NCBI GenBank assembly: GCA_024641325.1 | Contig: JAHEDJ010000001.1 | Span: forward strand, 151,594-215,593 | DNA length: 64,000 bases | Direction: 5' to 3' | From: a bacterium | GTDB lineage: Bacteria; Actinomycetota; Acidimicrobiia; Spongiisociales; JAHEDJ01 | Part shown: piece by piece, positions 1 through 64,000 of the stretch | Layout of the letters: every line of letters begins with the position of its first letter | Numbering within the stretch: position 1 is the stretch's first letter | The notes under the pieces: model-generated | Databases searched by the model: none | What the model was told of the DNA's origin: nothing | The model's input: only the letters and a program-made list of their open reading frames with translations | Position numbers and translations under genes: made by a program

Positions 1-121
1 ACTGCTTGTCGCCTCTAGTTGTCCGCGCGCTGTGGTCGTAAGTTGAGAGCAGGATGCAGCCGTTCTTGATCACCCAACGCGCCGGGATGCGGCGGGTGCC
101 GAACGAATCGAGAACCACAGG

Positions 122-583
122 ATGACCAGTTTGATCGATGAGCTCGAGCGACAGCCTTTCCTCGAAGGTCTCAGTGACGAGCATCTGAGGTTCCTCTCCA
201 ATTTTGTCGATGAGGTGAGCTACGCCGAAGGCGAGGTCATGTTCAGGCAAGGCGAACCGGCCGTCGACTTCTTCCTGATTTACGAGGGGAAGGTGGCCGT
301 CGAGATTGACTCCCCGCGTGGCCCGATTGCCATCCAGACTCTCAAACCCGGGAATCTCCTTGGAGTTTCCTGGCTCTATCCACCTCACCGGTGGCAGTTC
401 GATTCCACGGCGATCGCGCCGACACGCGCATTCCGATTCGATGGAGACGCCGTCCGCGCTGCCTGTGACGAGGATCACACGCTCGGATTCGAGTTGCTCG
501 GGTTGTTTGTCGTTGCACTTGGATCGAGACTCCAGGCCACAAGGTTTCAACTCCTGGAAGTCCTGAGGAGCGCTGCAACCTGA
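122..583 (+). CDS. cyclic nucleotide-binding (cNMP effector) domain protein
   Basis: 153-aa ORF. The pattern FLEGLSDEHLRFL...GEVMFRQGEP...FLIYEGKVAV fits a cNMP-binding beta-barrel. No HTH is attached. A purine-rich stretch (acagga) precedes the ATG. Confidence 0.55.
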   Translation: MTSLIDELERQPFLEGLSDEHLRFLSNFVDEVSYAEGEVMFRQGEPAVDFFLIYEGKVAVEIDSPRGPIAIQTLKPGNLLGVSWLYPPHRWQFDSTAIAPTRAFRFDGDAVRAACDEDHTLGFELLGLFVVALGSRLQATRFQLLEVLRSAAT

Positions 584-626
584 CGCGGTTCCTCTCCGGG
601 TTGCCGACTCTCGTTAGATTCCCATC

Positions 627-1079
627 ATGCGAGCGGTGATTCAGCGAGTGGCGAGAGCAGAGGTAAGAGTCGCCGAGGAAGTCATCGGGTCGATCGGGCC
701 CGGGTTGCTGGTGTTGGTCGGAGTGGCGGATGGTGACTCACAAGCCGACACTCAGATTCTGGCGGAGAAACTGATCGGCCTCCGGATTTTCCGGGACGAT
801 GTCGGGAAGATGAATCGTTCCGTTGCAGAGGCCGGGGGCTCTGTGTTGGTCGTCAGTCAGTTCACTTTGCATGGTGACCTTCGTCGAGGTCGCCGGCCGT
901 CTTTTCTCGCGGCCGCGGCTCCTGAGGTGGCCGAACCCTTGGTCGACGCACTGATAGAGCGTGTCGGGCGGTCAGTGCCCGTCGCCTCTGGTCGTTTCGG
1001 AGCGTTGATGTCCGTTGAACTCGTCAACGATGGGCCCGTGACGATCATCATCGACGTTGTCGACGGCCGGGTGACCTAG
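627..1079 (+). CDS. dtd: D-aminoacyl-tRNA deacylase
   Basis: 150 aa. The N-terminus [15 protein letters not shown] and the internal SQFTL motif are typical of Dtd. Confidence 0.8.
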
Positions 1080-1095
1080 TAAGCGGCTCCGCGAA

Positions 1096-1737
1096 CTACC
1101 AGTCAACGGCACTCAGCTGGATCAGCTCTTCGTACACAGATGGATGATCGGCTTCGATAATCGGGAGTCCTCGCTCCCAACGAACCGTTGTGCCGGGATT
1201 GTGGTGTGTGGCGCCATCCGGTAGGAACACCTGGGGAGATCCCTCAATGCCCAGGTCGATCGCTTCGTAGAAGTCCGTCATCACATCCTTGCGAAATCGA
1301 CCATCATCCAGCGCACCTGTCAGTTGGTCGACGGGCAACTGCTCGATGCGGGCAACCTCCAGAAGCTCATCACGCATGCTCAGATTGTGTCCGTGGAGGA
1401 AGAAGGCCTTACGCAAGGCGAAATCGAACTCCTCGCCGATATCTTGGCTGAGCGAGTAGCCCCACTTCTGAGCTTCGAATGCAGCAAGGTAGGACGACGG
1501 CCAAGTCGGGTTGTCGTACGCCGAGAAAACGCTCGATTCGAGCTGAGCTGCTGCGACCATCTCGGCTCGTGTGGCGTGCTCGCTGTGCAGGCCTGCTTCG
1601 GTCAACTCCAAGGGATAGGCGCGGTGCTCGAAGATCACTTCGTCGGCAGACAGATGGTCACGCATGCGGTGCAGTCGTACGGTGGCAACGTATGCCCACG
1701 GACAACGCAAGTCGCTCCAGATCCTCAGGACGGCCAT
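1096..1737 (-). CDS. DsbA-like thioredoxin-fold protein (2-hydroxychromene-2-carboxylate isomerase / FrnE-like)
   Basis: 213 aa. The N-terminal RIWSDLRCPWAYV resembles the DSBA-like fold N-terminus. The motif is CPWA, not CxxC. Confidence 0.5.
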   Translation of the reverse strand: MAVLRIWSDLRCPWAYVATVRLHRMRDHLSADEVIFEHRAYPLELTEAGLHSEHATRAEMVAAAQLESSVFSAYDNPTWPSSYLAAFEAQKWGYSLSQDIGEEFDFALRKAFFLHGHNLSMRDELLEVARIEQLPVDQLTGALDDGRFRKDVMTDFYEAIDLGIEGSPQVFLPDGATHHNPGTTVRWERGLPIIEADHPSVYEELIQLSAVDW

Positions 1738-1805
1738 GTTCCTACCTCCTTGCCCTTGAACCTAGTCCCCGGGGAACTGGTCGGACTGAAGAGATTCGAC
1801 GGTCA

Positions 1806-4800
1806 TCAATCCTGTCCTGCCAGCCACCTGCTCCCGGGTTCGCAGAATCGGGCGAAATCGCAATGCCGGCACGCCGAGGAGGGTTCCGCGTTCCATTCCG
1901 CAGCCTCAATGCGCCCGATGAGTTGCGAGAGGTGAATCTTCGCTCTTTCGATCCATTGGACGTCCGCTCGCTCGCTGACCGTCTCGAGCCCATCGCCGAG
2001 GTAGGCAAACGTCACGTCGATAACCTCCGGTCGATGCGCCGTGAACGGGACCTCAGTCGCAGCCAGCGCGTACGCCTCGAGTTGGACGGCCGTCTCCGGG
2101 AGCTTGGAGGGCCTCCCGGATTTGAAGTCGACGATCTCCCAATGACCGGGCGCCGGTGCGTACACAGCGTCGATTCGCCCGCGTACGGTTGAAGAACCGA
2201 TCTTCAAGTCGAACGGTGCTTCGATGAGCATCGGCTTAGACGTGGCGAATCGTGAGTTCAGGAAAGCATCGAACGGTTTGGTGCCGGCTCGTTCGGTTTC
2301 CGGAGGACCAACGTCGTATGAATCCTCCACAAAGTCGTCGAGCGGGACCTCGCCACGATGGTGCAATTCGATACGTCGGTGGACTTCGACCCCTCTTCGT
2401 GCGGCACCGGACGGCCGTCTCGGCAGGCGGTCCACCTCAGACCAGTAGAACCGCTGAGGGCAGATGGCATAGGTGACCAGTCCCGTAACAGAGGTGGAAA
2501 GCGGGTCGGGTTCGCTTGGCTTCGGAGTCTCTGGAATCCTGAACAGCTTGTCCTGATAATGCTGCACCCGATCATGGTATGCCTCGGAGACACCCAACTC
2601 GGTTGATCGCCTCTCGGCCCAGTCCGAATCCTCGGCCATCGCCCGCATGGCGACATCCCAACCCTCAGGAAAAACCGGATCCGGGGCACCTTCGCCGATC
2701 GCTTCGTATTTCAGCGTCTGCGGACGTTCGCCGGCCTCGTCCGTCCCGAGATCATCGGAGTACCGGGTCGCCAACTCGAAAAGCTCGCTTGGCCTGACAG
2801 GTTGTTTGCGAGGTTCCGGCGTTCCGTACCAGTGAGCACCCGACAGGTAAAGCCTCTCTTTTGCCCGGGTAACCGCCACATAGGCGGTTCGCCACTCCTG
2901 ACGGGAATGCTGCTCCTTGAGGGCCGCCTGTCGATCGGCGACATCCATAGATTCCGAAAGCGGTGGCAGCCTGTCGACGTCCAGGCGGAGGGAATATGGG
3001 AGAACGTGAGCCTTCTCGAACGGATCCTCGTACGACCGCACTCCCGACGGGAAGTTGTTGCGGTAGATGCCGGGAATGAAGACGACCGGCCACTCGAGCC
3101 CCTTGGCCCGATGAACGGTGAGTAGTGCGACGGCATCCTGGCCACTCAGCCTGGCCGGGGTCAGTTCTTCACTGTTGCCATCTGCCATGACATCCAGGTA
3201 TTCGAGGAAGGCAGGAAGCGACGGGCGGCCTTCCAACGGGCTCCACTCCTCGGCGAGATCGAGGAAGCGGTGCAGGTTCAAGCGAACCGACAATCTGGAT
3301 TGGTCGGGCATCGCCTCGATTTCTTGCCAGGAGCCGGTGGCCTGAAGGATCTGCCTGGCCAACTCAACCAGACTGGCCCCCTGGGCGTCCTGCAGGAGGC
3401 CTCGATACAGGGATCGGAATACTTCCAAAGCGTCGCCGGCCGCCAACTCGAGCCCGACGATGGAGTCGAGGCTGTCGATGGCTTCCAGCAACGTGGGTCT
3501 GAGAACGTCTTGGTCGGTGAGGTGGGAGCGAACCCAATGCGTGAGTGGCAGGATGTCTGCAAAACCGAGCCGGTAACGGCTGCCCAGGAGGATGCGCATG
3601 AGGGCGGGACCGTCGGCCGGGTTGTTCAGTATCTTCAGCCAGGCGTGCAACTCCACTATCTCAGGGATCGCCAGCAGGCCCCCGATGCTCGCTACTTCAG
3701 CGGGAATCTGACGTTCTTCAAGAGCCTGCTGCACGAGCGTGATGTCTTTGTTCTTGCGAAACAAAGCCGCCATCTGTCGCCATTCGTAGCCTTCTGCTCG
3801 CAGGTCGAGCAACGTATCGGCGATGAATTCGGCTTCGTCGATGGCCGTGCGAGTCCAACGGGTAGCGACAAGGCCGGGGCCCGTCCCGTCTACCGCGACC
3901 AGGTCCCTTCCCGTGTTCTCACCCGTTCCCCCACGAACTGCATTGGCGAGGTCGATCACTCGTTGGCTTGATCGCCTGTTGACCGTCAGAGATAGTGTCC
4001 TGGCAGGGGCGCCATCGGTTTGTGGAAAGTGTTCCGGAAACGCCGCGAAATTCTCCAACGACGCCCCGCGCCATTCATAGATCGTCTGGTCCGGATCTCC
4101 CACGGCCGTAACCGGGAATCCCTCGCCGAATATCTTCAACAACAGCTCGCGCTGGGCTGGATTCGTATCCTGGTATTCGTCGAGCAGCACGATCCGATAT
4201 CGAGAGCGAATGCGAGCTCCGACATCCGGGTGATCTGCGACGACCCTGTAAGCCAACCGCACGAGGTCGGAGTAGTCAACGGTGCCGAGGCGCCGTTTCT
4301 CTGCCTCGAATCGGGCGACGATTGCGGCCAGCTCACCTCTCTCGTCCCAGGGTTCCCCGGAGCAGCCGGCAGAGTGCTCCACGAGGTCGGCTGCGGTCCG
4401 GAGGTTGTCTCCGAGTTCGGATGCAAGCCTCTCTGGTCGGTCGATCATGCCGCGCCACGTAATGTCCAGATGTTCATATGACCCTGAGTCGATTGAGTCG
4501 AACAACAGTTGGCGTGCGAACGTCGGTGTGATGATCTTCGCGTCGTGTTCCACCCCGGCGAGGACGCCGAACTCACTCAGGATGAGTGCCGCAAACCCGT
4601 GGTATGTGTGGATCTCCACATCGCGACCCGGTAGAACGGTTCCTTCCAGCATCTCGGCGATGCGTTCACCCAACTCCTGGGCAGCCTTGTTGGTGAACGT
4701 GATGCCGAGAACCTGTTCGGGCTGCGCGGCCGACGTCGCGACGAGATGGGCGATCCGCATAGCGAGGGTCGTCGTCTTTCCGGTCCCGGCTCCGGCGGCG

Positions 4801-4895
4801 ATGCGGAGCGGCATTGGCGGGTATTCGACTACCTCGGTCTGTTCGGGTGTTGGGATCAGCTTCATCGCGTGAACGACTCCCGCCCTTCCGGCCAT
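1806..4895 (-). CDS. adnB: UvrD-family helicase fused to a C-terminal Cys-cluster PD-(D/E)XK nuclease; second subunit of an AdnAB-type helicase-nuclease
   Basis: 1029 aa. Walker A GAGTGKTT, helicase motifs VLLDEYQDT and LTVNRRS, and a C-terminal CRHCDFARFC Cys cluster. It overlaps the upstream paralog by 34 nt, as in an operon. Confidence 0.7.
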   Translation of the reverse strand: MAGRAGVVHAMKLIPTPEQTEVVEYPPMPLRIAAGAGTGKTTTLAMRIAHLVATSAAQPEQVLGITFTNKAAQELGERIAEMLEGTVLPGRDVEIHTYHGFAALILSEFGVLAGVEHDAKIITPTFARQLLFDSIDSGSYEHLDITWRGMIDRPERLASELGDNLRTAADLVEHSAGCSGEPWDERGELAAIVARFEAEKRRLGTVDYSDLVRLAYRVVADHPDVGARIRSRYRIVLLDEYQDTNPAQRELLLKIFGEGFPVTAVGDPDQTIYEWRGASLENFAAFPEHFPQTDGAPARTLSLTVNRRSSQRVIDLANAVRGGTGENTGRDLVAVDGTGPGLVATRWTRTAIDEAEFIADTLLDLRAEGYEWRQMAALFRKNKDITLVQQALEERQIPAEVASIGGLLAIPEIVELHAWLKILNNPADGPALMRILLGSRYRLGFADILPLTHWVRSHLTDQDVLRPTLLEAIDSLDSIVGLELAAGDALEVFRSLYRGLLQDAQGASLVELARQILQATGSWQEIEAMPDQSRLSVRLNLHRFLDLAEEWSPLEGRPSLPAFLEYLDVMADGNSEELTPARLSGQDAVALLTVHRAKGLEWPVVFIPGIYRNNFPSGVRSYEDPFEKAHVLPYSLRLDVDRLPPLSESMDVADRQAALKEQHSRQEWRTAYVAVTRAKERLYLSGAHWYGTPEPRKQPVRPSELFELATRYSDDLGTDEAGERPQTLKYEAIGEGAPDPVFPEGWDVAMRAMAEDSDWAERRSTELGVSEAYHDRVQHYQDKLFRIPETPKPSEPDPLSTSVTGLVTYAICPQRFYWSEVDRLPRRPSGAARRGVEVHRRIELHHRGEVPLDDFVEDSYDVGPPETERAGTKPFDAFLNSRFATSKPMLIEAPFDLKIGSSTVRGRIDAVYAPAPGHWEIVDFKSGRPSKLPETAVQLEAYALAATEVPFTAHRPEVIDVTFAYLGDGLETVSERADVQWIERAKIHLSQLIGRIEAAEWNAEPSSACRHCDFARFCEPGSRWLAGQD

Positions 4896-7861
4896 TCAGG
4901 GCAAACGGTCCGTACCGGGCATCGCGAGCATGCGGCGCTCACAGTGGGCGTCCAAACTTCGGCGGCGACCGATCGGCCAATTTCGGCCATCTGCTCCACG
5001 ACATCGTTCAGCTGGGCCGGATCCAGTGCCGACCACCGTTGTTTCCGCTTGGCCAGCGGGTACCAGAACTCGGCTTCAGCCGGCTCACCAAATTCTGTGA
5101 CCGCAGCGTCCTCCATTGCAGCTAACAAGTAGAACGCCAGCTGGATGGAGACGGCAGCCTCGGCAGCAGGCTTCGGTGAAGCTGTTGTCTTGTAGTCGAC
5201 GATACGTACGCCGCCCGAGGGTGTTCTTTCGATTCGGTCTGCCCTACCTCTCCATCGGACGCCCTCGATGGTTGCTTCGAGCGGGTGCTCGAGCAGAACT
5301 GGTACTGCACCCGGCCGAATCCACGCTTCATACATTCCGCGCAGAAGGCGCTCGGCTCGTTTACGCCAGGCCTCCCGGCGGGCGGCCGGTCCGAAATCGA
5401 CCGACGAGATGCGCTCGTCGAGGTGCTCGAGGGCACCCTCGACTAAACCGTGGGTTGCACCGGCTTCGACGGCCGCGCGTTCGGTTTCTTCCAGAACATC
5501 ATGGATGAGCCGCCCGAACGAAGCGTAGGGGCCCGCATCTCCGGCAGCATCGAGACGCCGTCCGAGCGCATACTGCCTTGGACAAGTCGCGTAACTCTCT
5601 GCCTGGCTGGGGGAGAGCTTCAGGTCGGGGTCGATGATTCCCGAATCGACTCCGCGCGGCCTCATTCCCGCCAGCTGGTCCACCGGTCGAATCGCCGGAT
5701 TGGGTCGACGATGGAGGGTTGCTGCGGCCGCCAACCGGCGGGAAGGTGTGGTTGCGGGATCGACCACCATGCGCCTGAGGTGGGCTTCGGCCTCGGCCGG
5801 GGTAACCGGGACCCGATCGTCTGAGTCCATCGGTGGTTCTCTCTCGGTAGCCGCGTCCATCCCTTCGATACCCATTGCCGAAAGGAATCGGCTGGGCCGC
5901 CGCCGCGGGTCGTCACTTCCCGCATCCGTCGCCGTCCAGACGACCAGGCGGGCTGCCCTGGTCATGGCCGTGTATGCGAGCCGCATCTCCTCCTGCAATC
6001 TGAATTGCCGAGCCGCGAGCGGGTCTGGATCATGGTGAGGAGAAAGCAGCCGTGTCTGGAGGATCGAGCGCTGTCTTCGCAGGTCGGGCATCACACCTTC
6101 AACCGCGTCGGCGATGAAGACGATTTCGAAACTGAGGCCCTTCGATTGGTGGAGCGTTGTTAGCGTCAACCGATCGCTCGTGTCACCGGAGTAGCGGAGT
6201 AGGGGAGTGGCTTCGAAGTCTTCCCGCTCGGCCAGGCTGACGTAGCCGGCGAGTGTGAGGTTCGGATCGCGAGCCTCCTGGCGGCTCAGGACCTGGGCAA
6301 ACGCCGACCATGCCGAGCGATAGTCAGCTCGTCCTGGGTCATGAACGAGTGCATCGAATTGGGGGAGCGAATTCCAGAGAACCCAGAACCCGGCGGCGGC
6401 CGATCCTGATGTTGCCCAGGTAGGATTGGCCAGCAATCCGGCTAGTGCATTGGCTCCCGGAACGTAATCCTCGAGGATTGCCGGCCACGGCCGGCCGGAA
6501 CGGAGGCGATGCCTATATGCGTCTCGCTCGATGCTCAGCGGAACGCCGAAGAGTGGGCCGAGAAGCAGACGTCGAATGACACGGTCGGCGTCGAGGCTAC
6601 CTCCGGTGGTGTCGTCGGCCTGAGCCGCGAGGACTATATCGAAGATGAGTCTTACGCCTGGATGATCGACGAGCCGAGCATCCGGAAGATCATGTGGGAT
6701 CGATCGACGCTCCAGTGCCCTTGACAGCTCGGGAAGGAATCTGCGCTTCGATCTCACCAACACGGCGATGGTCTTGATAGGAAGCTCTTCCTCGATATGG
6801 AGGCGTTCGATTTCACCGGCGATCCACTCGGCCTCCTCTGATTGTTGCCGGAATCTGCGAATCTCGACCCGGCCGGAATGCGAAGCTGGGACTACCGGAC
6901 CGGTCCCACCGGGGAGATCGCCGCCGGCAGTCAGTCGGACGGCTGCGGAGAGGATCTCGGGAGGGACGCGGAAGGAGGTTGTTAGGACCAGCCTGTCCGC
7001 CGGCGATCCATCCAGGTTGGTGAACCGGCCCGGGAAATCTGCCACGTTGTGTAACTCGGCGCCCCGAAAGGAGTAGACCGATTGATAGGGGTCGGCCGCA
7101 ACGGTGATATTGCGGTGGTGCTCCGTCAACCTGGCCAGCATTTCGGACTGGGCGGCGGTGGTGTCCTGGTACTCGTCGACGATCAGGTAGTGGAATTGCT
7201 GCGCTACCTGCTCCCGGACTTCAGGATCCTGAAGGAGATCAACGGCGAGCATCTGGAGTGACCCGTAGTCGAGCCGCCCGCGTCTGGTCAGCTCCGTTGC
7301 ATATCGTTCCAGGAAGTCGGGAAGCGCCCGCCAATCATCCCTTTGACGGGCGAGCGAGCGGAGCTCGGCATCGCCGAGCAGGTATTCACGACTTCGCATG
7401 ATGAAGTCGGCCACCTCCTCCGCGAAGGTCATCGAACCAAGGAGCGGGCGGAACAAAACCGGCCATCGACCGGGTTCTTCCGAGGCGAGTAGTTCTGAGA
7501 CTAGGGCAACCTGTTCCGGTCCCGTGAGCAGCGATGGCATCTCGTCCCAGCCAAAGCAGTTCCGACCGTGTCGCTCGAGGAGTCGGAAGGCGAGAGAATG
7601 GAATGTCGAGGCAGGGACTTCGGTGGTCGAGCGGTTGGATCGCTTGAGTACCCGGTCCTTTAGATCTGAGGCAGCTCGACGGGAGAACGTCAGCATGGCG
7701 ATTCGCTCTGCCGGCACCGCGTGCAGCTCCGTGAGCTCCACAAAGCGCCGCACGAGGAACTCGGTTTTGCCCGTCCCCGGTCCCGCCACGACGATCTGCG
7801 ACCCGGCGACCTGTGCTATCGCTTCCGGCCAGTCTTCAGGGCCAATCCGCCACTCAGGCAT
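4862..7861 (-). CDS. adnA: UvrD-family helicase-nuclease; first subunit of an AdnAB-type pair
   Basis: 999 aa. Walker A GPGTGKTEF, motifs VDEYQDT and TSFR, and a C-terminal CSRCPVRTVCPEW Cys cluster. Confidence 0.7.
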   Translation of the reverse strand: MPEWRIGPEDWPEAIAQVAGSQIVVAGPGTGKTEFLVRRFVELTELHAVPAERIAMLTFSRRAASDLKDRVLKRSNRSTTEVPASTFHSLAFRLLERHGRNCFGWDEMPSLLTGPEQVALVSELLASEEPGRWPVLFRPLLGSMTFAEEVADFIMRSREYLLGDAELRSLARQRDDWRALPDFLERYATELTRRGRLDYGSLQMLAVDLLQDPEVREQVAQQFHYLIVDEYQDTTAAQSEMLARLTEHHRNITVAADPYQSVYSFRGAELHNVADFPGRFTNLDGSPADRLVLTTSFRVPPEILSAAVRLTAGGDLPGGTGPVVPASHSGRVEIRRFRQQSEEAEWIAGEIERLHIEEELPIKTIAVLVRSKRRFLPELSRALERRSIPHDLPDARLVDHPGVRLIFDIVLAAQADDTTGGSLDADRVIRRLLLGPLFGVPLSIERDAYRHRLRSGRPWPAILEDYVPGANALAGLLANPTWATSGSAAAGFWVLWNSLPQFDALVHDPGRADYRSAWSAFAQVLSRQEARDPNLTLAGYVSLAEREDFEATPLLRYSGDTSDRLTLTTLHQSKGLSFEIVFIADAVEGVMPDLRRQRSILQTRLLSPHHDPDPLAARQFRLQEEMRLAYTAMTRAARLVVWTATDAGSDDPRRRPSRFLSAMGIEGMDAATEREPPMDSDDRVPVTPAEAEAHLRRMVVDPATTPSRRLAAAATLHRRPNPAIRPVDQLAGMRPRGVDSGIIDPDLKLSPSQAESYATCPRQYALGRRLDAAGDAGPYASFGRLIHDVLEETERAAVEAGATHGLVEGALEHLDERISSVDFGPAARREAWRKRAERLLRGMYEAWIRPGAVPVLLEHPLEATIEGVRWRGRADRIERTPSGGVRIVDYKTTASPKPAAEAAVSIQLAFYLLAAMEDAAVTEFGEPAEAEFWYPLAKRKQRWSALDPAQLNDVVEQMAEIGRSVAAEVWTPTVSAACSRCPVRTVCPEWPEGRESFTR

Positions 7862-8121
7862 CTCGACTCGATCCCAAGTGCTCGGCTACGCGGCCAGTGG
7901 CCGTTCGCACCGACACACCGGGCAGGCCCGGCTCTCCCCGGTGAACAGCTCTTCGGATTCGATTCCGACCTCTGACAACATTCGCTGGATGGCCTGTATC
8001 TCGTTCATGACACCAAGTTATCGGGCGGGTGTGACAGAAAACCGCCCCATGAGGGGAGGGGGCGAAATCTAAGCTTGTCACGCCGCCGAACGAAGGATCA
8101 CGGGTAGGTCCGTGCAGGGGT

Positions 8122-8910
8122 TCACGCCGAACTCGCCAGGGGTTGGTCTGCCTCAACGGCAAAAGCCGGACACCGATCCTGGAAAGAACACCAGTCGCAT
8201 AGTGGCCCAGGGCGGGGAGGGAAGCTTCCAGTGTCGATTGCTCTGTCGATCGCTGCCCAGAGTGCCCGCAGCTGCTGCTCCATGCCGTTCAGGTGTCCCT
8301 CACTGATCGGGAGTCGATAAAGGGTGGGTCCATTGAGATACAACAACCGGACCTCGACTGGTGACCGACCCGTCTTGTGTCGAATCAGAAGCGCATAGAT
8401 CTTGAGGGCGAAGAAAGCCGACAGAGCGAACCGTTCTGGTGGCGCCTTTCCCGTCTTGTAATCGGTGATGACCAGGTCGCCATCGGGCAGTTCATCTATT
8501 CGGTCGAGTATCCCACGGATTGTGATTCCGCCGAGATCCTCGAGCATGTCCATCTCACGTTCCAGCGGGGCTACCTCGACCGGGTTCTCGATAGCAAAAT
8601 AGTTTGCAAGTAGTTCGAGGCTTTCGATTCCCCACGAGCGTTCTTCTTCATCAGTGGCGAACAGATCGGCGTATTCGTCGGTGGCTCGCAGATCCGTCCA
8701 AGCCTTGCGGAAGAGGTCGAAGAGGGCCTCCGGAGTGCGCTGTTCGGGAGAGAAGTCGTATAGGTCCTGAAGGGCCAGGTGGGCTGTCGTCCCGCGAGCC
8801 TGGTAGATGGTCACGGGCTCTGGTATGCGATCAATCGAGCGGAACTTGAAGAGCTGCGGGCACTGCTTGAAGTCGCTCGCTCTGCTCGGCGACAGGGTTT
8901 CTAATGGCAT
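8122..8910 (-). CDS. PD-(D/E)XK nuclease of the RecB/Cas4-like family with a C-terminal 4-Cys cluster
   Basis: The ORF track extends to 9231, but the extra N-terminus is encoded by the repeat region. The in-frame ATG at 8910 (MPLETLSPSRASDFKQCPQLFKF) gives 262 aa. The protein has a DYKTGK motif and a C-terminal CDWCSFQDRCPAF cluster. Confidence 0.6.
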   Translation of the reverse strand: MPLETLSPSRASDFKQCPQLFKFRSIDRIPEPVTIYQARGTTAHLALQDLYDFSPEQRTPEALFDLFRKAWTDLRATDEYADLFATDEEERSWGIESLELLANYFAIENPVEVAPLEREMDMLEDLGGITIRGILDRIDELPDGDLVITDYKTGKAPPERFALSAFFALKIYALLIRHKTGRSPVEVRLLYLNGPTLYRLPISEGHLNGMEQQLRALWAAIDRAIDTGSFPPRPGPLCDWCSFQDRCPAFAVEADQPLASSA

Positions 8911-8954
8911 GTCACGACTATACGACACCGGAATGACACAATTGAGATTCGGTG

Positions 8955-8982
8955 TCGCGAAAACTCCGGTTAGGTCGCGAAA
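8955..8982 (+). promoter_or_regulatory. pair of direct repeats (G)TCGCGAAAA (8955-8962 and 8975-8982) upstream of promoter P1
   Basis: Two identical 8-mers containing the palindromic TCGCGA core, 20 bp apart. The proximal one ends 18 bp before the -35. The same arrangement recurs upstream of P2 (9347-9375). Confidence 0.35.
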
Positions 8983-9000
8983 AGAACCCACCCCTGTGCC

Positions 9001-9030
9001 TTGACGCCCTTCTGCCGGAGGCGTTATGTT
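9001..9030 (+). promoter_or_regulatory. sigma70-like promoter P1 (TTGACG, 18 nt, TATGTT), predicted start near 9037
   Basis: Read directly from the sequence. The -35 is at 9001-9006 and the -10 at 9025-9030. It is oriented into the repeat array and divergent from the nuclease gene. Confidence 0.4.
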
Positions 9031-9036
9031 CATAAG

Positions 9037-9215
9037 TACCGCAGCGCAGGAAACTGCGAGGCGGACTGAAGAGACCGAGAGGACTCTTTGGACCGACATC
9101 GGTGGCAACGCCGGTGAAGGGAGTCTTCGGGAAGACCGAGCCTTCGGGTTAGGAGTTCCCAGGACCGGTAGCCCCGAGAGGGTGATGACTTCGGTCAGAG
9201 CTTTCTCGGGGTTTT
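9037..9215 (+). ncRNA. candidate ~180-nt structured sRNA from P1, ending at terminator-like hairpin T1
   Basis: It contains a CGCAG-GAAA-CUGCG hairpin and two C(UUCG)G hairpins (gucuucggg, gccuucggg). Its last ~60 nt resemble the 3' end of the 693-bp unit. It ends in a CCCCGAGAG...CUUUCUCGGGG stem followed by UUUU. Confidence 0.3.
9172..9215 (+). terminator. intrinsic-terminator-like hairpin T1 (identical T2 at 9865-9908 and T3 at 10558-10601)
   Basis: CCCCGAGAG pairs with CUUUCUCGGGG around an inner GAUGAC-UUCG-GUCAGAG hairpin, followed by UUUUCC. One copy begins each repeat unit. Confidence 0.45.
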
Positions 9216-9392
9216 CCGCGTCAGGGGGCACGATTCGCGATTCGCTTTTCGGGTCCAGGCTGATCCTGCTATCTGCTGTAGGAGGGAGCCAACTGCCGGC
9301 GGCCAGTGGCCATTGGCCTTGGCCTTGGCCTTTGTTGTCCGCTACTTCGCGAAATCTTGGTTCGGGTCGCGAAATCTAGGGTCGCTTTGAGT

Positions 9393-9421
9393 TTGCGTTG
9401 GGTGGGGGTGGCAGATAAGTT
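9393..9421 (+). promoter_or_regulatory. promoter-like element P2 (TTGCGT, 17 nt, TAAGTT) inside the repeat unit; duplicate P2' at 10086-10114
   Basis: Preceded by TCGCGAAA repeats at 9347-9354 and 9368-9375 with the same spacing as at P1. Shares the 9-mer ttctgccgg with the P1 region. Confidence 0.35.
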
Positions 9422-9427
9422 CTCGTT

Positions 9428-9908
9428 CTGCCGGTTCGGGGGCAACTCCGAGACGGCATCGTCCCAGAAGGGGCCATTTGGGAAACCGAGCGGTTTTGGA
9501 CGGGACAACCACTTCGGTGGACTCCTGAAAGGGAGAGGTGGTTCGTAAGGATCACCCGTCCCGGGAGGCCTTCGGGTCTATCGGGCGACCGGCTGAAGTG
9601 TTGGTTTCCTCTTCGGAGGAGACCGGGTTTCTTGGAAACGAGAGGCCACCCTCTCGGGAACGAGAGGCACCTTCTGGAAACAGGTGGTGTCGATCCGAAG
9701 CGAGAGGCCTCCTCGAAAGAGGAGATGTTCGACACCGGACCTTCGGGCCTGGTGGAGGGCACCCGGAGCTGAAAGGCTTTGGGTCTGGAGTAGTGGAAAC
9801 GCTGCTTCGGAGCTCGCCTCGGCGCTGGGTCCTTCGGGACTCGAACCGGAGCGGGGTTCGGGAGCCCCGAGAGGGTGATGACTTCGGTCAGAGCTTTCTC
9901 GGGGTTTT
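9428..9908 (+). ncRNA. candidate ~480-nt structured ncRNA (P2 to T2); an identical second copy is predicted at 10121-10601
   Basis: There are 7 cttcgg hexamers per 693-nt unit (expected ~0.25). Perfect tetraloop hairpins include CCAC-UUCG-GUGG, CCUC-UUCG-GAGG, GUCC-UUCG-GGAC and CCUCCUC-GAAA-GAGGAG. Long-range helices GGACGGG/CCCGUCC enclose a 3-hairpin junction. GGUGUCGA pairs with UCGACACC. Confidence 0.35.
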
Positions 9909-10690
9909 CCGCGTCAGGGGGCACGATTCGCGATTCGCTTTTCGGGTCCAGGCTGATCCTGCTATCTGCTGTAGGAGGGAGCCAACTGCCGGCGGCCAGT
10001 GGCCATTGGCCTTGGCCTTGGCCTTTGTTGTCCGCTACTTCGCGAAATCTTGGTTCGGGTCGCGAAATCTAGGGTCGCTTTGAGTTTGCGTTGGGTGGGG
10101 GTGGCAGATAAGTTCTCGTTCTGCCGGTTCGGGGGCAACTCCGAGACGGCATCGTCCCAGAAGGGGCCATTTGGGAAACCGAGCGGTTTTGGACGGGACA
10201 ACCACTTCGGTGGACTCCTGAAAGGGAGAGGTGGTTCGTAAGGATCACCCGTCCCGGGAGGCCTTCGGGTCTATCGGGCGACCGGCTGAAGTGTTGGTTT
10301 CCTCTTCGGAGGAGACCGGGTTTCTTGGAAACGAGAGGCCACCCTCTCGGGAACGAGAGGCACCTTCTGGAAACAGGTGGTGTCGATCCGAAGCGAGAGG
10401 CCTCCTCGAAAGAGGAGATGTTCGACACCGGACCTTCGGGCCTGGTGGAGGGCACCCGGAGCTGAAAGGCTTTGGGTCTGGAGTAGTGGAAACGCTGCTT
10501 CGGAGCTCGCCTCGGCGCTGGGTCCTTCGGGACTCGAACCGGAGCGGGGTTCGGGAGCCCCGAGAGGGTGATGACTTCGGTCAGAGCTTTCTCGGGGTTT
10601 TCCGCGTCAGGGGGCACGATTCGCGATTCGCTTTTCGGGTCCAGGCTGATCCTGCTACCTGCCGACTCGCGACTCGCGTACTATGGCCCT

Positions 10691-11293
10691 ATGCCTTATC
10701 CAGAACGCTTGTTGAGTCCCGGGGAAACGGTTCAAATCGAGTTTCGACCTCATTGGCAGCGAATCATCGCGCCTACGTTTGTCACGCTCATCGCCATCGC
10801 AGCCGAGGTGGCCGTCCTTGTTCTGCTCGAGGACACTGCCAGGTGGATATCCCTGGCTGCGCTGGCCCTTGTCTGGCTCATCATTGCGCTTCCGCGCTAC
10901 CTCGACTGGTGGTTCACCCGCTACATCATCACCAGCGAGCGCTTGATCGCCAGATCCGGCGTTCTCGCCCGTCACGGCAAGGAGATCCCGCTCGAAGTCA
11001 TCAATGACGTTGCCTTCTCGCAGTCGATGCTGGAGCGGTTGGTCCGGTCGGGCGATCTTCTGATCGAGTCCGCAGGAGAACACGGGCAGAGCCGTTTCAC
11101 TGATGTTCCGCGTCCCGAGGACATACAGGCATTGATCTATCAGCTCCGCGAGAAGCGAACGGTTGCGCTCGAAGGCGGCAATGGAGGAGGCGCAGCAGGA
11201 CAACTGGAGGCACTCGCTCGCCTTCACAAGGACGGCATCCTGACCGACGAGGAGTTCTCGGCCAAGAAGCAGAAACTTCTCGACGAGATCTGA
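10691..11293 (+). CDS. membrane protein with bacterial PH domain (bPH_2, YdbS/YdbT-like) and C-terminal SHOCT domain
   Basis: The ORF track starts at 10568 inside repeat copy 3. The in-frame ATG at 10691 gives MPYPERLLSPGETVQIEFRPHWQRI followed by two TM helices. The C-terminal LEALARLHKDGILTDEEFSAKKQKLL is SHOCT-like. Confidence 0.55.
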   Translation: MPYPERLLSPGETVQIEFRPHWQRIIAPTFVTLIAIAAEVAVLVLLEDTARWISLAALALVWLIIALPRYLDWWFTRYIITSERLIARSGVLARHGKEIPLEVINDVAFSQSMLERLVRSGDLLIESAGEHGQSRFTDVPRPEDIQALIYQLREKRTVALEGGNGGGAAGQLEALARLHKDGILTDEEFSAKKQKLLDEI

Positions 11294-11407
11294 TCCGCTA
11301 CTGCAGGAATTCGACCGAACTAGCCATTCATCGAAAGCTGCAGATAGCCTGTCGTAAATCGCCGCGAGCCGGTAACATGTGGGTCAGTCGGTCATCGGGA
11401 GGGCGAG

Positions 11408-11686
11408 ATGTTCGAAGCTGTTGAATTCGTCGAAATCCAAGAGGTTGTCGGCCGCCCTAACCCGACTCCAACCGAGAGCGTGATCGGCACATTCGCCGAT
11501 GAACAAGAAGCTGTTGCCGCCGGCCGTCTCGCTAAGGAGGAGTTCCACTCTGCCGGGCGATCTGAGTATGCCTGGTGGGTTGTTCGGAGTCCCGGAGCAC
11601 AGCTGGCAAACTGGATCGCGGATTCCTCCAACAACCAGGAGTTCGTTCTCGACTTGCGCACGGGGCAACTAATCGAAGTTGAGTGA
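11408..11686 (+). CDS. hypothetical small protein (92 aa)
   Basis: GGGAGGG RBS 6 nt before the ATG. Compact acidic protein with no recognised family. Confidence 0.4.
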   Translation: MFEAVEFVEIQEVVGRPNPTPTESVIGTFADEQEAVAAGRLAKEEFHSAGRSEYAWWVVRSPGAQLANWIADSSNNQEFVLDLRTGQLIEVE

Positions 11687-11753
11687 TTAGAAGCCCGACG
11701 CTCGCCGGCTTCCTTCAGCAGGTAAGGTCCCTCCGACCATCGAGAGGAGGAGC

Positions 11754-12122
11754 GTGACCGAAATCCACGGTATCGGTGCCTGGATCGCGATCGGTTTGAC
11801 CGGGGCGACGGGTATATGGGGCCTCGTTCTTGCCGCTATCAAGCGCCAACCGGGACGATTCTTCAGGTCGGCCTCGCTTGTCGCGATCGCCCTAATGCTC
11901 GCCCAGGGTGCTGTCGGATTGGTGCTCTTCTCCGGCGAGGGTGAACCAGGGTCGGGCCACCTCTTTTACGGAATGGTCATCGCCGCCACCGTGGCGTTTG
12001 CATACATCTATCGCGCTGAAATCGAGAAACGTGCTGCTCTGGCCTGGGGTCTGCTTCTGTTGTTCTTGATGGGTGCCGGCTTCCGCGCCGTCGCCAATAT
12101 CGGCACGGACTTTGGTGGATAG
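11754..12122 (+). CDS. hypothetical integral membrane protein (122 aa, ~4 TM)
   Basis: GAGGAGG RBS. Hydrophobic helices (IGAWIAIGLTGATGIWGLVLAAI...). Confidence 0.45.
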   Translation: MTEIHGIGAWIAIGLTGATGIWGLVLAAIKRQPGRFFRSASLVAIALMLAQGAVGLVLFSGEGEPGSGHLFYGMVIAATVAFAYIYRAEIEKRAALAWGLLLLFLMGAGFRAVANIGTDFGG

Positions 12123-12129
12123 GAGAGGC

Positions 12130-12912
12130 ATGCTGCTCGAGGGAAAGAAACTCGTCATTACCGGTGTCGTGACAGATACGTCCATCGCCTGGCATGTAGC
12201 TCGCATTGCTCAAGAAGAGGGTGCCGAGGTCGTGCTAACGGGCTTCGGGCGCGGGATGCGATTGACGGAACGAGCTTCAAAACGTCTTCCGTCGGCTGCC
12301 GATGTTCTCGAACTCGACATCAACGATCAATCGCATATGGATGCGCTCGTTGCGGATCTCGAATCACGGTGGGGCGTCGTCGATGGAGCGCTTCACGCGA
12401 TCGCGTTTGCGCCGCAGGATGCCCTTGGTGGCAACTTCCTCAACACGCCGGTGGAGAGTGCCGTCATAGCATTCCAGACATCAGCCTTCTCGTATAAGAC
12501 GCTGGCGGTCGGCTTGGCGCCGCTGATGCGGTCGGCCGGCGGGGGAGCCCTGGTCACGTTGGATTTCGACAACTCGCAGGCATGGCCTATCTACGACTGG
12601 ATGGGCGTGGCGAAGTCTGCGCTTCAGTCCGTTACCCGCTACCTGGCCCGGGACCTGGGCGTCGACAGGATCCGCGTCAATGCGGTTTCTGCCGGGCCGC
12701 TGTCAACAATCGCCGCCAAGTCGATCCCGGGATTCCAGTCTCTCGAGAAAGCCTGGCTTCAGCGATCGCCTATCGAGTGGGATTCATCGGATCCAACGCC
12801 GGTGGCTCAGATGGTGGCGCTGCTGCTCTCCGATTGGACGCCAATGACGACGGGTGAGGTAGTTCACGTCGATGGCGGCTTTCACTCGCTGGCGGCGGGA
12901 TTCCGGGAGTAA
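12130..12912 (+). CDS. fabI: enoyl-[acyl-carrier-protein] reductase (NADH), FabI/InhA family
   Basis: MLLEGKKLVITGV...SIAWHVARIAQEEGAEVVLTG and SAGPLSTIAAKSIPG match InhA/FabI. ATG at 12130 after ggagagg. The ORF track begins upstream at 12073. Confidence 0.8.
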   Translation: MLLEGKKLVITGVVTDTSIAWHVARIAQEEGAEVVLTGFGRGMRLTERASKRLPSAADVLELDINDQSHMDALVADLESRWGVVDGALHAIAFAPQDALGGNFLNTPVESAVIAFQTSAFSYKTLAVGLAPLMRSAGGGALVTLDFDNSQAWPIYDWMGVAKSALQSVTRYLARDLGVDRIRVNAVSAGPLSTIAAKSIPGFQSLEKAWLQRSPIEWDSSDPTPVAQMVALLLSDWTPMTTGEVVHVDGGFHSLAAGFRE

Positions 12913-14684
12913 TCCAGTTCCCCCGGGTCCAGCGCACGTGGCACCGAACGGGGTCGGACCGGCAAGTCGACAACGAAAGTCGCCCCACCGCCCGGCGTAT
13001 CTTCAAGACGGACGGATCCACCCATCGATTCGGCCAAACCCTTGACGATGGCCAGACCCAGCCCGGTCCCACTGCGTGATCTCGTTGCCGCCGGCTCCAA
13101 CTGCGTGAAAGGTTCGAACACCTTGCCGCGCATGTCGGGGTCTATTCCCGGACCGTGGTCGACGACGCTTATTTCAACCCTGTCGCCGATAGCAACGGCG
13201 GCGAGTTCTGTAGGGGCGCCATGTGCATACTTCAATGCGTTCTGGATCAGATTGATGAGTACGCGGCCGAGGTGATCCGGGTCGACCCTCATATTGATCG
13301 ACTCGGCGACCCGGACGGCGACGTGCTCGGCTGCCTCGGGGATTTCATCGAGGACGGTCCTGATGAAGGGTTCGAGATCTATTTCGGCTGGATGCTGAGG
13401 CAGCGCCTGGTTGTCGATACGGGAGGTCATCAGCAAGTTTTCGATCAACAGGCGGAGGCGACCGGCCTGATTCCGAGCTGAGTCGAGCAAGCTGAGTGCG
13501 CTGCTGTTCTGCGGAGCAAGTTCCGGTCGCGCAATTGTGTCGAGCGAGCCGATGATGCTTGTCAGGGGAGTTCGCAACTCATGCGACACGACCGATACGA
13601 AATCAGATTTGAGCTGGGCGAGTTCTTCCATCCGGCGACCGGTTTCGGCCGCCTCCTCATACCGGCCGAGATGGGCGAGAACCAGTGCGGCAGGGGCCGA
13701 CAGAGAGGCGAGAACGTCGAGGTCTTCATCGGTGAACGGCGTTCCGTCCGTCCGGTCCGCCACCATCATGACCCCCATCGTTCGGTGTTCGACCTTCAGC
13801 GGGACGGCAAGTGCATGCTCGACGCCGAGTTCGGTCAGCAGGTGGTTGGCGGTGTTGGCGTCGCTTTGACCGAACCGGCGCGCCTGTCCTGAAACGAACG
13901 TTTGCTCGATGTCGCCTCTTCGCCGCAGCGGAAGTAGATAGCCGGTCACATCCAAGGTATGTCCTGCTGCCCAGATGGGGCTCACAACTTCAAGAGCAGC
14001 CCGATCGCGATCGTGAAGCAGCACGACCCCGACTTCGGCCTTCAGGTAGGTGGCTATCTTGCCGACGAGCTCGGGAAGAACCCGCGTCAACGAGTCGCCG
14101 ACGGCCAGTGTGCGAGATACCTCGTAGAGGCGCTCGAGGTCTCGCTCCCTGGCCTCGAGTTCGCGTTGTCTTCCGATTCCGACGCGAATCTCCCGACGCA
14201 ACTCGTTTGTGATGGCGGCGGTGGCGAGGGCGACGACGACCAGGGTGATTGTCGGGACCACGATGTCTTCCGCGGTCGGCATGCTGCCGAACGCGGCCTG
14301 GGCGATGAAGTTCGTTGCGATCAGCACCAACGCGGTCACGAGCGGCACGAGCCAGTGGGAGAGTGCTGCCATCAACGCCACCACGCCGAAATAGCCGATG
14401 AGAACGAACGAAGCGAAGGCGGGGACCGTCGCCATGATGCTCATCGCCGACCCGATGGTTATCACGCCCAGCAGCAGCAACAAATCACCCGAGCCGCGCC
14501 GGAGCGTGAGATCCCAGTTGGGAAGGGTCAGCGCTCCGAGAACGGCCGCGATAGCCGCCAGCGGCGCCCACACGCGGATGTTCTCGACTTCCCCTATCCG
14601 CCAGGTGGCGAACAGAAACGCGGCGAGCATGAGCCATCCGGCGCGAAGAGCGAGGTTGACGACTCGGGCTCTGGATGCAGCCAT
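12882..14684 (-). CDS. membrane sensor histidine kinase with GAF domain (KdpD C-terminal-half-like); orphan, no adjacent response regulator
   Basis: HisKA VSHELRTPLTSI and HATPase GLGLAIVKGLAESMGGSVRL. About 5 TM helices and a GAF-like region lie upstream. The likely start is the ATG at 14684 (MAASRARV...). The ORF track's extension to 15146 is low-complexity. Confidence 0.65.
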   Translation of the reverse strand: MAASRARVVNLALRAGWLMLAAFLFATWRIGEVENIRVWAPLAAIAAVLGALTLPNWDLTLRRGSGDLLLLLGVITIGSAMSIMATVPAFASFVLIGYFGVVALMAALSHWLVPLVTALVLIATNFIAQAAFGSMPTAEDIVVPTITLVVVALATAAITNELRREIRVGIGRQRELEARERDLERLYEVSRTLAVGDSLTRVLPELVGKIATYLKAEVGVVLLHDRDRAALEVVSPIWAAGHTLDVTGYLLPLRRRGDIEQTFVSGQARRFGQSDANTANHLLTELGVEHALAVPLKVEHRTMGVMMVADRTDGTPFTDEDLDVLASLSAPAALVLAHLGRYEEAAETGRRMEELAQLKSDFVSVVSHELRTPLTSIIGSLDTIARPELAPQNSSALSLLDSARNQAGRLRLLIENLLMTSRIDNQALPQHPAEIDLEPFIRTVLDEIPEAAEHVAVRVAESINMRVDPDHLGRVLINLIQNALKYAHGAPTELAAVAIGDRVEISVVDHGPGIDPDMRGKVFEPFTQLEPAATRSRSGTGLGLAIVKGLAESMGGSVRLEDTPGGGATFVVDLPVRPRSVPRALDPGELDYSRNPAASE

Positions 14685-14782
14685 CGCAGCTCTCGTCGAG
14701 CGCTGTTCGTTGATTGAAGGGATGGTCACGATGGTCAGGGTAATCTCCGCGCCATGACCGATCTCGGATCGTCGATCTTCCG

Positions 14783-15511
14783 ATGACGCTCCGTGCCTAT
14801 GGATCGCTCTTCGGGGTGCGGTACGGAGACGGCCCGCTGCAGGTTCTCGCACTGCATGGGTGGGGACGAACGCGGGCCGATTTCGATGGACTGTTGCCGG
14901 GTTATGAAGCGGTTGCGCTCGATCTTCCCGGCTTTGGTGCTTCACCGGCTCCTCAGCAGCCGGTCGGGGCGGCCGGATACGCGCGGCTGATCGAGGACGT
15001 GCTCGGTGAGTTTGATGCACCGCCGGTCGTTGTCGGACATTCGTTCGGTGGTCGGGTCGCGGTGGCTTTGGCGGCCGCCCGCCCGGATTCTGTTTCCGGC
15101 CTCGTCCTGGTCGGTGTGCCCTTGGTTCGCCGGGAACGTCCCGCAACGGGAATCCCGTGGCGATACCGTCTGATCCGCGGCGCGGCCAAGGCGGGCCTCG
15201 TTTCGGATGAGCGGCTCGAGCGGGCCCGCCGCCGGTTCGGTTCTGCCGACTATCGAGCAGCGACGGGTGTCATGCGCGACGTACTGGTGAAGGTCGTCAA
15301 CGAGAGCTATGAGAGTGAGCTGGCCCGCCTTGTTTGTCCCGTGCGACTCGTCTGGGGAGAGAACGATGCCGCAGTGCCGCTGGCGGTGGCCAGAGGAGCA
15401 GTCGACGTCCTTGCCGATGTAACCCTCGACGTGGTGGCTGGTGCCGGCCATGACGTCCACCTCTCTCACCCCGATCGGATGAAGGCGGCCATAGACGGGC
15501 TCTTGAAGTGA
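14783..15511 (+). CDS. alpha/beta hydrolase fold protein
   Basis: LALHGWGRT and the nucleophile elbow GHSFGG are present. Confidence 0.65.
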   Translation: MTLRAYGSLFGVRYGDGPLQVLALHGWGRTRADFDGLLPGYEAVALDLPGFGASPAPQQPVGAAGYARLIEDVLGEFDAPPVVVGHSFGGRVAVALAAARPDSVSGLVLVGVPLVRRERPATGIPWRYRLIRGAAKAGLVSDERLERARRRFGSADYRAATGVMRDVLVKVVNESYESELARLVCPVRLVWGENDAAVPLAVARGAVDVLADVTLDVVAGAGHDVHLSHPDRMKAAIDGLLK

Positions 15512-17025
15512 CGTGGGCACTGCTCCCGCTCGGCCTCGCCGCCGCGATCCCGGCCTCGCTCAGGTTCTTGCGCGTTGCCCAGCGCGAGCACTACATCGCC
15601 GGATCGAGCATGCGCTTTGCGATCCGCTGGTGGGCAGACACAGGTCTTGGAAACCTCGCTCTCGTCCTTCTCGGCGTCGCCGGGTTGGCCGGGTCGCCCT
15701 GGTGGGACTGGTTGGCGATACTGCCGGTCGCAGCAGGCGCACTGGGACCGCTCGGATTGGGTTTGCGCGGCACTACTTCTCCGCTTCGCTGGACGAGCCG
15801 CCTCCGCCGCCTCGCCTTTGTCGCCTGCCTGTTGGTTCTGGTCGTGGCCGTCGCCGGCGTGGCCTCGGGCAATGCTGCGGTCGCCGGCGCTGTGTCGGCC
15901 TTCCTGATGCCGTTGTTGGTTGATCTGGCTCTAGCCGTGGCAACTCCTCTCGAAGCCAGTCTCGGGAAGCGTTGGATCGAGCAGGCAAAGAGCAAGCTTG
16001 CGTCGATAGGTCCGCGAGTCCTGGCGATAACCGGTTCATACGGCAAAACCACGACCAAGGAGTACGCCAGGCTGCTGCTCACCGGTGACTTTCAAACCGT
16101 TGTGAGCCCGGCGAGCTTCAACAATGCCATGGGTTTGGCCCGCACCATCAACGAGCACCTCACACCCGGGACGCAGGTGTTCGTGGCGGAGATGGGGACC
16201 TACGGTCCGGGAGAGATCGCCGCGCTGTGTTCATGGATACCTCCGGAGGTTGCCGTCATCACCGCGATTGGACCCGTCCACCTCGAGCGGTTTGGATCAT
16301 TGGAGCGAACACTGCAGGCGAAATCTGAAATCGTCGCAGAAGCGCGAGTTGCCGTGCTCAACACCGACGACGAGCGATTGGCCGAGCTTGCCGATCGGCT
16401 GGCTGGTGAGCTTCAGGTGATCAGATGTTCGGCGACAGATTTGAGCGCCGATGTCTGTGTGCGTGAAGAGGCCGGCAGGCAGGAGGTCTGGATCGGTGGT
16501 TCTATCGTGACCGCTTTGGATCCACCGCTTGCATTTGCGACCAATGTGGCCTGCGCGATAGGGGCGGCCCTGGCCTTCGGATTCGATCAGAACTCCATCG
16601 GTTCCTCTCTGGCTCGAGCCGGCAGGCCGGCGCATCGCCAGACCCTGTCACAGAGCGAAATCGGGTTCACGATCATTGACGACACCTATAACTCGAACCC
16701 GGCCGGTGCCGCGGCAGGATTGAAGCTGCTGGGCGAGTTGGGGTCTGATTCCCGTCGGGTTCTGGTGACTCCCGGCATGGTGGAACTTGGGGCAGACCAG
16801 GTGAAGGCGAATGCGGTGATGGCGGCACGAGCAGCGGAAGTCGCCACGGATGTCCTCATCGTGGGTCGGACCAACCGGAGGGCGTTGTTGAGCGGTGCCG
16901 CCGGAGGTGCCGCGTCCGTTATCGTGGTCGATTCCCGATCGCAAGCAGTCGAGTGGGTGCGAACACACCTCGGTCGGGGGGATGTCGTTCTCTACGAGAA
17001 TGACTTGCCCGACCATTACCCGTAA
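15508..17025 (+). CDS. Mur ligase family protein (MurF-like central and C-terminal domains) with a ~160-aa N-terminal transmembrane region
   Basis: P-loop ITGSYGKTTTKEY and Mur ligase middle and C-terminal domains. The N-terminus has 4-5 TM helices instead of the MurF substrate-binding domain. GTG start overlaps the upstream stop. Confidence 0.6.
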   Translation: MTWALLPLGLAAAIPASLRFLRVAQREHYIAGSSMRFAIRWWADTGLGNLALVLLGVAGLAGSPWWDWLAILPVAAGALGPLGLGLRGTTSPLRWTSRLRRLAFVACLLVLVVAVAGVASGNAAVAGAVSAFLMPLLVDLALAVATPLEASLGKRWIEQAKSKLASIGPRVLAITGSYGKTTTKEYARLLLTGDFQTVVSPASFNNAMGLARTINEHLTPGTQVFVAEMGTYGPGEIAALCSWIPPEVAVITAIGPVHLERFGSLERTLQAKSEIVAEARVAVLNTDDERLAELADRLAGELQVIRCSATDLSADVCVREEAGRQEVWIGGSIVTALDPPLAFATNVACAIGAALAFGFDQNSIGSSLARAGRPAHRQTLSQSEIGFTIIDDTYNSNPAGAAAGLKLLGELGSDSRRVLVTPGMVELGADQVKANAVMAARAAEVATDVLIVGRTNRRALLSGAAGGAASVIVVDSRSQAVEWVRTHLGRGDVVLYENDLPDHYP

Positions 17026-17038
17026 TGAGGAGCAAGCC

Positions 17039-18127
17039 ATGAGCAGACCCGCCGTCTTGTTTGGCGGACCTTCGCCCGAACACGACATCAGCATTCTGAC
17101 CGGCCTCCAGGCAGCACGAACGTTGACAGAGGCGGGATTGGCGGTAGACGCTATCTACTGGGCCAAGTCCGCGGATTGGTACCTAGTCGATGCGGGTATG
17201 GAAGCCGCAGACTTTGCGGACGGAGCCCCGGCCAAGGCAAGGCAGCTTCGGTTCGAGGCTGCTCCGGGAGGGGGATTCTTCCTCAAGAAAAAGGCACTGG
17301 CGCTTTCGGCGATCGTCAACTGTTGTCACGGGGGCCCGGGTGAAGATGGAACTCTTCAGGCTGCGCTGGATCTTGCCGGGATCCGGTACACCGGTCCCGA
17401 CGCCGCCGGTTCGGTTTTGGGTATGGACAAGTTCGCATTTGGAGCGGTCGTGGCGGCTGCAGGGCTGCCAACGCTGCCCAGGGTGCTTGTCGGCCCGGGT
17501 CAAACCCCGGCTTTCGATGGTCCATACATTGCTAAGCCGCGCTTCGGTGGGTCGTCCATCGGAATAGAGGTGGTAGAAGACTGGGCAACGGCGCTGGCGC
17601 TGGCGACATCATCTTCACACATGCGACGGGGGGCGGTCGTCGAGCCGTTCTTGCCGGACAGCAGAGACCTCAACATTTCAGTTCGGACTTTCCCACAGTT
17701 CGAGCTCTCGCCGATCGAGGCCCCCATTCGAGCGGATGACTCGGCACGCATCTACGACTACCGCCAGAAATACCTCGCCGGCGGCGGGCTCGACGGCTCT
17801 GCTCGTGAGATCCCCGCCGACATTCCGGCCGAGTGGGCTGAATCGATTCGTTCCATGTCGGCCATCGTCGCCGGCCTGGTCCGCATACGATCTGTGGCTC
17901 GTATCGATTTCCTTCAAGACGGCGACAAGCTCTACGTGAACGAGATCAACACCATTCCCGGCAGTCTGTCTGCATACCTGTGGGCGGAAGCAGGAGTGAG
18001 CCGTGCCCAACTCCTGCGCGACATGGTGACGGAAGCAGAACAAGCTCCGGCCGTCGCCTTCACGACCGCCGGAGCAGACGGGGTCGCATTACGAAGTGCG
18101 TCTTCGATTGCATCCAAACTTGGTTGA
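17039..18127 (+). CDS. ddl: D-alanine--D-alanine ligase family ATP-grasp protein
   Basis: MSRPAVLFGGPSPEHDISILTG is the Ddl N-terminal signature, and an ATP-grasp body follows. ATG at 17039 after GAGGAG. The ORF track starts at 16895. Confidence 0.75.
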   Translation: MSRPAVLFGGPSPEHDISILTGLQAARTLTEAGLAVDAIYWAKSADWYLVDAGMEAADFADGAPAKARQLRFEAAPGGGFFLKKKALALSAIVNCCHGGPGEDGTLQAALDLAGIRYTGPDAAGSVLGMDKFAFGAVVAAAGLPTLPRVLVGPGQTPAFDGPYIAKPRFGGSSIGIEVVEDWATALALATSSSHMRRGAVVEPFLPDSRDLNISVRTFPQFELSPIEAPIRADDSARIYDYRQKYLAGGGLDGSAREIPADIPAEWAESIRSMSAIVAGLVRIRSVARIDFLQDGDKLYVNEINTIPGSLSAYLWAEAGVSRAQLLRDMVTEAEQAPAVAFTTAGADGVALRSASSIASKLG

Positions 18128-18173
18128 GCGCGGGTGGTATTCTCCGAAGCAACCCAGACAGAAGGAGGGGTCC

Positions 18174-18407
18174 GTGGTTCTAGCGTACGTGCTGATCCAG
18201 ACCGAGGTCGGCAAAGCAGCCTCGGTAGCCGAGGAAGCGCGCAAGATTCCGGGTGTCGAATCCGCCGATGACGTGACCGGCCCATACGACGTGGTCGTCA
18301 GGGCATCTGCCGGCGATGTCGATCAACTCGGGAAACTCGTTGTCGCACGCATTCAGGCCATCGAAGGGATCACCCGGACGCTCACCTGTCCTGTGGTGAA
18401 CCTCTAG
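18174..18407 (+). CDS. stand-alone Lrp/AsnC C-terminal (RAM) ligand-binding domain protein
   Basis: The GTG at 18174 after gaaggagggg gives VLAYVLIQTEVGKAASVAEEARKIPGVESADDVTGPYDVVV, a RAM-domain pattern. No HTH. Confidence 0.5.
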   Translation: MVLAYVLIQTEVGKAASVAEEARKIPGVESADDVTGPYDVVVRASAGDVDQLGKLVVARIQAIEGITRTLTCPVVNL

Positions 18408-18428
18408 CGGAACTCAGATTCGAGAACG

Positions 18429-18452
18429 AAAGCCCGGGCGCGCCCGGGCTTT
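18429..18452. terminator. perfect 24-bp palindrome AAAGCCCGGGCGCGCCCGGGCTTT (hairpin; terminator-like)
   Basis: Read directly. It sits between the convergent or co-directional gene ends at 18407 and 18512. There is no long U-run. Confidence 0.4.
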
Positions 18453-18511
18453 CAGTTCGATGTGGGCGATGTCTCCGGCGCTGGATCTCTGAAACCGAGT
18501 ACGCTCGCCGG

Positions 18512-19798
18512 ATGTCTGGAGAACCCGGCGAGATCAACTCGGACCTTGAACACACCCGTACCGCCGTCGATGACTGGCGGGATCTGGGTGACCTGGTTGC
18601 CCTTGCTACCGAACGAGTGACTGCGCCGGTACAGGGCATTCACGATGCAATTGCGCGCCGCTGGTTCGGGATGGCCGGAAGGAGAGCTGCGAACGCTCAT
18701 GAGGCTTACCTCGCATTGATGGCGGGTGTCTATCGGTCGGTGCGCCTTACGGGGACCGCACTGGGGGCAGCCGTCGGATTGGGAGCCGCGACGGCCGCCC
18801 GGCGGAAACCTTTGCGGCCGCTTTGGCGTTCCCGTGCCGTCGGCAGTATCCAGGCCGTCGGCAACGCGGTGTGGGGGGATGAGCTCGAATGCAGGCGCGC
18901 TGATCCACGAACGGAGCTGAACTTGCGGAGTTCCACGGGTGAGCCGATCGGTGCGGAATGCGTCGCACTGGAACAGGGTTTCCCGCATCCTTCTGCGCGG
19001 ATAGTTGTTCTCCTCCACGGCCTCGGAGAGACCGAGCGTTGCTGGCAGGGGCGCACAGCCAGCGGAGTGGCTGCTACCGGACTCGCTGAGGTTCTCGAGG
19101 CCGACTCCTTCACACCGCTACTCATCCGCTACAACAGCGGCAGACACGTATCCGACAACGGGGACGCGCTTGCCGCCCTCATCGACCAGGTCGTGGATTG
19201 CTGGCCTGTAGCGGTTGAGGACATTTCACTCCTCGGCAACTCGATGGGCGGTCTCGTGGCGCGTAGTGCGGTGCACGCCGGTCGATCCGCGGGACATAGT
19301 TGGACTTACTTGACCAGCCACCTCATCACGCTGGGCTCCCCACACCTGGGTGCGCCGCTCGAGAAGTTCGCCAATCTGATTGCGTGGGGGTTGCGCCTCG
19401 CTCCGGAAAGCCGTCCGTTGGGTGAGTTTCTCAATCACCGCAGCGCCGGGATCAAGGACCTCCGTTTCGGTGCCATCCGGGACGAAGATTGGAGCCGGGA
19501 GGACCCCGACGCGCTGCTGAGCGATTCGGTCGGAGATACCCGGTTGCCGGATCACGTCGATCAACACTTCGTGGCTGGGGTCATCACCAGCGTACCCACC
19601 CATCCGGTTGGCGTGCTTCTCGGCGATCTCGTCGTTCGTGCCGGGAGCGGCACCGGCCGTGGTCGTCGTCGCCGGATCGAGGTGGCCGACGTACGTGTAA
19701 TCGGCGGGCGGCGCCACTCCGATCTGCTCCACGATCCTGCGGTTCACGAGCAGGTGAGGGATTGGCTGAGAACGAAGGCCGACAACCGCAATCATTGA
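18512..19798 (+). CDS. alpha/beta hydrolase (lipase/esterase-like, GxSxG)
   Basis: LLGNSMGGLVARSAVH nucleophile elbow in a 428-aa protein. Confidence 0.55.
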   Translation: MSGEPGEINSDLEHTRTAVDDWRDLGDLVALATERVTAPVQGIHDAIARRWFGMAGRRAANAHEAYLALMAGVYRSVRLTGTALGAAVGLGAATAARRKPLRPLWRSRAVGSIQAVGNAVWGDELECRRADPRTELNLRSSTGEPIGAECVALEQGFPHPSARIVVLLHGLGETERCWQGRTASGVAATGLAEVLEADSFTPLLIRYNSGRHVSDNGDALAALIDQVVDCWPVAVEDISLLGNSMGGLVARSAVHAGRSAGHSWTYLTSHLITLGSPHLGAPLEKFANLIAWGLRLAPESRPLGEFLNHRSAGIKDLRFGAIRDEDWSREDPDALLSDSVGDTRLPDHVDQHFVAGVITSVPTHPVGVLLGDLVVRAGSGTGRGRRRRIEVADVRVIGGRRHSDLLHDPAVHEQVRDWLRTKADNRNH

Positions 19799-19952
19799 GG
19801 TGGGCTGCCCTTTCAGAGTCCGCGGCCAAGACGTTCCCAATTTCGAGACTCACGAGATTCGCCAACGGTGAAGGCGAGGGTTCTAACACCTCGGTGATGT
19901 CAACCGAGCGACGGCATCGGACCATCCTGGCGGCTCGGCGGCCTACGATGTA

Positions 19953-20651
19953 GTGACGACTGGAGGTCGTATGTTGGCACCCGACGCTCTCGATCGCGGT
20001 TACTCCGAAATCATGCGCTCGTGCATCGCGACGGGACAAGCACCTCACTTCACCGAACTCGCTGCCTCGCTCGGTATTCCTGTTCCGGAGGCGAGGGCTT
20101 TGGTACACGAACTCGTGTCGCTCACCCCGGGATGGGTGCATCCCGGAACTGATCTACTGGCATCCTTTCCGCCTTTCAACCTCCAGCCGACGCAGTACCG
20201 CGTGTCGGTGGACGGTGAACAACGCTGGTTCGCCCAGTGCGGGTTTGAGGCGTTGGCCATCCGGTGGCTCTTCCCGGGGCAGCAAGTGAGGATCGAAGCG
20301 CCATGCCTGTGCTGCGGCGAATCCATGGTGGTGGAGATGAACGATACGGCGATCACCACCATCGAACCGGAGGCAATGGTCGGCTACACCAGCTCCGAAA
20401 TCGGCGGCGATCCGGCCACCAGGCCATTTCGGTGAGCGAACATGAACCTCTTCCGGTCGGAAGAGCACGCACGCAGTTGGGACCGGTACGACGCGTCCAT
20501 GGCGGCCAGTCTCCGTCCGGTGGCCGAGTGGGCCGACATCTTCAGCAACATCTACTTCAAGGAGCGCGTGCGCCCCGACTTCATATCTTGGGCACGTGGC
20601 GAGTCCGGGAAGCGTGCGTTCGATGAACTTCGCCGTCGGGCACGATCGTGA
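19953..20651 (+). CDS. organomercurial lyase (MerB)-like protein interrupted by one in-frame TGA at 20433-20435; candidate selenoprotein, alternatively a nonsense pseudogene
   Basis: ORFs 19953..20435 and 20442..20651 are in the same frame. RWFAQCGFEALAIRWLFP aligns with MerB YAWCALDTLIFP (Cys96/Asp99), and NLFRSEEHARSW aligns with MerB HFFASVPTAEDW. The TGA falls where MerB has Cys159/Cys160. Confidence 0.45.
20448..20465 (+). promoter_or_regulatory. bacterial SECIS-like hairpin CUCUUCC-GGUC-GGAAGAG, 12 nt downstream of the in-frame UGA
   Basis: Perfect 7-bp stem with apical loop GGUC. The loop G and U lie 23-25 nt from the UGA, as in E. coli fdhF SECIS (loop GGUC, G23/U24). Confidence 0.35.
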
Positions 20652-20667
20652 CGACCGGCCCTTCCGC

Positions 20668-21507
20668 TCAGATCTCTCTTAGCGCCTCGGCCAGGGGTTG
20701 AACCATTCCCGGGTTGAATGGAGCTCTCAGGCTGAAGACGGCCATATCGAGTCCCGTTTCGAACAATCGCGCGGCCTCGTCGGCCAGGGCCTTCGGGTCG
20801 GCATCGGCAGGCGTGAAGACGTGGGCGCTGCGCGTGATCTCATCAGCGTTGCGTCCCACCGCCTCGCAGTGTGATAGGAGCACATCGTTCTTGTGGCTCC
20901 AGGCGTCGGGCTCGATCCTCAGCGCATCCCAGAGGTCGGCCCACTTCGCAACGATTCTGAGCGTACGGCGCTCCCCGCCACCGCCGATGGCGATCGGCGG
21001 GCGCGGGCGCTGCGGGCCTTTCGGCTCGCAGTGGGCATCGGCGAAGGTGTAGTAGTCGCCTTCGAAATCGAGGGACCGGTCCGACAACAGGCGCGCGATG
21101 ACCTCCACACCCTCCTCGAATCGATCCATTCGCTCCTTGATGGTTCCAAGCGCGAGTCCGTAGGCGTCGACCTCGGTCTGGAACCAACCGGCGCCGAGCC
21201 CGAGATTGAGGCGGCCGCCGGACACGATATCCAACGTTGCGGCCATCTTGGCGGTCACGGCCGGATGCCGGAAATGCATGCCGTGCACCATCGTTCCCAC
21301 CCGGATCCGGGATGTGGCGCGGGCGAGCGCGGTGAGAGTGACCCATGCTTCGAGACAGGGTCCGTGCGGGTCGCCGGCGATGGGGTAGAGGTGGTCGAAA
21401 ACCCAGGCCGACTCGAAGAGGTCGATCTGATCGGCTTCCTTCCATACTGCCAGCGTGTCGTCCCAGCTCACGTGCTGTGGAGGCGTCTTTATGGCGAATC
21501 TTCCCAT
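20668..21507 (-). CDS. LLM-class F420-dependent oxidoreductase (luciferase-like monooxygenase family)
   Basis: 279 aa. MGRFAIKTPPQHVSWDDTLAVWKEADQIDLFESAWVFDHL is typical of LLM proteins. Confidence 0.7.
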   Translation of the reverse strand: MGRFAIKTPPQHVSWDDTLAVWKEADQIDLFESAWVFDHLYPIAGDPHGPCLEAWVTLTALARATSRIRVGTMVHGMHFRHPAVTAKMAATLDIVSGGRLNLGLGAGWFQTEVDAYGLALGTIKERMDRFEEGVEVIARLLSDRSLDFEGDYYTFADAHCEPKGPQRPRPPIAIGGGGERRTLRIVAKWADLWDALRIEPDAWSHKNDVLLSHCEAVGRNADEITRSAHVFTPADADPKALADEAARLFETGLDMAVFSLRAPFNPGMVQPLAEALREI

Positions 21508-21594
21508 GATCGGTACCTCTCTGTCGCTCTGGTGCCTTCTACCCTATGCGCCCTCGATCATCCACCGTAGAACCGGCTGTGGCCGCAAAGGGAT

Positions 21595-22461
21595 TCACCC
21601 GACCGGATTGCGCAGCGTGCCGATACCGTCGATGGAGATCTCCACAACATCGCCATTCGCGAGGTAGCGCGGAGGGTCGAATCCGATTCCGACGCCGAGA
21701 CCGGTTCCCGTGGCGATGACATCTCCGGGTTCGAGCGTCATCACCTGCGAAAGCGTGACGATGAGGGATTCGGTATCGAAGATCAGCGCTGAGATGGGCG
21801 CCTCTTGGCGGAGTTCACCATTGACGTGGGTGCGCATCCACGAGGAACGAATTTCCGGGAGTTCATCGCGGGTCGTGATACACGGTCCCATCGGGCAGAA
21901 CGTGTCGGGGCTCTTCCCGATGAACCACTGGACGTGGCGCTTCTGGAGGTCCCGAGCTGTGACATCGTTGACGATCGTCCAGCCGAAGACGTGTGAGAGA
22001 GCGTCATCCGGAGACACGTTCTTCCCGTGGCGACCGATGACTACGGCCATCTCGCCCTCGTAGTCGGTTGTGCCGGTGGGGTCGTTCGCGAGGACGATCG
22101 GATCGTCGGGACCGATCACCGAGGTCGGTGCCTTTGTGAAGACGACCGGGTTATCTGGAATCATCTGTTTTTCGGAAGCGTCGAATCCGGAATCGGAGAA
22201 TTCCTTCGCATGATCCCGGTAGTTTCGGCCGACCGCGATGACGTTCTTGCGCATTCGCAGCGGGGCGAGTATCCGGACGGTCGAAAGCGGGCGTCTGTGA
22301 CCTTGCCGGACTGCTTCCAGCGCGGATTCGAGTGACCACCCGGCAATTGCGTCGACCATATCGGTGGGGATCATTCCCGTTGAGCTGAGATCGACGACCT
22401 CGTCTCCATCGATGGCCCCGACCGCTCTCGCACCGGCATGTTCATACGAAATCAGCCTCAT
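21595..22461 (-). CDS. fumarylacetoacetate hydrolase (FAH) family protein
   Basis: FAH-family body (GDVIATGTGLGVG, metal-binding E/D). ATG at 22461 (MRLISYEHAG) after AGGA. The ORF track's extension to 22779 is spurious. Confidence 0.7.
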   Translation of the reverse strand: MRLISYEHAGARAVGAIDGDEVVDLSSTGMIPTDMVDAIAGWSLESALEAVRQGHRRPLSTVRILAPLRMRKNVIAVGRNYRDHAKEFSDSGFDASEKQMIPDNPVVFTKAPTSVIGPDDPIVLANDPTGTTDYEGEMAVVIGRHGKNVSPDDALSHVFGWTIVNDVTARDLQKRHVQWFIGKSPDTFCPMGPCITTRDELPEIRSSWMRTHVNGELRQEAPISALIFDTESLIVTLSQVMTLEPGDVIATGTGLGVGIGFDPPRYLANGDVVEISIDGIGTLRNPVG

Positions 22462-22465
22462 CGCC

Positions 22466-22499
22466 CAGCATCCTACATCGAATATGATGTAGGATGCTG
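22466..22499. promoter_or_regulatory. perfect 14-bp inverted repeat CAGCATCCTACATC-gaatat-GATGTAGGATGCTG (operator-like)
   Basis: Read directly. It begins 5 nt upstream of the FAH start codon, in the divergent region toward the ABC transporter operon. Confidence 0.4.
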
Positions 22500-22579
22500 G
22501 AAGCAGTGAGCGGTCGTCTCTCGAGCCGACCGCAAACTGAGAGCGCGATTCACCGCGACAGCCTATTTGGAGGTAAAGG

Positions 22580-23647
22580 ATGGTACGTACTCGTTCTTTG
22601 TTGGTCCTGTTCATCGTTCTGGCGTTGACGTTCGCCGCCTGCGGAGATAGCACCGATGACTCGACAGACACGACGGCCGGCGCGACCGCTACGACGGCAG
22701 CCCCAGCGGAGCTAACCAAGGTCACCGTCCTCGCCCCGAACCCTTCGGCTGTGATCTGGTTCAGCCTTTGCACCGCCATCTATGAGGGCTACCTCGAAGA
22801 AGAGGGCATCGATGCCAGCTTCGAGGCCGTTGATGGATCAGGTGCAGTCCTTCAGGCGATGGCCGCCGGACAGGCCGAGTTCGGTATTCCCGGCCCGGGA
22901 CCGGTGCTTGCCGCTCGGGCGGCCGGTGAAGATCCCGTCGCCATCTACAACGGATTCGCCCAGGCGCTGTTTGGACTCGTCGTGTTGGAAGACTCCGCCT
23001 ACAAAGTGCCGGCGGACCTCAAGGGTGACGGTGCGCCGACGGTTATCGGAGTAGGTACCGCAGAAGGATCGGAAGTCACCTTCGTGCGCCCGATCCTCAC
23101 CGCGGCCGGCCTGGAAGAGGGCGTCGACTACGAGTTCCTGCCCGTCGGTGACGGTGGCCCCGCCACCGCAGCCTTCGAGCGGGGCGAGATCGAAGCCTAT
23201 GCAGCTGCCGTGCCGGACATGGCGATCATCGAAGCCCGCGGCTTGCCGCTTCTGGAGATCACTCCGCCGGAGTACAAGACGGTCTTCGGCAACGGATATG
23301 CCACGACGCAGGCACTCATCGATTCGGATCCGGACCTGGTTCAGGGATTCGTGAACGGCCTGGTCAAGGGTGCCCTGTTTGGTGAGGCCAACCCGGACGC
23401 CGCAGAGGCCGATTGCGCCAAGATGAACCCGGAAGAGGCGACCGATCCGGAGCTGGCCAGGGCGTTGCTCGATCTGTCGATCGTTGTGAGCAAGCCCCTC
23501 GGCGGTCTTCCGTGGGGCACGTACGACCCGGTGGCCTGGCAGGCGTGGGCCGACAGCCTGGTCGGTGACGGTACGCTCACCGAGGCTCCTGATGTGAGCT
23601 CGGCGTTCACCAACAAGTTCGTGGAAGCAGCCCACGCGGGTAGCTGA
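22580..23647 (+). CDS. ABC transporter substrate-binding lipoprotein (NitT/TauT/SsuA-like family)
   Basis: Lipoprotein signal LALTFAACGDS and a periplasmic-binding-protein-like body. First gene of an SBP-ATPase-permease operon. Confidence 0.7.
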   Translation: MVRTRSLLVLFIVLALTFAACGDSTDDSTDTTAGATATTAAPAELTKVTVLAPNPSAVIWFSLCTAIYEGYLEEEGIDASFEAVDGSGAVLQAMAAGQAEFGIPGPGPVLAARAAGEDPVAIYNGFAQALFGLVVLEDSAYKVPADLKGDGAPTVIGVGTAEGSEVTFVRPILTAAGLEEGVDYEFLPVGDGGPATAAFERGEIEAYAAAVPDMAIIEARGLPLLEITPPEYKTVFGNGYATTQALIDSDPDLVQGFVNGLVKGALFGEANPDAAEADCAKMNPEEATDPELARALLDLSIVVSKPLGGLPWGTYDPVAWQAWADSLVGDGTLTEAPDVSSAFTNKFVEAAHAGS

Positions 23648-23652
23648 GCGGG

Positions 23653-24486
23653 ATGATCGAATCAACTGATTCCGTCGACCGGGCGGGGCAACAGCCCCGC
23701 CCGGTCAACGATGAGGTCGTCAGGATCACCGGCCTCTCCAAGACCTTTCATAAGCGCGGCTTGAATGCCCTGGACGACGTTGACATGACCCTTCGCCATG
23801 GCACCTTCACGAGTGTCATTGGTCCAAGCGGATGCGGGAAATCCACCCTGCTGAAGATCATGGCAGGATTGATTCCGGCAAGTTCAGGGGAGATCCTGCT
23901 GAACGGTGTCGAGGTGACGGGACCCCGTCAAGACATCGGGATCATGTTCCAGCAGCCGACGTTGCTCCCCTGGCGCACTTCACTCGAGAATGTCCTGCTG
24001 CCGATCGAGATCAGGTCGGGATCTGCGGCCGCCCAGGAGCGCTCGGCGGATGCCCTCCAACTGCTCGAACTGGTTGGACTCGGAGGCTTTGACCAAGTGC
24101 GGCCGTTCGAGCTCTCCGGCGGCATGGCGCAGCGAGTGGCCATCTGTCGGATGCTCGTCACCGGACCTGCGATTCTGCTGCTCGACGAGCCGTTCGGGGC
24201 CCTGGACGAGTTGACACGCGAGTACATGAACGTCGAACTACAGCGGATCTGCCGGGAGCGAGATGCCACCTCTTTCATGGTGACCCATGCGATCCCGGAA
24301 GCCGTCTTCCTGGCCGACCAGGTTTTCGTGATGTCGGCTCGGCCGGGTCGAATCGCCACGATTGTTGATGTCGACCTTCCCCGCCCAAGAACTCTTGACA
24401 TGATGACAACTCCCGAGTTCGGAGCACTCGTGCGTCGCGTGCGCCACGAGCTCAACATGGGAATCGGCGAAGGAGGCGAAGAATGA
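23653..24486 (+). CDS. ABC transporter ATP-binding protein
   Basis: Walker A GPSGCGKSTLLK, signature LSGGMAQRVAI, Walker B LLLDEPF. Confidence 0.8.
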   Translation: MIESTDSVDRAGQQPRPVNDEVVRITGLSKTFHKRGLNALDDVDMTLRHGTFTSVIGPSGCGKSTLLKIMAGLIPASSGEILLNGVEVTGPRQDIGIMFQQPTLLPWRTSLENVLLPIEIRSGSAAAQERSADALQLLELVGLGGFDQVRPFELSGGMAQRVAICRMLVTGPAILLLDEPFGALDELTREYMNVELQRICRERDATSFMVTHAIPEAVFLADQVFVMSARPGRIATIVDVDLPRPRTLDMMTTPEFGALVRRVRHELNMGIGEGGEE

Positions 24487-25355
24487 CTTTCAAGCCCGAA
24501 GAACTCGCCGGACCCGTCGAGATGTCCGATGCAGAGGCCCTCTGGTATTCGGGCAAGTGGATCGACCGGGTTCCGCAGTGGGTTTCGGTGACGGTGCTCG
24601 GTTTGGCCATGCTCGGAATCTGGTGGTTGATTGCCGAACTCGAATTCGTCTCCAGGATTTTGCTTCCGGGGCCGGCAGAGACCTTTGAAGAACTGTGGGA
24701 CACCACCAAGAACATTGTGAGTGGTGGTCATATCGCTGAGGGGTTGTGGATCACAACCCAGGAGGTGGTGTGGGGCTTCCTACTCGCAGCTTTTGCAGGC
24801 TTCGTTTTGGGTGTTGTCGTCGGCGAAACCAGGTTGGGAAAGCGGGCGGTCATGCCCTACCTCGTGTCATTCAACGCTCTCCCAAAGGTCGCCTTCGCCC
24901 CTGTGTTCGTTGCCTGGTTTGGCTTCGGCGTCAATTCAAAGATCGTCATGGCAACGTTCATCGCATTCTTTCCGGTGATCGTTGACACTGCGGCCGGCAT
25001 GCTGGCTGCGGATGACGACACTCTGATGTTGTTCAAGTCGATGGAATCGAGCAGGTGGCAGACTTTGCGCAAGTTGAAGCTGCCGTCCGCACTGCCGTTC
25101 ATCTTCGCCGGGCTCAAGACTGCGGCGGTATTCAGTGTCGTTGGGGCGGTGGTAGGGGAGTACCTCGGCGGGGGCCACGGTTTGGGAGAGCTGATCAGGT
25201 TCTCGGCCCAGACCCTGCGGATCGACCGTGTGTTCGCCCTGATCGTCTACCTCGGTGTCATCGGCCTCCTCCTCTTCGGCCTGGTGGCCTGGGCGGAGAG
25301 GAAGCTGCTGTTCTGGCACAAATCCGAGATCTTCGAGATCCAGGGAACAGGCTGA
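24483..25355 (+). CDS. ABC transporter permease
   Basis: Six-TM BPD-transport-type permease. Start overlaps the ATPase stop. Confidence 0.75.
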   Translation: MTFKPEELAGPVEMSDAEALWYSGKWIDRVPQWVSVTVLGLAMLGIWWLIAELEFVSRILLPGPAETFEELWDTTKNIVSGGHIAEGLWITTQEVVWGFLLAAFAGFVLGVVVGETRLGKRAVMPYLVSFNALPKVAFAPVFVAWFGFGVNSKIVMATFIAFFPVIVDTAAGMLAADDDTLMLFKSMESSRWQTLRKLKLPSALPFIFAGLKTAAVFSVVGAVVGEYLGGGHGLGELIRFSAQTLRIDRVFALIVYLGVIGLLLFGLVAWAERKLLFWHKSEIFEIQGTG

Positions 25356-25373
25356 TCCGAAAGGAATACAACA

Positions 25374-26216
25374 ATGAGAATCGCTCGAATTGCCGGGCCG
25401 TCCGGGCCCGCCTATGCAGTCCAGGGTGGAGACGCTTCATGGCTCGACCTCGGGTCGCTGGGAATCGACGTGACGACCACGCCGGAGTTGGTAGATGCTG
25501 CGGAGGCTCTCGCTGCGCTGGACGTCGAGGCGCTCGGCGGGGGTACCGTCGATCCTGAGTTCCTGGCTCCGGTTGTCGCACCGGGCAAGCTGATGGCGAT
25601 CGGACTCAACTACTCCGATCACATACGCGAAACCAACTCGAAGCCGCCGGCGAATCCAATCCTGTTCATGAAGGCGAACACTTCACTGACAGGTCCCAGC
25701 GACGACATAGTCGTCGACGCGCAGATGACGGCAATGGCCGACTACGAGACCGAACTCACTGCGATCATCGGGACCCGCACCAAAGGTATCGCCAAGAGCG
25801 AAGCCCTTCAGTCGATCTTCGGCTACACCGTGGCGAACGACGTAACGGCGCGAGATTGCATGAAGTCCGATGGTCAGCTGGTTCGATCGAAGAGCTTCGA
25901 TACCTATTGTCCCATCGGGCCATGGATCACCACGGCCGACGAAGTACCAGATCCTCAGGCTCTGGGCATCAAGACCCTGGTCAATGGAGAAGTCCGGCAA
26001 GACTCCTCGACCAGCGAGATGTTGTTCCCGGTTGACCACCTGATCCATTTCCTCGCCAGAGGCATGACCCTGGAGCCCGGCGATGTGTTGTTGACCGGGA
26101 CTCCACACGGCGTCGGGTTCGTCATGGATCCTCCTCGTTTCCTCCAACCCGGTGACGTGGTGGAATGCGAGGTGGAGGGTCTGGGGAAGCTGCGCAACCG
26201 GGTGGTTGCACCGTAG
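25374..26216 (+). CDS. fumarylacetoacetate hydrolase (FAH) family protein (second paralog)
   Basis: MRIARIAGP...GDVLLTGTPHGVG. Domain layout as at 21595-22461. Confidence 0.7.
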   Translation: MRIARIAGPSGPAYAVQGGDASWLDLGSLGIDVTTTPELVDAAEALAALDVEALGGGTVDPEFLAPVVAPGKLMAIGLNYSDHIRETNSKPPANPILFMKANTSLTGPSDDIVVDAQMTAMADYETELTAIIGTRTKGIAKSEALQSIFGYTVANDVTARDCMKSDGQLVRSKSFDTYCPIGPWITTADEVPDPQALGIKTLVNGEVRQDSSTSEMLFPVDHLIHFLARGMTLEPGDVLLTGTPHGVGFVMDPPRFLQPGDVVECEVEGLGKLRNRVVAP

Positions 26217-26356
26217 GCCCGCCGACCCCACGGCCGCCTTGGTGCCGCGCAAGTTGCGGAGATAGGCTCGGGAGGAGAGGTACGGCAGGCTGTGGTTCTT
26301 CGCCAGGAGACACGAATGCAGGTCGTTGCCCGGGCCATTAGAGAAGGAGACTTGAC

Positions 26357-27202
26357 ATGGATGTTGGATTCATGGGACTCGGCGCGATGGGACGGCCGAT
26401 GGCCGCCAACCTCGCCGGGTCCGGGCACCGGGTGATCGCCTGGAACCGATCGCCGGTCGAGGCGCCCGAAGGCGTCGATCTCGTCGACTCGCCGAAGGCC
26501 GTCGCCGAACATACCGGCGTAGCGTTCGTGATGGTCTCGGCTGCCGACGCAGTCGAGGAGGTCGTGTTTGGTGATGGAGGTTGGGCGAGCGGAGCAAAGC
26601 CCGGATCGGTCTTGATCCAGTCGTCCACCATTGGTCCAACGGCGGCCGAGAGCCTCGGTGAGCGCGTTGCCGCGGCCGGGTTCGAATTTCTCGACGCCCC
26701 GGTCAGCGGTTCTGTGAAGCCCGCTGAGAATGCTCAGCTCACGATACTCGGCGGCGGTGATCAGGCACTGTTCGACCGCTACCAGAGCTTGTTCGACGCG
26801 ATCGCGAAACGGACGGTGGTGTTCGGCCCGGTCGGCAGTGGATCGGTAGCCAAACTCGGTGTGAACGGTTTCCTGGTTTCTGTGATTGCTGCTGCATCCG
26901 AGAGCTTGTCATGGCTCCACGAGCGCGAGCCCGATCTGGACATTCCGACCTTCGCTTCTGTCATCGAGCGCATCTCTCCGCTCGCCGCCGCCCGAGCCGA
27001 ATCCATCGCTGGTGACGCACCCTCTGGGGGATTCTCGCTTCGTCAGGCGGCGAAAGATATGGAACTGGTCGGCGAGGAGTTCGGCCCGGGAGGTGTCGTA
27101 GAGGCCGTCCGAGGACTAACACGGGCCGGGTTGGAGCTGGGCTTCGGCGATCTCGATGTTGCTTGTCTCGGTGCAGTCGTGCGCAGTAGGGAGAACGATT
27201 GA
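26357..27202 (+). CDS. NAD(P)-dependent oxidoreductase, 3-hydroxyisobutyrate dehydrogenase family
   Basis: MDVGFMGLGAMGRPMAANL Rossmann N-terminus. Confidence 0.7.
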   Translation: MDVGFMGLGAMGRPMAANLAGSGHRVIAWNRSPVEAPEGVDLVDSPKAVAEHTGVAFVMVSAADAVEEVVFGDGGWASGAKPGSVLIQSSTIGPTAAESLGERVAAAGFEFLDAPVSGSVKPAENAQLTILGGGDQALFDRYQSLFDAIAKRTVVFGPVGSGSVAKLGVNGFLVSVIAAASESLSWLHEREPDLDIPTFASVIERISPLAAARAESIAGDAPSGGFSLRQAAKDMELVGEEFGPGGVVEAVRGLTRAGLELGFGDLDVACLGAVVRSREND

Positions 27203-27813
27203 CTTCGCCGGTTAGCTTCGATCCCGACGCCTGGAAGGGGATTGCCACTGCCAACCTCTCCGATGTTGTGGGTCGAATGGGCGCGATGGACGGTGGCATT
27301 CGGCGGCTGAGCGGCAAGCAATTGGCCGGCCCGGCTCACACCGTCACGACTGGTATCGGAGACTCTTCGAGTATCCATAGAGCGCTGGCAGACGCAGAAC
27401 CCGGCTCCGTTCTCGTCGTCGATGCGCAGGGCGGCACTGCCCGGGCGGTTTGGGGCGCGGTCATGACCGTGGCTGCGATCGAGCGAGGCGTCGTTGGTGT
27501 GGTCATCGACGGCGCCGTTCGAGACCTCGATGAAATCAATTCCCTGGAATTCGCGGTCTATGCCCGGGCGACCTGCCCGGCAGGTCCTCACAAGGGCTTC
27601 CGGGGAGTTCATGGTATTCCGATCCAGTGTGGAGGGGTTGTGGTCAACCCCGGCGACATAGTCGTAGGCGATGCCGACGGAGTCACCGTTGTCCCTGCGA
27701 GCGACATGTCAAAGGTGTTGAGTGCGGTCGAAAGCCTGGCAGCCCAAGAACGGAAGTGGATGGGTCGCATCCGTTCCGGTGAATCCACGGTAGATATCCT
27801 CGGGTTGGATTAG
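27199..27813 (+). CDS. RraA-like / 4-hydroxy-4-methyl-2-oxoglutarate aldolase family protein
   Basis: 204 aa with an RraA/MenG-like fold pattern (ANLSDVVGRMGAM...GGTARAVWG). Confidence 0.6.
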   Translation: MTSPVSFDPDAWKGIATANLSDVVGRMGAMDGGIRRLSGKQLAGPAHTVTTGIGDSSSIHRALADAEPGSVLVVDAQGGTARAVWGAVMTVAAIERGVVGVVIDGAVRDLDEINSLEFAVYARATCPAGPHKGFRGVHGIPIQCGGVVVNPGDIVVGDADGVTVVPASDMSKVLSAVESLAAQERKWMGRIRSGESTVDILGLD

Positions 27814-27874
27814 TACGGCCGCGGCATTGACTGCCGCGGCCGTACTCAGTGTTTCGTGGTTTGCAGCGCCGTCG

Positions 27875-29107
27875 CTAGCCGACGCGGCTCGGCAAGACCT
27901 CCCGGACGATCTCTAAGAAATCGTCGTTGTCGAGAAGCCCCTTCTTGGCAAGCGACTTGCCCTTGACTTCAGCGAGGATCGTTTCGATCTGGGACGTTTC
28001 TGCGTCGTTGATTCCGTTCTTGCCCAGCCAGATGGCCACCGAATCTAGGCCCGAACCCTTGCCGAGTACCGACTCGGGCTGAGGTTGGCCGACCAGTTCG
28101 GGCCGGTAGGGGAAGGGTTCGGTGAGGTCGTCTCCGACGTTCTTCAGCCAGGTAGTGATGATTCCAGACTCAACGTTGAACAGCTTCTCGCCGGTCACGG
28201 GCCGGTTGGCCGGCTGCTGCACTCCTGAGAGTTCGGCAACTAGACGGGCAATCTCAGTGAACTTCTCCGTCTTGATCCCGAGGTCCATCCCGTACATCGT
28301 GAGGAGCGCCAATACTGTTTCTTCCGTCGGGGCATTGCCTGCCCGCTCGCCGATGCCGCTAACTGTGGTCTGCAGTACAGAGGCGCCTTCTCCGGCTGCC
28401 AGAATCGTGTTGGCGACACCCATACCGAAGTCCATATGGAAGTGTGTTTCGACCGGAACCTTCAGACGTTCCCGCACGCGGCGCGTGTAGTAGGTGATGG
28501 CATGGGGCGAACACACACCAAACGTATCCACGAGACCGATATTGTCGACATATCCGTTTGTCGCCACAGCTTCGAGATCATCCAGCAAGTCGGTCATCGT
28601 GGCGCGGGTCGCGTCGATTGGAAAGAACGTTACTTTCAAACCGTTCTCGTGCGCGAAAAGCGTCGACTCGACCGATGCTTCGATTGCTCGCTCGATCGGC
28701 CACCGGTAGGCCTTCTCGATCACATGGTGACTCGCCGGTACCTCCATGATCACACCCGACACGCCACATTCGAGCGCCAACTCGACGTCGCTCACCATGC
28801 AACGGGAGAATGCGTAGATTTCTGCATCGAATCCCGCCGCTGCGATCCGCTTCACAGCCTCGGTGTCAGAAGGCGAAACAGCCGGAAGGCCAGCCTCGAT
28901 CCTGTGAATCCCTGCTTCCGACAACGCCTCAGCGATCCGTACTTTCTCGTCGGCCGTAAACTCCACACCCGCCTGCTGTTCGCCGTCACGCAGCGTCACG
29001 TCGTGGATCTGGATCTTTTCAGGGAGTTGGAACGAGTCCGTGACCTCGGGCAAGTAATTCCATGGACTGGAGAAGAACAGATCTGTTTTCCAGGGACCCT
29101 CTGACAT
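27875..29107 (-). CDS. HMGL-like (DRE-TIM) aldolase/synthase family protein (LeuA/4-hydroxy-2-oxovalerate aldolase-like)
   Basis: DVTLRDGEQ signature. Start at the ATG 29107 (MSEGPWK) or 29143 (MQDRTS). Confidence 0.6.
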   Translation of the reverse strand: MSEGPWKTDLFFSSPWNYLPEVTDSFQLPEKIQIHDVTLRDGEQQAGVEFTADEKVRIAEALSEAGIHRIEAGLPAVSPSDTEAVKRIAAAGFDAEIYAFSRCMVSDVELALECGVSGVIMEVPASHHVIEKAYRWPIERAIEASVESTLFAHENGLKVTFFPIDATRATMTDLLDDLEAVATNGYVDNIGLVDTFGVCSPHAITYYTRRVRERLKVPVETHFHMDFGMGVANTILAAGEGASVLQTTVSGIGERAGNAPTEETVLALLTMYGMDLGIKTEKFTEIARLVAELSGVQQPANRPVTGEKLFNVESGIITTWLKNVGDDLTEPFPYRPELVGQPQPESVLGKGSGLDSVAIWLGKNGINDAETSQIETILAEVKGKSLAKKGLLDNDDFLEIVREVLPSRVG

Positions 29108-29135
29108 GATGCTCCTCGATTTCGGCGACGTTCTA

Positions 29136-29155
29136 TCCTGCATCCTGTAGGATAT
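29136..29155. promoter_or_regulatory. operator-like inverted repeat ATCCTgcATCCT-GT-AGGATat, related to the 22466-22499 palindrome
   Basis: GCATCCT and GTAGGAT are the outer halves of the 22466 palindrome arms. It lies in the divergent region between the HMGL-like and GntR genes. Confidence 0.3.
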
Positions 29156-29358
29156 CAGATCACTGGGTGTTGTGATCGACCGCCATCACGATGCTCCGCG
29201 CCGATTGAGCTTGGCTTGTGCCGCGGCCGCCACTGAGGTGCCCTGGGGCGAGAAGGTTCGAATATGCGGCCCGGACCGCGCCGGAAGCAGGCGGTCTATG
29301 GGCGCAGGTATAGAGAATTGACAGGTATGGCAATGACAAGAATCGAGGGGAGCACGGA

Positions 29359-30036
29359 GTGAACGATCCCACGGAGCAGGTGTTCGCCAATTCTGGTTCG
29401 ATTTTGAACGCTCGCCGAACGACTCATGAGCTCGTCCTTGAACTCCTGCGCGACAAGATCCTCGCCGGCGAGCTTGCCGCCGGCTCCCGGCTCGTTCAAT
29501 CCGACCTTGCGGAGATGATGGAGGTGAGCACTACTCCTGTGCGTGAAGCCCTGCGTGATCTCGCATCCGAAGGACTGGTGAGATTCGATCCGCATCGTGG
29601 GGCGGTCGTTCAGGAGCTGAGTCCGTTGGAGTTCAAAGAGATCTATGAAGTCAGAATGCTCCTCGAGCCAATGGCCATCCGCAAGGCAGTCGAGCGCATC
29701 ACGCCTGAGCATCTCAAACGCCTGGAGCGCCTCCACCTCCTCATGATGGAGGAGACGACTCCTGCCCGATGGGTCCAGTTGAATCGCGAGTTTCACATGG
29801 GGATCTACGAGACCAGCCTTTCACCCCGCATTGCGGGGATCATCCGGACTCTCCAGGATGCATCGGTGATGTACGTCGGGGTTGCCCTGGGAGCACCGGG
29901 TTTACTGAGCGAAGCCAACGAGGGTCATGGAGCGATTCTGGAGGCTATTCAGAACGGTGACCCGGAAGCGGCGGCCGAGGCGACCCTCTGTCACCTCCAA
30001 TCATCTATGGAAGCTTTCGATAGCGTTCTCGACTGA
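29359..30036 (+). CDS. GntR-family transcriptional regulator (FCD ligand domain)
   Basis: N-terminal wHTH (ELLRDKILAGELAAGSRLVQSDLAEMMEVSTTPVREAL) and an FCD-like C-terminus. Confidence 0.7.
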   Translation: MNDPTEQVFANSGSILNARRTTHELVLELLRDKILAGELAAGSRLVQSDLAEMMEVSTTPVREALRDLASEGLVRFDPHRGAVVQELSPLEFKEIYEVRMLLEPMAIRKAVERITPEHLKRLERLHLLMMEETTPARWVQLNREFHMGIYETSLSPRIAGIIRTLQDASVMYVGVALGAPGLLSEANEGHGAILEAIQNGDPEAAAEATLCHLQSSMEAFDSVLD

Positions 30037-30090
30037 TTGGCAGACGTTCTTGGCATCGAGAGTGCTCGCGACCAGCGACTCGCCGCCGGC

Positions 30091-30303
30091 TCAATAACCG
30101 TCGTGGCCGATGCGAACGTTGGCGACGAAGCTGCGGTCTTCTTCTTCGATTACGTCGAAGGTGATGCGTTGGCCCTGGCGGAGAAAGCGAAACATGCTGC
30201 CTTCCAGCGAACCGGGGCGAAGGTAGACCTCGTCTCGGTCGGGATCAAGGACGATGACGCCGGTTTGGGTGCCGGTGTCGTATGTCTTGACGACGCCCTG
30301 CAT
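30091..30303 (-). CDS. cold-shock-domain-like small protein
   Basis: 70 aa. GVVKTYDTGTQTGVI resembles the Csp RNP1 region. Confidence 0.4.
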   Translation of the reverse strand: MQGVVKTYDTGTQTGVIVLDPDRDEVYLRPGSLEGSMFRFLRQGQRITFDVIEEEDRSFVANVRIGHDGY

Positions 30304-30312
30304 GACGGTCGG

Positions 30313-30504
30313 CTAGGCCTTCTCGACCTTGCCGGCTTTGAGGCAGGAGGTGCAGACACGCACTCTTTTGGTGTTGGATCCGTGCCTGACGCGCACACGC
30401 TGGATATTGGGGGTCCAGCGACGGTTGGCACGCTTGTGCGAGAAGGAGACCTTCTTGCCGAAGCTCGGTTCTTTGTTGCAGACTTCACAGCGATAGGACA
30501 TCAA
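30313..30504 (-). CDS. rpmB: 50S ribosomal protein L28
   Basis: [38 protein letters not shown] is a clear L28. Confidence 0.9.
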
Positions 30505-30595
30505 TAAACCTTTGGGGAACGGCGCCAGAGCTTAGCACCGGAGCGATCTGCCGGGAAACCGTATACTCGGTCGATCCGACCCTAGGGACTTTTAC

Positions 30596-32203
30596 ATGCG
30601 GCTAAATGCCGGCCGCCTCAAGCGGATAATCGAACTCTACTACGACCGGCTTGGTGAACATCGCGAAGCTCTCAACCGGCTGAACGTCTACCCGGTCCCG
30701 GATGGCGACACCGGTACGAATATGCGGCTCACGGTCGGCTCGGTGATCGACGCTATCGGTGATGCGGAGAGTATGGCTGAGGTCTCACAGGCAATCGCCC
30801 ACGGGTCTCTGATGGGAGCCCGAGGCAATAGCGGCGTGATCCTCTCGCAGATTCTCCGGGGGTTGTCCGATACGTTCCGATCCCGGCCGGACGTCGGTTC
30901 CGCCGATCTCGTCGAGGCGCTCGACCTGGCTTCCGAGGCCGCCTATCAGGCAGTATTGCGCCCGGTGGAAGGAACGATTCTGACCGTGCTCCGGGTTGCC
31001 GCGGAAGCTGCTGCCGATGCGGATCCTGCAGCCGAAGAGGATCTCAGCACGTTGCTGGAACGCGTATACGAACGTGCCGAGCTGGCCTTGGAGCAAACTC
31101 CGGAACTGCTGCCTGTGCTCAAACAAGCAGGTGTCGTGGACGCCGGCGGTGCCGGTCTGTTGCTCTTGATCGGTGCCTTCCTCGAGGAAGTGACAGGAAA
31201 CGACGTTGTTTTCCCGGATCGCCTGTTTGTCGATGGGGTCGCAGCGGGAGGGGATTCCGGCCGGGACGCGGGGGGCCTCCGCTACGAGGTCATGTTCTTT
31301 CTCGAAGCTGAGAGAGTCGATGGTTTCCGAGAGACCTGGGGAGAGATCGGTGATTCGATCGTGGTCGTCGGCGGGGATGGCATGTGGAACTGTCACATTC
31401 ATACCGACCACATTGGCCCCGCCATTGAGGCTGGTATCGACGTCGGCCGGGTGCGTGACATTCGCGTGACGGACCTCATCGAGCAGGCCGGCGAACATGC
31501 ATTTCATGCGCCCGGATTCGAACCGATCCCCGAGTTCTATGAAGCCCCCATCGCCGTCGTGCCCGTGGCCGCAGGCGACGGCATAGCCGAGTTGTTCAGA
31601 TCCAACGGTGCATCCGGCATCGTCAGGGGTGGGCAGACGATGAACCCGTCGACTGCGGATCTACTCGAGGTTGTTGAATCGCTGCCGGCTGCAACGGTGA
31701 TCCTCTTGCCGAACAACAAGAACATCATTCCCGTCGCGGATCAGGTCGACGCGCACTCCACCAAACGAATCTACGTAGTGCCGACGCGATCTGTCCCGCA
31801 GGGGCTGGCTGCGATGGTTTCGTTCATGCCACATGCTCCCGACATTGAAGCCCTGATCGGCGCAATGAGAGGGGCGGCCGATTCGGTCATCACCGGAGAG
31901 GTAACACGGGCGGTGCGGGACGCCGTTGTCGATTTCGGCGAGATCCGCAAAGACGATTGGTTCGGATTGGCCGACGGTGAGATTACTTCTGCTTCCGAGT
32001 CCCTCACACAAGCGCTGGTTGCGCTGCTGGAGCACCTGGTCGATCCGGAACGAGAGTTGGTCACGCTCATCACCGGAGAAGGCGCTCTCGACGAAGCCAC
32101 CGAGGCCGCGGTGCGATGGATTGCCGAGCAACGTCCGGATGTTGAGATCGAGGTGGTCGTCGGTGGCCAACCGCTCTACCCCTACTATCTCTCGGTGGAG
32201 TGA
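30596..32203 (+). CDS. yloV: DAK2 domain fusion protein YloV
   Basis: DGDTGTNM DAK2 motif in a 535-aa protein. Conserved position upstream of recG. Confidence 0.8.
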   Translation: MRLNAGRLKRIIELYYDRLGEHREALNRLNVYPVPDGDTGTNMRLTVGSVIDAIGDAESMAEVSQAIAHGSLMGARGNSGVILSQILRGLSDTFRSRPDVGSADLVEALDLASEAAYQAVLRPVEGTILTVLRVAAEAAADADPAAEEDLSTLLERVYERAELALEQTPELLPVLKQAGVVDAGGAGLLLLIGAFLEEVTGNDVVFPDRLFVDGVAAGGDSGRDAGGLRYEVMFFLEAERVDGFRETWGEIGDSIVVVGGDGMWNCHIHTDHIGPAIEAGIDVGRVRDIRVTDLIEQAGEHAFHAPGFEPIPEFYEAPIAVVPVAAGDGIAELFRSNGASGIVRGGQTMNPSTADLLEVVESLPAATVILLPNNKNIIPVADQVDAHSTKRIYVVPTRSVPQGLAAMVSFMPHAPDIEALIGAMRGAADSVITGEVTRAVRDAVVDFGEIRKDDWFGLADGEITSASESLTQALVALLEHLVDPERELVTLITGEGALDEATEAAVRWIAEQRPDVEIEVVVGGQPLYPYYLSVE

Positions 32204-34830
32204 CCGGTCGAAGCCTCGCCTATCTGACGTCAGTCCCCATCGAGCAAGTCAAGGGCTTGACGGGGAAACGTGGTCAATCCCTGCGTAAGGCGGGTATTGC
32301 TTCTGTAACCGACCTCCTCTTGCATACTCCCCGGCGGTATCTCGATCGCAGCACCGTCACTCCAATCGACTCGATTCCGATCGGGGCGGAGGTGACGGTC
32401 ATGGGTCGAGTGCGCAAGGTATCTACGCGCCGACCTCGTCGGAATCTGACGATCGTTGAGGCGGACATTGCGGATGAAACAGGCAGTTTCCGGTGCGTGT
32501 GGTTCAACCAGGCGTTTCGTGCTCGCCAGCTCACAGAGGGTGCCGAAGTTGCAGTGAGCGGCAAGCTCGAATCGAAAAAGGGCAGATTGCAAATGAACAG
32601 TCCTGCCGTCGACATGCTGACCAGCGACCTCGAATCATTGGTAACGGGACGTGTCGTTCCGATCCACCCATCGATCGGGGAAGTCGGACCCGGTCACATG
32701 CGCCGGGCCGTACACAACGCCCTGTTGCGATCGAGACCGGTGCTTGATCCGTTGCCGGTGGACCTCGTCGTCCGCCTCAACCTGATCGACCGCGACCGGG
32801 CGATCGCCGAAATGCACTTCCCCGAGACGATGGAGGACGTGCAGCCCGCCCGCCGGCGGTTGGTCTTCGATGAGTTGTTCCGCCTCGAAGTGGCGCTGGC
32901 TTTGAACAAGCGCCGCATGATCGATCAAGCGCAGGGATTCAGCCATCGCGTCAACCCACATCTCGTGCGCCGTTACTTGTCGCTGGTGGCAACCCGGATG
33001 AAGCTGCAATGGATGGCGCATGACGGCGCACCAGATGAGTTCATCGCTGAGATTGCGGCCTCTCTTGATGGAAACATCGCGACGCTCCTCGCTTCGGCTT
33101 CGGGAGAAATCGAAGACGTCGCGAAGATCGAGTCTTTGGCAGGACAGGTTCCCGAACTGACCGACGCCCTTCTGGCGGTGGCGGCCGAAGAGCGCCGCGA
33201 CGCCGAGGAGGTTCGCCGCATCGGGAAGGCCGTCGGCGCTCTACTGGACTCACCGGAGAAACTCGTGAGCAGCACCGGCGAACTGGTGAACTCGATGGAG
33301 AGGATGACCGGGAGCGGCGAAGCAAAGGGTATCTACCCGGCTGAAATCCAGGGCCTCCTGGTCGGTGTGGAGGCGAACGCGCCTGGTACCCGGCTGGCCG
33401 GACGGGAGGCGAATCCGATGTCATCGGCGTTTGCCCACAACCTTCCTTTCCCGCCGACAAACGCTCAGATCCAGTCGATCTACGACATTCTCAGTGATCT
33501 GGCTGCTCCGCATCCAATGCACAGGCTGCTGCAGGGCGAGGTGGGATCGGGCAAGACGCTGGTTGCGGTATTCGCCCTACTGGCCGCCGTGGGCAGCGGC
33601 TATCAAACGGCGGTCATGGCGCCGACCGAAGTGCTGGCCGTGCAGCACTTCCTGGGGATCTCCGGTCTCATCGAATCGGCCGGAATGGAACCACCCACCA
33701 GTGACGGGAGTGGGATGGAATCGCTGTTCGTGGAGGAACCGGGCGACCACCAGGTATCGATGGCGCTACTGACCGCCAGTCATGCCGAAGTCAACTTCCG
33801 ACCGCGTGGAACCACGAAACGCGAAGAGCTCGTCGGTTGGATAGGTGAAGGAAAGATCGACGTGGTAGTCGGCACTCATGCCTTGATACAGGAGGGTGTC
33901 CATTTCAACCGCCTCGGGTTGGCCGTTGTCGATGAGCAACACCGTTTTGGCGTCCATCAGCGGGTGCTTCTCAAGGAAAAGGCCGTCGATGTAGACCCCG
34001 ATCTGTTGATCATGACCGCAACGCCGATCCCACGAACGTTGTCGATGACGCTGTACGGCGATCTCGATGTTTCGGTGCTCGATGAGATGCCGCCCGGTCG
34101 AACACCGGTCGAGACCCGCGCCGTTGATCCGGCGGCACTGTCCGGCGTGTACGAGGAGGTCCGGGAACAAGTCGCCCGGGGCAGACAAGCCTTCTATGTG
34201 TGCCCGCTGGTCGAGGACAGCCAGAAGATCGAAGCTGCCTCCGCCACCGCCGAGTACGAACGTCTGCAAGGCGTGTTTCCCGATCTGCGGCTCGGGCTCC
34301 TGCACGGTCAGATGCCGTCGAAGGAGAAAGAAGCAGTGATGAGGGAGTTCAGGGAAGGGCGCATCGACATCCTGGTGGCCACAACTGTTATCGAGGTTGG
34401 TATCGACATCCCGAACGCGACAATGATGGTCATTCAGGACGCCGACCGATTCGGACTGAGCCAGCTTCACCAACTGCGCGGCCGTGTTGGGCGAGGAGAC
34501 CATGTCTCCTTCTGCATCCTCGTGGCCGACCCGACCACCGACGAGGGCGAAGCACGAATCGCGGCAATGGTCTCCACGAACGACGGGTTCAGGCTGGCCG
34601 AAGAGGACCTGCGGATCCGCGGGCAGGGAACGGTCTTCGGCACCCGCCAGTCCGGGCTGGCTGATCTGAGACTCGCCGATATTCTCAAAGACACCGACAC
34701 GCTCATCGCAGCCAGGCGAGAGGCTTTCGATCTGGTTGCTCGCGATCCTGAACTCGTCGCACATCCCGACATCAGAGACGAGATCAGAGAAATGCTCGGT
34801 GACGCCGTCGAGTGGTTATTCGTCTCATGA
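32200..34830 (+). CDS. recG: ATP-dependent DNA helicase RecG (long form with insertions)
   Basis: LLHTPRRYLDRS wedge region, motif I QGEVGSGKT, DEQHRFGV and QLRGRVGRG. 876 aa. Confidence 0.9.
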   Translation: MTGRSLAYLTSVPIEQVKGLTGKRGQSLRKAGIASVTDLLLHTPRRYLDRSTVTPIDSIPIGAEVTVMGRVRKVSTRRPRRNLTIVEADIADETGSFRCVWFNQAFRARQLTEGAEVAVSGKLESKKGRLQMNSPAVDMLTSDLESLVTGRVVPIHPSIGEVGPGHMRRAVHNALLRSRPVLDPLPVDLVVRLNLIDRDRAIAEMHFPETMEDVQPARRRLVFDELFRLEVALALNKRRMIDQAQGFSHRVNPHLVRRYLSLVATRMKLQWMAHDGAPDEFIAEIAASLDGNIATLLASASGEIEDVAKIESLAGQVPELTDALLAVAAEERRDAEEVRRIGKAVGALLDSPEKLVSSTGELVNSMERMTGSGEAKGIYPAEIQGLLVGVEANAPGTRLAGREANPMSSAFAHNLPFPPTNAQIQSIYDILSDLAAPHPMHRLLQGEVGSGKTLVAVFALLAAVGSGYQTAVMAPTEVLAVQHFLGISGLIESAGMEPPTSDGSGMESLFVEEPGDHQVSMALLTASHAEVNFRPRGTTKREELVGWIGEGKIDVVVGTHALIQEGVHFNRLGLAVVDEQHRFGVHQRVLLKEKAVDVDPDLLIMTATPIPRTLSMTLYGDLDVSVLDEMPPGRTPVETRAVDPAALSGVYEEVREQVARGRQAFYVCPLVEDSQKIEAASATAEYERLQGVFPDLRLGLLHGQMPSKEKEAVMREFREGRIDILVATTVIEVGIDIPNATMMVIQDADRFGLSQLHQLRGRVGRGDHVSFCILVADPTTDEGEARIAAMVSTNDGFRLAEEDLRIRGQGTVFGTRQSGLADLRLADILKDTDTLIAARREAFDLVARDPELVAHPDIRDEIREMLGDAVEWLFVS

Positions 34831-35081
34831 GAAGGAGTCCCAGCCTCCGAAACCGGTCCGACCGAATCAAGTCGGCGATCTAAGAATTGCCGAAGGCTTC
34901 TCCATTCAGTCGGCTTTCCATCGACGCGGGTTCGATCTAGTTGATGACCCCGCCCCATTCGTGGGTGCGATCACCGAACCCGTCTTGGATTATCGAGAAC
35001 AGTCCGGCGAGATCGAGTCCGAAGGCAATGATCGCCAGTACGACGAAGCGTTTGAAATCCGGACAAGTAGCCTGGCCACTC

Positions 35082-35624
35082 ATGAGAATCATTGCCGGCC
35101 AAGCGCGAGGTCGCCGTTTGAGCAGCCCTAGGGGTATGGCGACCAGGCCGATGATGGATCGCGCTCGGGAGGCCCTCTTTTCTTCGCTCGGCGATCTCAT
35201 TCCGGCCAGTCGGGTTCTCGACCTCTACGCAGGATCCGGTTCGCTGGGATTGGAGGCGCTCAGCAGGGGAGCCGATTCAGTCGTCTTCGTCGAGCAGGGG
35301 CGACCGGCACTCGAGGCTCTTCGGGAGAATGTGAGGACGGTGGGACTCGGGGGTTCCGTCGTTGCCAAAGATGTTGGCAAATACCTCACGACACCGGGAG
35401 ATCAATTCGACCTGGTGTTCGTCGACCCTCCATATGCGCTGGATCTAGCTTCCGTAAGTGAGATACTGAAACTCATCGTCGGTAGGATTCCTGTCGGAGG
35501 TACCGTCGTTCTGCACCGTCCCGACGGTGAAGCCGAGCCGGAAGCGCCGGCCGGTCTGACCAGGGTCGATGCCCGTCGGTACGGAGGAACTCGCCTCTGG
35601 CGATACGAGAGGAAGATGCCTTGA
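35082..35624 (+). CDS. rsmD: 16S rRNA (guanine966-N2)-methyltransferase RsmD
   Basis: The ATG at 35082 gives MRIIAGQARGRRL...DLYAGSGSLGLEALSRGA...DPPY. The ORF track begins upstream at 34941. Confidence 0.8.
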   Translation: MRIIAGQARGRRLSSPRGMATRPMMDRAREALFSSLGDLIPASRVLDLYAGSGSLGLEALSRGADSVVFVEQGRPALEALRENVRTVGLGGSVVAKDVGKYLTTPGDQFDLVFVDPPYALDLASVSEILKLIVGRIPVGGTVVLHRPDGEAEPEAPAGLTRVDARRYGGTRLWRYERKMP

Positions 35625-36097
35625 CCATTGCACTTTGCCCCGGCAGTTTCGATCCGCCGACCAACGGGCACGTGGATGTGATCCAGCGGTCCCTCGCTAT
35701 CTTCGATGAGGTCGTCGTCGGCGTCATCGGCAATCCATCCAAGAGCCCGATGTTCAGCGCCGAGGAGCGCGTAGACCTACTCCGGAAGGTATTCACCGGT
35801 GTCGACCGGGTTGGCGTCGAGACTTTCGACGGGCTGCTCGTCGACTTCGCCGTTGGTCGAGGAATCGATGTGATCGTCAAAGGACTACGCGGGGTCGCCG
35901 ATTTCGACAGTGAACTCCAGATGGCACAGATGAATCATCACTTGTCGGGCATCGAGACTTGCTTCGTTGCCACCAACCCTTCACATGGGTACATCTCCTC
36001 ATCGCTCGTGAAAGAAGTGGCAAGATTGGGCGGAAACACCGACCGCCTGGTGCCGGCCGAAGTGCAGCAGGCGCTCAATGCAAAGGTGCCCCGATGA
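35621..36097 (+). CDS. coaD: phosphopantetheine adenylyltransferase
   Basis: MTIALCPGSFDPPTNGHVDVI is the PPAT signature. Confidence 0.9.
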   Translation: MTIALCPGSFDPPTNGHVDVIQRSLAIFDEVVVGVIGNPSKSPMFSAEERVDLLRKVFTGVDRVGVETFDGLLVDFAVGRGIDVIVKGLRGVADFDSELQMAQMNHHLSGIETCFVATNPSHGYISSSLVKEVARLGGNTDRLVPAEVQQALNAKVPR

Positions 36098-36621
36098 ACG
36101 AGATTCCAGGAAACCGGGAAACTGAAGAGCCGGTTGAGCTTCCGGATTCCACAGGCGTGGTCGAGCTCCTCGACGGTCTCATTCAAGGTGTTGAACAGGC
36201 TCGCTCCGTTCCACTCTCCGATCAGGTCCGGCTGGATCGAGAGGCAATGATCAACGCTCTCCAGGCGGTCAAGGCCGAACTTCCCGAAGAGCTGCGGACG
36301 GCACGCTGGATGATTCGCGAGCGCGAGGCGTTCATCGCTCGCACCCAGGAGAAAGCGGGACAAATCCGCCGGGAAGCCACCGATCGGGCGCACGAGCTCG
36401 TCAGTGATTCGCACATACTCGCCGAGGCAGTCGAGGAGGCGAACACGTTGGTGCGCCATGCCGAGGGTGATGCACGCCGGATTCGCCTGGAAGCCGAGGA
36501 TTTTGCCGAAGATCGTTTACAACACCTCGAGATACTCTTCGCCAATCTCCTCAGGCAAATTCGTGAGGCAAGGGCGGAGTTCCACCGGGCACGTCCGGCG
36601 CCGCCCGAGGTACCTGAATGA
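36094..36621 (+). CDS. hypothetical coiled-coil protein (175 aa)
   Basis: ATGA start-stop overlap with coaD. Charged helical sequence. Conserved position between coaD and yceD. Confidence 0.45.
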   Translation: MNEIPGNRETEEPVELPDSTGVVELLDGLIQGVEQARSVPLSDQVRLDREAMINALQAVKAELPEELRTARWMIREREAFIARTQEKAGQIRREATDRAHELVSDSHILAEAVEEANTLVRHAEGDARRIRLEAEDFAEDRLQHLEILFANLLRQIREARAEFHRARPAPPEVPE

Positions 36622-37139
36622 GTGAATCTTCTTCTGAATCCCCTTCTTCGCCGTTCGTCGTTGCCGTCGGTGAGCTGAGACCAGGGGACCAGCGTGACTA
36701 TCAGGTCGAAGGACCCATCGACGTCGCGCTCGACAGTGGTCGCATCAAGAACGACGTCAAGTTCTCGTTCCGCGTCTCTTCCCTGTCCGAAGGTGTTGTC
36801 GCCAATGGAACGGGAACATTCACTGCCACCCTCACGTGCCACCGGTGCCTATCCGAATGGGAGGAAGACCGGTCGGTCGAGGTGATTCAGGTATACGAAC
36901 ACGTACCGGACGAAGACGGTCGACGCCTCGAGGCCGACGGGACGATTGATCTCGAGCCGGCGGTTCGCGATGAGGCCGTGCTCGACCTTCCGCTTGCCCC
37001 TCTGTGCCGACCGGATTGCAGAGGACTTTGCACTGAGTGCGGAACCGACTTGAATACCGATCCATGTTCCGGCCATACTGACGAGTCGGATCACCCACTT
37101 GCTGCCTTGCGGCAGTTGTTGGACCCTCAGGACACCTAA
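36618..37139 (+). CDS. yceD: YceD/DUF177 family protein (large-subunit rRNA/L32 accumulation factor)
   Basis: CHRCLSEW...LCRPDCRGLCTECGTDLN Cys pattern. Immediately upstream of rpmF. Confidence 0.75.
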   Translation: MSESSSESPSSPFVVAVGELRPGDQRDYQVEGPIDVALDSGRIKNDVKFSFRVSSLSEGVVANGTGTFTATLTCHRCLSEWEEDRSVEVIQVYEHVPDEDGRRLEADGTIDLEPAVRDEAVLDLPLAPLCRPDCRGLCTECGTDLNTDPCSGHTDESDHPLAALRQLLDPQDT

Positions 37140-37150
37140 GGAGTGCGCCC

Positions 37151-37327
37151 ATGGCGGTGCCAAAGAAGAAGATGTCGCGCTCACGCACGCGGCGGCGGAA
37201 GGCTCAGTGGAAGCTGAATCGCCCCGGCGCGTCGACGTGCCCGCAGTGCCACAGCCCCAAGCTGCCGCACCGCGCGTGCCCGAACTGCGGTACCTACCGC
37301 GGTCGCGAGATCATCGACACCGAATAG
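37151..37327 (+). CDS. rpmF: 50S ribosomal protein L32
   Basis: Not in the ORF track because it is 58 aa. Translated by hand as MAVPKKKMSRSRTRRRKAQWKLNRPGASTCPQCHSPKLPHRACPNCGTYRGREIIDTE. Confidence 0.85.
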   Translation: MAVPKKKMSRSRTRRRKAQWKLNRPGASTCPQCHSPKLPHRACPNCGTYRGREIIDTE

Positions 37328-37337
37328 CCTGCCGACC

Positions 37338-38309
37338 ATGGCCCGTGTAGCCCTCGATGCGATGGGGGGCGACAACGCCCCCGACGAGGTTATCGCCGGT
37401 GGCGTAGCCGCGGCCGCGGCCGGCCATGAAGTGATTCTCGTCGGTGAACCTTCGATCATTGCTGAGCGCTTGTCCGCGCTCGGAGCAGATCTTCCCGTGG
37501 TCGGTGCTCGACAGGTGATCGAAATGCACGAAGACCCGGCGCGGGCCATCAGGGAGAAGCCAGATGCTTCGATCGCCGTGGCAGCGAGGCTGGTCAAAGC
37601 CGGCGAAGCGGACGCGCTCGTCTCAGCAGGTTCCACCGGAGCAACGCTGGCCGCGGCGGCTGTGATTCTCCGGAGGTTGCCCGGCGTTCTGCGGCCGGCG
37701 GTAGCTTCGATCTTCCCGACCCCCGGTAGTCACACCGTGGTTCTCGATTCTGGTGCCAATCCCGAGTGCAAGCCCGAACACCTGTTGCAGTTCGGTGTGA
37801 TGGGTGCCGTCGTTGCCGAGCTCTATCTCGGAGTGCCGCACCCGCGCGTTGGTCTCTTGAATATCGGCGAGGAGGAGGGAAAAGGCAGGGACCTCGAGAA
37901 GGCCGCCTATGAGTTGTTTCGCGCCGCCAGCCTCAACTTCATCGGCAATGTCGAAGGCCGCGATCTCGCCTCAGATCGTGCCGACGTGTTCGTTACCGAC
38001 GGATTCACGGGCAATGTTCTTCTCAAGACCACCGAAGGTGCGGTGGAGTTCATTGCCGAGTTCTTCCGGGCTGCTCTGGTCAAGCTCCCCCCGGAGGACA
38101 TGGCAGCATTCGCCCCGGTCATGGCGGAGGTCCGCAAGAGCATCGACCACGAGGAGCACGGCGGCGGGCACCTGTTGGGCACGAACGGTGTGGTGGTGAT
38201 CGCGCACGGCTCATCTTCGAGAATCGCGATCGCCCATGCAGTCAGGATGGCGTCCGAAGGGGCCGCTCGAGACCTGGCCGGCCACGTCGCCAGACGGATC
38301 AGCGCGTGA
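37338..38309 (+). CDS. plsX: phosphate acyltransferase PlsX
   Basis: MARVALDAMGGDNAP N-terminus in a 323-aa protein. Confidence 0.9.
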   Translation: MARVALDAMGGDNAPDEVIAGGVAAAAAGHEVILVGEPSIIAERLSALGADLPVVGARQVIEMHEDPARAIREKPDASIAVAARLVKAGEADALVSAGSTGATLAAAAVILRRLPGVLRPAVASIFPTPGSHTVVLDSGANPECKPEHLLQFGVMGAVVAELYLGVPHPRVGLLNIGEEEGKGRDLEKAAYELFRAASLNFIGNVEGRDLASDRADVFVTDGFTGNVLLKTTEGAVEFIAEFFRAALVKLPPEDMAAFAPVMAEVRKSIDHEEHGGGHLLGTNGVVVIAHGSSSRIAIAHAVRMASEGAARDLAGHVARRISA

Positions 38310-38986
38310 GCAGGCTCGAGCAGCGCCTCGGACACACCTTCCGTTCACCGGGTCTGCTGGTGCATGCATTGACGCACCGATCGCTGGAGTCCGAGCAGCC
38401 GACCGAGCCCTCCAATGAAAGACTCGAGTTCCTCGGAGATGCCGTTCTTCAGTTGGTCGTCACCGATTTCCTGTTCTACGAATTTCCGCAGCTGCCGGAG
38501 GGTCAGATGGCGAAGGTGCGGGCCGCCTGCGTCAATCGATCCGAGCTGGCCCGGATCGCGCGTCAGATCGAGTTGGGTGCGGACATTCGGCTTGGTAGGG
38601 GAGAGGAGTCGACCGGGGGGCGAGAGAAGGCCTCGATTCTCGCCGATGGCCTGGAGGCCATCCTGGCCGCGGTCTATCTGGATGCCGGAATGGAGGCGGC
38701 CCGAACGGTGATCATGAAGCACTGGGAGCCACTCATCCGGGAGAAGGCGACGAGTCCCGGTCGGCTCGATTACAAGACGCGATTACAGGAAGTGCTGGCC
38801 GCCCGGGCGAAGACACCCGTGTATGACGTCGACGGTGACGGTCCAGATCACGATCGCATCTTCGCTGCCACCGTGACGGTCGGCGGGGAGATCATCGGAG
38901 ACGGAACCGGCCGCTCGAAAAAGGAAGCCGAACAAGCCGCCGCGCAAGAAGCCCTCGAGGCACTGCAGGAGCAACAGCAGACTTAG
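38306..38986 (+). CDS. rnc: ribonuclease III
   Basis: ERLEFLGDAVL catalytic signature and a C-terminal dsRBD. Confidence 0.9.
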   Translation: MSRLEQRLGHTFRSPGLLVHALTHRSLESEQPTEPSNERLEFLGDAVLQLVVTDFLFYEFPQLPEGQMAKVRAACVNRSELARIARQIELGADIRLGRGEESTGGREKASILADGLEAILAAVYLDAGMEAARTVIMKHWEPLIREKATSPGRLDYKTRLQEVLAARAKTPVYDVDGDGPDHDRIFAATVTVGGEIIGDGTGRSKKEAEQAAAQEALEALQEQQQT

Positions 38987-39060
38987 ACGGCCTCCTACTT
39001 CGTTCGGCGAGCCCGTATCCTGCTACCTGCCCCCTGCTACCTGCTACCTGGAACTTCGAT

Positions 39061-39891
39061 ATGCCTGAACTTCCTGAAGTCGAAACCGTTCGTCGATCGC
39101 TCGCTCCCGCCCTGGAAGGAGCGGTGGTTGTCAGCGTTCGAGTTGATCACCCGCGGATGACTCGTCGTCAACCACGTCCGCGCGATTTTCGCGACCGCCT
39201 TCTCGGCCGGCGTGTCAATTCGGTGGGACGGCATGGCAAGTTCATGCTGATCGACGTCGAAGGTGACCTCACCTGGGTCATCCATCTGGGAATGTCGGGC
39301 CGGATTCGTCTGGAGGCCACCGGAAGCGACCGAGTCCCTCATACGCACGTAGTTGTCGGGACCGACCGGAATCAGGAGTTGCACTTCGTCGATCCGCGTA
39401 CCTTCGGGTTCATCGCCGTCTTCACACCCGATGAGTTCGACGCGCAACCGTTTGCCCTACTCGGCCCGGATGCATTGGACGATCTCCCACGCTATCCCCA
39501 GCTGATTCCACGGCTGGCGAACAGGACGGTTGCGATCAAGTCATTGCTGCTCGACCAGCGGTTCGTTGCCGGGCTGGGCAACATCTACGCGGATGAGGTA
39601 CTCCATCGTGCCCACGTCCGGCCCGGCCGGCCGGCGGGGACGTTAACTGAAAATGAGGTCCGTCTTTTGCGTGGCTCCATCGGCCCCGTCCTACGTGCCG
39701 GGCTGCGGTTCGGCGGCACAAGCCTCAACGACCTCGCTTATCTGCTGCCCGACGGTAGGGCGGGGGAGTATCTCGGACGCTTGAAGGTCTACGGACGCGC
39801 CGGTGAACACTGCGGGCGGGACGGAACAGAGATCACGCGAACGGTGATCGGAGGAAGGAGCAGTTTCTGGTGTCCGACTTGTCAGGTCTGA
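39061..39891 (+). CDS. mutM: formamidopyrimidine-DNA glycosylase
   Basis: MPELPEVETVRR N-terminus and a C-terminal CxxC-x-CxxC zinc finger. Confidence 0.9.
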   Translation: MPELPEVETVRRSLAPALEGAVVVSVRVDHPRMTRRQPRPRDFRDRLLGRRVNSVGRHGKFMLIDVEGDLTWVIHLGMSGRIRLEATGSDRVPHTHVVVGTDRNQELHFVDPRTFGFIAVFTPDEFDAQPFALLGPDALDDLPRYPQLIPRLANRTVAIKSLLLDQRFVAGLGNIYADEVLHRAHVRPGRPAGTLTENEVRLLRGSIGPVLRAGLRFGGTSLNDLAYLLPDGRAGEYLGRLKVYGRAGEHCGRDGTEITRTVIGGRSSFWCPTCQV

Positions 39892-40160
39892 CCGCCGTGC
39901 GGTTGGTCGTGTCCGGTCGCGTTCAGGGCGTTGGATTCCGGGCGAGCACCGTAGAGGCCGCGAGGGAGGCGGGAGTTGACGGTTGGGTCCGGAATCTTGC
40001 CGACGGTCGCGTTGAGATCCATGCCCAGGGATCCGGGGCAGCGATCGAATCGTTCGCACGGTGGGTGCGGCGTGGTCCACGCTGGGCGCGAGTTGGCGAA
40101 GTTGTGGAGCGACGGGCCGACCTCGAGAAGGCTCTGCGAGGGTTCGAAATCCGCTTGTAG
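39870..40160 (+). CDS. acyP: acylphosphatase
   Basis: VSGRVQGVGFR and GWVRNLADGRVE motifs. Confidence 0.75.
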   Translation: MSDLSGLTAVRLVVSGRVQGVGFRASTVEAAREAGVDGWVRNLADGRVEIHAQGSGAAIESFARWVRRGPRWARVGEVVERRADLEKALRGFEIRL

Positions 40161-40219
40161 CAAACGCTGAATCGCTTTCGGTCTGTGATAGCCTGCCGGA
40201 ATCACAAAGGTGTAGTTCG

Positions 40220-43200
40220 TTGTATCTCAAGACGCTGAAGATAGTTGGATTCAAGTCGTTCGCCGATCGAACGCGCCTGGAACTCGAACCCGGCGTCACC
40301 GTGGTGGTCGGGCCCAACGGCTCGGGCAAGTCGAACATCGTCGACGCGATCGCGTGGGTGATGGGCACCCAGTCAACTCGCACGTTGCGTACGCAGAAGA
40401 TGGAAGATGTCATCTTCGCCGGCACGGCCACCCGACCGGCTCTCGGTAGAGCCGAGGTAACCCTTACCTTCGACAACATGTCCCGTTCGCTGCCGCTTGA
40501 TCTCGATGAGGTGTCGATAAGCCGCCGCCTGTACAGGGATGGCTCATCGGACTACGAGATCAACGGTGTTGACGTTCGCCTTCTCGATGTTCAGGAGTTG
40601 CTATCTGACAGTGGTGTCGGCAGACACCAGCACGTAATTGTTGGTCAGGGTCAACTCGATCAGATTCTCAACGCCAAACCCGAGGACCACAGGTCGGTCA
40701 TCGAGGAGGCGGCCGGGGTGCTCAAGCATCGGTTGAGAAAGGATCGTGCGATCCGGCGTCTCGACAGTACCGATGCCGACCTTCTCCGTTTGAAAGACAT
40801 TCTCGGCGAGCTCCAACGACAGATCCGCCCTCTGCGGCGTCAGGCCAGAGCGGCAGAACGGTACCTGGTCGTTCGCGAGGAGGTGCGGGCCCTTCGCCTC
40901 TACCTGGGTGGAGAGGACTTGCGTGCCATCAGTCGGCGATTGTCCGTCGTCGGTCGCGAGCACGCCGACCTGGATCAGTGGCTGGTAAACGCCGGGGAAG
41001 AGGAGGCGAGGCTGTCTGCGTCGATCGAGCCGTTGACGATGGCCGCAGGAGATACCGGCCGCCGGCTCGAGGAGGACACCGCGGCGGCGGCGCGGCTCGA
41101 AACAGCTGCGGAACGATTCCGGCGCATCGGTCAGGTGGCGCACGAGCGACATCGTGCTCTCTCGCAACGTATCCAGGGGGCCGGTGAGCGGCGGCGGGAT
41201 GTGCAAGAAGAAGCGAGACAGATCCAGTCGGAACTCGCCAAGAGCTCCGATGAAGAACGTCGCGCCAGGGCTGAGGCCGATCGTGCGGAACGGGCTCATC
41301 GAGAGTTCGAGGATGAAGAGCGCTCGCTGGCCGAACAGGAGCAGATGCCTACAGAGGGAGCGATCGCGGCGGTGCGCGGCGACCTCGGCTCGCTGAACGC
41401 CGCCGTTGTGAGGGATGAGCGCGAAGCCGATCAGGTCGGTCGTCGCCTCGAAGCGCTCCATGGGCAGTTGGAAGCTGAATCGATTGAGACCGACCGGCTC
41501 AAGAACGAGATCGAGCAGCACGATATCGACGCGACCGTCGCCCAGCAGAGCCACGAGCTGGCTGTCGCCGACCGTCGCAACCAGCAACAAATCTGGGAGG
41601 CTGCTGAATCCGACCTCCAGGAAACTCGTCTACTCGTTTCGGCCGAGGGCGCACGAGTCGAGGCTCTCGAAGCTGCGGCAGATGGTCTCGCCGACCCGCA
41701 AGCCCGAGACCGGGCGGCCGCCGCCTCCGGCGTGCGGGGGAGTGTTTCTACGGTTCTGGACGTACCGGATGGGTTTGCGGCCGCGGTCGACGCGGCACTC
41801 GGTGCCTGGAGCGATGCCCTGGCGGTGAAGTCCCCTGAGGCCATCGAACATGTCGTTGGAGATCTCAAGGCTCACGGTCTCGGAGGCGTTCCCCTCATCA
41901 CATCCCGGTTCACCTCGGGCGATTTGCCGGCACGACCGGTTGCGGCCGCATATGGTCTTCAAGTCCTCGTGGACATCTTGGGGCCGCGCTCCGATCGTGA
42001 CCTGGCCGCGGCTCTTCTCGGCGATGTCGTCGTCGCCGAGGGATGGTCGGCTGGATGGCAGATCGTTTCAAAGCACCCGGCTCTCCGGGTAGTCACCCCC
42101 GAGGGAGATCTGATAACCGCGGACGGCATCCGGGTTGCTCACCCCGATGGGGCCACGCCGGCCGTGCTCGAGCGTGCGCGGGTGGCACTCGAGGAGGCCG
42201 GGATTGCGCTCGCCCGGGCCGAGAGCCGGCATGTGGCAGCCCGCCGGGATTTCGAGAGGACCCGCGATGTCGAGCGCAAGGCGCTGGAGGCTTTAGAGCT
42301 CATCGAGACAAACCTCTCGGGAGCCACGGAAGCGTTGGCCCGCCTGGAGCGCACGCGCAGCGCGGTTGTACACGAGATCGATCGGCTTGAGCAACGGCGA
42401 TCCCTTCTGCTGGAGTCTGCGGCCGGCCGGGAGGCCCGGATTGCGGAGTTGCGGGGACGTCTGAATGCGCTGGAAGGTGAAGAGGCTGAACGCCAGCAGG
42501 CATGGGAAGAACTGGCCGAGCGTCGTAGGGCGGTTGCGCTGCAACGCGATGCTGCAAGGGAGGAGCGACAGCAAGCCGCTTCGGAACTCGGCGCAGTCGT
42601 CGAACGCCGCCGCTTGCTTGAAGGCCGGCTGGTCGCGATACAGGGCGAACTTCAGGATCTGATCGATCGCCCAGACGATCCGCAGCTTCTCGAGGTGCTT
42701 GAGAACGCTCAGGAAGGCGCCCGGCGCAGTCTTGCTGCCGTCCGGATGCACATAGCGACCCTGCGCGAGCGCCAGATTGAACTGCGCAAAGCTGCCGGCG
42801 AGGCAGGAGAGCGGCTCACGGCCGCCCGTACCCTGCTCGATGAGGTCCGCGTGTCGATCGCCGAGCGGAAGGAACAGCGTGCCAGGCTCGACGTCGAGTC
42901 CGCCGAGTTGAAGGTTCGTTTGGAGGCTATTGCAGAAGGATTGCGCCGCGATGTTGACGCTTCTGAGGAGCAAGCACTCGCGGCACCTGCTCCTGATGTC
43001 GAAGAAGGTAATCACAAAGAGCGGTTGGCTTCCCTGGAGGCCGAGCTGCGGAGGATGGGGACGATCAACCCGCTGGCTGCCGATGAGTATCAGGAACTCG
43101 AGGCGCGGCTATCTCATCTCCAGGGGCAGTTGGATGATCTCGACAGCAGCAGGCACGAACTTCGCAAGGTGATTGCGGCCCTCGATGAGGAGATCGTCGG

Positions 43201-43675
43201 CCTGTTCAAGACCGCTTTCGATGAGGTGGCGGCGGCATACGAACAGCATTTCTCTGTGCTCTTCCCCGGAGGTCGCGGCCGCCTTGTGCTTACGGAACCG
43301 GACAGTCTGCTTGCAACCGGTGTCGATATCGAGGCTCAACCGCTCGGCAAGAAGGTAGGCCAATTGTCGCTCTTGTCTGGTGGTGAGCGTTCGCTCGCCG
43401 CGCTGGCGTTTCTGTTCGCGGTGTTCAAAGCTCGTCCAAGCCCGTTCTACATAGTCGACGAGGTCGAGGCGGCCCTCGATGATGCCAACCTACGTCGATT
43501 CCTTCGACTGGTCGACGAGTTTCGCCGTACCGCCCAGCTGGTGATCGTCACGCACCAGCAGCAGACCATGGAGGCTGCGGACATCCTCTACGGGGTCACG
43601 ATGGAACCCGGTGGTTCGTCGAAGGTCATTGCCAAGCGGATGGTTGATTCTCCTGTGACGGTTTCTTCGTCGTAG
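40220..43675 (+). CDS. smc: chromosome segregation protein SMC
   Basis: The TTG at 40220 gives (M)YLKTLKIVGFKSFADR...GPNGSGKSNIVDAI. Long coiled coils and a C-terminal LSGGERSLAALAFLFA...DEVEAALD. The ORF track's upstream extension from 40061 is rejected. Confidence 0.9.
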   Translation: MYLKTLKIVGFKSFADRTRLELEPGVTVVVGPNGSGKSNIVDAIAWVMGTQSTRTLRTQKMEDVIFAGTATRPALGRAEVTLTFDNMSRSLPLDLDEVSISRRLYRDGSSDYEINGVDVRLLDVQELLSDSGVGRHQHVIVGQGQLDQILNAKPEDHRSVIEEAAGVLKHRLRKDRAIRRLDSTDADLLRLKDILGELQRQIRPLRRQARAAERYLVVREEVRALRLYLGGEDLRAISRRLSVVGREHADLDQWLVNAGEEEARLSASIEPLTMAAGDTGRRLEEDTAAAARLETAAERFRRIGQVAHERHRALSQRIQGAGERRRDVQEEARQIQSELAKSSDEERRARAEADRAERAHREFEDEERSLAEQEQMPTEGAIAAVRGDLGSLNAAVVRDEREADQVGRRLEALHGQLEAESIETDRLKNEIEQHDIDATVAQQSHELAVADRRNQQQIWEAAESDLQETRLLVSAEGARVEALEAAADGLADPQARDRAAAASGVRGSVSTVLDVPDGFAAAVDAALGAWSDALAVKSPEAIEHVVGDLKAHGLGGVPLITSRFTSGDLPARPVAAAYGLQVLVDILGPRSDRDLAAALLGDVVVAEGWSAGWQIVSKHPALRVVTPEGDLITADGIRVAHPDGATPAVLERARVALEEAGIALARAESRHVAARRDFERTRDVERKALEALELIETNLSGATEALARLERTRSAVVHEIDRLEQRRSLLLESAAGREARIAELRGRLNALEGEEAERQQAWEELAERRRAVALQRDAAREERQQAASELGAVVERRRLLEGRLVAIQGELQDLIDRPDDPQLLEVLENAQEGARRSLAAVRMHIATLRERQIELRKAAGEAGERLTAARTLLDEVRVSIAERKEQRARLDVESAELKVRLEAIAEGLRRDVDASEEQALAAPAPDVEEGNHKERLASLEAELRRMGTINPLAADEYQELEARLSHLQGQLDDLDSSRHELRKVIAALDEEIVGLFKTAFDEVAAAYEQHFSVLFPGGRGRLVLTEPDSLLATGVDIEAQPLGKKVGQLSLLSGGERSLAALAFLFAVFKARPSPFYIVDEVEAALDDANLRRFLRLVDEFRRTAQLVIVTHQQQTMEAADILYGVTMEPGGSSKVIAKRMVDSPVTVSSS

Positions 43676-43686
43676 AATCGTCCGTC

Positions 43687-44715
43687 ATGGATCCCGTGCT
43701 TCTCTTCGCCATCGTTGTCGCGCTTGCGGTCGTAATAGGCGTTTTCGTTCTCCGGCGGCGTGGACGTGTATCTGCGCAAGGCCGTACTTCAGAGGAGACG
43801 CGGGCTCGGCCGGAAACTATGTCGGGAGCCGGTTCGCTTGCCGATCGTCTCGAGAAGACCAGGCGAGCGCTTGGCGGCCGCTTGAAGGGTCTCTTCAATC
43901 TTGGACCGGTGGACGGCGAGTTTTGGGCTGGACTTGAAGAGGCTCTCATCGCAGCAGACGTTGGTGTGCAAGCCACCGCGGAAGTTGTGAACCGGGTGCG
44001 CGCTACCGATCCCGGTGAGACCGTCGAAGCCAGGCAGGTTCTCCACGACGAGCTGCTCGCCATCCTCGACGGCAAGGATCGCGACCTCCATCTCGGCCGT
44101 TCTCCCAGTGTGGTCGTGGTTGTCGGCGTGAACGGAGTCGGCAAGACGACCAGCATCGCCAAACTTGCTGCACGGATTGAGGCATCAGGCTCTAAGGCCT
44201 TGTTGGGAGCAGCGGACACATTTCGCGCCGCCGCCGACGCACAATTGAAGACCTGGGCGGATCGAGTCGGCGTTGAGATCGTATCCGGGCAGGCCGGTGC
44301 CGATCCGGCAGCAGTGGCGTTCGACGCCTTTCAGGCAGCCAGAGCGCGCCATTTGGACGTCGTCATCGTCGACACGGCCGGTCGGCTCCATTCCAAACAC
44401 AATCTCATGCAGGAACTAGGGAAGATAGTTCGCGTACTCGAACGAGAGGCCGGTTCGGTCGATGAGGTATTGCTCGTGCTCGACGCCACCACCGGACAAA
44501 ACGGCCTTGCTCAGATCAAACAGTTCACAGACGTGGTCGGGATCACCGGGATCGTGCTCACGAAACTCGACGGCACCGCCAAAGGTGGCATCGTGGTGGC
44601 GATCGAGCGGGACTACGGTGTTCCGGTGAAGTTCATCGGTGTAGGAGAAGGTATGGAGGATTTGATCCCATTCGAACCGAGAGCGTTCGTTGATGCGCTG
44701 CTGGCGGACGCATGA
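43687..44715 (+). CDS. ftsY: signal recognition particle receptor FtsY
   Basis: N-terminal TM anchor and an SRP GTPase domain (GVNGVGKTTSIAKLA, DTAGR, TKLDG). Confidence 0.9.
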   Translation: MDPVLLFAIVVALAVVIGVFVLRRRGRVSAQGRTSEETRARPETMSGAGSLADRLEKTRRALGGRLKGLFNLGPVDGEFWAGLEEALIAADVGVQATAEVVNRVRATDPGETVEARQVLHDELLAILDGKDRDLHLGRSPSVVVVVGVNGVGKTTSIAKLAARIEASGSKALLGAADTFRAAADAQLKTWADRVGVEIVSGQAGADPAAVAFDAFQAARARHLDVVIVDTAGRLHSKHNLMQELGKIVRVLEREAGSVDEVLLVLDATTGQNGLAQIKQFTDVVGITGIVLTKLDGTAKGGIVVAIERDYGVPVKFIGVGEGMEDLIPFEPRAFVDALLADA

Positions 44716-45104
44716 ACACGTCGGATCTCGCTGAGAGCGCTCGTAAGGCGGCTGAGAGGGCCTATGCCCCGTACAGTGGCTTCCGGGTCGGCTCAGTGGT
44801 AGTGGCGGACGATGGGGCCGTGTATAGCGGCTCCAATGTCGAGAACGCGGCCTTCGGCTCTGCTATCTGTGCAGAGGAAGCAGCGATCAGCCATGCCGTC
44901 GCGTCCGGGGTCAGGAGGATCGTCGCCGTCGCCGTCGCCTGTATAGACGCCGACTCGGTGGACGGAGCCTACCCGTGCGGAAACTGCCGCCAATTGATGA
45001 ACGAGTTCGGCGTCGAGAAGGTCATCGTCACGGCCGGCGCAGGAGAGTTGCGCGAGCACACGCTCGACGAATTGCTCCCCTTCGGATTCAAGCTGGAAAC
45101 GTAG
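44712..45104 (+). CDS. cdd: cytidine deaminase
   Basis: 130 aa. AYAPYSGFRVG and CAEEAAI...PCGNCRQ zinc-binding motifs. Confidence 0.8.
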   Translation: MNTSDLAESARKAAERAYAPYSGFRVGSVVVADDGAVYSGSNVENAAFGSAICAEEAAISHAVASGVRRIVAVAVACIDADSVDGAYPCGNCRQLMNEFGVEKVIVTAGAGELREHTLDELLPFGFKLET

Positions 45105-45113
45105 AACGCGACT

Positions 45114-45137
45114 GAGCCTCCTCGCGTGAGGAGGCTC
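45114..45137. terminator. bidirectional terminator hairpin GAGCCTCCTC-gcgt-GAGGAGGCTC between the convergent cdd and etfA
   Basis: Perfect 10-bp stem, read directly from the sequence. Confidence 0.5.
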
Positions 45138-45161
45138 AGAGCTAATCGACGGTCGGCCGCG

Positions 45162-46118
45162 CTAACGGTTGCCGAGCGCTTCGATGAGCTTCGGTAAGAC
45201 CTTGTGCAGGTCGCCGACCACGCCGAGGTCGGACACCCCAAAGATCGGGGCCTCTTCGTCCTTGTTGATGGCGATGATGACTTTGGAGTCCTTCATTCCC
45301 ACCAGATGCTGCATCGCTCCGGACACGCCGGCAGCAATGTAGACGTCGGGTTTGACCGTCTTGCCGGTCTGGCCGACCTGTTTGGAGTAGGCCACCCAGC
45401 CGGCGTCAACGATCGCCCGCGTCGCGGCTGTGGCGGCGCCGAGCTTTGAGGCAAGCTCTTCGATGACCGCGAACCCCTCTTCGGTTCCGATTCCTCGCCC
45501 TGCCGCGACCACGATGGCAGCATCCTCGAGCTTCGGTCCCTCGAGATGCTCGGTGTGGCTCGCCGTTACAATCGCCGACCCGGCATGGCCGACGTCCGGC
45601 AACGACACCGTTTCGATCTCCGGTGCGCCACCGCCGGAAGGCTCCGCTGGGAACGACTTCGGACGGGCGATAACCAGGTACGGCGGATCGTTCTCAAAGA
45701 TGGCATCGACGAGTGTCATCCCGCCGAGGATCTCATTGGTGACGGTCACCATCCCGCCTTCCATGGCGATGTCGGTGGCGTTCGACAATATGGTCTTGCC
45801 GATGCGGGCGCTGAGACGACCGGCCACATCACGGCCCGTGTAGGTGAGGCCGAACAGGATCAGATCGGGGGAGTGGCTGCCTGCCAGGTCGGCAAGAGCT
45901 GCTGCCGCCGCTGCGGTGGGTAAAGCATCCGAAGGAGTCATGTGGAACACCTTCGAGGCTCCGTGCGCGCCGAGTGCGGCGAGGTTCTCCTCTGATCCGT
46001 TACCGAGGAATACGGCAGCCAGCTCGCCGCCGAATCCTCTGGCTTTGGTGAGTAGCTCGAGCCCGACGGTTGCCGGTCCCTCTTCAGTTTCTTCTACAAA
46101 GACCCAGGTTTTGGCCAT
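45162..46118 (-). CDS. etfA: electron transfer flavoprotein subunit alpha
   Basis: 318 aa with a C-terminal FAD-binding region ([24 protein letters not shown]). Confidence 0.85.
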
Positions 46119-46119
46119 G

Positions 46120-46878
46120 TCAGATCACCTTCGCCTGTTCGAGCAGCGCCACGATCTTCAGATGAGCCTCGCCGTCATCTTCTATCAATTCCCCCGAGGC
46201 TCTTTCAGGTGCCGGACGGATGGCGATGATCTTCTGCTTAGTGGTCACCTCAACGCCGAGGTCTCCCGCCGTCAACGTCTCGACGGGCTTGGACTTGGCC
46301 TGCATGATCCCTTTGAAGGTCGGGTAGCGAGGCTCAACCACGCCGGCCGTGACGCTTACGAGAGCCGGGACTGGCGCCTCGACCTCGTCGTATCCGGTCT
46401 GTGTCTGCCGTTCGATACGAACGGTGTCACCTTCGACGGAGACTTTCTTGGCGAAGGTCAGGGCCGGTACACCCAGAAACTCGGCGAGTTGCTGCGGCAG
46501 GATTCCGGCGTAGCCGTCGGTCGACTCGGTCCCGGCAATGACGAGATCGAAGCCTTCCCGTTGGATGGCGGCCGCCAGAATCCCGGCGGTGGCCAGTGAA
46601 TCGGACCCCTGAAGTGTCCCGTCGTCGATGATGACGGCCTTGTCGGCTCCCATGGCGAGAGCCTGGCGAATTCCTTGAAGGTTCCCGCTGGGTCCCATCG
46701 ACACCAGCGTGACCGTCCCCTCGGTTTGCTCTGCGAGCTGCAAACCCATCTCGACTCCGTAGCGGTCGGTGTCGTCCAGCACCTGATCGGTGGGACGGAC
46801 CACGAAATGCGTATCCGGATCAAGATCGTATGGGGAGGCCGGGTCGGGAATCTGCTTGACGCAGACGGCGACTCTCAT
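46120..46878 (-). CDS. etfB: electron transfer flavoprotein subunit beta
   Basis: MRVAVCVKQIPD N-terminal signature. Adjacent to etfA. Confidence 0.85.
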   Translation of the reverse strand: MRVAVCVKQIPDPASPYDLDPDTHFVVRPTDQVLDDTDRYGVEMGLQLAEQTEGTVTLVSMGPSGNLQGIRQALAMGADKAVIIDDGTLQGSDSLATAGILAAAIQREGFDLVIAGTESTDGYAGILPQQLAEFLGVPALTFAKKVSVEGDTVRIERQTQTGYDEVEAPVPALVSVTAGVVEPRYPTFKGIMQAKSKPVETLTAGDLGVEVTTKQKIIAIRPAPERASGELIEDDGEAHLKIVALLEQAKVI

Positions 46879-46993
46879 TCGACGCTCCTTCGCGTATATG
46901 ACTAGTGAACCGATGCTAACAATTGCTCACACCCGATCGACAATTGACCGTCAGACAGTGCTCGACGGGAGGCCGCGGAGACGGTGCGCTCGA

Positions 46994-47932
46994 TCAAGCC
47001 AAACGAGGGAGGAGAGCGTCGATCAGCCGTGTGAAACGTTCGCGAGCTGCGTCCGCCGTCTCCTGCACGTCGGCATGAGACAGTGGCACGGGAGAGATGC
47101 CGGCGGCCAGGTTGGTCACTAATGAGATGGCGATGACTCTGGCGCCCATATGCCGGGCCGCGATCGTCTCCGGAACCGTCGACATGCCGACCAGGTCGGC
47201 ACCGAGTCTCTTCGCCATCTGAACCTCGGCGGGCGTTTCATAGGTGGGTCCGGTGAACCATGCATACACGCCTTCTTCCAGGTCTACATCGACTTCGCTC
47301 GCCGTCTGGTGGGCGATGGCGCGCAGGCCTGGATCGTAGGCAGCACTCATGTCGGGGAAGCGGGTTCCGAGGCGATCTTCGTTGGGCCCGAATAGAGGGT
47401 TGTGCCCGGTGAGGTTCAGGTGATCGCGCAGCAGGACGAGGTCACCGGCGGCGCGTCCGTCACCGCACCCGCCGCTGGCATTCGTGAGCAGGACCGACCC
47501 GGCACCCGCGGCAATCGCGGCTCTGACTGCGAAGACCACTTGTTCGAGGCTGTGGCCTTCGTAGAAATGAGCTCGACCGGCCAGGATCAAGATAGGCACC
47601 CCGCTCAGTTCCACCGAGTAGGCCGTGCCGGCGTGGCCCGCGACCTTGGGGACCGGGAAGCCCGGAATCTCGGAATACGGGATCGCGATCGCTCCCGGTA
47701 GCTGATTGGCATAGCTGCTCAGTCCCGAGCCGAGCACGGATGCGACCCGGTGCTCCGGTCTTCCGCTGAGATTCCTGATGACGCCGGCGGCCGCTTGGAT
47801 CGCGTCGTAGTTCACACGTACGCACCGATCCTCTCGATAATGAGTTGTGAAGGCGGCACCGGAGAGTCTGAGATCTCCCATGCGTCTGTGAGCAGGGGCG
47901 CAGCAACACCGTACGCGTAAGAGTCGTTCCAA
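46994..47932 (-). CDS. punA: purine nucleoside phosphorylase (PNP/MTAP family 2)
   Basis: VLGSGLSSY...IPYSEIPGFP...GHAG and LTNASGG align with trimeric PNP. The true start is probably nearer 47815 (GTG, abutting the deoA stop). My reading of 47875-47935 disagrees by 1 nt with the ORF track. Confidence 0.65.
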   Translation of the reverse strand: MERLLRVRCCCAPAHRRMGDLRLSGAAFTTHYREDRCVRVNYDAIQAAAGVIRNLSGRPEHRVASVLGSGLSSYANQLPGAIAIPYSEIPGFPVPKVAGHAGTAYSVELSGVPILILAGRAHFYEGHSLEQVVFAVRAAIAAGAGSVLLTNASGGCGDGRAAGDLVLLRDHLNLTGHNPLFGPNEDRLGTRFPDMSAAYDPGLRAIAHQTASEVDVDLEEGVYAWFTGPTYETPAEVQMAKRLGADLVGMSTVPETIAARHMGARVIAISLVTNLAAGISPVPLSHADVQETADAARERFTRLIDALLPRLA

Positions 47933-49125
47933 CGGATGCGGCCGAGCACGTCACCCTGTTCGACTCGATCGCCGATCTTGGCCTCAACCGTCACACCGAC
48001 CGCCGGGTCGATGTCATCTTCCTTCCGTTGACGGCCGGCACCGAGTCTCATCGCACCGACCCCAACCGCGAGTGCGTCGCATCGCTTGACCCATCCCGAG
48101 ATAGGAGCGGTAACGAGTTCCTCGTTTGTCGCCTTGGGGAGCAGGTCGGGATTGTCGAGAACAGCCGTGTCGCCGCCCTGCGCGAGTGTGATCTCCTTGA
48201 ACTTATCGAACGCCCGACCCGAAGAGACCGCCTCCTCGAGCATTGCTCGAGCTTCGTCGACTGAGGTCGCCACGTCGCCCATGACCAGCATCTCTGCTCC
48301 GAGAGCGTACGTCAGCCTGGTGATGTCTTCGGGCCCTTCGCCGTGAAGGGTGTCGATCGACTCGCGGATCTCCGAGGCGTTGCCGACTTCGCGACCGAGA
48401 GGTTGATTCATATTGGTGAGCAGGGCGATGACCTTCGTTCCTCGCAGATCGCCGATCTCGACCATCGTCTCCGCCAACCGGCGAGCCTGTTCCACCTCTT
48501 CCATGAAGGCTCCTCGTCCAACCTTCACATCGAGAACCAGGCCGTCGAGATCCTCCGCCAGTTTCTTTGACATGATGGATGACGCGATTAGCGGAATAGC
48601 CGGCACCGTGCCGGTCGCGTCGCGCAGTGCGTAGAGCTTCCGGTCCGCCGGGACCAGGTGCTCCGACTGGCCGCCGAGTACCACCCCGTGGGCGGCCAGA
48701 AGTGTTGCGAACTCACCGGCGGTGAAACTGGTCCTGAATCCCGGAATCGTCTCCAGTTTGTCGAGTGTTCCACCCGTGTGCCCCAGGCCGCGGCCACTCA
48801 TCATCGGGATCTTCACTCCGCAAGCCCCCACCATTGGGGCAAGCGGAATCGAGATCTTGTCCCCTACGCCTCCTGTGGAATGCTTGTCGACTTTGCGGCC
48901 CGGAATCGCCGACAGTTCGAGTACCTCGCCCGATGTCAGCATCGACTCGGTCCAGACGGTCAGCTCCTCACCGTTGAGACCGCGGATGAAGACGGCCATC
49001 AGCATTGCAGACATCTGGTAGTCGGGGATCGTTCCGGCCGTGTACTCCGCGATGAGCCATCTGATCTCGTTACCGGTGAGGGTCCCGCCGTCGCGTTTTC
49101 GTTCGATCAGTTCAACGGCAGTCAT
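47812..49125 (-). CDS. deoA: thymidine / pyrimidine-nucleoside phosphorylase
   Basis: MTAVELIERKRDGGTLTGNEIRWLI...HSTGGVGDK. Confidence 0.85.
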   Translation of the reverse strand: MTAVELIERKRDGGTLTGNEIRWLIAEYTAGTIPDYQMSAMLMAVFIRGLNGEELTVWTESMLTSGEVLELSAIPGRKVDKHSTGGVGDKISIPLAPMVGACGVKIPMMSGRGLGHTGGTLDKLETIPGFRTSFTAGEFATLLAAHGVVLGGQSEHLVPADRKLYALRDATGTVPAIPLIASSIMSKKLAEDLDGLVLDVKVGRGAFMEEVEQARRLAETMVEIGDLRGTKVIALLTNMNQPLGREVGNASEIRESIDTLHGEGPEDITRLTYALGAEMLVMGDVATSVDEARAMLEEAVSSGRAFDKFKEITLAQGGDTAVLDNPDLLPKATNEELVTAPISGWVKRCDALAVGVGAMRLGAGRQRKEDDIDPAVGVTVEAKIGDRVEQGDVLGRIRWNDSYAYGVAAPLLTDAWEISDSPVPPSQLIIERIGAYV

Positions 49126-50291
49126 GTGATGTCCTCCAGGAACGACGTTCCGGCACTCGGTGACGGGATCCCGAGGCCATCGCAGACCGTTGCCGCAACG
49201 TCCGCGTAGGTGGAGCGGGTTCCGAGGTCGACGCCGGCCGCGTTGAGGCCGGCGACCAATAGCGGCACGTATTCGCGCGTGTGATCGGTGCTGCCGTCGG
49301 TTGGATCGTTGCCGTGGTCGGCAGCAAGGATCAACAGATCCTTTGGCCCTAGTGCCTCCGTCAGGCGCGGGAGGTAGCCGTCAATTACCCCGAGCCCCAT
49401 CGCGTACCCTTCCGGATTCTCCCGATGTCCGTAAACCATGTCGAGGTCGACGAGGTTGATCATGAGCAAACCTCGATTCATCTCCTCGAGTGCGCGAAGC
49501 GTGTGCTCGAGTCCGTCTGTGTCTCCCTCTGTGTGTACGGCCCGATCGAGGCCGCGACCGGTGAAGAGATCCTCGATCTTGCCGATACCGAGAGTGGGGA
49601 TACCGTGCTCCTGAGCAATGTCCAGCATGGTCGAGGCGTGGGGTGGCAGCGCGAAGTCCTGTCGCTCGTAGGTCCGCCGGAATGCTCCGGGTTCGCCTTC
49701 GAAGGGACGGGCGATGATTCGGCCGATCCGGTAGTCGTTGCAGTGTTTGCGGGCGATCCTGCATACCCGGTAGAGCTCCTCGAGAGGAACAACGTCCTTG
49801 TGGGCGGCGATCTGGAACACGGAATCGGCGGACGTGTAGAGGATCAGTTCCCCGGTCTCGATATGCCTGGGCCCCAGGTCTTCGATTATGACGGTGCCGG
49901 ATGCGGCGTAGTTGCCGAAGAACTTGTGTCCGGATTCCTCTTCGATTCCCTCGACCAGCGCCGTTGGGAACCCCGTGTCTGTGAACGTGGCGTCGGCTTC
50001 CTCGGTTATGACTCCGGCGATCTCCCAGTGTCCCGTCGTGGAATCCTTGCCGGCGCTGGCCTCGGCCAACTTGCCGAAACCCATAGTCGGGGATTCAACC
50101 GCAGGAACACCGAGCAAGTTGCCGTGGAGGTTGCCCAGTCCGGCGATTTGGAAGTTGGGGAGATCGAGGCCGCCGACGGCCTGTGCTGTGTGGCCGAGCG
50201 TGTCGGAACCCTCATCGCCGTAGTCGGGTGCGTCCGGGGCCTCACCCGCCCCGCAGGAATCCATCACAATAACGATCGCTCGTTCCAGCAC
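49122..50291 (-). CDS. deoB: phosphopentomutase
   Basis: MLERAIVIVMDSCGAGEAPDA...GNDPTD. First gene of a deoB-deoA-punA operon. Confidence 0.85.
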   Translation of the reverse strand: MLERAIVIVMDSCGAGEAPDAPDYGDEGSDTLGHTAQAVGGLDLPNFQIAGLGNLHGNLLGVPAVESPTMGFGKLAEASAGKDSTTGHWEIAGVITEEADATFTDTGFPTALVEGIEEESGHKFFGNYAASGTVIIEDLGPRHIETGELILYTSADSVFQIAAHKDVVPLEELYRVCRIARKHCNDYRIGRIIARPFEGEPGAFRRTYERQDFALPPHASTMLDIAQEHGIPTLGIGKIEDLFTGRGLDRAVHTEGDTDGLEHTLRALEEMNRGLLMINLVDLDMVYGHRENPEGYAMGLGVIDGYLPRLTEALGPKDLLILAADHGNDPTDGSTDHTREYVPLLVAGLNAAGVDLGTRSTYADVAATVCDGLGIPSPSAGTSFLEDIT

Positions 50292-50362
50292 GGTTCACCT
50301 TCCGATCTCTTCAGTTCGTCGCAATCGCGAAATCGGGCACACGCGAATCGGATAACTCGAAT

Positions 50363-50629
50363 CTACCGGTTCTTTGCAACCTTGCCGTTGCGTAGCTCTA
50401 CGCCTTCGGATCGGAGTAGCTCCGCATGGCGCTCCTCCAGCCCGGGTACCAGACGCCCGGACGAGGCAACGACGCGCCACCAGGGGAGCCCGGTGCTCCT
50501 TCGAAGATAATTGCCGACGGCACGTGCTGCACCCGGGCGCCCGGCTTGCGCCGCAACTTCGCCGTATGTCACTACCTCACCTGGGGCGAGCGACAAAAGG
50601 ATCTCACGGACGTTGTCTTCGAAGTTCAC
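50363..50629 (-). CDS. alkyltransferase-like (ATL) / MGMT DNA-binding-domain protein lacking the active-site Cys
   Basis: 88 aa. VTYGEVAAQAGRPGAARAVG helix-turn-helix of the MGMT C-domain. It has PWWRV where MGMT has PCHR. Confidence 0.55.
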   Translation of the reverse strand: MNFEDNVREILLSLAPGEVVTYGEVAAQAGRPGAARAVGNYLRRSTGLPWWRVVASSGRLVPGLEERHAELLRSEGVELRNGKVAKNR

Positions 50630-50768
50630 AAGGCGAATCTAGAGGTTCGCGTTGGTGAATCGCTGAGTGGTGCGGAGAGTTCTAGGTGATGGGTTTTGAG
50701 TTCGGACGCGCAAACTATGGGTTGTTGTCGCTCGGTCATAACCTAGACCTCAGAACGAGAACTCTCTC

Positions 50769-51389
50769 TCAGAGGGTCCCGAACAGCCGATCGCCCATGT
50801 CGCCGAGACCCGGTTGGATGTAGTAGGTATCGCTGAGCCCGCGGTCGAGTCCGGCCGTAACGACCCGGACGTCGGGATGATCCTTCTCCATTCTCGCCAC
50901 ACCCTCAGGAGCAGCCACGACACACAGAGCCAGGATCTCGTGTGCTCCGTTCGCCTTCACCTTGTCGACGGCCCATGACAGCGAGCCACCGGTAGCGAGC
51001 ATCGGTTCGAGAATGATGACCCGTGCATCTCGGAGATCCGGGAACTTCGTGTAGTACTCCTGGGGGAGCGCCGTCTCCTCGTCGCGCTGTACACCGGCAT
51101 ATCCGACGTGGACATCGGGCAGTAGATCGATGACGGCGTCGAGTAATCCGAGTCCGGCGCGCAGAACGGCAACCGCCACGAGGTTTCTCCCGATCCGGTA
51201 TCCAATGGTCGGCTCCAACGGAGTGTTGATCGGTGCCTCGGCCAGTTCGAGGTCTGCCGTCGCCTCTATCAGAAGCGTGTATGCCAGGCGCCTGGTCGTT
51301 TCCCTGAATTTCTCGGGTGGGGTGTTCTCGTCACGCAGCGTCGAGAGATAGTGGCGGGTGAGTGGGTGATCGACGACCGTGAGACTCAA
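50769..51389 (-). CDS. upp: uracil phosphoribosyltransferase
   Basis: MSLTVVDHPLTRHYLSTLRD...ILEPMLATGGS. Confidence 0.9.
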   Translation of the reverse strand: MSLTVVDHPLTRHYLSTLRDENTPPEKFRETTRRLAYTLLIEATADLELAEAPINTPLEPTIGYRIGRNLVAVAVLRAGLGLLDAVIDLLPDVHVGYAGVQRDEETALPQEYYTKFPDLRDARVIILEPMLATGGSLSWAVDKVKANGAHEILALCVVAAPEGVARMEKDHPDVRVVTAGLDRGLSDTYYIQPGLGDMGDRLFGTL

Positions 51390-51506
51390 CTCTGGCTCCT
51401 GTTTGTAGGTGCCCTCAATCTACCGTCCACGTCGGAAGGCCGTCCGCCACCGCCCAAATGACCGCGTTGGACGGTGGTAACCATCGATTGTGAAGAGTTC
51501 CCGCCG

Positions 51507-51983
51507 TCAGACACTCAATCGATCGCGGGCTTTCCATAGGCGCAGCATCGTGAAGAGGCCAAACGTCAACGATGTAACGATAATGCCGGTTTCAGCCTTC
51601 ATCTCCGGTGAGTTGTCGGCGAACTTTCCATGCTGGATGTTGTATTTCAGGTCCATCAGGCCCAGGAATATCGCGGCGCTTCCTGCCGCTATCCCTGCAC
51701 CTACGGCCTCCGGCCGTCCCCGCCCGAGGAGCCGTCCAGCCAGCAGCGCGGTGCCGGCGAGGTAACCGTCGGCGAGCAGAAAGGTCCGCTCGAATGCGAT
51801 GTAGTCCTCGTCGTCCGAGGTACGTACGTGACCACCCGTGAAGAAGTCAACCCAGTACGCGACTATCGCCCATGCGCCAAGCTGCATCAGGCGAGAGTGG
51901 AGACGATCGGCGCGTGTAACCATCATCTCCAACAAGCCTATAGGACGAACGGCGGCCCGGGTCGGTCCGCCCGAGAACGGCAT
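51507..51983 (-). CDS. hypothetical membrane protein
   Basis: Hydrophobic segments. The start is uncertain, and an internal Met (MMVTRADRL) is possible. Confidence 0.35.
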   Translation of the reverse strand: MPFSGGPTRAAVRPIGLLEMMVTRADRLHSRLMQLGAWAIVAYWVDFFTGGHVRTSDDEDYIAFERTFLLADGYLAGTALLAGRLLGRGRPEAVGAGIAAGSAAIFLGLMDLKYNIQHGKFADNSPEMKAETGIIVTSLTFGLFTMLRLWKARDRLSV

Positions 51984-52051
51984 ACCGGGACTGGGTCGTC
52001 GGGCCGAACTGCCTCACATGGCATCGAAATCATCGACCCGTCATGGCTGCA

Positions 52052-54784
<2,733 letters not shown>

Positions 54785-54874
54785 TTAGACGAGCGTAATG
54801 CACAGAGATCGTCACCTGCTTGCCACCGACCAGCTACTCGCACTAGCGACTAGCTCCTCGCGACTAGATACACT

Positions 54875-56230
54875 GTGACGTCCATGTTCGAATCCCTCTC
54901 CGACCGGTTCACCGGCATCTTCACGAAACTGCGCGGCAAAGGGCGCCTGAACGAAGCTGATGTTGACGCGACGCTTCGAGAGGTCCGGCTCGCCCTGCTC
55001 GAGGCCGACGTCAACGTCACGGTCGCCAAGAGCCTGCTCGCCAGAATCAAGGAGCGGGCGGTCGGTGAAGAGACCTCAAAGAGCCTGTCGCCGGGCCAGC
55101 AGGTAATCAAGATCGTCCATGAAGAGCTCATAACCACGCTTGGTGCCGAAGTCGCCCGTCTGAACTCGTCCTCCACCCCGCCTCTGACCATCCTGATGGT
55201 TGGTCTGCAAGGTTCCGGCAAGACCACCTCTGCAGGCAAACTCGCCCTTCACCTTCGCAAACAGGGCAAGCGCCCGTTGCTGGTGGCCGCAGACCTGCAG
55301 AGACCCGCGGCCATCGATCAGCTGGAGACTCTGGGCCGCCAGATCGACGTTCCCGTCTACGCCGAGCGGGTGAGCAAGCCGGCGAAACTGGTCAAGGCGG
55401 CACTGAAGGAAGCTAAGCGGATCGGCAATGATGTCGTGATCATTGACACTGCCGGTCGTCTGCAGATCGACTCTGAGTTGATGACCGAACTGGCAGACGT
55501 GAGAAAGGCTTCCAACCCCGCCGAAGTGCTCCTGGTAGTCGATGCTATGACCGGCCAGGACGCAGTCAATGTTGCCAAGGGTTTCCTCGAGTACACCGAT
55601 CTCACCGGCATCGTCTTATCCAAGCTCGATGGTGATGCTCGTGGTGGAGCAGCCATCTCTGTGCGCGAAGTCACCGGGCGGCCTATCAAATTCGCCGGTC
55701 TCGGAGAAAGCCTCAGCGATTTCGAACCGTTCCATCCAGATCGCATGGCGTCCCGGATTCTCGGTATGGGAGATGTCCTAACCCTGATCGAGAAAGCCGA
55801 AACCGCCTGGGACGAACAAGAGGCCCAGGTCATGGCCGACAAGCTGCGAACGGCCAGTTTTACGCTCGAGGACTTCCTGAGCCAGTTTCAGCAACTGAAG
55901 AAGATGGGGCCACTTGACGGGTTGCTTGCTATGATCCCAGGCGCCTCGTCGGCGCTGAAGAATGTAGAGGTTTCCGACAAGGACTTGGGTCGAGTCGAAG
56001 CGATCATCCGCTCGATGACTCCCGATGAGCGGCACAACCCGAAAAGCATCGACGGGAGCCGCAAACGGCGAATCGCAGCAGGATCGGGCACCACCCCTCA
56101 GGAAGTGAACGGCCTGCTCAAGCAATTTGCCGAAACACAAAAGATGATGAAGATGATGGCTGACGGCCGAAGCTTCCCGGGAATGCCGGGTCTCGGAGGG
56201 CTGATGCCGGGACGAAAAGGGAAGAGGTGA
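54875..56230 (+). CDS. ffh: signal recognition particle protein Ffh
   Basis: MFESLSDRFTGIFTKLRGKGRL, GLQGSGKTT, and the M-domain. Confidence 0.9.
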   Translation: MTSMFESLSDRFTGIFTKLRGKGRLNEADVDATLREVRLALLEADVNVTVAKSLLARIKERAVGEETSKSLSPGQQVIKIVHEELITTLGAEVARLNSSSTPPLTILMVGLQGSGKTTSAGKLALHLRKQGKRPLLVAADLQRPAAIDQLETLGRQIDVPVYAERVSKPAKLVKAALKEAKRIGNDVVIIDTAGRLQIDSELMTELADVRKASNPAEVLLVVDAMTGQDAVNVAKGFLEYTDLTGIVLSKLDGDARGGAAISVREVTGRPIKFAGLGESLSDFEPFHPDRMASRILGMGDVLTLIEKAETAWDEQEAQVMADKLRTASFTLEDFLSQFQQLKKMGPLDGLLAMIPGASSALKNVEVSDKDLGRVEAIIRSMTPDERHNPKSIDGSRKRRIAAGSGTTPQEVNGLLKQFAETQKMMKMMADGRSFPGMPGLGGLMPGRKGKR

Positions 56231-56234
56231 CGAG

Positions 56235-56705
56235 ATGGCGGTGAAGATCCGCCTCCAGCGGTTTGGAAAGAAGAAGCAGCCCGTCTATCGGGTCGTCGTA
56301 ATGGATGGCCGCAAGCCGCGCGATGGGCGTTATCTAGAGGCCATCGGCCGTTATGAACCACGTCAGGATCCGTCGTTGATCGAGATCGATAACGATCGGG
56401 CACTGGACTGGCTGATGAAGGGCGCACAACCCACCGAGACCGCACAGAAGCTTCTCGAGGTTTCTGGTGCATGGGCTCGATTCAAGGTGGCCAAGGGCGA
56501 GATCTACACCGTCGGTGTGAAGGCCGCTCCGACCGTCGAAGAAGCAGACGCTGATGCAGACGCCGTAGACGTATCTGTTGAAGAGGTCACCGAAGTGCCG
56601 GCCGAAGAAGCGGTCGAAGCTCCGGTCGAAGAAGCTGAAGAAGCCGGGGATGCTCAAGAAGCACCTGCAGAACCCGAGGCCGAAGCCGGAGAGGACTCTG
56701 AGTGA
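56235..56705 (+). CDS. rpsP: 30S ribosomal protein S16 with an acidic C-terminal extension
   Basis: MAVKIRLQRFGKKKQPVYRVVVMD. Confidence 0.9.
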   Translation: MAVKIRLQRFGKKKQPVYRVVVMDGRKPRDGRYLEAIGRYEPRQDPSLIEIDNDRALDWLMKGAQPTETAQKLLEVSGAWARFKVAKGEIYTVGVKAAPTVEEADADADAVDVSVEEVTEVPAEEAVEAPVEEAEEAGDAQEAPAEPEAEAGEDSE

Positions 56706-56953
56706 GTAAGGGAGAAATCGTCGAGCGGGTAGTCCGCTACGTCGTTTCAGAAATCGTCGACGACGCCGAACAGGTCGAAGTGACGATCATCGAAGAGGGC
56801 CCTGAAGAGGTCACCGCGGAGGTCCGCACGGCCAAGTCTGACATGGGCCGGGTCATCGGACGTCGCGGTCGGGTTGCCCGTGCCATTCGCACGCTTGCCC
56901 AGGCCGCGGCCGACGAAGAAGGCTTGCGCGCCGGCGTTGAATTCGTCGACTGA
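56702..56953 (+). CDS. KH-domain RNA-binding protein (YlqC-like)
   Basis: VGRVIGRRGRVARAIRTL is a KH GXXG loop. Conserved position between rpsP and rimM. Confidence 0.8.
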   Translation: MSKGEIVERVVRYVVSEIVDDAEQVEVTIIEEGPEEVTAEVRTAKSDMGRVIGRRGRVARAIRTLAQAAADEEGLRAGVEFVD

Positions 56954-57434
56954 TCGGACGGTCGGCCGAATCGGCCGGGCCCACGGCATCAGGGGCGAGG
57001 TTTCAGTGCGGGTGCTGGTCGACGACGTGCGCTTCTTCGATCCCGGTGCCCGTCTCGAAGCGGGGGACCGTGAACTCGTAGTTGTTCATTCCCGTCCTCA
57101 CAAGAACACTCTGCTGGTTGGATTTGCAGACGTCACGTCGCGCAACGATGCAGAAGATCTGCAAGGTGTCGAACTCATGGTTCGGGGTGCTGAACGAAGA
57201 GAGCTCGATTCAGGCGAATTCTGGCCGGAAGATCTCATCGGACTGGCCGTGCACGTCGACGGTGATCGGCTCGGAGAAGTCGTAGGCGTGGTCGAAGGAT
57301 CCGCCCAAGACCGCCTCATCATCGAGACCGTTGCCGGGGAGACGATCGAAGTTCCTTTTGTGGATGAACTCGTCCCGGAGGTGTTGCCGGAACAAGGCAA
57401 GATTCGGGTCGCTCCCATCGAAGGGCTCTTCTGA
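56937..57434 (+). CDS. rimM: ribosome maturation factor RimM
   Basis: VGRIGRAHGIRGEV signature. TTG at 56937 is proposed as the start. The ORF track's ATG at 56874 would overlap the KH gene by 80 nt. Confidence 0.75.
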   Translation: MNSSTDRTVGRIGRAHGIRGEVSVRVLVDDVRFFDPGARLEAGDRELVVVHSRPHKNTLLVGFADVTSRNDAEDLQGVELMVRGAERRELDSGEFWPEDLIGLAVHVDGDRLGEVVGVVEGSAQDRLIIETVAGETIEVPFVDELVPEVLPEQGKIRVAPIEGLF

Positions 57435-57449
57435 AGGGCCGCTCGGCCT

Positions 57450-58319
57450 TCAACCCTCCACTGTCACGTCGAGGCGAATACCCTGTTCGACACCATCCCG
57501 GGCAGAGTCTTCACCAATGAAGAGTTCCAGGTTCCCGGTGATTTCGGTTGGCAGACCGATCTCGAATCGACCCCATGTTTCCAGGTAGTCGGTTGAGGTC
57601 GTGTAGGTCTCGGCCACGATGTTTCCGTCCCGGCGCGCCCGCAGAATGACGTTCCCCTCAAATGTGCGTCCATATCCTTCGACAGAAACCGGCGGGGTCA
57701 GGGTGTCATCGAGAGGCATGACGACGATGAAGCCTTCGTGATCGGCTTTGCGTATTTCGGTACCACCCGGGGCAAGGTCGACCACGAGCCGTGCGGGGCT
57801 CGAGATCTCGGAGAATCTGGCAACAGCGGACGCGGATAGGTGAACGTCGAAGAACAACGAATCGTCGAAATCGCGGACTACGTAGACACGGTCGACCAGC
57901 GACCCGTCGAACACAACATCCGACAGAGTCGTGCCGGTGATAGACGGATCGAGATGTACGCGGACTATGCCGTTTGTCCGGATGAGTTCAGCATGAGTCG
58001 TACCGAGCGACGTCGCCGGTGCGCCTGATGCCGCAGCCAGTTCAACGACCAACTGTTCGCAACCTTCATAAGGCGTCATTGCGAGTCCGGTAATGGTCGC
58101 TGCGTCGGCGGCATCGCCGGACTGTGAACCCAGCGGGCCGTCGCCGAAGAAACCGTTCGAACCTTCGAGGCAGGGGGCAGCAACCGGCCCGTCGGTGGTC
58201 GGCGATCCTGTTTGGACGGTCGTCTCCGGCGCAGTCGAAGACGCGGTCGGGGCCAAGCTTCCGCAGGCAGCAGCAGACAGCGCGACGAGCAGTGCGAGGA
58301 ATGAAGTCCGCATTCCCAT
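57450..58319 (-). CDS. putative lipoprotein
   Basis: Lipobox LSAAAC. 289 aa, with a Thr/Ser-rich linker. Confidence 0.5.
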   Translation of the reverse strand: MGMRTSFLALLVALSAAACGSLAPTASSTAPETTVQTGSPTTDGPVAAPCLEGSNGFFGDGPLGSQSGDAADAATITGLAMTPYEGCEQLVVELAAASGAPATSLGTTHAELIRTNGIVRVHLDPSITGTTLSDVVFDGSLVDRVYVVRDFDDSLFFDVHLSASAVARFSEISSPARLVVDLAPGGTEIRKADHEGFIVVMPLDDTLTPPVSVEGYGRTFEGNVILRARRDGNIVAETYTTSTDYLETWGRFEIGLPTEITGNLELFIGEDSARDGVEQGIRLDVTVEG

Positions 58320-58377
58320 GAGAGTAGCCGTGGACGGCCGTCATCTATTGCCGCGACCCCGACTAGCGTGTCGTTTC

Positions 58378-59514
58378 ATGCCGCACCCGCGTTTCGATTC
58401 GGATCTCGCAGTCGACTACCTCGATGGGTCGGTCGACGCCGCTCCGCTGTTTGAGGAAGCCGGCCGACTTCGAGATGAGGGTCACGGGAGAACCGTCACG
58501 TATAGCCGCAAGGTGTTTATTCCATTGACGACGCTCTGCCGGGATCGGTGCACGTACTGCACTTTCGCGAAGCCGCCCGGGGCGGGCGGCGAGTACCTCG
58601 AACCGGATGAAGTTCTGGCCATCGCTGGGGCGGGGGAGAAGCACGGATGCACCGAGGCCCTCTTCACCCTTGGAGATCGGCCCGAGGACCGCTGGGATCA
58701 GGCACGACGGTTTCTGGATGAACGCGGGCTCAACTCAACATTGGACTACGTCCGAGAGATGACTGAATTGGTGGCGACTACCACCAGCTTGTTTCCGCAT
58801 GCGAATCCGGGGTTGATGAACGAGGCCGCCGTCCGGATGCTGCGGCCGTCCAATTCCTCGATGGGCCTCATGCTCGAGAACGTCTCACCTCGTCTGATGG
58901 AGGTTGGCATGCCGCATTTCGATTGTCCCGACAAGGATCCGTTGATGCGAATAGCCACAATCGAGGCGGCCGGCCGGGTTTCGGTGCCTTTCACTTCGGG
59001 GGTACTCATCGGTATCGGTGAGACGAACCAGGAGATCGTCGACTCGCTCTTGGCCCTCGAACGTTTGCATTCCCGTTTGGGGCACATCCAGGAAATCATC
59101 GTCCAGAACTTCCGGGCCAAGGCCGATACACGAATGAAGGGCAGCGCCGAGCCGATGCCCTCCTACTTCGCCCGGGTCGTGGCAGTGGCCCGCTGGTTGT
59201 TTGGACCCGAGATGAACATCCAGGTTCCGCCCAACCTGACCGAGAGGTACGAGATCTATTTGCAGGCCGGCATCAACGACTGGGGTGGCGTGTCCCCCTT
59301 GACCATCGACTGGGTGAACCCCGAACAACCATGGCCTCACCTGGCCGAACTCGAGCACAGGACGTCGGCTGCCGGATACAAACTCCGGCCTCGTCTGCCC
59401 GTGTATCCCGAGTTCATTACCGGCAGGTGGATAGACCAGGGGGTGTTGCCCGCTATTCAGGCGGCGACCGACGACGAAGGATACGCAGCGATTCGAGAGG
59501 GAGTGGGTTCGTGA
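58378..59514 (+). CDS. cofG: FO synthase subunit 1 (7,8-didemethyl-8-hydroxy-5-deazariboflavin synthase CofG)
   Basis: The ATG at 58378 gives MPHPRF... Radical-SAM CRDRCTYC motif. The ORF track begins upstream at 58093. Confidence 0.8.
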   Translation: MPHPRFDSDLAVDYLDGSVDAAPLFEEAGRLRDEGHGRTVTYSRKVFIPLTTLCRDRCTYCTFAKPPGAGGEYLEPDEVLAIAGAGEKHGCTEALFTLGDRPEDRWDQARRFLDERGLNSTLDYVREMTELVATTTSLFPHANPGLMNEAAVRMLRPSNSSMGLMLENVSPRLMEVGMPHFDCPDKDPLMRIATIEAAGRVSVPFTSGVLIGIGETNQEIVDSLLALERLHSRLGHIQEIIVQNFRAKADTRMKGSAEPMPSYFARVVAVARWLFGPEMNIQVPPNLTERYEIYLQAGINDWGGVSPLTIDWVNPEQPWPHLAELEHRTSAAGYKLRPRLPVYPEFITGRWIDQGVLPAIQAATDDEGYAAIREGVGS

Positions 59515-61364
59515 CCATCACATTCTGCAGGGTTCGGCCGGCCTCTGAAGTCACCGAGTTGTCCGCCGTCACACGGCGCCGGGAGGGGACCACGACCCTC
59601 GAGATGATCGGCGTCCGCGGGGATGATCGTGCAGCCGCTCTCGCAGGCGGGATTCTGCCCGTGGAAACGGCGGGGACGGATGGATCGCCGGCTGCCTGGG
59701 TGGTAGCACCCGAGCAAGCCGTGCGGCTGGCGGAACTTGGTGTGGCCGGGTGGCGCATCACGGTGCTCGATGAGGGAGCGCGTTCAGTGGTGCTCGACGG
59801 TGTTGCCAGGAGTCGGGCGGCGTACCTGAGAACCGGTCGATCAACTGTGGCCGCCGCAGCATCGTTGGCAGCCCTGCCGGGAGTTGAGACCTCGGTGTCA
59901 GTTTTCGTCGACAGCGTCGAAGATGCCGTGCGAGCCGTTGAGGAGGGCGCCTCCGATCTGCTGCTGCGCGACTGGGGCGTGGAGAGAATCGGCGAGTTGC
60001 GTGACGCGCTCGGCGCACTGATCGAACGCCCGGCGTTTCCGATTGATCTGGACCTCGATGCGGTGCGGCGAGAGCTTTCCGAAGATTTATTTACAACGTG
60101 GCTGAATCAGATCGACGGGCGGGGGGCGGTGCGGCCTCGGTATGCGTGGGCACCTGGCAAGGACGAGAAGGTGCCTCTGCCGGTCCGTAGGTTCTCGGCA
60201 CAATGGGCAGACGCCACCTGGGTCGGCGCGGCGGGTCCAGAAGGTCTAGTAGGAGCGGGGGAGTTGAGGCCCATTCTCGAGCGGTCGCTCGAGGGGAATC
60301 GGCCGACCCGTGACGAACTCGAGTTGCTTTTCCACGCTCGAGGAGCTCAGGTTGATGCCGTTGGCTACACGGCCGACACTCTGCGCCAGGGCGCGGCAGG
60401 CGACACCGTCACCTACGTTGTCAACCGCAACATCAACTACACCAATCTGTGCTACTTCCGGTGCGGGTTCTGCGCGTTCTCCAAAGGACCGCGCAGCCTG
60501 AACCTGCGGGGCGAGCCCTACTCGATGACGGTCGAACAAATCGTTCATCTGGCAGAGTCGGCGACCGCGCGGGGGGCAACAGAAGTGACCTTGCAGGGGG
60601 GCATCCACCCCGATTACACAGGCGACTTCTATGTGGCGGTCGTTGAAGCGATCAAGGAGCGGTTGCCCGATATCCATATCCACGGCTTCACGCCGCTCGA
60701 GGTCTGGCAGGGTGCAGAGACTCTCGGGGCGGACCTTCGGGATTACCTCGAGCGACTCCGACACGCCGGTCTTGGCACACTCCCCGGTACGGCTGCTGAG
60801 ATTCTCGACGATCGGGTGCGCGCCCATCTGTGCCCGGACAAGATAACGACGGCCGAGTGGGCGGAGGTGATGCTGACGGCGCATGAGGTCGGCTTGCGCG
60901 CCACGGCGACGGTCATGTTCGGCCACATCGATGGACCTGCATCGTGGGCCGACCATTACGAAGTGGTTCGAGAGATCCAGAGGCGCACCGGCGGGTTCAC
61001 CGAATTCGTCCCGCTCCCGTTCGTTCATATGGGATCGCCGATCTGGCTGCGGGGCCGCGCCCGTCCCGGTCCAACCTGGGATGAGGTGGTGCTGATCCAT
61101 GCAGTCGCACGGATCGCTTTTGACGGGTTGATCCCGAACATCCAGGCATCGTGGGTCAAGCTGGGCTTGGACGGCGTCGGCCGTTTGCTCAACGCCGGAG
61201 CCAACGATCTCGGCGGCACCCTGATGGGCGAGATAATCACGCGCGCGGCCGGCGCATCGCACGGTGAAGAGATGACAGCCGCGCAATTCGAGGCGGCCAT
61301 TCGGGAGGCCGGAAGGACCCCGGCTCAGCGGACGACGCTGTACGAGGTAGTCGAGCGAACCTGA
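59511..61364 (+). CDS. cofH: FO synthase subunit 2 (CofH) with a ~200-aa N-terminal extension
   Basis: Radical-SAM NINYTNLCYFRCGFCAF is about 300 aa from the proposed GTG start at 59511 (overlaps the cofG stop). An alternative ATG is at 59604. Confidence 0.7.
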   Translation: MTITFCRVRPASEVTELSAVTRRREGTTTLEMIGVRGDDRAAALAGGILPVETAGTDGSPAAWVVAPEQAVRLAELGVAGWRITVLDEGARSVVLDGVARSRAAYLRTGRSTVAAAASLAALPGVETSVSVFVDSVEDAVRAVEEGASDLLLRDWGVERIGELRDALGALIERPAFPIDLDLDAVRRELSEDLFTTWLNQIDGRGAVRPRYAWAPGKDEKVPLPVRRFSAQWADATWVGAAGPEGLVGAGELRPILERSLEGNRPTRDELELLFHARGAQVDAVGYTADTLRQGAAGDTVTYVVNRNINYTNLCYFRCGFCAFSKGPRSLNLRGEPYSMTVEQIVHLAESATARGATEVTLQGGIHPDYTGDFYVAVVEAIKERLPDIHIHGFTPLEVWQGAETLGADLRDYLERLRHAGLGTLPGTAAEILDDRVRAHLCPDKITTAEWAEVMLTAHEVGLRATATVMFGHIDGPASWADHYEVVREIQRRTGGFTEFVPLPFVHMGSPIWLRGRARPGPTWDEVVLIHAVARIAFDGLIPNIQASWVKLGLDGVGRLLNAGANDLGGTLMGEIITRAAGASHGEEMTAAQFEAAIREAGRTPAQRTTLYEVVERT

Positions 61365-61369
61365 ACGGG

Positions 61370-61478
61370 TTTTTCAGCAATACAGTCGTTCTCCACGCGC
61401 AACAGTATTGCCGAGAAACTCCTGCAGCTTTCTCAGCAATGCTGTCGTTCCGCACGCGCAACAGTATTGCCGAGAAAA
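61370..61478. repeat. two ~49-bp imperfect direct repeats (61370-61418, 61429-61478), each a long hairpin
   Basis: UUUCUCAGCAAU pairs with AUUGCCGAGAAA, with a ~24-nt loop. Both copies share gtcgttc..cacgcgcaacagtattgccgagaaa. They lie between the convergent cofH and the small membrane gene. Confidence 0.5.
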
Positions 61479-61485
61479 CCTCGGC

Positions 61486-61758
61486 CTACGCGGTCCAGCC
61501 CAGGACGAGGTCGCCGAACGTCAGGAACGCGAACCAGAAGGCAACCATTAGCAGTGGCAGTCCCATGGTGATAGACGGCCCGCTCCGCCATCTCCGTACG
61601 CCCCACAGCGTTAGCCCAACCCAGACTGTGACCAGGACTGCGACTCCCCACGGTGGGGCGAGCAGTCCGCTGAACACCACGAAGAACCCCATGACGAGGT
61701 GAATGCCGCCTCCAACGATGGCGAAGATGATGGCTGCCGGCGAAAGCGATTCCCTCAT
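61486..61758 (-). CDS. small membrane protein (about 90 aa, 3 TM)
   Basis: Internal ATG at 61758 (MRESLSPAAIIFAIVGGGIHLVMGFFVV...). The ORF track's N-terminal 93 aa are low-complexity. Confidence 0.4.
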   Translation of the reverse strand: MRESLSPAAIIFAIVGGGIHLVMGFFVVFSGLLAPPWGVAVLVTVWVGLTLWGVRRWRSGPSITMGLPLLMVAFWFAFLTFGDLVLGWTA

Positions 61759-61836
61759 GGCGCTCCACGGTAGTCGGCCCCTCGAGGCCGAGGATATGGC
61801 ACGGATAGCGAATACTCGCCGGGTAGCCTCCGCCAG

Positions 61837-62967
61837 ATGGAAACAACCGTCACCCCGGCGGATATCGAGCGCGTCATCGGCAGGGTGGTCGTCGGCTATC
61901 GGGTGGTGGGTGGCATCTGGCTCGGGATCCTGGGCCTGATAACACTGGCCGGGTCGTCGCCGCCCGATCGACCGGCCGTGGTGATTGCCACTATGGCCGG
62001 CGTCGGAGGCTGGGCATTTCTGACCGGTTGGTTCCATCGGAGAGACAGCGTTGTGTTGCGGACCTGGTGGTGGCTCGTCGCTGATGTCTGCGTGACGATC
62101 TGGGTTTTGTTCAGCAGCGACGTGGCCGGTACGGCCTCGACCTTCTACGGCGGCTACCCGATGTCCACGGTCTTCATGGGAGTATTCAGCTTTGCCATCG
62201 CCGGCGGCCTCGCCACGGCGGCGGCACTGTCAATGGCCACGATTCTGCGTCTTGTTGAGAGCGCAGGATCCGACCCCACGAACGATTCGGCTGCCGTGCT
62301 GATATATATCTTCGGCGGCCTGCTGGCAGGTTGGGCGGTGGGTGTAATCCGGCGGAGTGATCGTCTGCGATGGGAGGCAGAAGACGCCCTCGCCGCGGAG
62401 CGTGCTTCGCGAGCCAGAGCGGAGGAACGTTCTGAGATGGCCGCCCACTTGCACGATTCCGTTCTGCAAACGCTGGCTCTGATTCAACGCGCCGGTGACT
62501 TCGACGAGACGGTATCGCTTGCCCGCCGCCAGGAACACGAGCTCAGATCGTGGCTCTTTGGAAGTGGTGCGTCTCCGGCGGAAAGCTTCGCGGCCGCAGT
62601 ACGTGCAATGGCTGCGGAAGTGGAAGAGTTGTTTCAAGTTCGGATTGAGACGGTCGTTGTCGGAGACACGACACTCAGTCCGGGCATCGACGCGCTGGTC
62701 AAAGCGGGCCGAGAGGCAGCTATCAACGCTGCGCGGCATTCTTCTGTGGATGAGTTCTCCGTGTTTGCACAGGTCACGGACGCGTCTGCGAGCCTGTTCG
62801 TGCGCGATCGGGGATCGGGCTTCGATCCTGGTGAGGTGCCGGCCGATAGGAAGGGAATCACGGAATCGATAGTCGGGCGCCTCGAACGACACGGTGGTTC
62901 GGCAACGATTCGGTCTAGTGAAGGGGCAGGTACAGAGGTGATCCTCGAACTGGAGTTTGGAGCGTGA
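61837..62967 (+). CDS. two-component sensor histidine kinase (HisKA_3, NarL-partner type)
   Basis: N-terminal TM region, HisKA_3 AAHLHDSVLQTL, and an HATPase_c domain. Confidence 0.75.
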   Translation: METTVTPADIERVIGRVVVGYRVVGGIWLGILGLITLAGSSPPDRPAVVIATMAGVGGWAFLTGWFHRRDSVVLRTWWWLVADVCVTIWVLFSSDVAGTASTFYGGYPMSTVFMGVFSFAIAGGLATAAALSMATILRLVESAGSDPTNDSAAVLIYIFGGLLAGWAVGVIRRSDRLRWEAEDALAAERASRARAEERSEMAAHLHDSVLQTLALIQRAGDFDETVSLARRQEHELRSWLFGSGASPAESFAAAVRAMAAEVEELFQVRIETVVVGDTTLSPGIDALVKAGREAAINAARHSSVDEFSVFAQVTDASASLFVRDRGSGFDPGEVPADRKGITESIVGRLERHGGSATIRSSEGAGTEVILELEFGA

Positions 62968-63599
62968 CGATCAGAGTCTTCATCGTGGACGATCACGACC
63001 TCTTCAGGTCGGGAGTGCGCGCAGAGGTAGGAAACGACATCGAAGTCGTCGGAGAGGCCTCGGAGGTCGGCGCCGCGATTGAATTGATCGCCGAGCGACT
63101 CCCGGACGTCGTGCTCATCGACGTTCACATGCCTGCCGGCGGCGGCAGGGCCGTCATTGAGGCCATCTCTCCCAACCATCCGGAGATAGCCTTCCTGGCC
63201 CTCTCAGCGTCCGACGCTGCCGAAGATGTTGTCGCCGTCGTCCGAGCCGGCGCGCGCGGGTACGTCACCAAGACGATCTCGTCTGCCGAATTATCTGAAG
63301 CAGTCAGGCGAGTCGCGGCAGGTGATGCAGTGTTCTCACCCATGCTGGCCGGTTTCGTTCTGGATGCATTCAGTTCGATCTCGGTTGCCGAGATCGATCC
63401 GGATCTAGATCAGTTGACGCCGCGCGAACGTGAAGTGCTCCAACACATCGCCCGCGGCTATACCTACAGGGAGATAGGGGAGCAACTCTTCATCTCGGTC
63501 AAAACAGTGGAAACTCATGTGTCGAGCGTTCTTCGCAAATTGCAACTTTCGAATCGCCACGAGCTCAGCCGTTGGGCGCAGGACCGCAAGCTGATCTAA
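62964..63599 (+). CDS. LuxR/NarL-family response regulator
   Basis: Receiver domain MTIRVFIVDDHDLF and a C-terminal LuxR HTH (LTPREREVLQHIARGYTYREIGEQLFIS). Confidence 0.85.
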   Translation: MTIRVFIVDDHDLFRSGVRAEVGNDIEVVGEASEVGAAIELIAERLPDVVLIDVHMPAGGGRAVIEAISPNHPEIAFLALSASDAAEDVVAVVRAGARGYVTKTISSAELSEAVRRVAAGDAVFSPMLAGFVLDAFSSISVAEIDPDLDQLTPREREVLQHIARGYTYREIGEQLFISVKTVETHVSSVLRKLQLSNRHELSRWAQDRKLI

Positions 63600-63625
63600 C
63601 AGTCCTTGACAATCTGACAGCATTG

Positions 63626-63644
63626 TGACATCATCATGATGTCA
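63626..63644. promoter_or_regulatory. 19-bp palindrome TGACATCAT-C-ATGATGTCA, 14 bp downstream of a consensus TTGACA (63606-63611)
   Basis: Perfect 9-bp arms, read directly. It lies upstream of a 38-codon uORF (63663-63779) coupled by ATGA to the partial gene at 63776. Confidence 0.3.
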
Positions 63645-63775
63645 GAAGAGAGAGGCGCTCACATGTTTACTACTCCGGTGATGGGATTGGAATACCACCG
63701 CGTGCACCGGCAAGAGCTCATGAGGAGCTTTCTGCCGGTGAGGCGTCGTTGGGAAGACCGTGAAAAGGTGGGCCG

Positions 63776-64000
63776 ATGAACACAACAGCAGCGATGGCCG
63801 CCCTCGAGCAAGCTGTAGCTCAGCAGGTCATGATCGGCGGCGACGATCCCGGGATCGAGGCAGCGACGCGCGCGGTGCTCGCCGCTATAGAACCCGCGAT
63901 GAAACAGATAGCTCTCGATCTTGCCCAGCAGGCAGCTCTCGAGGTGGGGGCCCAATTATCCGACCATGAGGTTGAAGTAGTGCTCGCGGATGGTGAACCT
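63776..64000 (+). CDS. hypothetical protein, 5' partial view (runs off the window)
   Basis: The ATG at 63776 opens a frame with no stop before the window end (MNTTAAMAALEQAVAQQVMIGGDD...). A strong purine-rich RBS precedes the uORF. Confidence 0.3.
   Translation, partial: MNTTAAMAALEQAVAQQVMIGGDDPGIEAATRAVLAAIEPAMKQIALDLAQQAALEVGAQLSDHEVEVVLADGEP

What the first reader, a model, noticed from the sequence alone, without database searches (positions are those of the whole stretch)
9001..10657. Promoter-fed 693-bp tandem unit dense in C(UUCG)G/GNRA hairpins and bounded by intrinsic-terminator hairpins: candidate novel large structured ncRNA (two full copies plus a short P1-driven paralog)
No reading frame is open across the 693-bp unit, and the ORF-track 'proteins' are low-complexity and duplicated. 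The + strand has 7 cttcgg hexamers per unit, where a 65%-GC background predicts ~0.25. Most sit on perfect 4-5-bp stems (CCAC-UUCG-GUGG, CCUC-UUCG-GAGG, GUCC-UUCG-GGAC, GCC-UUCG-GGU). There are also GNRA-capped stems (CCUCCUC-GAAA-GAGGAG, CGCAG-GAAA-CUGCG). Long-range perfect helices GGACGGG/CCCGUCC enclose a three-hairpin junction. GGUGUCGA/UCGACACC form another helix. Each unit begins with a long GC hairpin plus a U4 terminator (9172-9215, 9865-9908, 10558-10601). A sigma70-like promoter (TTGACG-18-TATGTT) lies upstream, and a second promoter-like element (TTGCGT-17-TAAGTT) lies inside each unit. The architecture reads as sRNA (~180 nt), ncRNA (~480 nt), ncRNA (~480 nt), then the bPH_2-SHOCT membrane-protein gene. 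From memory I see no tmRNA tag/ALAA ORF, no RNase P P4 (AGGAAAGUCCGGGCUCC), no group II domain V and no 6S-like layout.
Basis: partly seen in the sequence, partly recalled or inferred. Interest (0 to 1): 0.8.

Follow-up and report, generated by a model that had tools for sequence, protein, structure and literature searches.

The report
New structured RNA gene family, Acidimicrobiia
The flagged repeat holds three stand-alone genes for heavily folded non-coding RNAs (one about 180 nt, two identical copies of about 485 nt) from a previously undescribed RNA family found at the same chromosomal spot across the class Acidimicrobiia; its function is unknown.

Summary
Window 9170-10657 is a perfect 693-bp tandem repeat (2.15 copies), non-coding, and very rich in UUCG/GNRA-capped hairpins on the + strand.

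It is more than a local oddity. The region holds one short (S, ~9037-9218) and two long (L, ~9428-9911 and ~10121-10604) RNA genes of a family present next to the same RecB-type nuclease gene in about 80 of 86 Acidimicrobiia loci examined. Every gene shares three features:
- two CGCGAAA boxes 20-21 bp apart, about 60 and 80 bp upstream of the start;
- a sigma-70-type promoter and a 5' GNRA hairpin;
- a signature 3' "rod" hairpin whose lower stem never varies.

Compensatory base changes support the L fold, the S fold and the rod. Substitutions show no codon pattern. Rfam 15, plasmid, phage, viral and literature searches found nothing related.

The tandem L duplication is lineage-specific. It is explained by 111-nt direct repeats flanking the L gene, and the copy number cannot be verified without reads.

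Transcription, RNA ends and function are untested. My best guess is a stable trans-acting, protein-binding RNA whose effect depends on copy number. Verdict: a genuine new structured RNA family of moderately high interest.

The parts
8956..8982 (+). Paired CGCGAAA boxes (8956-8962, 8976-8982) upstream of the short-RNA promoter
   Evidence: The pattern CGCGAAA-N12-15-CGCGAAA occurs 3 times in the window against 0 expected. In the fetched loci nearly every match lies beside a copy of the 3' rod, i.e. beside one of these RNA genes. Consensus over 136 distinct promoters.
9001..9030 (+). Promoter of the short RNA: -35 TTGACG (9001-9006), 18-nt spacer, -10 TATGTT (9025-9030)
   Evidence: Promoter scan. 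The position and hexamers match the family consensus cTTGac-N17/18-TAcnTT.
9037..9218 (+). Short (S) RNA gene, about 182 nt. Ends are predicted, not mapped. It consists of a 5' GNRA hairpin (9039-9064, loop GAAA 9050-9053), a hairpin with a GAGA loop (9066-9091), a clade-specific GCAA hairpin (~9092-9120), a helix enclosing a UUCG hairpin with conserved AGAC/GGAGU unpaired bases (~9121-9160), and the 3' rod.
   Evidence: Fold z = -7.8 and the MFE structure makes up 34% of the ensemble. In alignment A4 of 25 S RNAs, 31 of 48 pairs show compensatory changes, against 13-26 in slid controls and 0 of 500 shuffles.
9163..9223 (+). 3' rod of the S RNA. The core hairpin is CCCCGAGAGGG...CUUUCUCGGGG (9172-9211), and the helix is extended by pairing of 9166-9171 with 9213-9218.
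   Evidence: Covariance model R1 scores 68.3 bits. Structure and covariation.
9170..10657 (.). Perfect tandem repeat: period 693 bp, 2.15 copies. One unit comprises rod, spacer, boxes, promoter and long-RNA body.
   Evidence: 0 mismatches at shift 693. Flanking 111-nt direct repeats lie at 9166-9276, 9859-9969 and 10552-10662.
9348..9374 (+). Paired CGCGAAA boxes of long-RNA copy 1
9393..9421 (+). Promoter of long-RNA copy 1: -35 TTGCGT (9393-9398), 17-nt spacer, -10 TAAGTT (9416-9421)
   Evidence: Conserved in six homologues as CTTGCGT/CTTGCAT ... GATAAGT/GATATGT and matches the family consensus. It was not listed by the simple scanner.
9428..9911 (+). Long (L) RNA gene copy 1, about 484 nt. 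Ends are predicted. It has about 14 hairpins, all capped by GNRA or UUCG.
   Evidence: Fold z = -8.4. In alignment A2 of 6 homologues, 156 pairs are 98.2% paired, and 16 pairs show compensatory changes against 3-7 in slid controls and 0 of 500 shuffles. There is no codon pattern.
9630..9681 (+). Repeated hairpin modules (CUCUYG-GAAA-CRAGAG type) in the variable centre of L copy 1
   Evidence: Tandem Repeats Finder reports period 22, 2.5 copies. Whole modules are present or absent among homologues (A2 columns 232-310).
9856..9916 (+). 3' rod of L copy 1
   Evidence: R1 scores 71.3 bits.
10041..10067 (+). Paired CGCGAAA boxes of long-RNA copy 2
10086..10114 (+). Promoter of long-RNA copy 2, identical to copy 1
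   Evidence: Identity at shift 693.
10121..10604 (+). Long (L) RNA gene copy 2, identical to copy 1
10323..10374 (+). Repeated hairpin modules in L copy 2
10549..10609 (+). 3' rod of L copy 2
   Evidence: R1 scores 71.3 bits.

Best explanation
The region holds three independent genes of one undescribed family of structured non-coding RNAs from the class Acidimicrobiia: a short form (S, ~182 nt) and two identical copies of a long form (L, ~484 nt).

Gene architecture. Each gene has a sigma-70-type promoter. About 60 and 80 bp upstream of the predicted start sit two CGCGAAA boxes on the same face of the DNA helix. These are either a site for an unknown activator or a bend/UP-like element. Each transcript starts with a GNRA-capped hairpin and ends in a ~20-bp rod, which most likely stops transcription and leaves a fully paired, exonuclease-resistant 3' end. 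L is S with a large central insertion of GNRA/UUCG-capped hairpins, and the number of these hairpins varies between genomes.

Origin of the repeat. The 693-bp tandem repeat arose by unequal recombination between the 111-nt rod-plus-spacer repeats that flank the L gene.

How it works (inferred, not shown). The RNAs act in trans as abundant, very stable folded RNAs. A protein partner recognises the invariant rod and conserved internal loops, so the RNA serves as a scaffold or sponge. Gene copy number and hairpin number set the capacity. This follows the logic of Csr/Rsm RNAs but not their chemistry.
For: Shown here:
- Synteny and family. The rod plus box pair lies beside the PD-(D/E)XK nuclease gene in 77 of 86 upstream regions, and downstream of that gene in two more loci. 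Covariance model R1 gives 156 hits of 42-85 bits in 0.97 Mb, all at this locus, while the antisense strand of the same sites scores only 26-42 bits. There are two size classes, ~140-181 nt and ~260-590 nt.
- Promoter. The consensus comes from 136 distinct promoters. The box pair occurs 3 times in the window against 0 expected.
- Structure. Compensatory changes support L (16 pairs against 3-7 in controls), S (31 pairs against 13-26) and the rod (15 pairs against 6-10). Folding is strand-asymmetric. 80-86% of predicted loops family-wide are GNRA or UNCG.
- Not coding. Substitutions do not concentrate at codon position 3, and 1-2-nt indels are common. The ORFs have no Pfam hit.
- Not a leader. 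S genes are followed by another promoter. Arrays exist without the bPH gene. The bPH gene has its own -10 element 6-7 nt before its ATG.
- Duplication. 111-nt flanking repeats are present. Single-copy L is seen in L081, L088 and L093, and an independent perfect 588-bp duplication in L082. Arrays of up to five genes occur on contigs of 0.4-0.6 Mb (L005, L007-L009).

Supporting the inferred mode of action:
- 7 rod base pairs are invariant in 60 distinct copies while neighbouring pairs covary.
- Unpaired AGAC/GGAGU bases and a tandem G-A loop are conserved.
- Hairpin number varies from 5 to 17, and gene number from 1 to 5.
Against: - There are no transcript data. Starts, ends, abundance and even expression are predictions.
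- No candidate partner protein or box-binding factor was identified.
- Loops are generic stabilising tetraloops rather than a repeated recognition motif such as GGA in Csr/Rsm RNAs, so the 'sponge' valency argument is weak.
- The invariant rod could reflect a constraint other than protein binding, for example termination efficiency or RNase III processing.
- Long RNAs of distant genomes share only their termini with the window's L RNA at blastn level. The long forms may therefore be parallel expansions rather than one orthologous molecule.
- Perfect identity of the tandem copies could also come from the assembler.
Confidence: 0.5

Rival explanations
1. RNA-polymerase-binding housekeeping RNA. 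S and L would be the Acidimicrobiia counterpart of 6S RNA or Ms1 RNA, sequestering holoenzyme or core polymerase in non-growing cells.
For: The family is class-wide, syntenic and probably highly expressed, comes in two paralogues (as do 6S-1 and 6S-2 of Bacillus, from my own knowledge), and is in the 150-480 nt size range. 6S is reported as lacking in Actinobacteria, and Ms1 was not reported for Acidimicrobiia in the synteny survey (PMC9130861). There is no 6S hit in the window.
Against: The 5' and 3' ends each fold locally (5' hairpin, 3' rod) instead of pairing with each other around a central bubble. Ms1's flanking genes (HAD-IB hydrolase, oxidoreductase) are not the neighbours here. Only 64 kb of this genome was seen, so a 6S or Ms1 gene may exist elsewhere.
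Confidence: 0.15
2. Base-pairing regulatory sRNAs. Conserved unpaired segments act as seeds on mRNAs, and the tandem copies work additively, as in Qrr or LhrC arrays.
For: These are stand-alone promoter-to-terminator genes present in several copies under a shared upstream box. Subtype-B short RNAs carry an invariant 12-16-nt loop, GGGGGCCCGCUUUCCC.
Against: In the window's subtype almost every nucleotide is paired or sits in a tetraloop. The conserved unpaired stretches are only 4-5 nt (AGAC, GGAGU). A 480-nt, 14-hairpin body is unnecessary for seed pairing. No target was searched for or found.
Confidence: 0.15
3. RNA partner or regulator of the neighbouring DNA-damage nuclease/AdnAB module. 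It could act as a cofactor, a guide-like element or an antisense/occlusion regulator of the divergent nuclease promoter.
For: The RNA genes stay beside the nuclease gene after at least two kinds of rearrangement: moved downstream in L019 and L029, and the S gene inverted in seven loci. The S promoter boxes lie within about 50 bp of the nuclease promoter.
Against: Adjacency can be simple inheritance within one class. The whole nuclease-to-fabI gene order is conserved. There is no complementarity or shared motif with the nuclease mRNA, and the nuclease family is far wider than the RNA family sampled here.
Confidence: 0.07
4. Cis-acting leader or attenuator of the downstream bPH_2-SHOCT gene, or a type III toxin-antitoxin-like RNA array in front of it.
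For: The bPH_2-SHOCT gene starts 50-150 nt after the last rod, on the same strand, in about 35 loci. A terminator-like hairpin lies between the RNA and the gene.
Against: S genes are followed by another RNA promoter rather than a coding gene. Arrays in L007-L009, L015 and L021 have no bPH gene. The bPH gene has its own -10 element and is leaderless. The protein is a membrane PH-domain protein, not an endoribonuclease.
Confidence: 0.03
5. Artefact or junk: an assembly-generated repeat, a selfish DNA repeat, or mis-called protein-coding sequence.
For: The copies are 100% identical. Many contigs break in this region. Gene callers have called ORFs over it.
Against: Homologues occur at the same locus in about 80 independent assemblies, including contigs of 0.2-1 Mb. 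They show strand-specific compensatory changes and no codon signal. The rod is absent from the rest of the window and from plasmids, phages and viral contigs. Only the copy number could be an artefact.
Confidence: 0.03

Closest known systems
Csr/Rsm-type protein-sequestering sRNAs (CsrB/CsrC, RsmX/Y/Z)
   Same: Both are stand-alone RNA genes built almost entirely of hairpins, with paralogues of different length, a variable number of hairpin modules and tandem gene copies in some genomes. Both have a conserved upstream element well ahead of the -35 (the GacA/UvrY box there, the CGCGAAA pair here) and end in a terminator hairpin. The description of Csr/Rsm rests on my own knowledge.
   Different: No GGA/ANGGA motif is present in the loops; loops are GNRA or UNCG. 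No Rfam match. CsrA was not looked for. The rod with an invariant stem has no counterpart in Csr/Rsm RNAs.
6S RNA and Ms1 RNA (RNA-polymerase-binding RNAs)
   Same: Similar size range, stand-alone stable RNA, broad conservation within a lineage, sometimes two paralogues. These RNAs would fill a gap in a class for which neither has been reported.
   Different: There is no end-to-end rod with a central bubble. The neighbouring genes differ. No Rfam 6S hit.
Large structured bacterial RNAs of unknown or recently emerging function (OLE, ROOL, GOLLD, HEARO, raiA)
   Same: The L form, at 260-590 nt, is in their size class. It is rich in GNRA tetraloops, is supported by covariation and has no known function.
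   Different: No match to any of their Rfam models. The L architecture is mostly a string of simple hairpins with a length-variable centre rather than a fixed multi-junction fold. It is restricted to one class and one locus, and is not associated with phages or mobile elements.
Intrinsic (Rho-independent) terminators
   Same: A G+C-rich hairpin followed by 3-4 U at the end of each gene.
   Different: Length is fixed (88 of 110 copies have the same length). Seven base pairs are invariant across the class. There is a conserved internal loop. The U-run is paired with upstream purines, with AU-to-GC covariation. The simple terminator scan did not list it.

Membership tests
Any Rfam 15 family | Match to a curated covariance model at or near the gathering score | tested here: not met
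   0 hits at gathering threshold in the whole window. In 8900-10750 only chance-level hits appear (E >= 0.24, 12-23 bits against gathering scores of 40-77). 0 hits at E <= 0.5 in five other loci.
6S RNA | 5' and 3' ends paired into a long interrupted helix with a large central bubble | tested here: not met
   The covariation-supported S structure has a local 5' hairpin and a local 3' rod.
6S RNA | Binds sigma-70 holoenzyme and templates product RNAs | not testable with these tools
   Needs biochemistry or RIP-seq.
Ms1 RNA | Conserved flanking genes (HAD-IB hydrolase / oxidoreductase / morphological-differentiation inhibitor) | tested here: not met
   The neighbours here are a PD-(D/E)XK nuclease and a bPH_2-SHOCT protein. 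The Ms1 synteny phrases come from PMC9130861.
Ms1 RNA | Sequence or structure similarity to Ms1; binding to core RNA polymerase | not tested
   No Ms1 sequence was compared directly. Binding is not testable here.
Csr/Rsm sponge RNAs | Many GGA motifs exposed in hairpin loops or linkers | tested here: not met
   80-86% of loops are GNRA or UNCG. The commonest are UUCG, GAAA, GCAA and GAGA.
Csr/Rsm sponge RNAs | CsrA/RsmA protein encoded in the genome | not tested
   Only 64 kb of the genome is available.
Intrinsic terminator (plain) | G+C-rich stem-loop directly followed by a free run of U | tested here: inconclusive
   A stem and 3-4 U are present, but the U-run pairs with upstream purines and covaries. 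The site was not called by the scanner. Termination was not measured.
Riboswitch / 5' leader of the bPH_2-SHOCT gene | Lies in the 5' UTR of the regulated gene, with no promoter in between | tested here: not met
   The gene's own -10 element lies 6-7 nt before its ATG in most loci. RNA genes occur without that gene.
Type III toxin-antitoxin RNA array | Short tandem RNA repeats directly upstream of an endoribonuclease toxin gene | tested here: not met
   The units are complete promoter-to-rod genes of 150-500 nt. The downstream protein is bPH_2 plus SHOCT.
tRNA / tmRNA | ARAGORN-detectable cloverleaf or tag reading frame | tested here: not met
   0 genes in the window.
Protein-coding gene | Conserved reading frame and excess of third-position substitutions | tested here: not met
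   Substitutions per codon position are for example 20/24/26 and 17/27/14. There are many 1-2-nt indels. No Pfam hit.

The most novel reading that the evidence does not exclude
S and L are the RNA components of an unrecognised housekeeping ribonucleoprotein or RNA-only assembly of Acidimicrobiia. One form of this reading is a functional replacement for 6S/Ms1 that controls RNA polymerase. Another is a self-assembling particle in which GNRA loops and the self-complementary GGGCCC loop of subtype-B RNAs mediate S-L or L-L contacts. In either case expression would be switched by a dedicated factor binding the CGCGAAA boxes.
Probability: 0.15. Interest if true: 0.85.

Novelty: new variant of a known kind. 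Interest (0 to 1): 0.62.

Why it matters
Large or widely conserved structured RNAs without a known job are rare. In the past such RNAs have led to new biology: 6S, OLE, raiA, and HEARO, which turned out to be the guide RNA of IscB (my own knowledge).

This family comes with an unusually complete, testable gene model:
- a defined promoter with a unique paired upstream box;
- a covariation-supported fold;
- a signature 3' rod;
- natural variation in copy number and module number.

Acidimicrobiia are abundant in soil, fresh water and sea but poorly studied, and Actinobacteria lack 6S RNA. If expressed, these RNAs are likely to be among the dominant small transcripts in metatranscriptomes from those habitats.

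There are also practical gains:
- The locus is mis-annotated as protein in public gene calls.
- It breaks short-read assemblies.
- The covariance model gives a specific marker for finding it.

Tried and rejected
- Rfam at gathering and permissive thresholds on the window and five loci: nothing.
- ARAGORN: nothing.
- Pfam on the two long ORFs inside the unit: nothing.
- blastn against plasmids and phages: no match.
- Viral-contig scan with the rod pattern: 51 pattern matches, none passing the covariance model (one 21-bit hit), so these are chance inverted repeats.
- Metagenome pattern scan: 8 loci. Four are real long-RNA homologues (L087, L088, L089, L093) and four are chance matches in unrelated sequence (L086, L090-L092).
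- Ms1 identity by synteny: rejected.
- Literature searches for Acidimicrobiia small or structured RNAs: nothing relevant.
- Protein-coding reading: rejected.
- Leader or attenuator of the bPH gene, and type III toxin-antitoxin: rejected.
- Dispersed repeat (REP- or uptake-sequence-like): rejected because the rod occurs only at this locus.
- The simple terminator scanner picked internal UUCG hairpins (9601-9626) rather than the rod. I do not regard those as terminators.
- Plain MAFFT plus RNAalifold on all short RNAs gave a poor consensus because of register shifts, so I specified helices by hand and counted them instead.
- Two scripts failed for trivial reasons.
Full report
**1. What is in the window**

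The window comes from an Acidimicrobiia metagenome-assembled genome. The nuclease next to the finding has its closest relatives (100-65% identity) in MAGs labelled Acidimicrobiia.

Gene order around the finding:
- two AdnA/AdnB-like helicase-nucleases (1806-4895 and 4862-7861, both on the - strand);
- a 262-aa PD-(D/E)XK nuclease (8122-8910, - strand);
- 1.78 kb without a credible gene (8911-10690);
- a bPH_2-SHOCT membrane-protein gene (10691-11293, + strand);
- two small conserved ORFs and fabI.

**2.

- Positions 9170-9964 equal 9863-10657 without a single mismatch. This is a 693-bp tandem repeat of 2.15 copies.
- Each unit has 7 CTTCGG, against about 0.4 expected from the rest of the window.
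- No ORF spans a unit. The two 181-182-aa ORFs have no Pfam match.
- RNA from the + strand of 9428-9910 folds at -271 kcal/mol (z = -8.4). The - strand gives only -191 (z = -3.3).
- The upstream short element 9037-9218 behaves the same way: -100.8 (z = -7.8, MFE structure 34% of the ensemble) against -70.4 (z = -3.1).
- Rfam 15 has no match, and ARAGORN finds nothing.

**3. It is a family, not a local oddity**

Using an alignment of the nuclease I fetched 80 syntenic loci from one-genome-per-species GTDB contigs, five more by exact-protein look-up, and four by a DNA pattern in JGI metagenomes.

blastn showed that only the ~45-nt terminal hairpin and the last ~85 nt of the short element are widely conserved. 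An iterated nhmmer profile found this 3' element in 77 of 86 upstream regions. It usually occurs two or more times, in the same orientation as in the window.

Almost every copy is preceded by two exact CGCGAAA boxes 20-21 bp apart. The distance from the boxes to the hairpin falls into two classes: short genes (RNA of ~140-181 nt) and long genes (~260-590 nt).

Aligning 136 distinct promoter regions on the second box gives this consensus:

CGCGAAA - N13/14 - tCGCGAAAAc - ~18 nt - cTTGac - N17/18 - TAcnTT

The box pair occurs three times in the 64-kb window against zero expected, at exactly the three predicted promoters. In the fetched loci nearly every match lies beside a copy of the 3' rod.

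**4. The three genes in the window**

| Gene | Boxes | Promoter | RNA (predicted ends) |
|---|---|---|---|
| S | 8956-8982 | 9001-9030 | ~9037-9218 |
| L copy 1 | 9348-9374 | 9393-9421 | ~9428-9911 |
| L copy 2 | 10041-10067 | 10086-10114 | ~10121-10604 |

L shares its 5' GNRA hairpin and its last ~80 nt with S. The nhmmer profile built from the S 3' domain matches L from profile position 7 onward. L therefore reads as S with a large central insertion.

**5. Structure is under selection**

*Long RNA.* Six homologues with 82% mean identity were aligned: the window, GCA_030598025 (L081), GCA_029210695 (L082) and three metagenome contigs (alignment A2). RNAalifold predicts 156 pairs.
- 98.2% of cells are paired.
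- 16 pairs carry compensatory double changes, against 3-7 when partners are slid by 1-3 columns. 0 of 500 column shuffles reach the observed values.
- The centre (A2 columns 232-310) differs by presence or absence of whole hairpins of the type CUCUYG-GAAA-CRAGAG. These are the 22-nt periodicity found by Tandem Repeats Finder.

*Short RNA.* 25 sequences were aligned (A4). I specified the 5' hairpin, the GAGA-loop hairpin, a helix enclosing a UUCG hairpin, and the rod.
- 31 of 48 pairs have compensatory changes, against 13-26 in slid controls.
- The covariation score is 0.41 against at most 0.20 in controls, with 0 of 500 shuffles reaching it.
- Invariant unpaired bases are the GNRA loop of the first hairpin, the GAGA loop of the second, and AGAC/GGAGU flanking the UUCG hairpin.
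- A second subtype of short RNA, in other genera, replaces the middle with a hairpin whose loop GGGGGCCCGCUUUCCC is invariant.

*Loops family-wide.* 80% (long) and 86% (short) of predicted hairpin loops are GNRA or UNCG tetraloops. Long RNAs have 5-17 hairpins, median 11.

**6. The 3' hairpin is a rod, not a plain terminator**

- 88 of 110 distinct copies have exactly the same length.
- In a gapless alignment of 60 distinct copies (A3), seven pairs of the lower stem never vary (CCC-GAG... / ...CUC-GGG, plus one G-U and one G-C).
- 40 of 60 copies keep an A-C mismatch.
- An internal loop, usually with tandem G-A, separates a 3-bp top capped by UUCG.
- The helix continues for five more pairs into the supposed U-tail, with one U bulged and AU-to-GC covariation.
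- Overall, 15 pairs carry compensatory changes against 6-10 in slid controls, and 0 of 500 shuffles reach this.

The functional RNA must therefore reach at least 6-7 nt beyond the G-run, and its 3' end is fully paired.

A covariance model of the rod (R1) finds 156 hits of 42-85 bits in 0.97 Mb of window plus loci, all at this locus. The antisense strand of the same sites scores 26-42 bits. The window has exactly three hits.

**7. Alternatives tested**

*Coding.* Substitutions between the window and five homologues are not enriched at codon position 3 in either long ORF frame, and 1-2-nt indels are common.

*Leader of the bPH gene.* In about 35 loci that gene follows the last rod by 50-150 nt, but several loci with arrays lack it. 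It has its own -10 element 6-7 nt before the ATG, so it is leaderless.

*Mobile or viral element.* There is no blastn match in plasmids or phages. 51 pattern matches in viral contigs all fail the model. The rod does not occur elsewhere in the window.

*Ms1.* Its conserved neighbours are different genes, and Acidimicrobiia are not mentioned in the survey (PMC9130861).

*6S.* The covariation-supported fold has local 5' and 3' hairpins, not a closing stem with a central bubble.

*Literature.* Searches gave nothing on such an RNA.

**8. The tandem repeat**

The L gene is flanked by 111-nt direct repeats made of the rod plus the following spacer: 9166-9276, 9859-9969 and 10552-10662, 98-100% identical. 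Relatives L081, L088 and L093 have S plus a single L. Unequal recombination between the flanking repeats gives exactly the observed array of repeat-L-repeat-L-repeat.

L082 carries an independent perfect duplication of its own, shorter L unit (588 bp). L005 and L007-L009, on contigs of 0.4-0.6 Mb, carry arrays of four to five S and L genes whose copies differ slightly. Amplification at this locus is therefore real and recurrent.

The exact copy number in this window cannot be checked without reads. Twelve of 86 contigs end within 850 nt of the nuclease, two of them inside the rod, so assemblers struggle here.

**9. How it most likely works**

*Shown:* gene architecture, strand, fold, family, conservation pattern and duplication mechanism.

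*Inferred from established knowledge of bacterial promoters and terminators:*
- transcription by the housekeeping sigma factor from the TTGac/TAnnnT promoter;
- stimulation through the phased boxes at about -60 and -80, by an activator or an intrinsic bend;
- termination at the rod.

*Inferred more weakly:* the RNAs act in trans as stable folded molecules bound by a protein that reads the invariant rod and internal loops, with dosage set by gene number and module number. This is the logic of Csr/Rsm RNAs, whose chemistry (GGA loops) is clearly absent.

I give about 0.9 to the identity claim and about 0.35-0.4 to the protein-binding mode, or 0.5 for the statement as a whole. The rivals are an RNA-polymerase-binding RNA (0.15), a base-pairing sRNA (0.15), a partner of the adjacent DNA-damage nuclease module (0.07), a leader or toxin-antitoxin element (0.03), and an artefact (0.03; this applies to copy number only).

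**10. Novelty and score**

The family matches no Rfam model and nothing in the literature I could search. It is a new family within the known kind "stand-alone structured bacterial RNA genes". Its unusual features are:
- paired short and long forms;
- a signature invariant rod;
- a dedicated upstream box pair;
- near-exclusive use of GNRA and UNCG loops.

Function and expression are untested, and the range may be limited to one class. Interest 0.62.

Noticed in passing
window 8908-8950 (- strand): The nuclease gene looks leaderless: the -10 element TATAGT (reverse complement of 8917-8922) ends 6 nt before the ATG. Eight nt upstream of the -10 lies TGTCATTC (reverse complement of 8931-8938), conserved in most loci. 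Its spacing matches the mycobacterial PafBC / RecA-NDp DNA-damage promoter as I remember it (TGTCRGTG-N8-TAnnnT). Together with GAATCnCAA it forms an imperfect palindrome.
   Followed up: partly
window 10679-10693: The bPH_2-SHOCT gene is also leaderless: TACTAT at 10679-10684 and ATG at 10691. A -10-like hexamer 6-7 nt before the start codon recurs in most loci.
   Followed up: partly
window 8122-9231 (-); L081 2246-2830 (-); proteins P0001, P0003: Gene callers translate the RNA genes. The nuclease ORF can be extended to 369 aa through the S RNA on the opposite strand. Public nuclease entries of 287-289 aa are longer than the 262-aa protein read here and may carry such an N-terminal extension. 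One relative has a called 194-aa 'protein' lying on the long RNA.
   Followed up: partly
L001, L006, L022, L026, L039, L041, L043, L055, L072, L083-L085: Twelve contigs end within 850 nt upstream of the nuclease gene. Two of them (L026, L084) end inside the 3' rod. The repeated rod and spacer evidently break short-read assemblies.
   Followed up: partly
L081 3111-5054; L076 and L036, interval between the S and L genes: The interval between the S and L genes is an insertion hot spot. It holds AraC-type regulator and MFS transporter genes in L081, and a ~150-aa ORF (starting MPLEGTY...) in L076 and L036.
   Followed up: no
L019 and L029 (6806-7630, +); L023, L027, L052, L056, L064, L066, L077: The RNA genes stay beside the nuclease gene after rearrangements. 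They lie downstream and codirectional in two loci. In seven loci the S gene is inverted, so that it is transcribed toward the nuclease.
   Followed up: partly
L076, L036, L063 and other subtype-B loci: Subtype-B short RNAs have an invariant loop GGGGGCCCGCUUUCCC. The long RNAs of the same genomes have an invariant UUGGGUCCCCGGCCCGAC. GGGGGCCC can pair with GGGUCCCC, and GGGCCC is self-complementary, so kissing contacts are possible. This cannot be tested by covariation.
   Followed up: no
window 9212-9223, 9905-9916, 10598-10609 and the same position in other loci: The sequence just after the rod (consensus UUUCUCGCGU; UUUUCCGCGU in the window) is conserved beyond the paired part. It contains CGCG, like the promoter boxes. 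Unexplained.
   Followed up: no
window 9309-9334 (and +693): A short GGCCTT x3 run (GCCATTGGCCTTGGCCTTGGCCTTTG) sits in the spacer between the rod and the next promoter boxes.
   Followed up: no
window 12882-15146 (-): A GAF-HisKA-HATPase sensor kinase gene lies just past fabI, as in relative L082, with no response-regulator gene seen next to it. I did not examine it as a possible regulator of the CGCGAAA boxes.
   Followed up: no

Follow-up and report, generated by a model that had tools for sequence, protein, structure and literature searches.

A predicted selenocysteine-containing MerB-like protein clade in Acidimicrobiia with a conserved in-frame UGA at the catalytic cysteine position

Results

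The 64-kb stretch of DNA analysed here (the window) carries on its forward strand two open reading frames, 19953-20435 and 20442-20651, which share one frame and have between them only a TGA codon (20433-20435) and the sense codons GCG and AAC. An earlier note on this DNA had described the pair as one frame split by nothing but this TGA, and reading the window sequence confirmed the description. Positions 19971-20651 are a single gene of the MerB superfamily and not two genes. The frame is open from GTG 19953, as the earlier note had it; however, the true start is most likely ATG 19971, judging from the GGAGG sequence at 19962-19966 and from the N-termini of homologs, which begin at the corresponding Met. 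From the UGA on, 71 codons lead to the genuine stop. An identical protein is present on 8 contigs. Gene callers annotate separate 154-aa and 69-aa products for the gene, and the NCBI label of the clade is a 154-aa "organomercurial lyase". The features of the locus are as follows.

19962..19966, + strand: Shine-Dalgarno-like GGAGG, 4 nt before the ATG start, read from the sequence
19971..20651, + strand: predicted MerB-like selenoprotein gene, 226 codons, Met1 to Ser226, with Sec155
20238..20240, + strand: Cys90 codon TGC, equivalent to MerB Cys96 (HMMER alignment to PDB MerB)
20247..20249, + strand: Glu93 codon GAG, at the position of the MerB proton donor Asp99
20433..20435, + strand: in-frame UGA, predicted Sec155, aligned to MerB Cys159; TGA in 83 of 83 loci
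20436..20474, + strand: possible extended SECIS with a lower helix (unproven), +4..+9 with +37..+42, 4 of 6 pairs in the window
20448..20465, + strand: candidate bSECIS core hairpin, CUCUUCC (20448-20454), loop GGUC (20455-20458), GGAAGAG (20459-20465)
20649-20651, + strand: genuine terminator TGA, ending the full MerB-like frame

For profile comparison, the UGA of the window protein was replaced by Cys. The resulting sequence matched the Pfam family PF03243 (MerB) at 70.4 bits (cutoff 27; E = 1.7e-19) over residues 70-189, a region that spans the UGA, and MerB was its only match when HMMER was run against all PDB sequences. HMMER alignment to solved MerB chains, with residue numbering anchored by the C160S mutant chain 3f2g (SFCS), placed the UGA on Cys159, Cys90 on Cys96 and Glu93 on Asp99. 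Together, Cys96, Asp99 and Cys159 make up the active site at which MerB binds Hg, a point that the SaoL paper (bioRxiv 10.1101/2022.07.06.499078) repeats. The distance from the Cys90 codon to the UGA is 65 residues compared with 63 between Cys96 and Cys159 of MerB. This is in good agreement with the earlier note, which had argued from a MerB-like spacing that the UGA occupies the catalytic Cys position and had also recognized the upstream Cys as kept and the Asp as exchanged for Glu; the careful alignment it had called for puts the TGA exactly on catalytic Cys159. Glu was found at the Asp99 position in all 81 loci that could be registered there. Identity to MerB is only about 15-20%, and the window protein missed the cutoffs of the NCBIfam models for authentic MerB, NF033555 (34.6 vs 200 bits) and NF009710 (41.4 vs 193 bits), with similarly low scores for its close relatives.

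Structural comparison was carried out with an AF2 model of a read-through relative (P0006), which shares 58% identity with the window protein and has W placeholders at the Sec sites. The model had a pLDDT of 93.6 and a pTM of 0.90, with the 71 post-UGA residues at 96-98 and the loop preceding the UGA as the only uncertain part. In a Foldseek search of this model against the PDB, the top 11 matches were all MerB or MerB2 (probability 1.00, E = 3e-10 to 2e-6, TM ~0.6, ~225 aligned columns) while the next match had E > 0.1. The confidently modeled post-UGA part, together with matches restricted to MerB and MerB2, indicates that the residues past the UGA form an integral part of the MerB fold. Judging from this relative, the window clade has the fold in common with canonical MerB (R831b; PDB 3F0P and 1S6L) and MerB2 (PDB 5C17); the Cys96/Asp99/Cys159 positions are also kept, but with altered chemistry (Cys, Glu and predicted Sec). 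Unlike canonical MerB, the window protein has a predicted Sec in place of Cys159, a Glu in place of Asp99 and no second Cys160, and its gene stands outside any mer operon context.

Among 5.8 billion proteins searched, 397 homologs were found. Of the 120 listed, 104 were exactly 154 aa long, cut at the UGA codon, at 65-84% identity. An exhaustive search of representatives retrieved many fragments whose last residue is 90 or 155 or whose first is 159. The few full-length entries came from JGI and have W at the UGA position; the DNA there reads TGA, and it reads TGA at the Cys96-equivalent codon as well. At the nucleotide level, 240 loci were found when 185,579 species were scanned with one genome each; 80 of them were kept and combined with 2 metagenome contigs and the window into a set of 83 related loci. 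The codon equivalent to Cys159 is TGA in all 83. Genuine terminators of the same genes, by comparison, are TGA in 58, TAG in 15 and TAA in 9 of 82 loci, that is, TGA in only 70%, and an invariant TGA is therefore far beyond chance. Downstream of it, every locus has 70 or more codons of open frame, and the other frames contain stops. Codon-position entropies were 0.85, 0.79 and 1.34 bits in the downstream part and 0.75, 0.49 and 1.29 bits in the upstream part; judged from these values, the downstream part evolves like coding sequence, with variability concentrated at third positions. The earlier note had asked whether orthologs carry a conserved TGA or Cys at this codon or show decay. The 83 loci, spanning 55-84% protein identity, are free of other stops and of frameshifts, and distant full-length homologs (P0122 at 47% identity, P0128, P0131, P0212, P0224 and P0225) have Cys at both active-site positions. 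In the DNA of three of these distant homologs (P0122, P0128 and P0131/P0278) the Cys codon is TGC at both sites. An Arg precedes the UGA in all 83 loci (PFR-U).

Carriers of the gene include Ilumatobacteraceae, Ca. Microthrix, Microthrixaceae and many Ca. Poriferisodalis. An extra C-terminal domain of ~140 aa occurs in the Poriferisodalis clade, and a Pfam search of it returned no family. One relative (P0003) is without the 11 hairpin-encoding codons and may be a decayed copy.

A hairpin follows the UGA after a 12-nt spacer. Its 7-bp stem is perfectly paired and its loop reads G23 G24 U25 C26, counting the U of UGA as +1. With a fold energy of -9.8 kcal/mol (z = -2.5) the hairpin by itself is mildly unusual in the window, and its significance comes from conservation and not from fold energy alone. 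Nucleotides +17..+31 (UCUUCC-GGUC-GGAAG, 15 nt) are invariant in 83 of 83 loci, so that the hairpin, whose presence in orthologs the earlier note had wanted checked, is found unchanged in all of them. The codons CTC-TTC-CGG-TCG-GAA show zero synonymous entropy despite 6-, 2-, 6-, 6- and 2-fold degeneracy, compared with 0.17-2.14 bits for all 41 other columns with a conserved amino acid, and in the rest of the gene GAG is preferred to GAA and CGC to CGG. Frozen synonymous sites in codons that are not preferred elsewhere demonstrate selection on the RNA rather than on the peptide. In the three distant Cys-form homologs, the corresponding region folds at -5.1, -3.1 and -3.9 kcal/mol and the hairpin is degraded.

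Published criteria for bacterial SECIS elements (PMC13188914) comprise a loop of 3-9 nt with G in its first two positions, a stem of 4-16 bp, a UGA-to-loop distance of 16-37 nt and an MFE of at most -7.5 kcal/mol. The window hairpin agrees with this model in each respect (4-nt loop, 7 bp, GG, 19 nt to the loop, -9.8 kcal/mol). For a direct comparison, the E. coli fdhF SECIS sequence was verified against 5,419 annotated genomes and both elements were then folded. Both lie inside the coding region just past the UGA, and their GGUC apical tetraloops are identical. The earlier note was right about the perfect CUCUUCC-GGUC-GGAAGAG hairpin 12 nt downstream and its fdhF tetraloop, but the loop positions it had equated differ by 1 nt, at +22..25 in fdhF and +23..26 in the window gene. 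The window stem is unrelated to fdhF in sequence, is perfectly paired without a bulged U, and has a weak lower helix. A family consensus of the possible extended SECIS folds at -22.8 kcal/mol (z = -4.1); this fold is weak in the window copy. In a covariation test of the SECIS, the lower helix did not differ from shuffles, and the five pairs of the upper stem that never vary gave no signal because the stem is invariant. A scan of the window with Rfam at gathering thresholds gave no match, a result that is uninformative since bacterial SECIS elements are poorly represented there.

Some relatives carry a second TGA, at the codon equivalent to Cys96. A motif-based count gave TGA in 16 of the 83 loci and Cys in the remaining 67, the window gene itself being among the Cys forms; a fixed-offset census gave TGC in 56, TGT in 9 and TGA in 16, with 2 loci misregistered by an indel. 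Besides Acidimicrobiia, the two-TGA relatives include MAGs labelled Deltaproteobacteria, Desulfobacteraceae, Binataceae and Pseudomonadota. A complete GCUGGC-loop-GCUGGC hairpin is present at this site in 16 of 16 two-TGA loci, whereas only 23 of 67 Cys forms have the six pairs. In the two-TGA loci its loop has G-U at +22/+23, and Leu is fixed as CTG and Arg as CGC, while the corresponding codons vary in the Cys forms. The fold energies of -7.5 to -9.1 kcal/mol are borderline. Cys and Sec, the latter read as a TGA codon, interchange at both catalytic positions of the family.

Genes for selenocysteine synthesis and insertion were sought in the 64-kb window and in ~1.4 Mb of flanks. ARAGORN detected no tRNA-Sec in the window or in the 80 loci; 99-nt "tRNA-Ser" calls inside an ORF in two of the loci (L040 and L051) were judged false positives. 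Neither a tblastn search with E. coli SelD as query nor motif scans for SelA, SelB and SelD gave any match in the window and all loci. With no selA, selB, selC or selD in the window or flanks, the Sec genes are not linked to the MerB-like gene. Related lineages are known to possess them. Peng et al. 2016 list the cultured relatives Ilumatobacter coccineus, I. nonamiensis and Ca. Microthrix parvicella as SelD+ SelA+ SelB+ (Table S1) and assign 15 and 10 selenoproteins to the two Ilumatobacter species (Table S2). Furthermore, selA, selB, selC and selD are present in all 84 complete Actinomarina genomes, and sponge-symbiont bins are enriched in SelA and SelB.

The neighbours of the gene in the window are a PGAP1-like hydrolase, AsnC, Ddl, a Mur ligase, a luciferase-like oxidoreductase, an FAA hydrolase and an ABC transporter. 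Neither merA, merR, merT or merP nor sao genes were found in the neighbourhood by clustering and by Pfam annotation of the window neighbours. Clustering across the 80 loci yielded no recurrent neighbour, the largest "clusters" being antisense shadow ORFs and the MerB-like gene itself. A gap-filling scan of the window for other TGA-interrupted genes gave no convincing candidate. A GC3-based scan for such genes was discarded, as its filter is useless at 61.6% GC, where the MerB-like gene itself was missed.

Discussion

We consider it highly likely that the window gene encodes a selenocysteine-containing MerB-like enzyme decoded via an fdhF-like SECIS. The conserved TGA, the invariant hairpin with its fdhF tetraloop and the alignment to Cys159 all speak for the candidate Sec-containing MerB that the earlier note had proposed. 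From these observations we infer Sec insertion itself, and from homology the activity and the substrate of the enzyme. In the mechanism envisaged, the ribosome would reach the UGA at codon 155, SelB carrying Sec-tRNA(Sec) would bind the GGUC-capped hairpin 12 nt downstream, and selenocysteine would be inserted in place of termination. Translation would then go on for 71 codons to the genuine stop. The predicted product would have a MerB fold with a metal-binding and catalytic triad of Cys90, Glu93 and Sec155 (Cys96, Asp99 and Cys159 in MerB), in which the selenolate would act as a softer, more nucleophilic ligand.

Other ways of reading the interrupted frame have to be weighed against this. 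Translation could pass the UGA without selenocysteine if a near-cognate tRNA inserted Trp, Cys or Arg and the hairpin served as a generic stimulator. UGA and hairpin conservation are equally compatible with such read-through, and no Sec machinery was found within the window or flanks. However, both recoded positions are metal-ligating Cys residues that interchange only with Cys, which is a hallmark of Sec; the hairpin fits the SelB-type bSECIS model down to the fdhF tetraloop; related lineages have SelA, SelB, SelD and 10-15 selenoproteins (Peng et al. 2016); and for a Cys the ordinary codon TGC would be enough. We therefore regard read-through of this kind as very improbable. Somewhat less probable still is a split gene, in which the TGA at 20433-20435 would really terminate translation and translational coupling would yield the C-terminal 69 aa separately from ATG 20442, implying a two-piece MerB-like protein without a Cys159-equivalent residue. 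The ATG at +10..+12 is indeed invariant in 83 of 83 loci, and the 154-aa and 69-aa products are what gene callers annotate. But the Met is also kept in uninterrupted Cys homologs (CGLMHLF, CERMNIF, CNDMHIF), which marks it as a structural residue, and no Shine-Dalgarno sequence precedes ATG 20442. A split gene would further leave unexplained why the stop is always TGA, why it falls on the catalytic Cys and why the synonymous sites of the hairpin are frozen, and the first TGA of the 16 two-TGA relatives would demand a third polypeptide lacking a consistent start.

Two further explanations appear to us extremely unlikely, and equally so. A pseudogene, a sequencing error or a decaying MerB homolog might account for the relative that is missing the hairpin codons, but not for an identical architecture in 83 independent loci with the frame intact and purifying selection downstream, nor for an identical protein on 8 contigs. 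An alternative genetic code with TGA as Trp or Gly organism-wide was assumed by the JGI gene caller for two relatives (P0006 and P0008), whose two TGAs were both translated as W. Against such a code, TGA terminates the window gene itself (20649-20651), 58 of 82 orthologs and many ORFs of the window, and W never occurs as TGG at the recoded positions, whereas Cys does occur there in homologs.

Selenocysteine in the MerB family is not new as such. The earlier note did not know MerB as an established selenoprotein family, a belief that was out of date and led it to overrate the novelty of the finding: SaoL (2022/2023) and MerB2 (Peng et al. 2016) had already been published as selenoproteins. SaoL is a MerB-like organometallic lyase selenoprotein (NCBIfam NF040728; Haft & Gwadz, bioRxiv 10.1101/2022.07.06.499078; J Bacteriol 2023), and its Sec162 aligns to MerB Cys159 (bioRxiv 10.1101/2022.07.06.499078). 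Peng et al. (2016, ISME J, Table S3) list an 'Organic mercuric lyase MerB2' selenoprotein family in 17 bacterial genomes, in a table without organism list or sequences; like the window protein as predicted here, it is a Sec-containing MerB homolog. Reviews from 2022 and 2026 name an 'Alkylmercury lyase MerB-like protein', and their exemplar accession is a SaoL.

SaoL and the window clade both belong to PF03243, both have a UGA-encoded Sec at the Cys159 position (predicted in case of the window clade), both keep a Cys96 equivalent, and both are almost wholly Sec rather than Cys forms. Nevertheless, the window clade is not SaoL. The window protein reaches 34 bits against NF040728, whose cutoff is 140, and close relatives reach 22-38 bits. 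The motif around the predicted Sec is R-U in the window clade compared with C-U in SaoL, the CU dipeptide being absent from 83 of 83 loci, and the acid residue is Glu instead of Asp. SaoL comes with a nine-gene sao locus, whereas clustering across the loci and Pfam annotation of the window neighbours showed neither a sao locus nor any conserved neighbourhood for the window clade. The hosts differ as well: strict anaerobes such as Clostridioides, Brachyspira and Syntrophobacter in case of SaoL, and mainly Acidimicrobiia (Poriferisodalis, Microthrix and Ilumatobacteraceae MAGs) for the window clade. Some members of the window clade, unlike SaoL, have a predicted second Sec at the Cys96 position. 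We came across no description of the window clade in either of the two reviews or in the SaoL preprint, nor in the GOS 2008 paper with its supplements and the deep-Sep paper, where MerB goes unmentioned, and there is no curated NCBIfam model for the clade. Apparently new here is a separate Acidimicrobiia MerB-like clade; the design with Sec at the Cys159 position was already known.

With regard to function, judged from homology, the most likely reaction of the product is protonolysis of a carbon-metal bond, and methylmercury or another organomercurial would be the default candidate substrate. The substrate may also be something other than an organomercurial, given the identity to MerB of only ~15-20%, the Glu in place of Asp99 and the absence of merA, merR, merT, merP or a conserved neighbourhood. 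A more specific proposal, which we put forward tentatively and think unlikely to hold in full, is a stand-alone methylmercury or organomercurial lyase that works independently of mer in aerobic Acidimicrobiia of soil, wastewater, seawater and sponges, with a selenium-based, very high affinity for Hg and a diselenol form in about one fifth of lineages. The diselenol lineages would then include some Deltaproteobacteria and Binataceae MAGs, in which both metal-ligating Cys residues would be Sec. If true, this would amount to an unrecognised demethylation route that merB-based environmental surveys miss or mis-score, because every copy in the databases is cut off after 154 aa (89 aa in the two-Sec forms).

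Conclusion

Hundreds of 154-aa "organomercurial lyase" entries and orphan 69-aa ORFs are, according to our prediction, halves of one selenoprotein, and the annotation error will keep spreading since no NCBIfam model exists for the clade. The prediction would carry the exchange of Cys for Sec at the metal site of MerB beyond the SaoL system, which is restricted to anaerobes, to abundant and largely aerobic Acidimicrobiia, including sponge symbionts, where the absence of a sao or mer context raises the question of which substrate is handled. E. coli SelB may be able to decode the 15-nt invariant SECIS with its GGUC loop of the fdhF type, in which case heterologous expression would become feasible. 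Within one family, Cys/Cys, Cys/Sec and Sec/Sec forms at the two Hg-ligating positions make up a natural series, and this series would provide a ready-made experiment on the part that selenium plays in carbon-metal cleavage and Hg release.

Results and discussion

TGA codons were found at both positions equivalent to the catalytic cysteines of MerB, Cys96 and Cys159, in 16 relatives of the window's MerB-like gene, with one hairpin following each TGA. These relatives are predicted to encode MerB-like proteins with two selenocysteines. MAG labels place several of the loci in Deltaproteobacteria, Desulfobacteraceae, Binataceae or Pseudomonadota and not in Acidimicrobiia.

Loci of relatives with two TGA codons
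L001, 349-351 and 547-549: the two TGA codons
L002, 529-531 and 724-726: the two TGA codons
L025, L028, L033, L041, L043, L050, L057, L067, L070, L071, L073, L078, L081, L082: further double-TGA loci

P0003 (219 aa, from a JGI contig) is a TGA form that lacks exactly the 11 codons encoding the SECIS hairpin (PFR-TGA-AS…NWDGY); the gene may have decayed there, or the gap may be an error of assembly.

Sponge-symbiont loci of the Poriferisodalis clade carry a read-through ORF of 217 codons 3' of the UGA, compared with about 75 codons otherwise (L079, 10445-11101; likewise L074, L076, L077 and about 19 more loci of the clade). The extension encodes an additional domain at the C-terminus, about 140 aa long and conserved, containing …WRNTARAMIVA…QMGWQGEVADQPAWTAMEQSARAILKC…, for which a Pfam search returned nothing significant (top match DciA, E = 0.013).

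Further features called inside the MerB-like gene, and long antisense ORFs that overlap it, are listed below. In two loci of the Poriferisodalis clade ARAGORN called a 99-nt tRNA gene inside the MerB-like coding sequence, in all likelihood falsely. The largest cluster of apparent conserved neighbours (42 loci) consists of ORFs equivalent to the antisense ORFs of the window and was rejected as an artefact, because it is the sense strand that is conserved.

L040, 10245-10343: called tRNA-Ser(gct)
L051, 10239-10337: called tRNA-Ser(gct)
Window, 20154-20468 (-): antisense shadow ORF, 104 aa
Window, 19584-20141 (-): antisense shadow ORF, 185 aa

Genes adjoining the window gene and the Cys-form relatives, which carry TGC at the Cys159 position, were also compared.

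Window, 18512-19798 (+): alpha/beta-hydrolase gene, PGAP1/DUF676-like, directly upstream of the MerB-like gene
L087, 251-1090: esterase gene (COesterase / Abhydrolase_3), upstream of a Cys-form relative
L088, 1466-2152: Cys-form relative
L088, 2218-2937: DUF169 gene

The L087 esterase is unlike the window's hydrolase, and pairing of a hydrolase with the MerB-like gene is not kept across the 80 loci. A DUF169 gene lies directly 3' of the Cys-form relative (P0278/P0131 protein cluster) on two independent contigs and is absent beside the Sec forms; its product may work together with the Cys-type enzymes.
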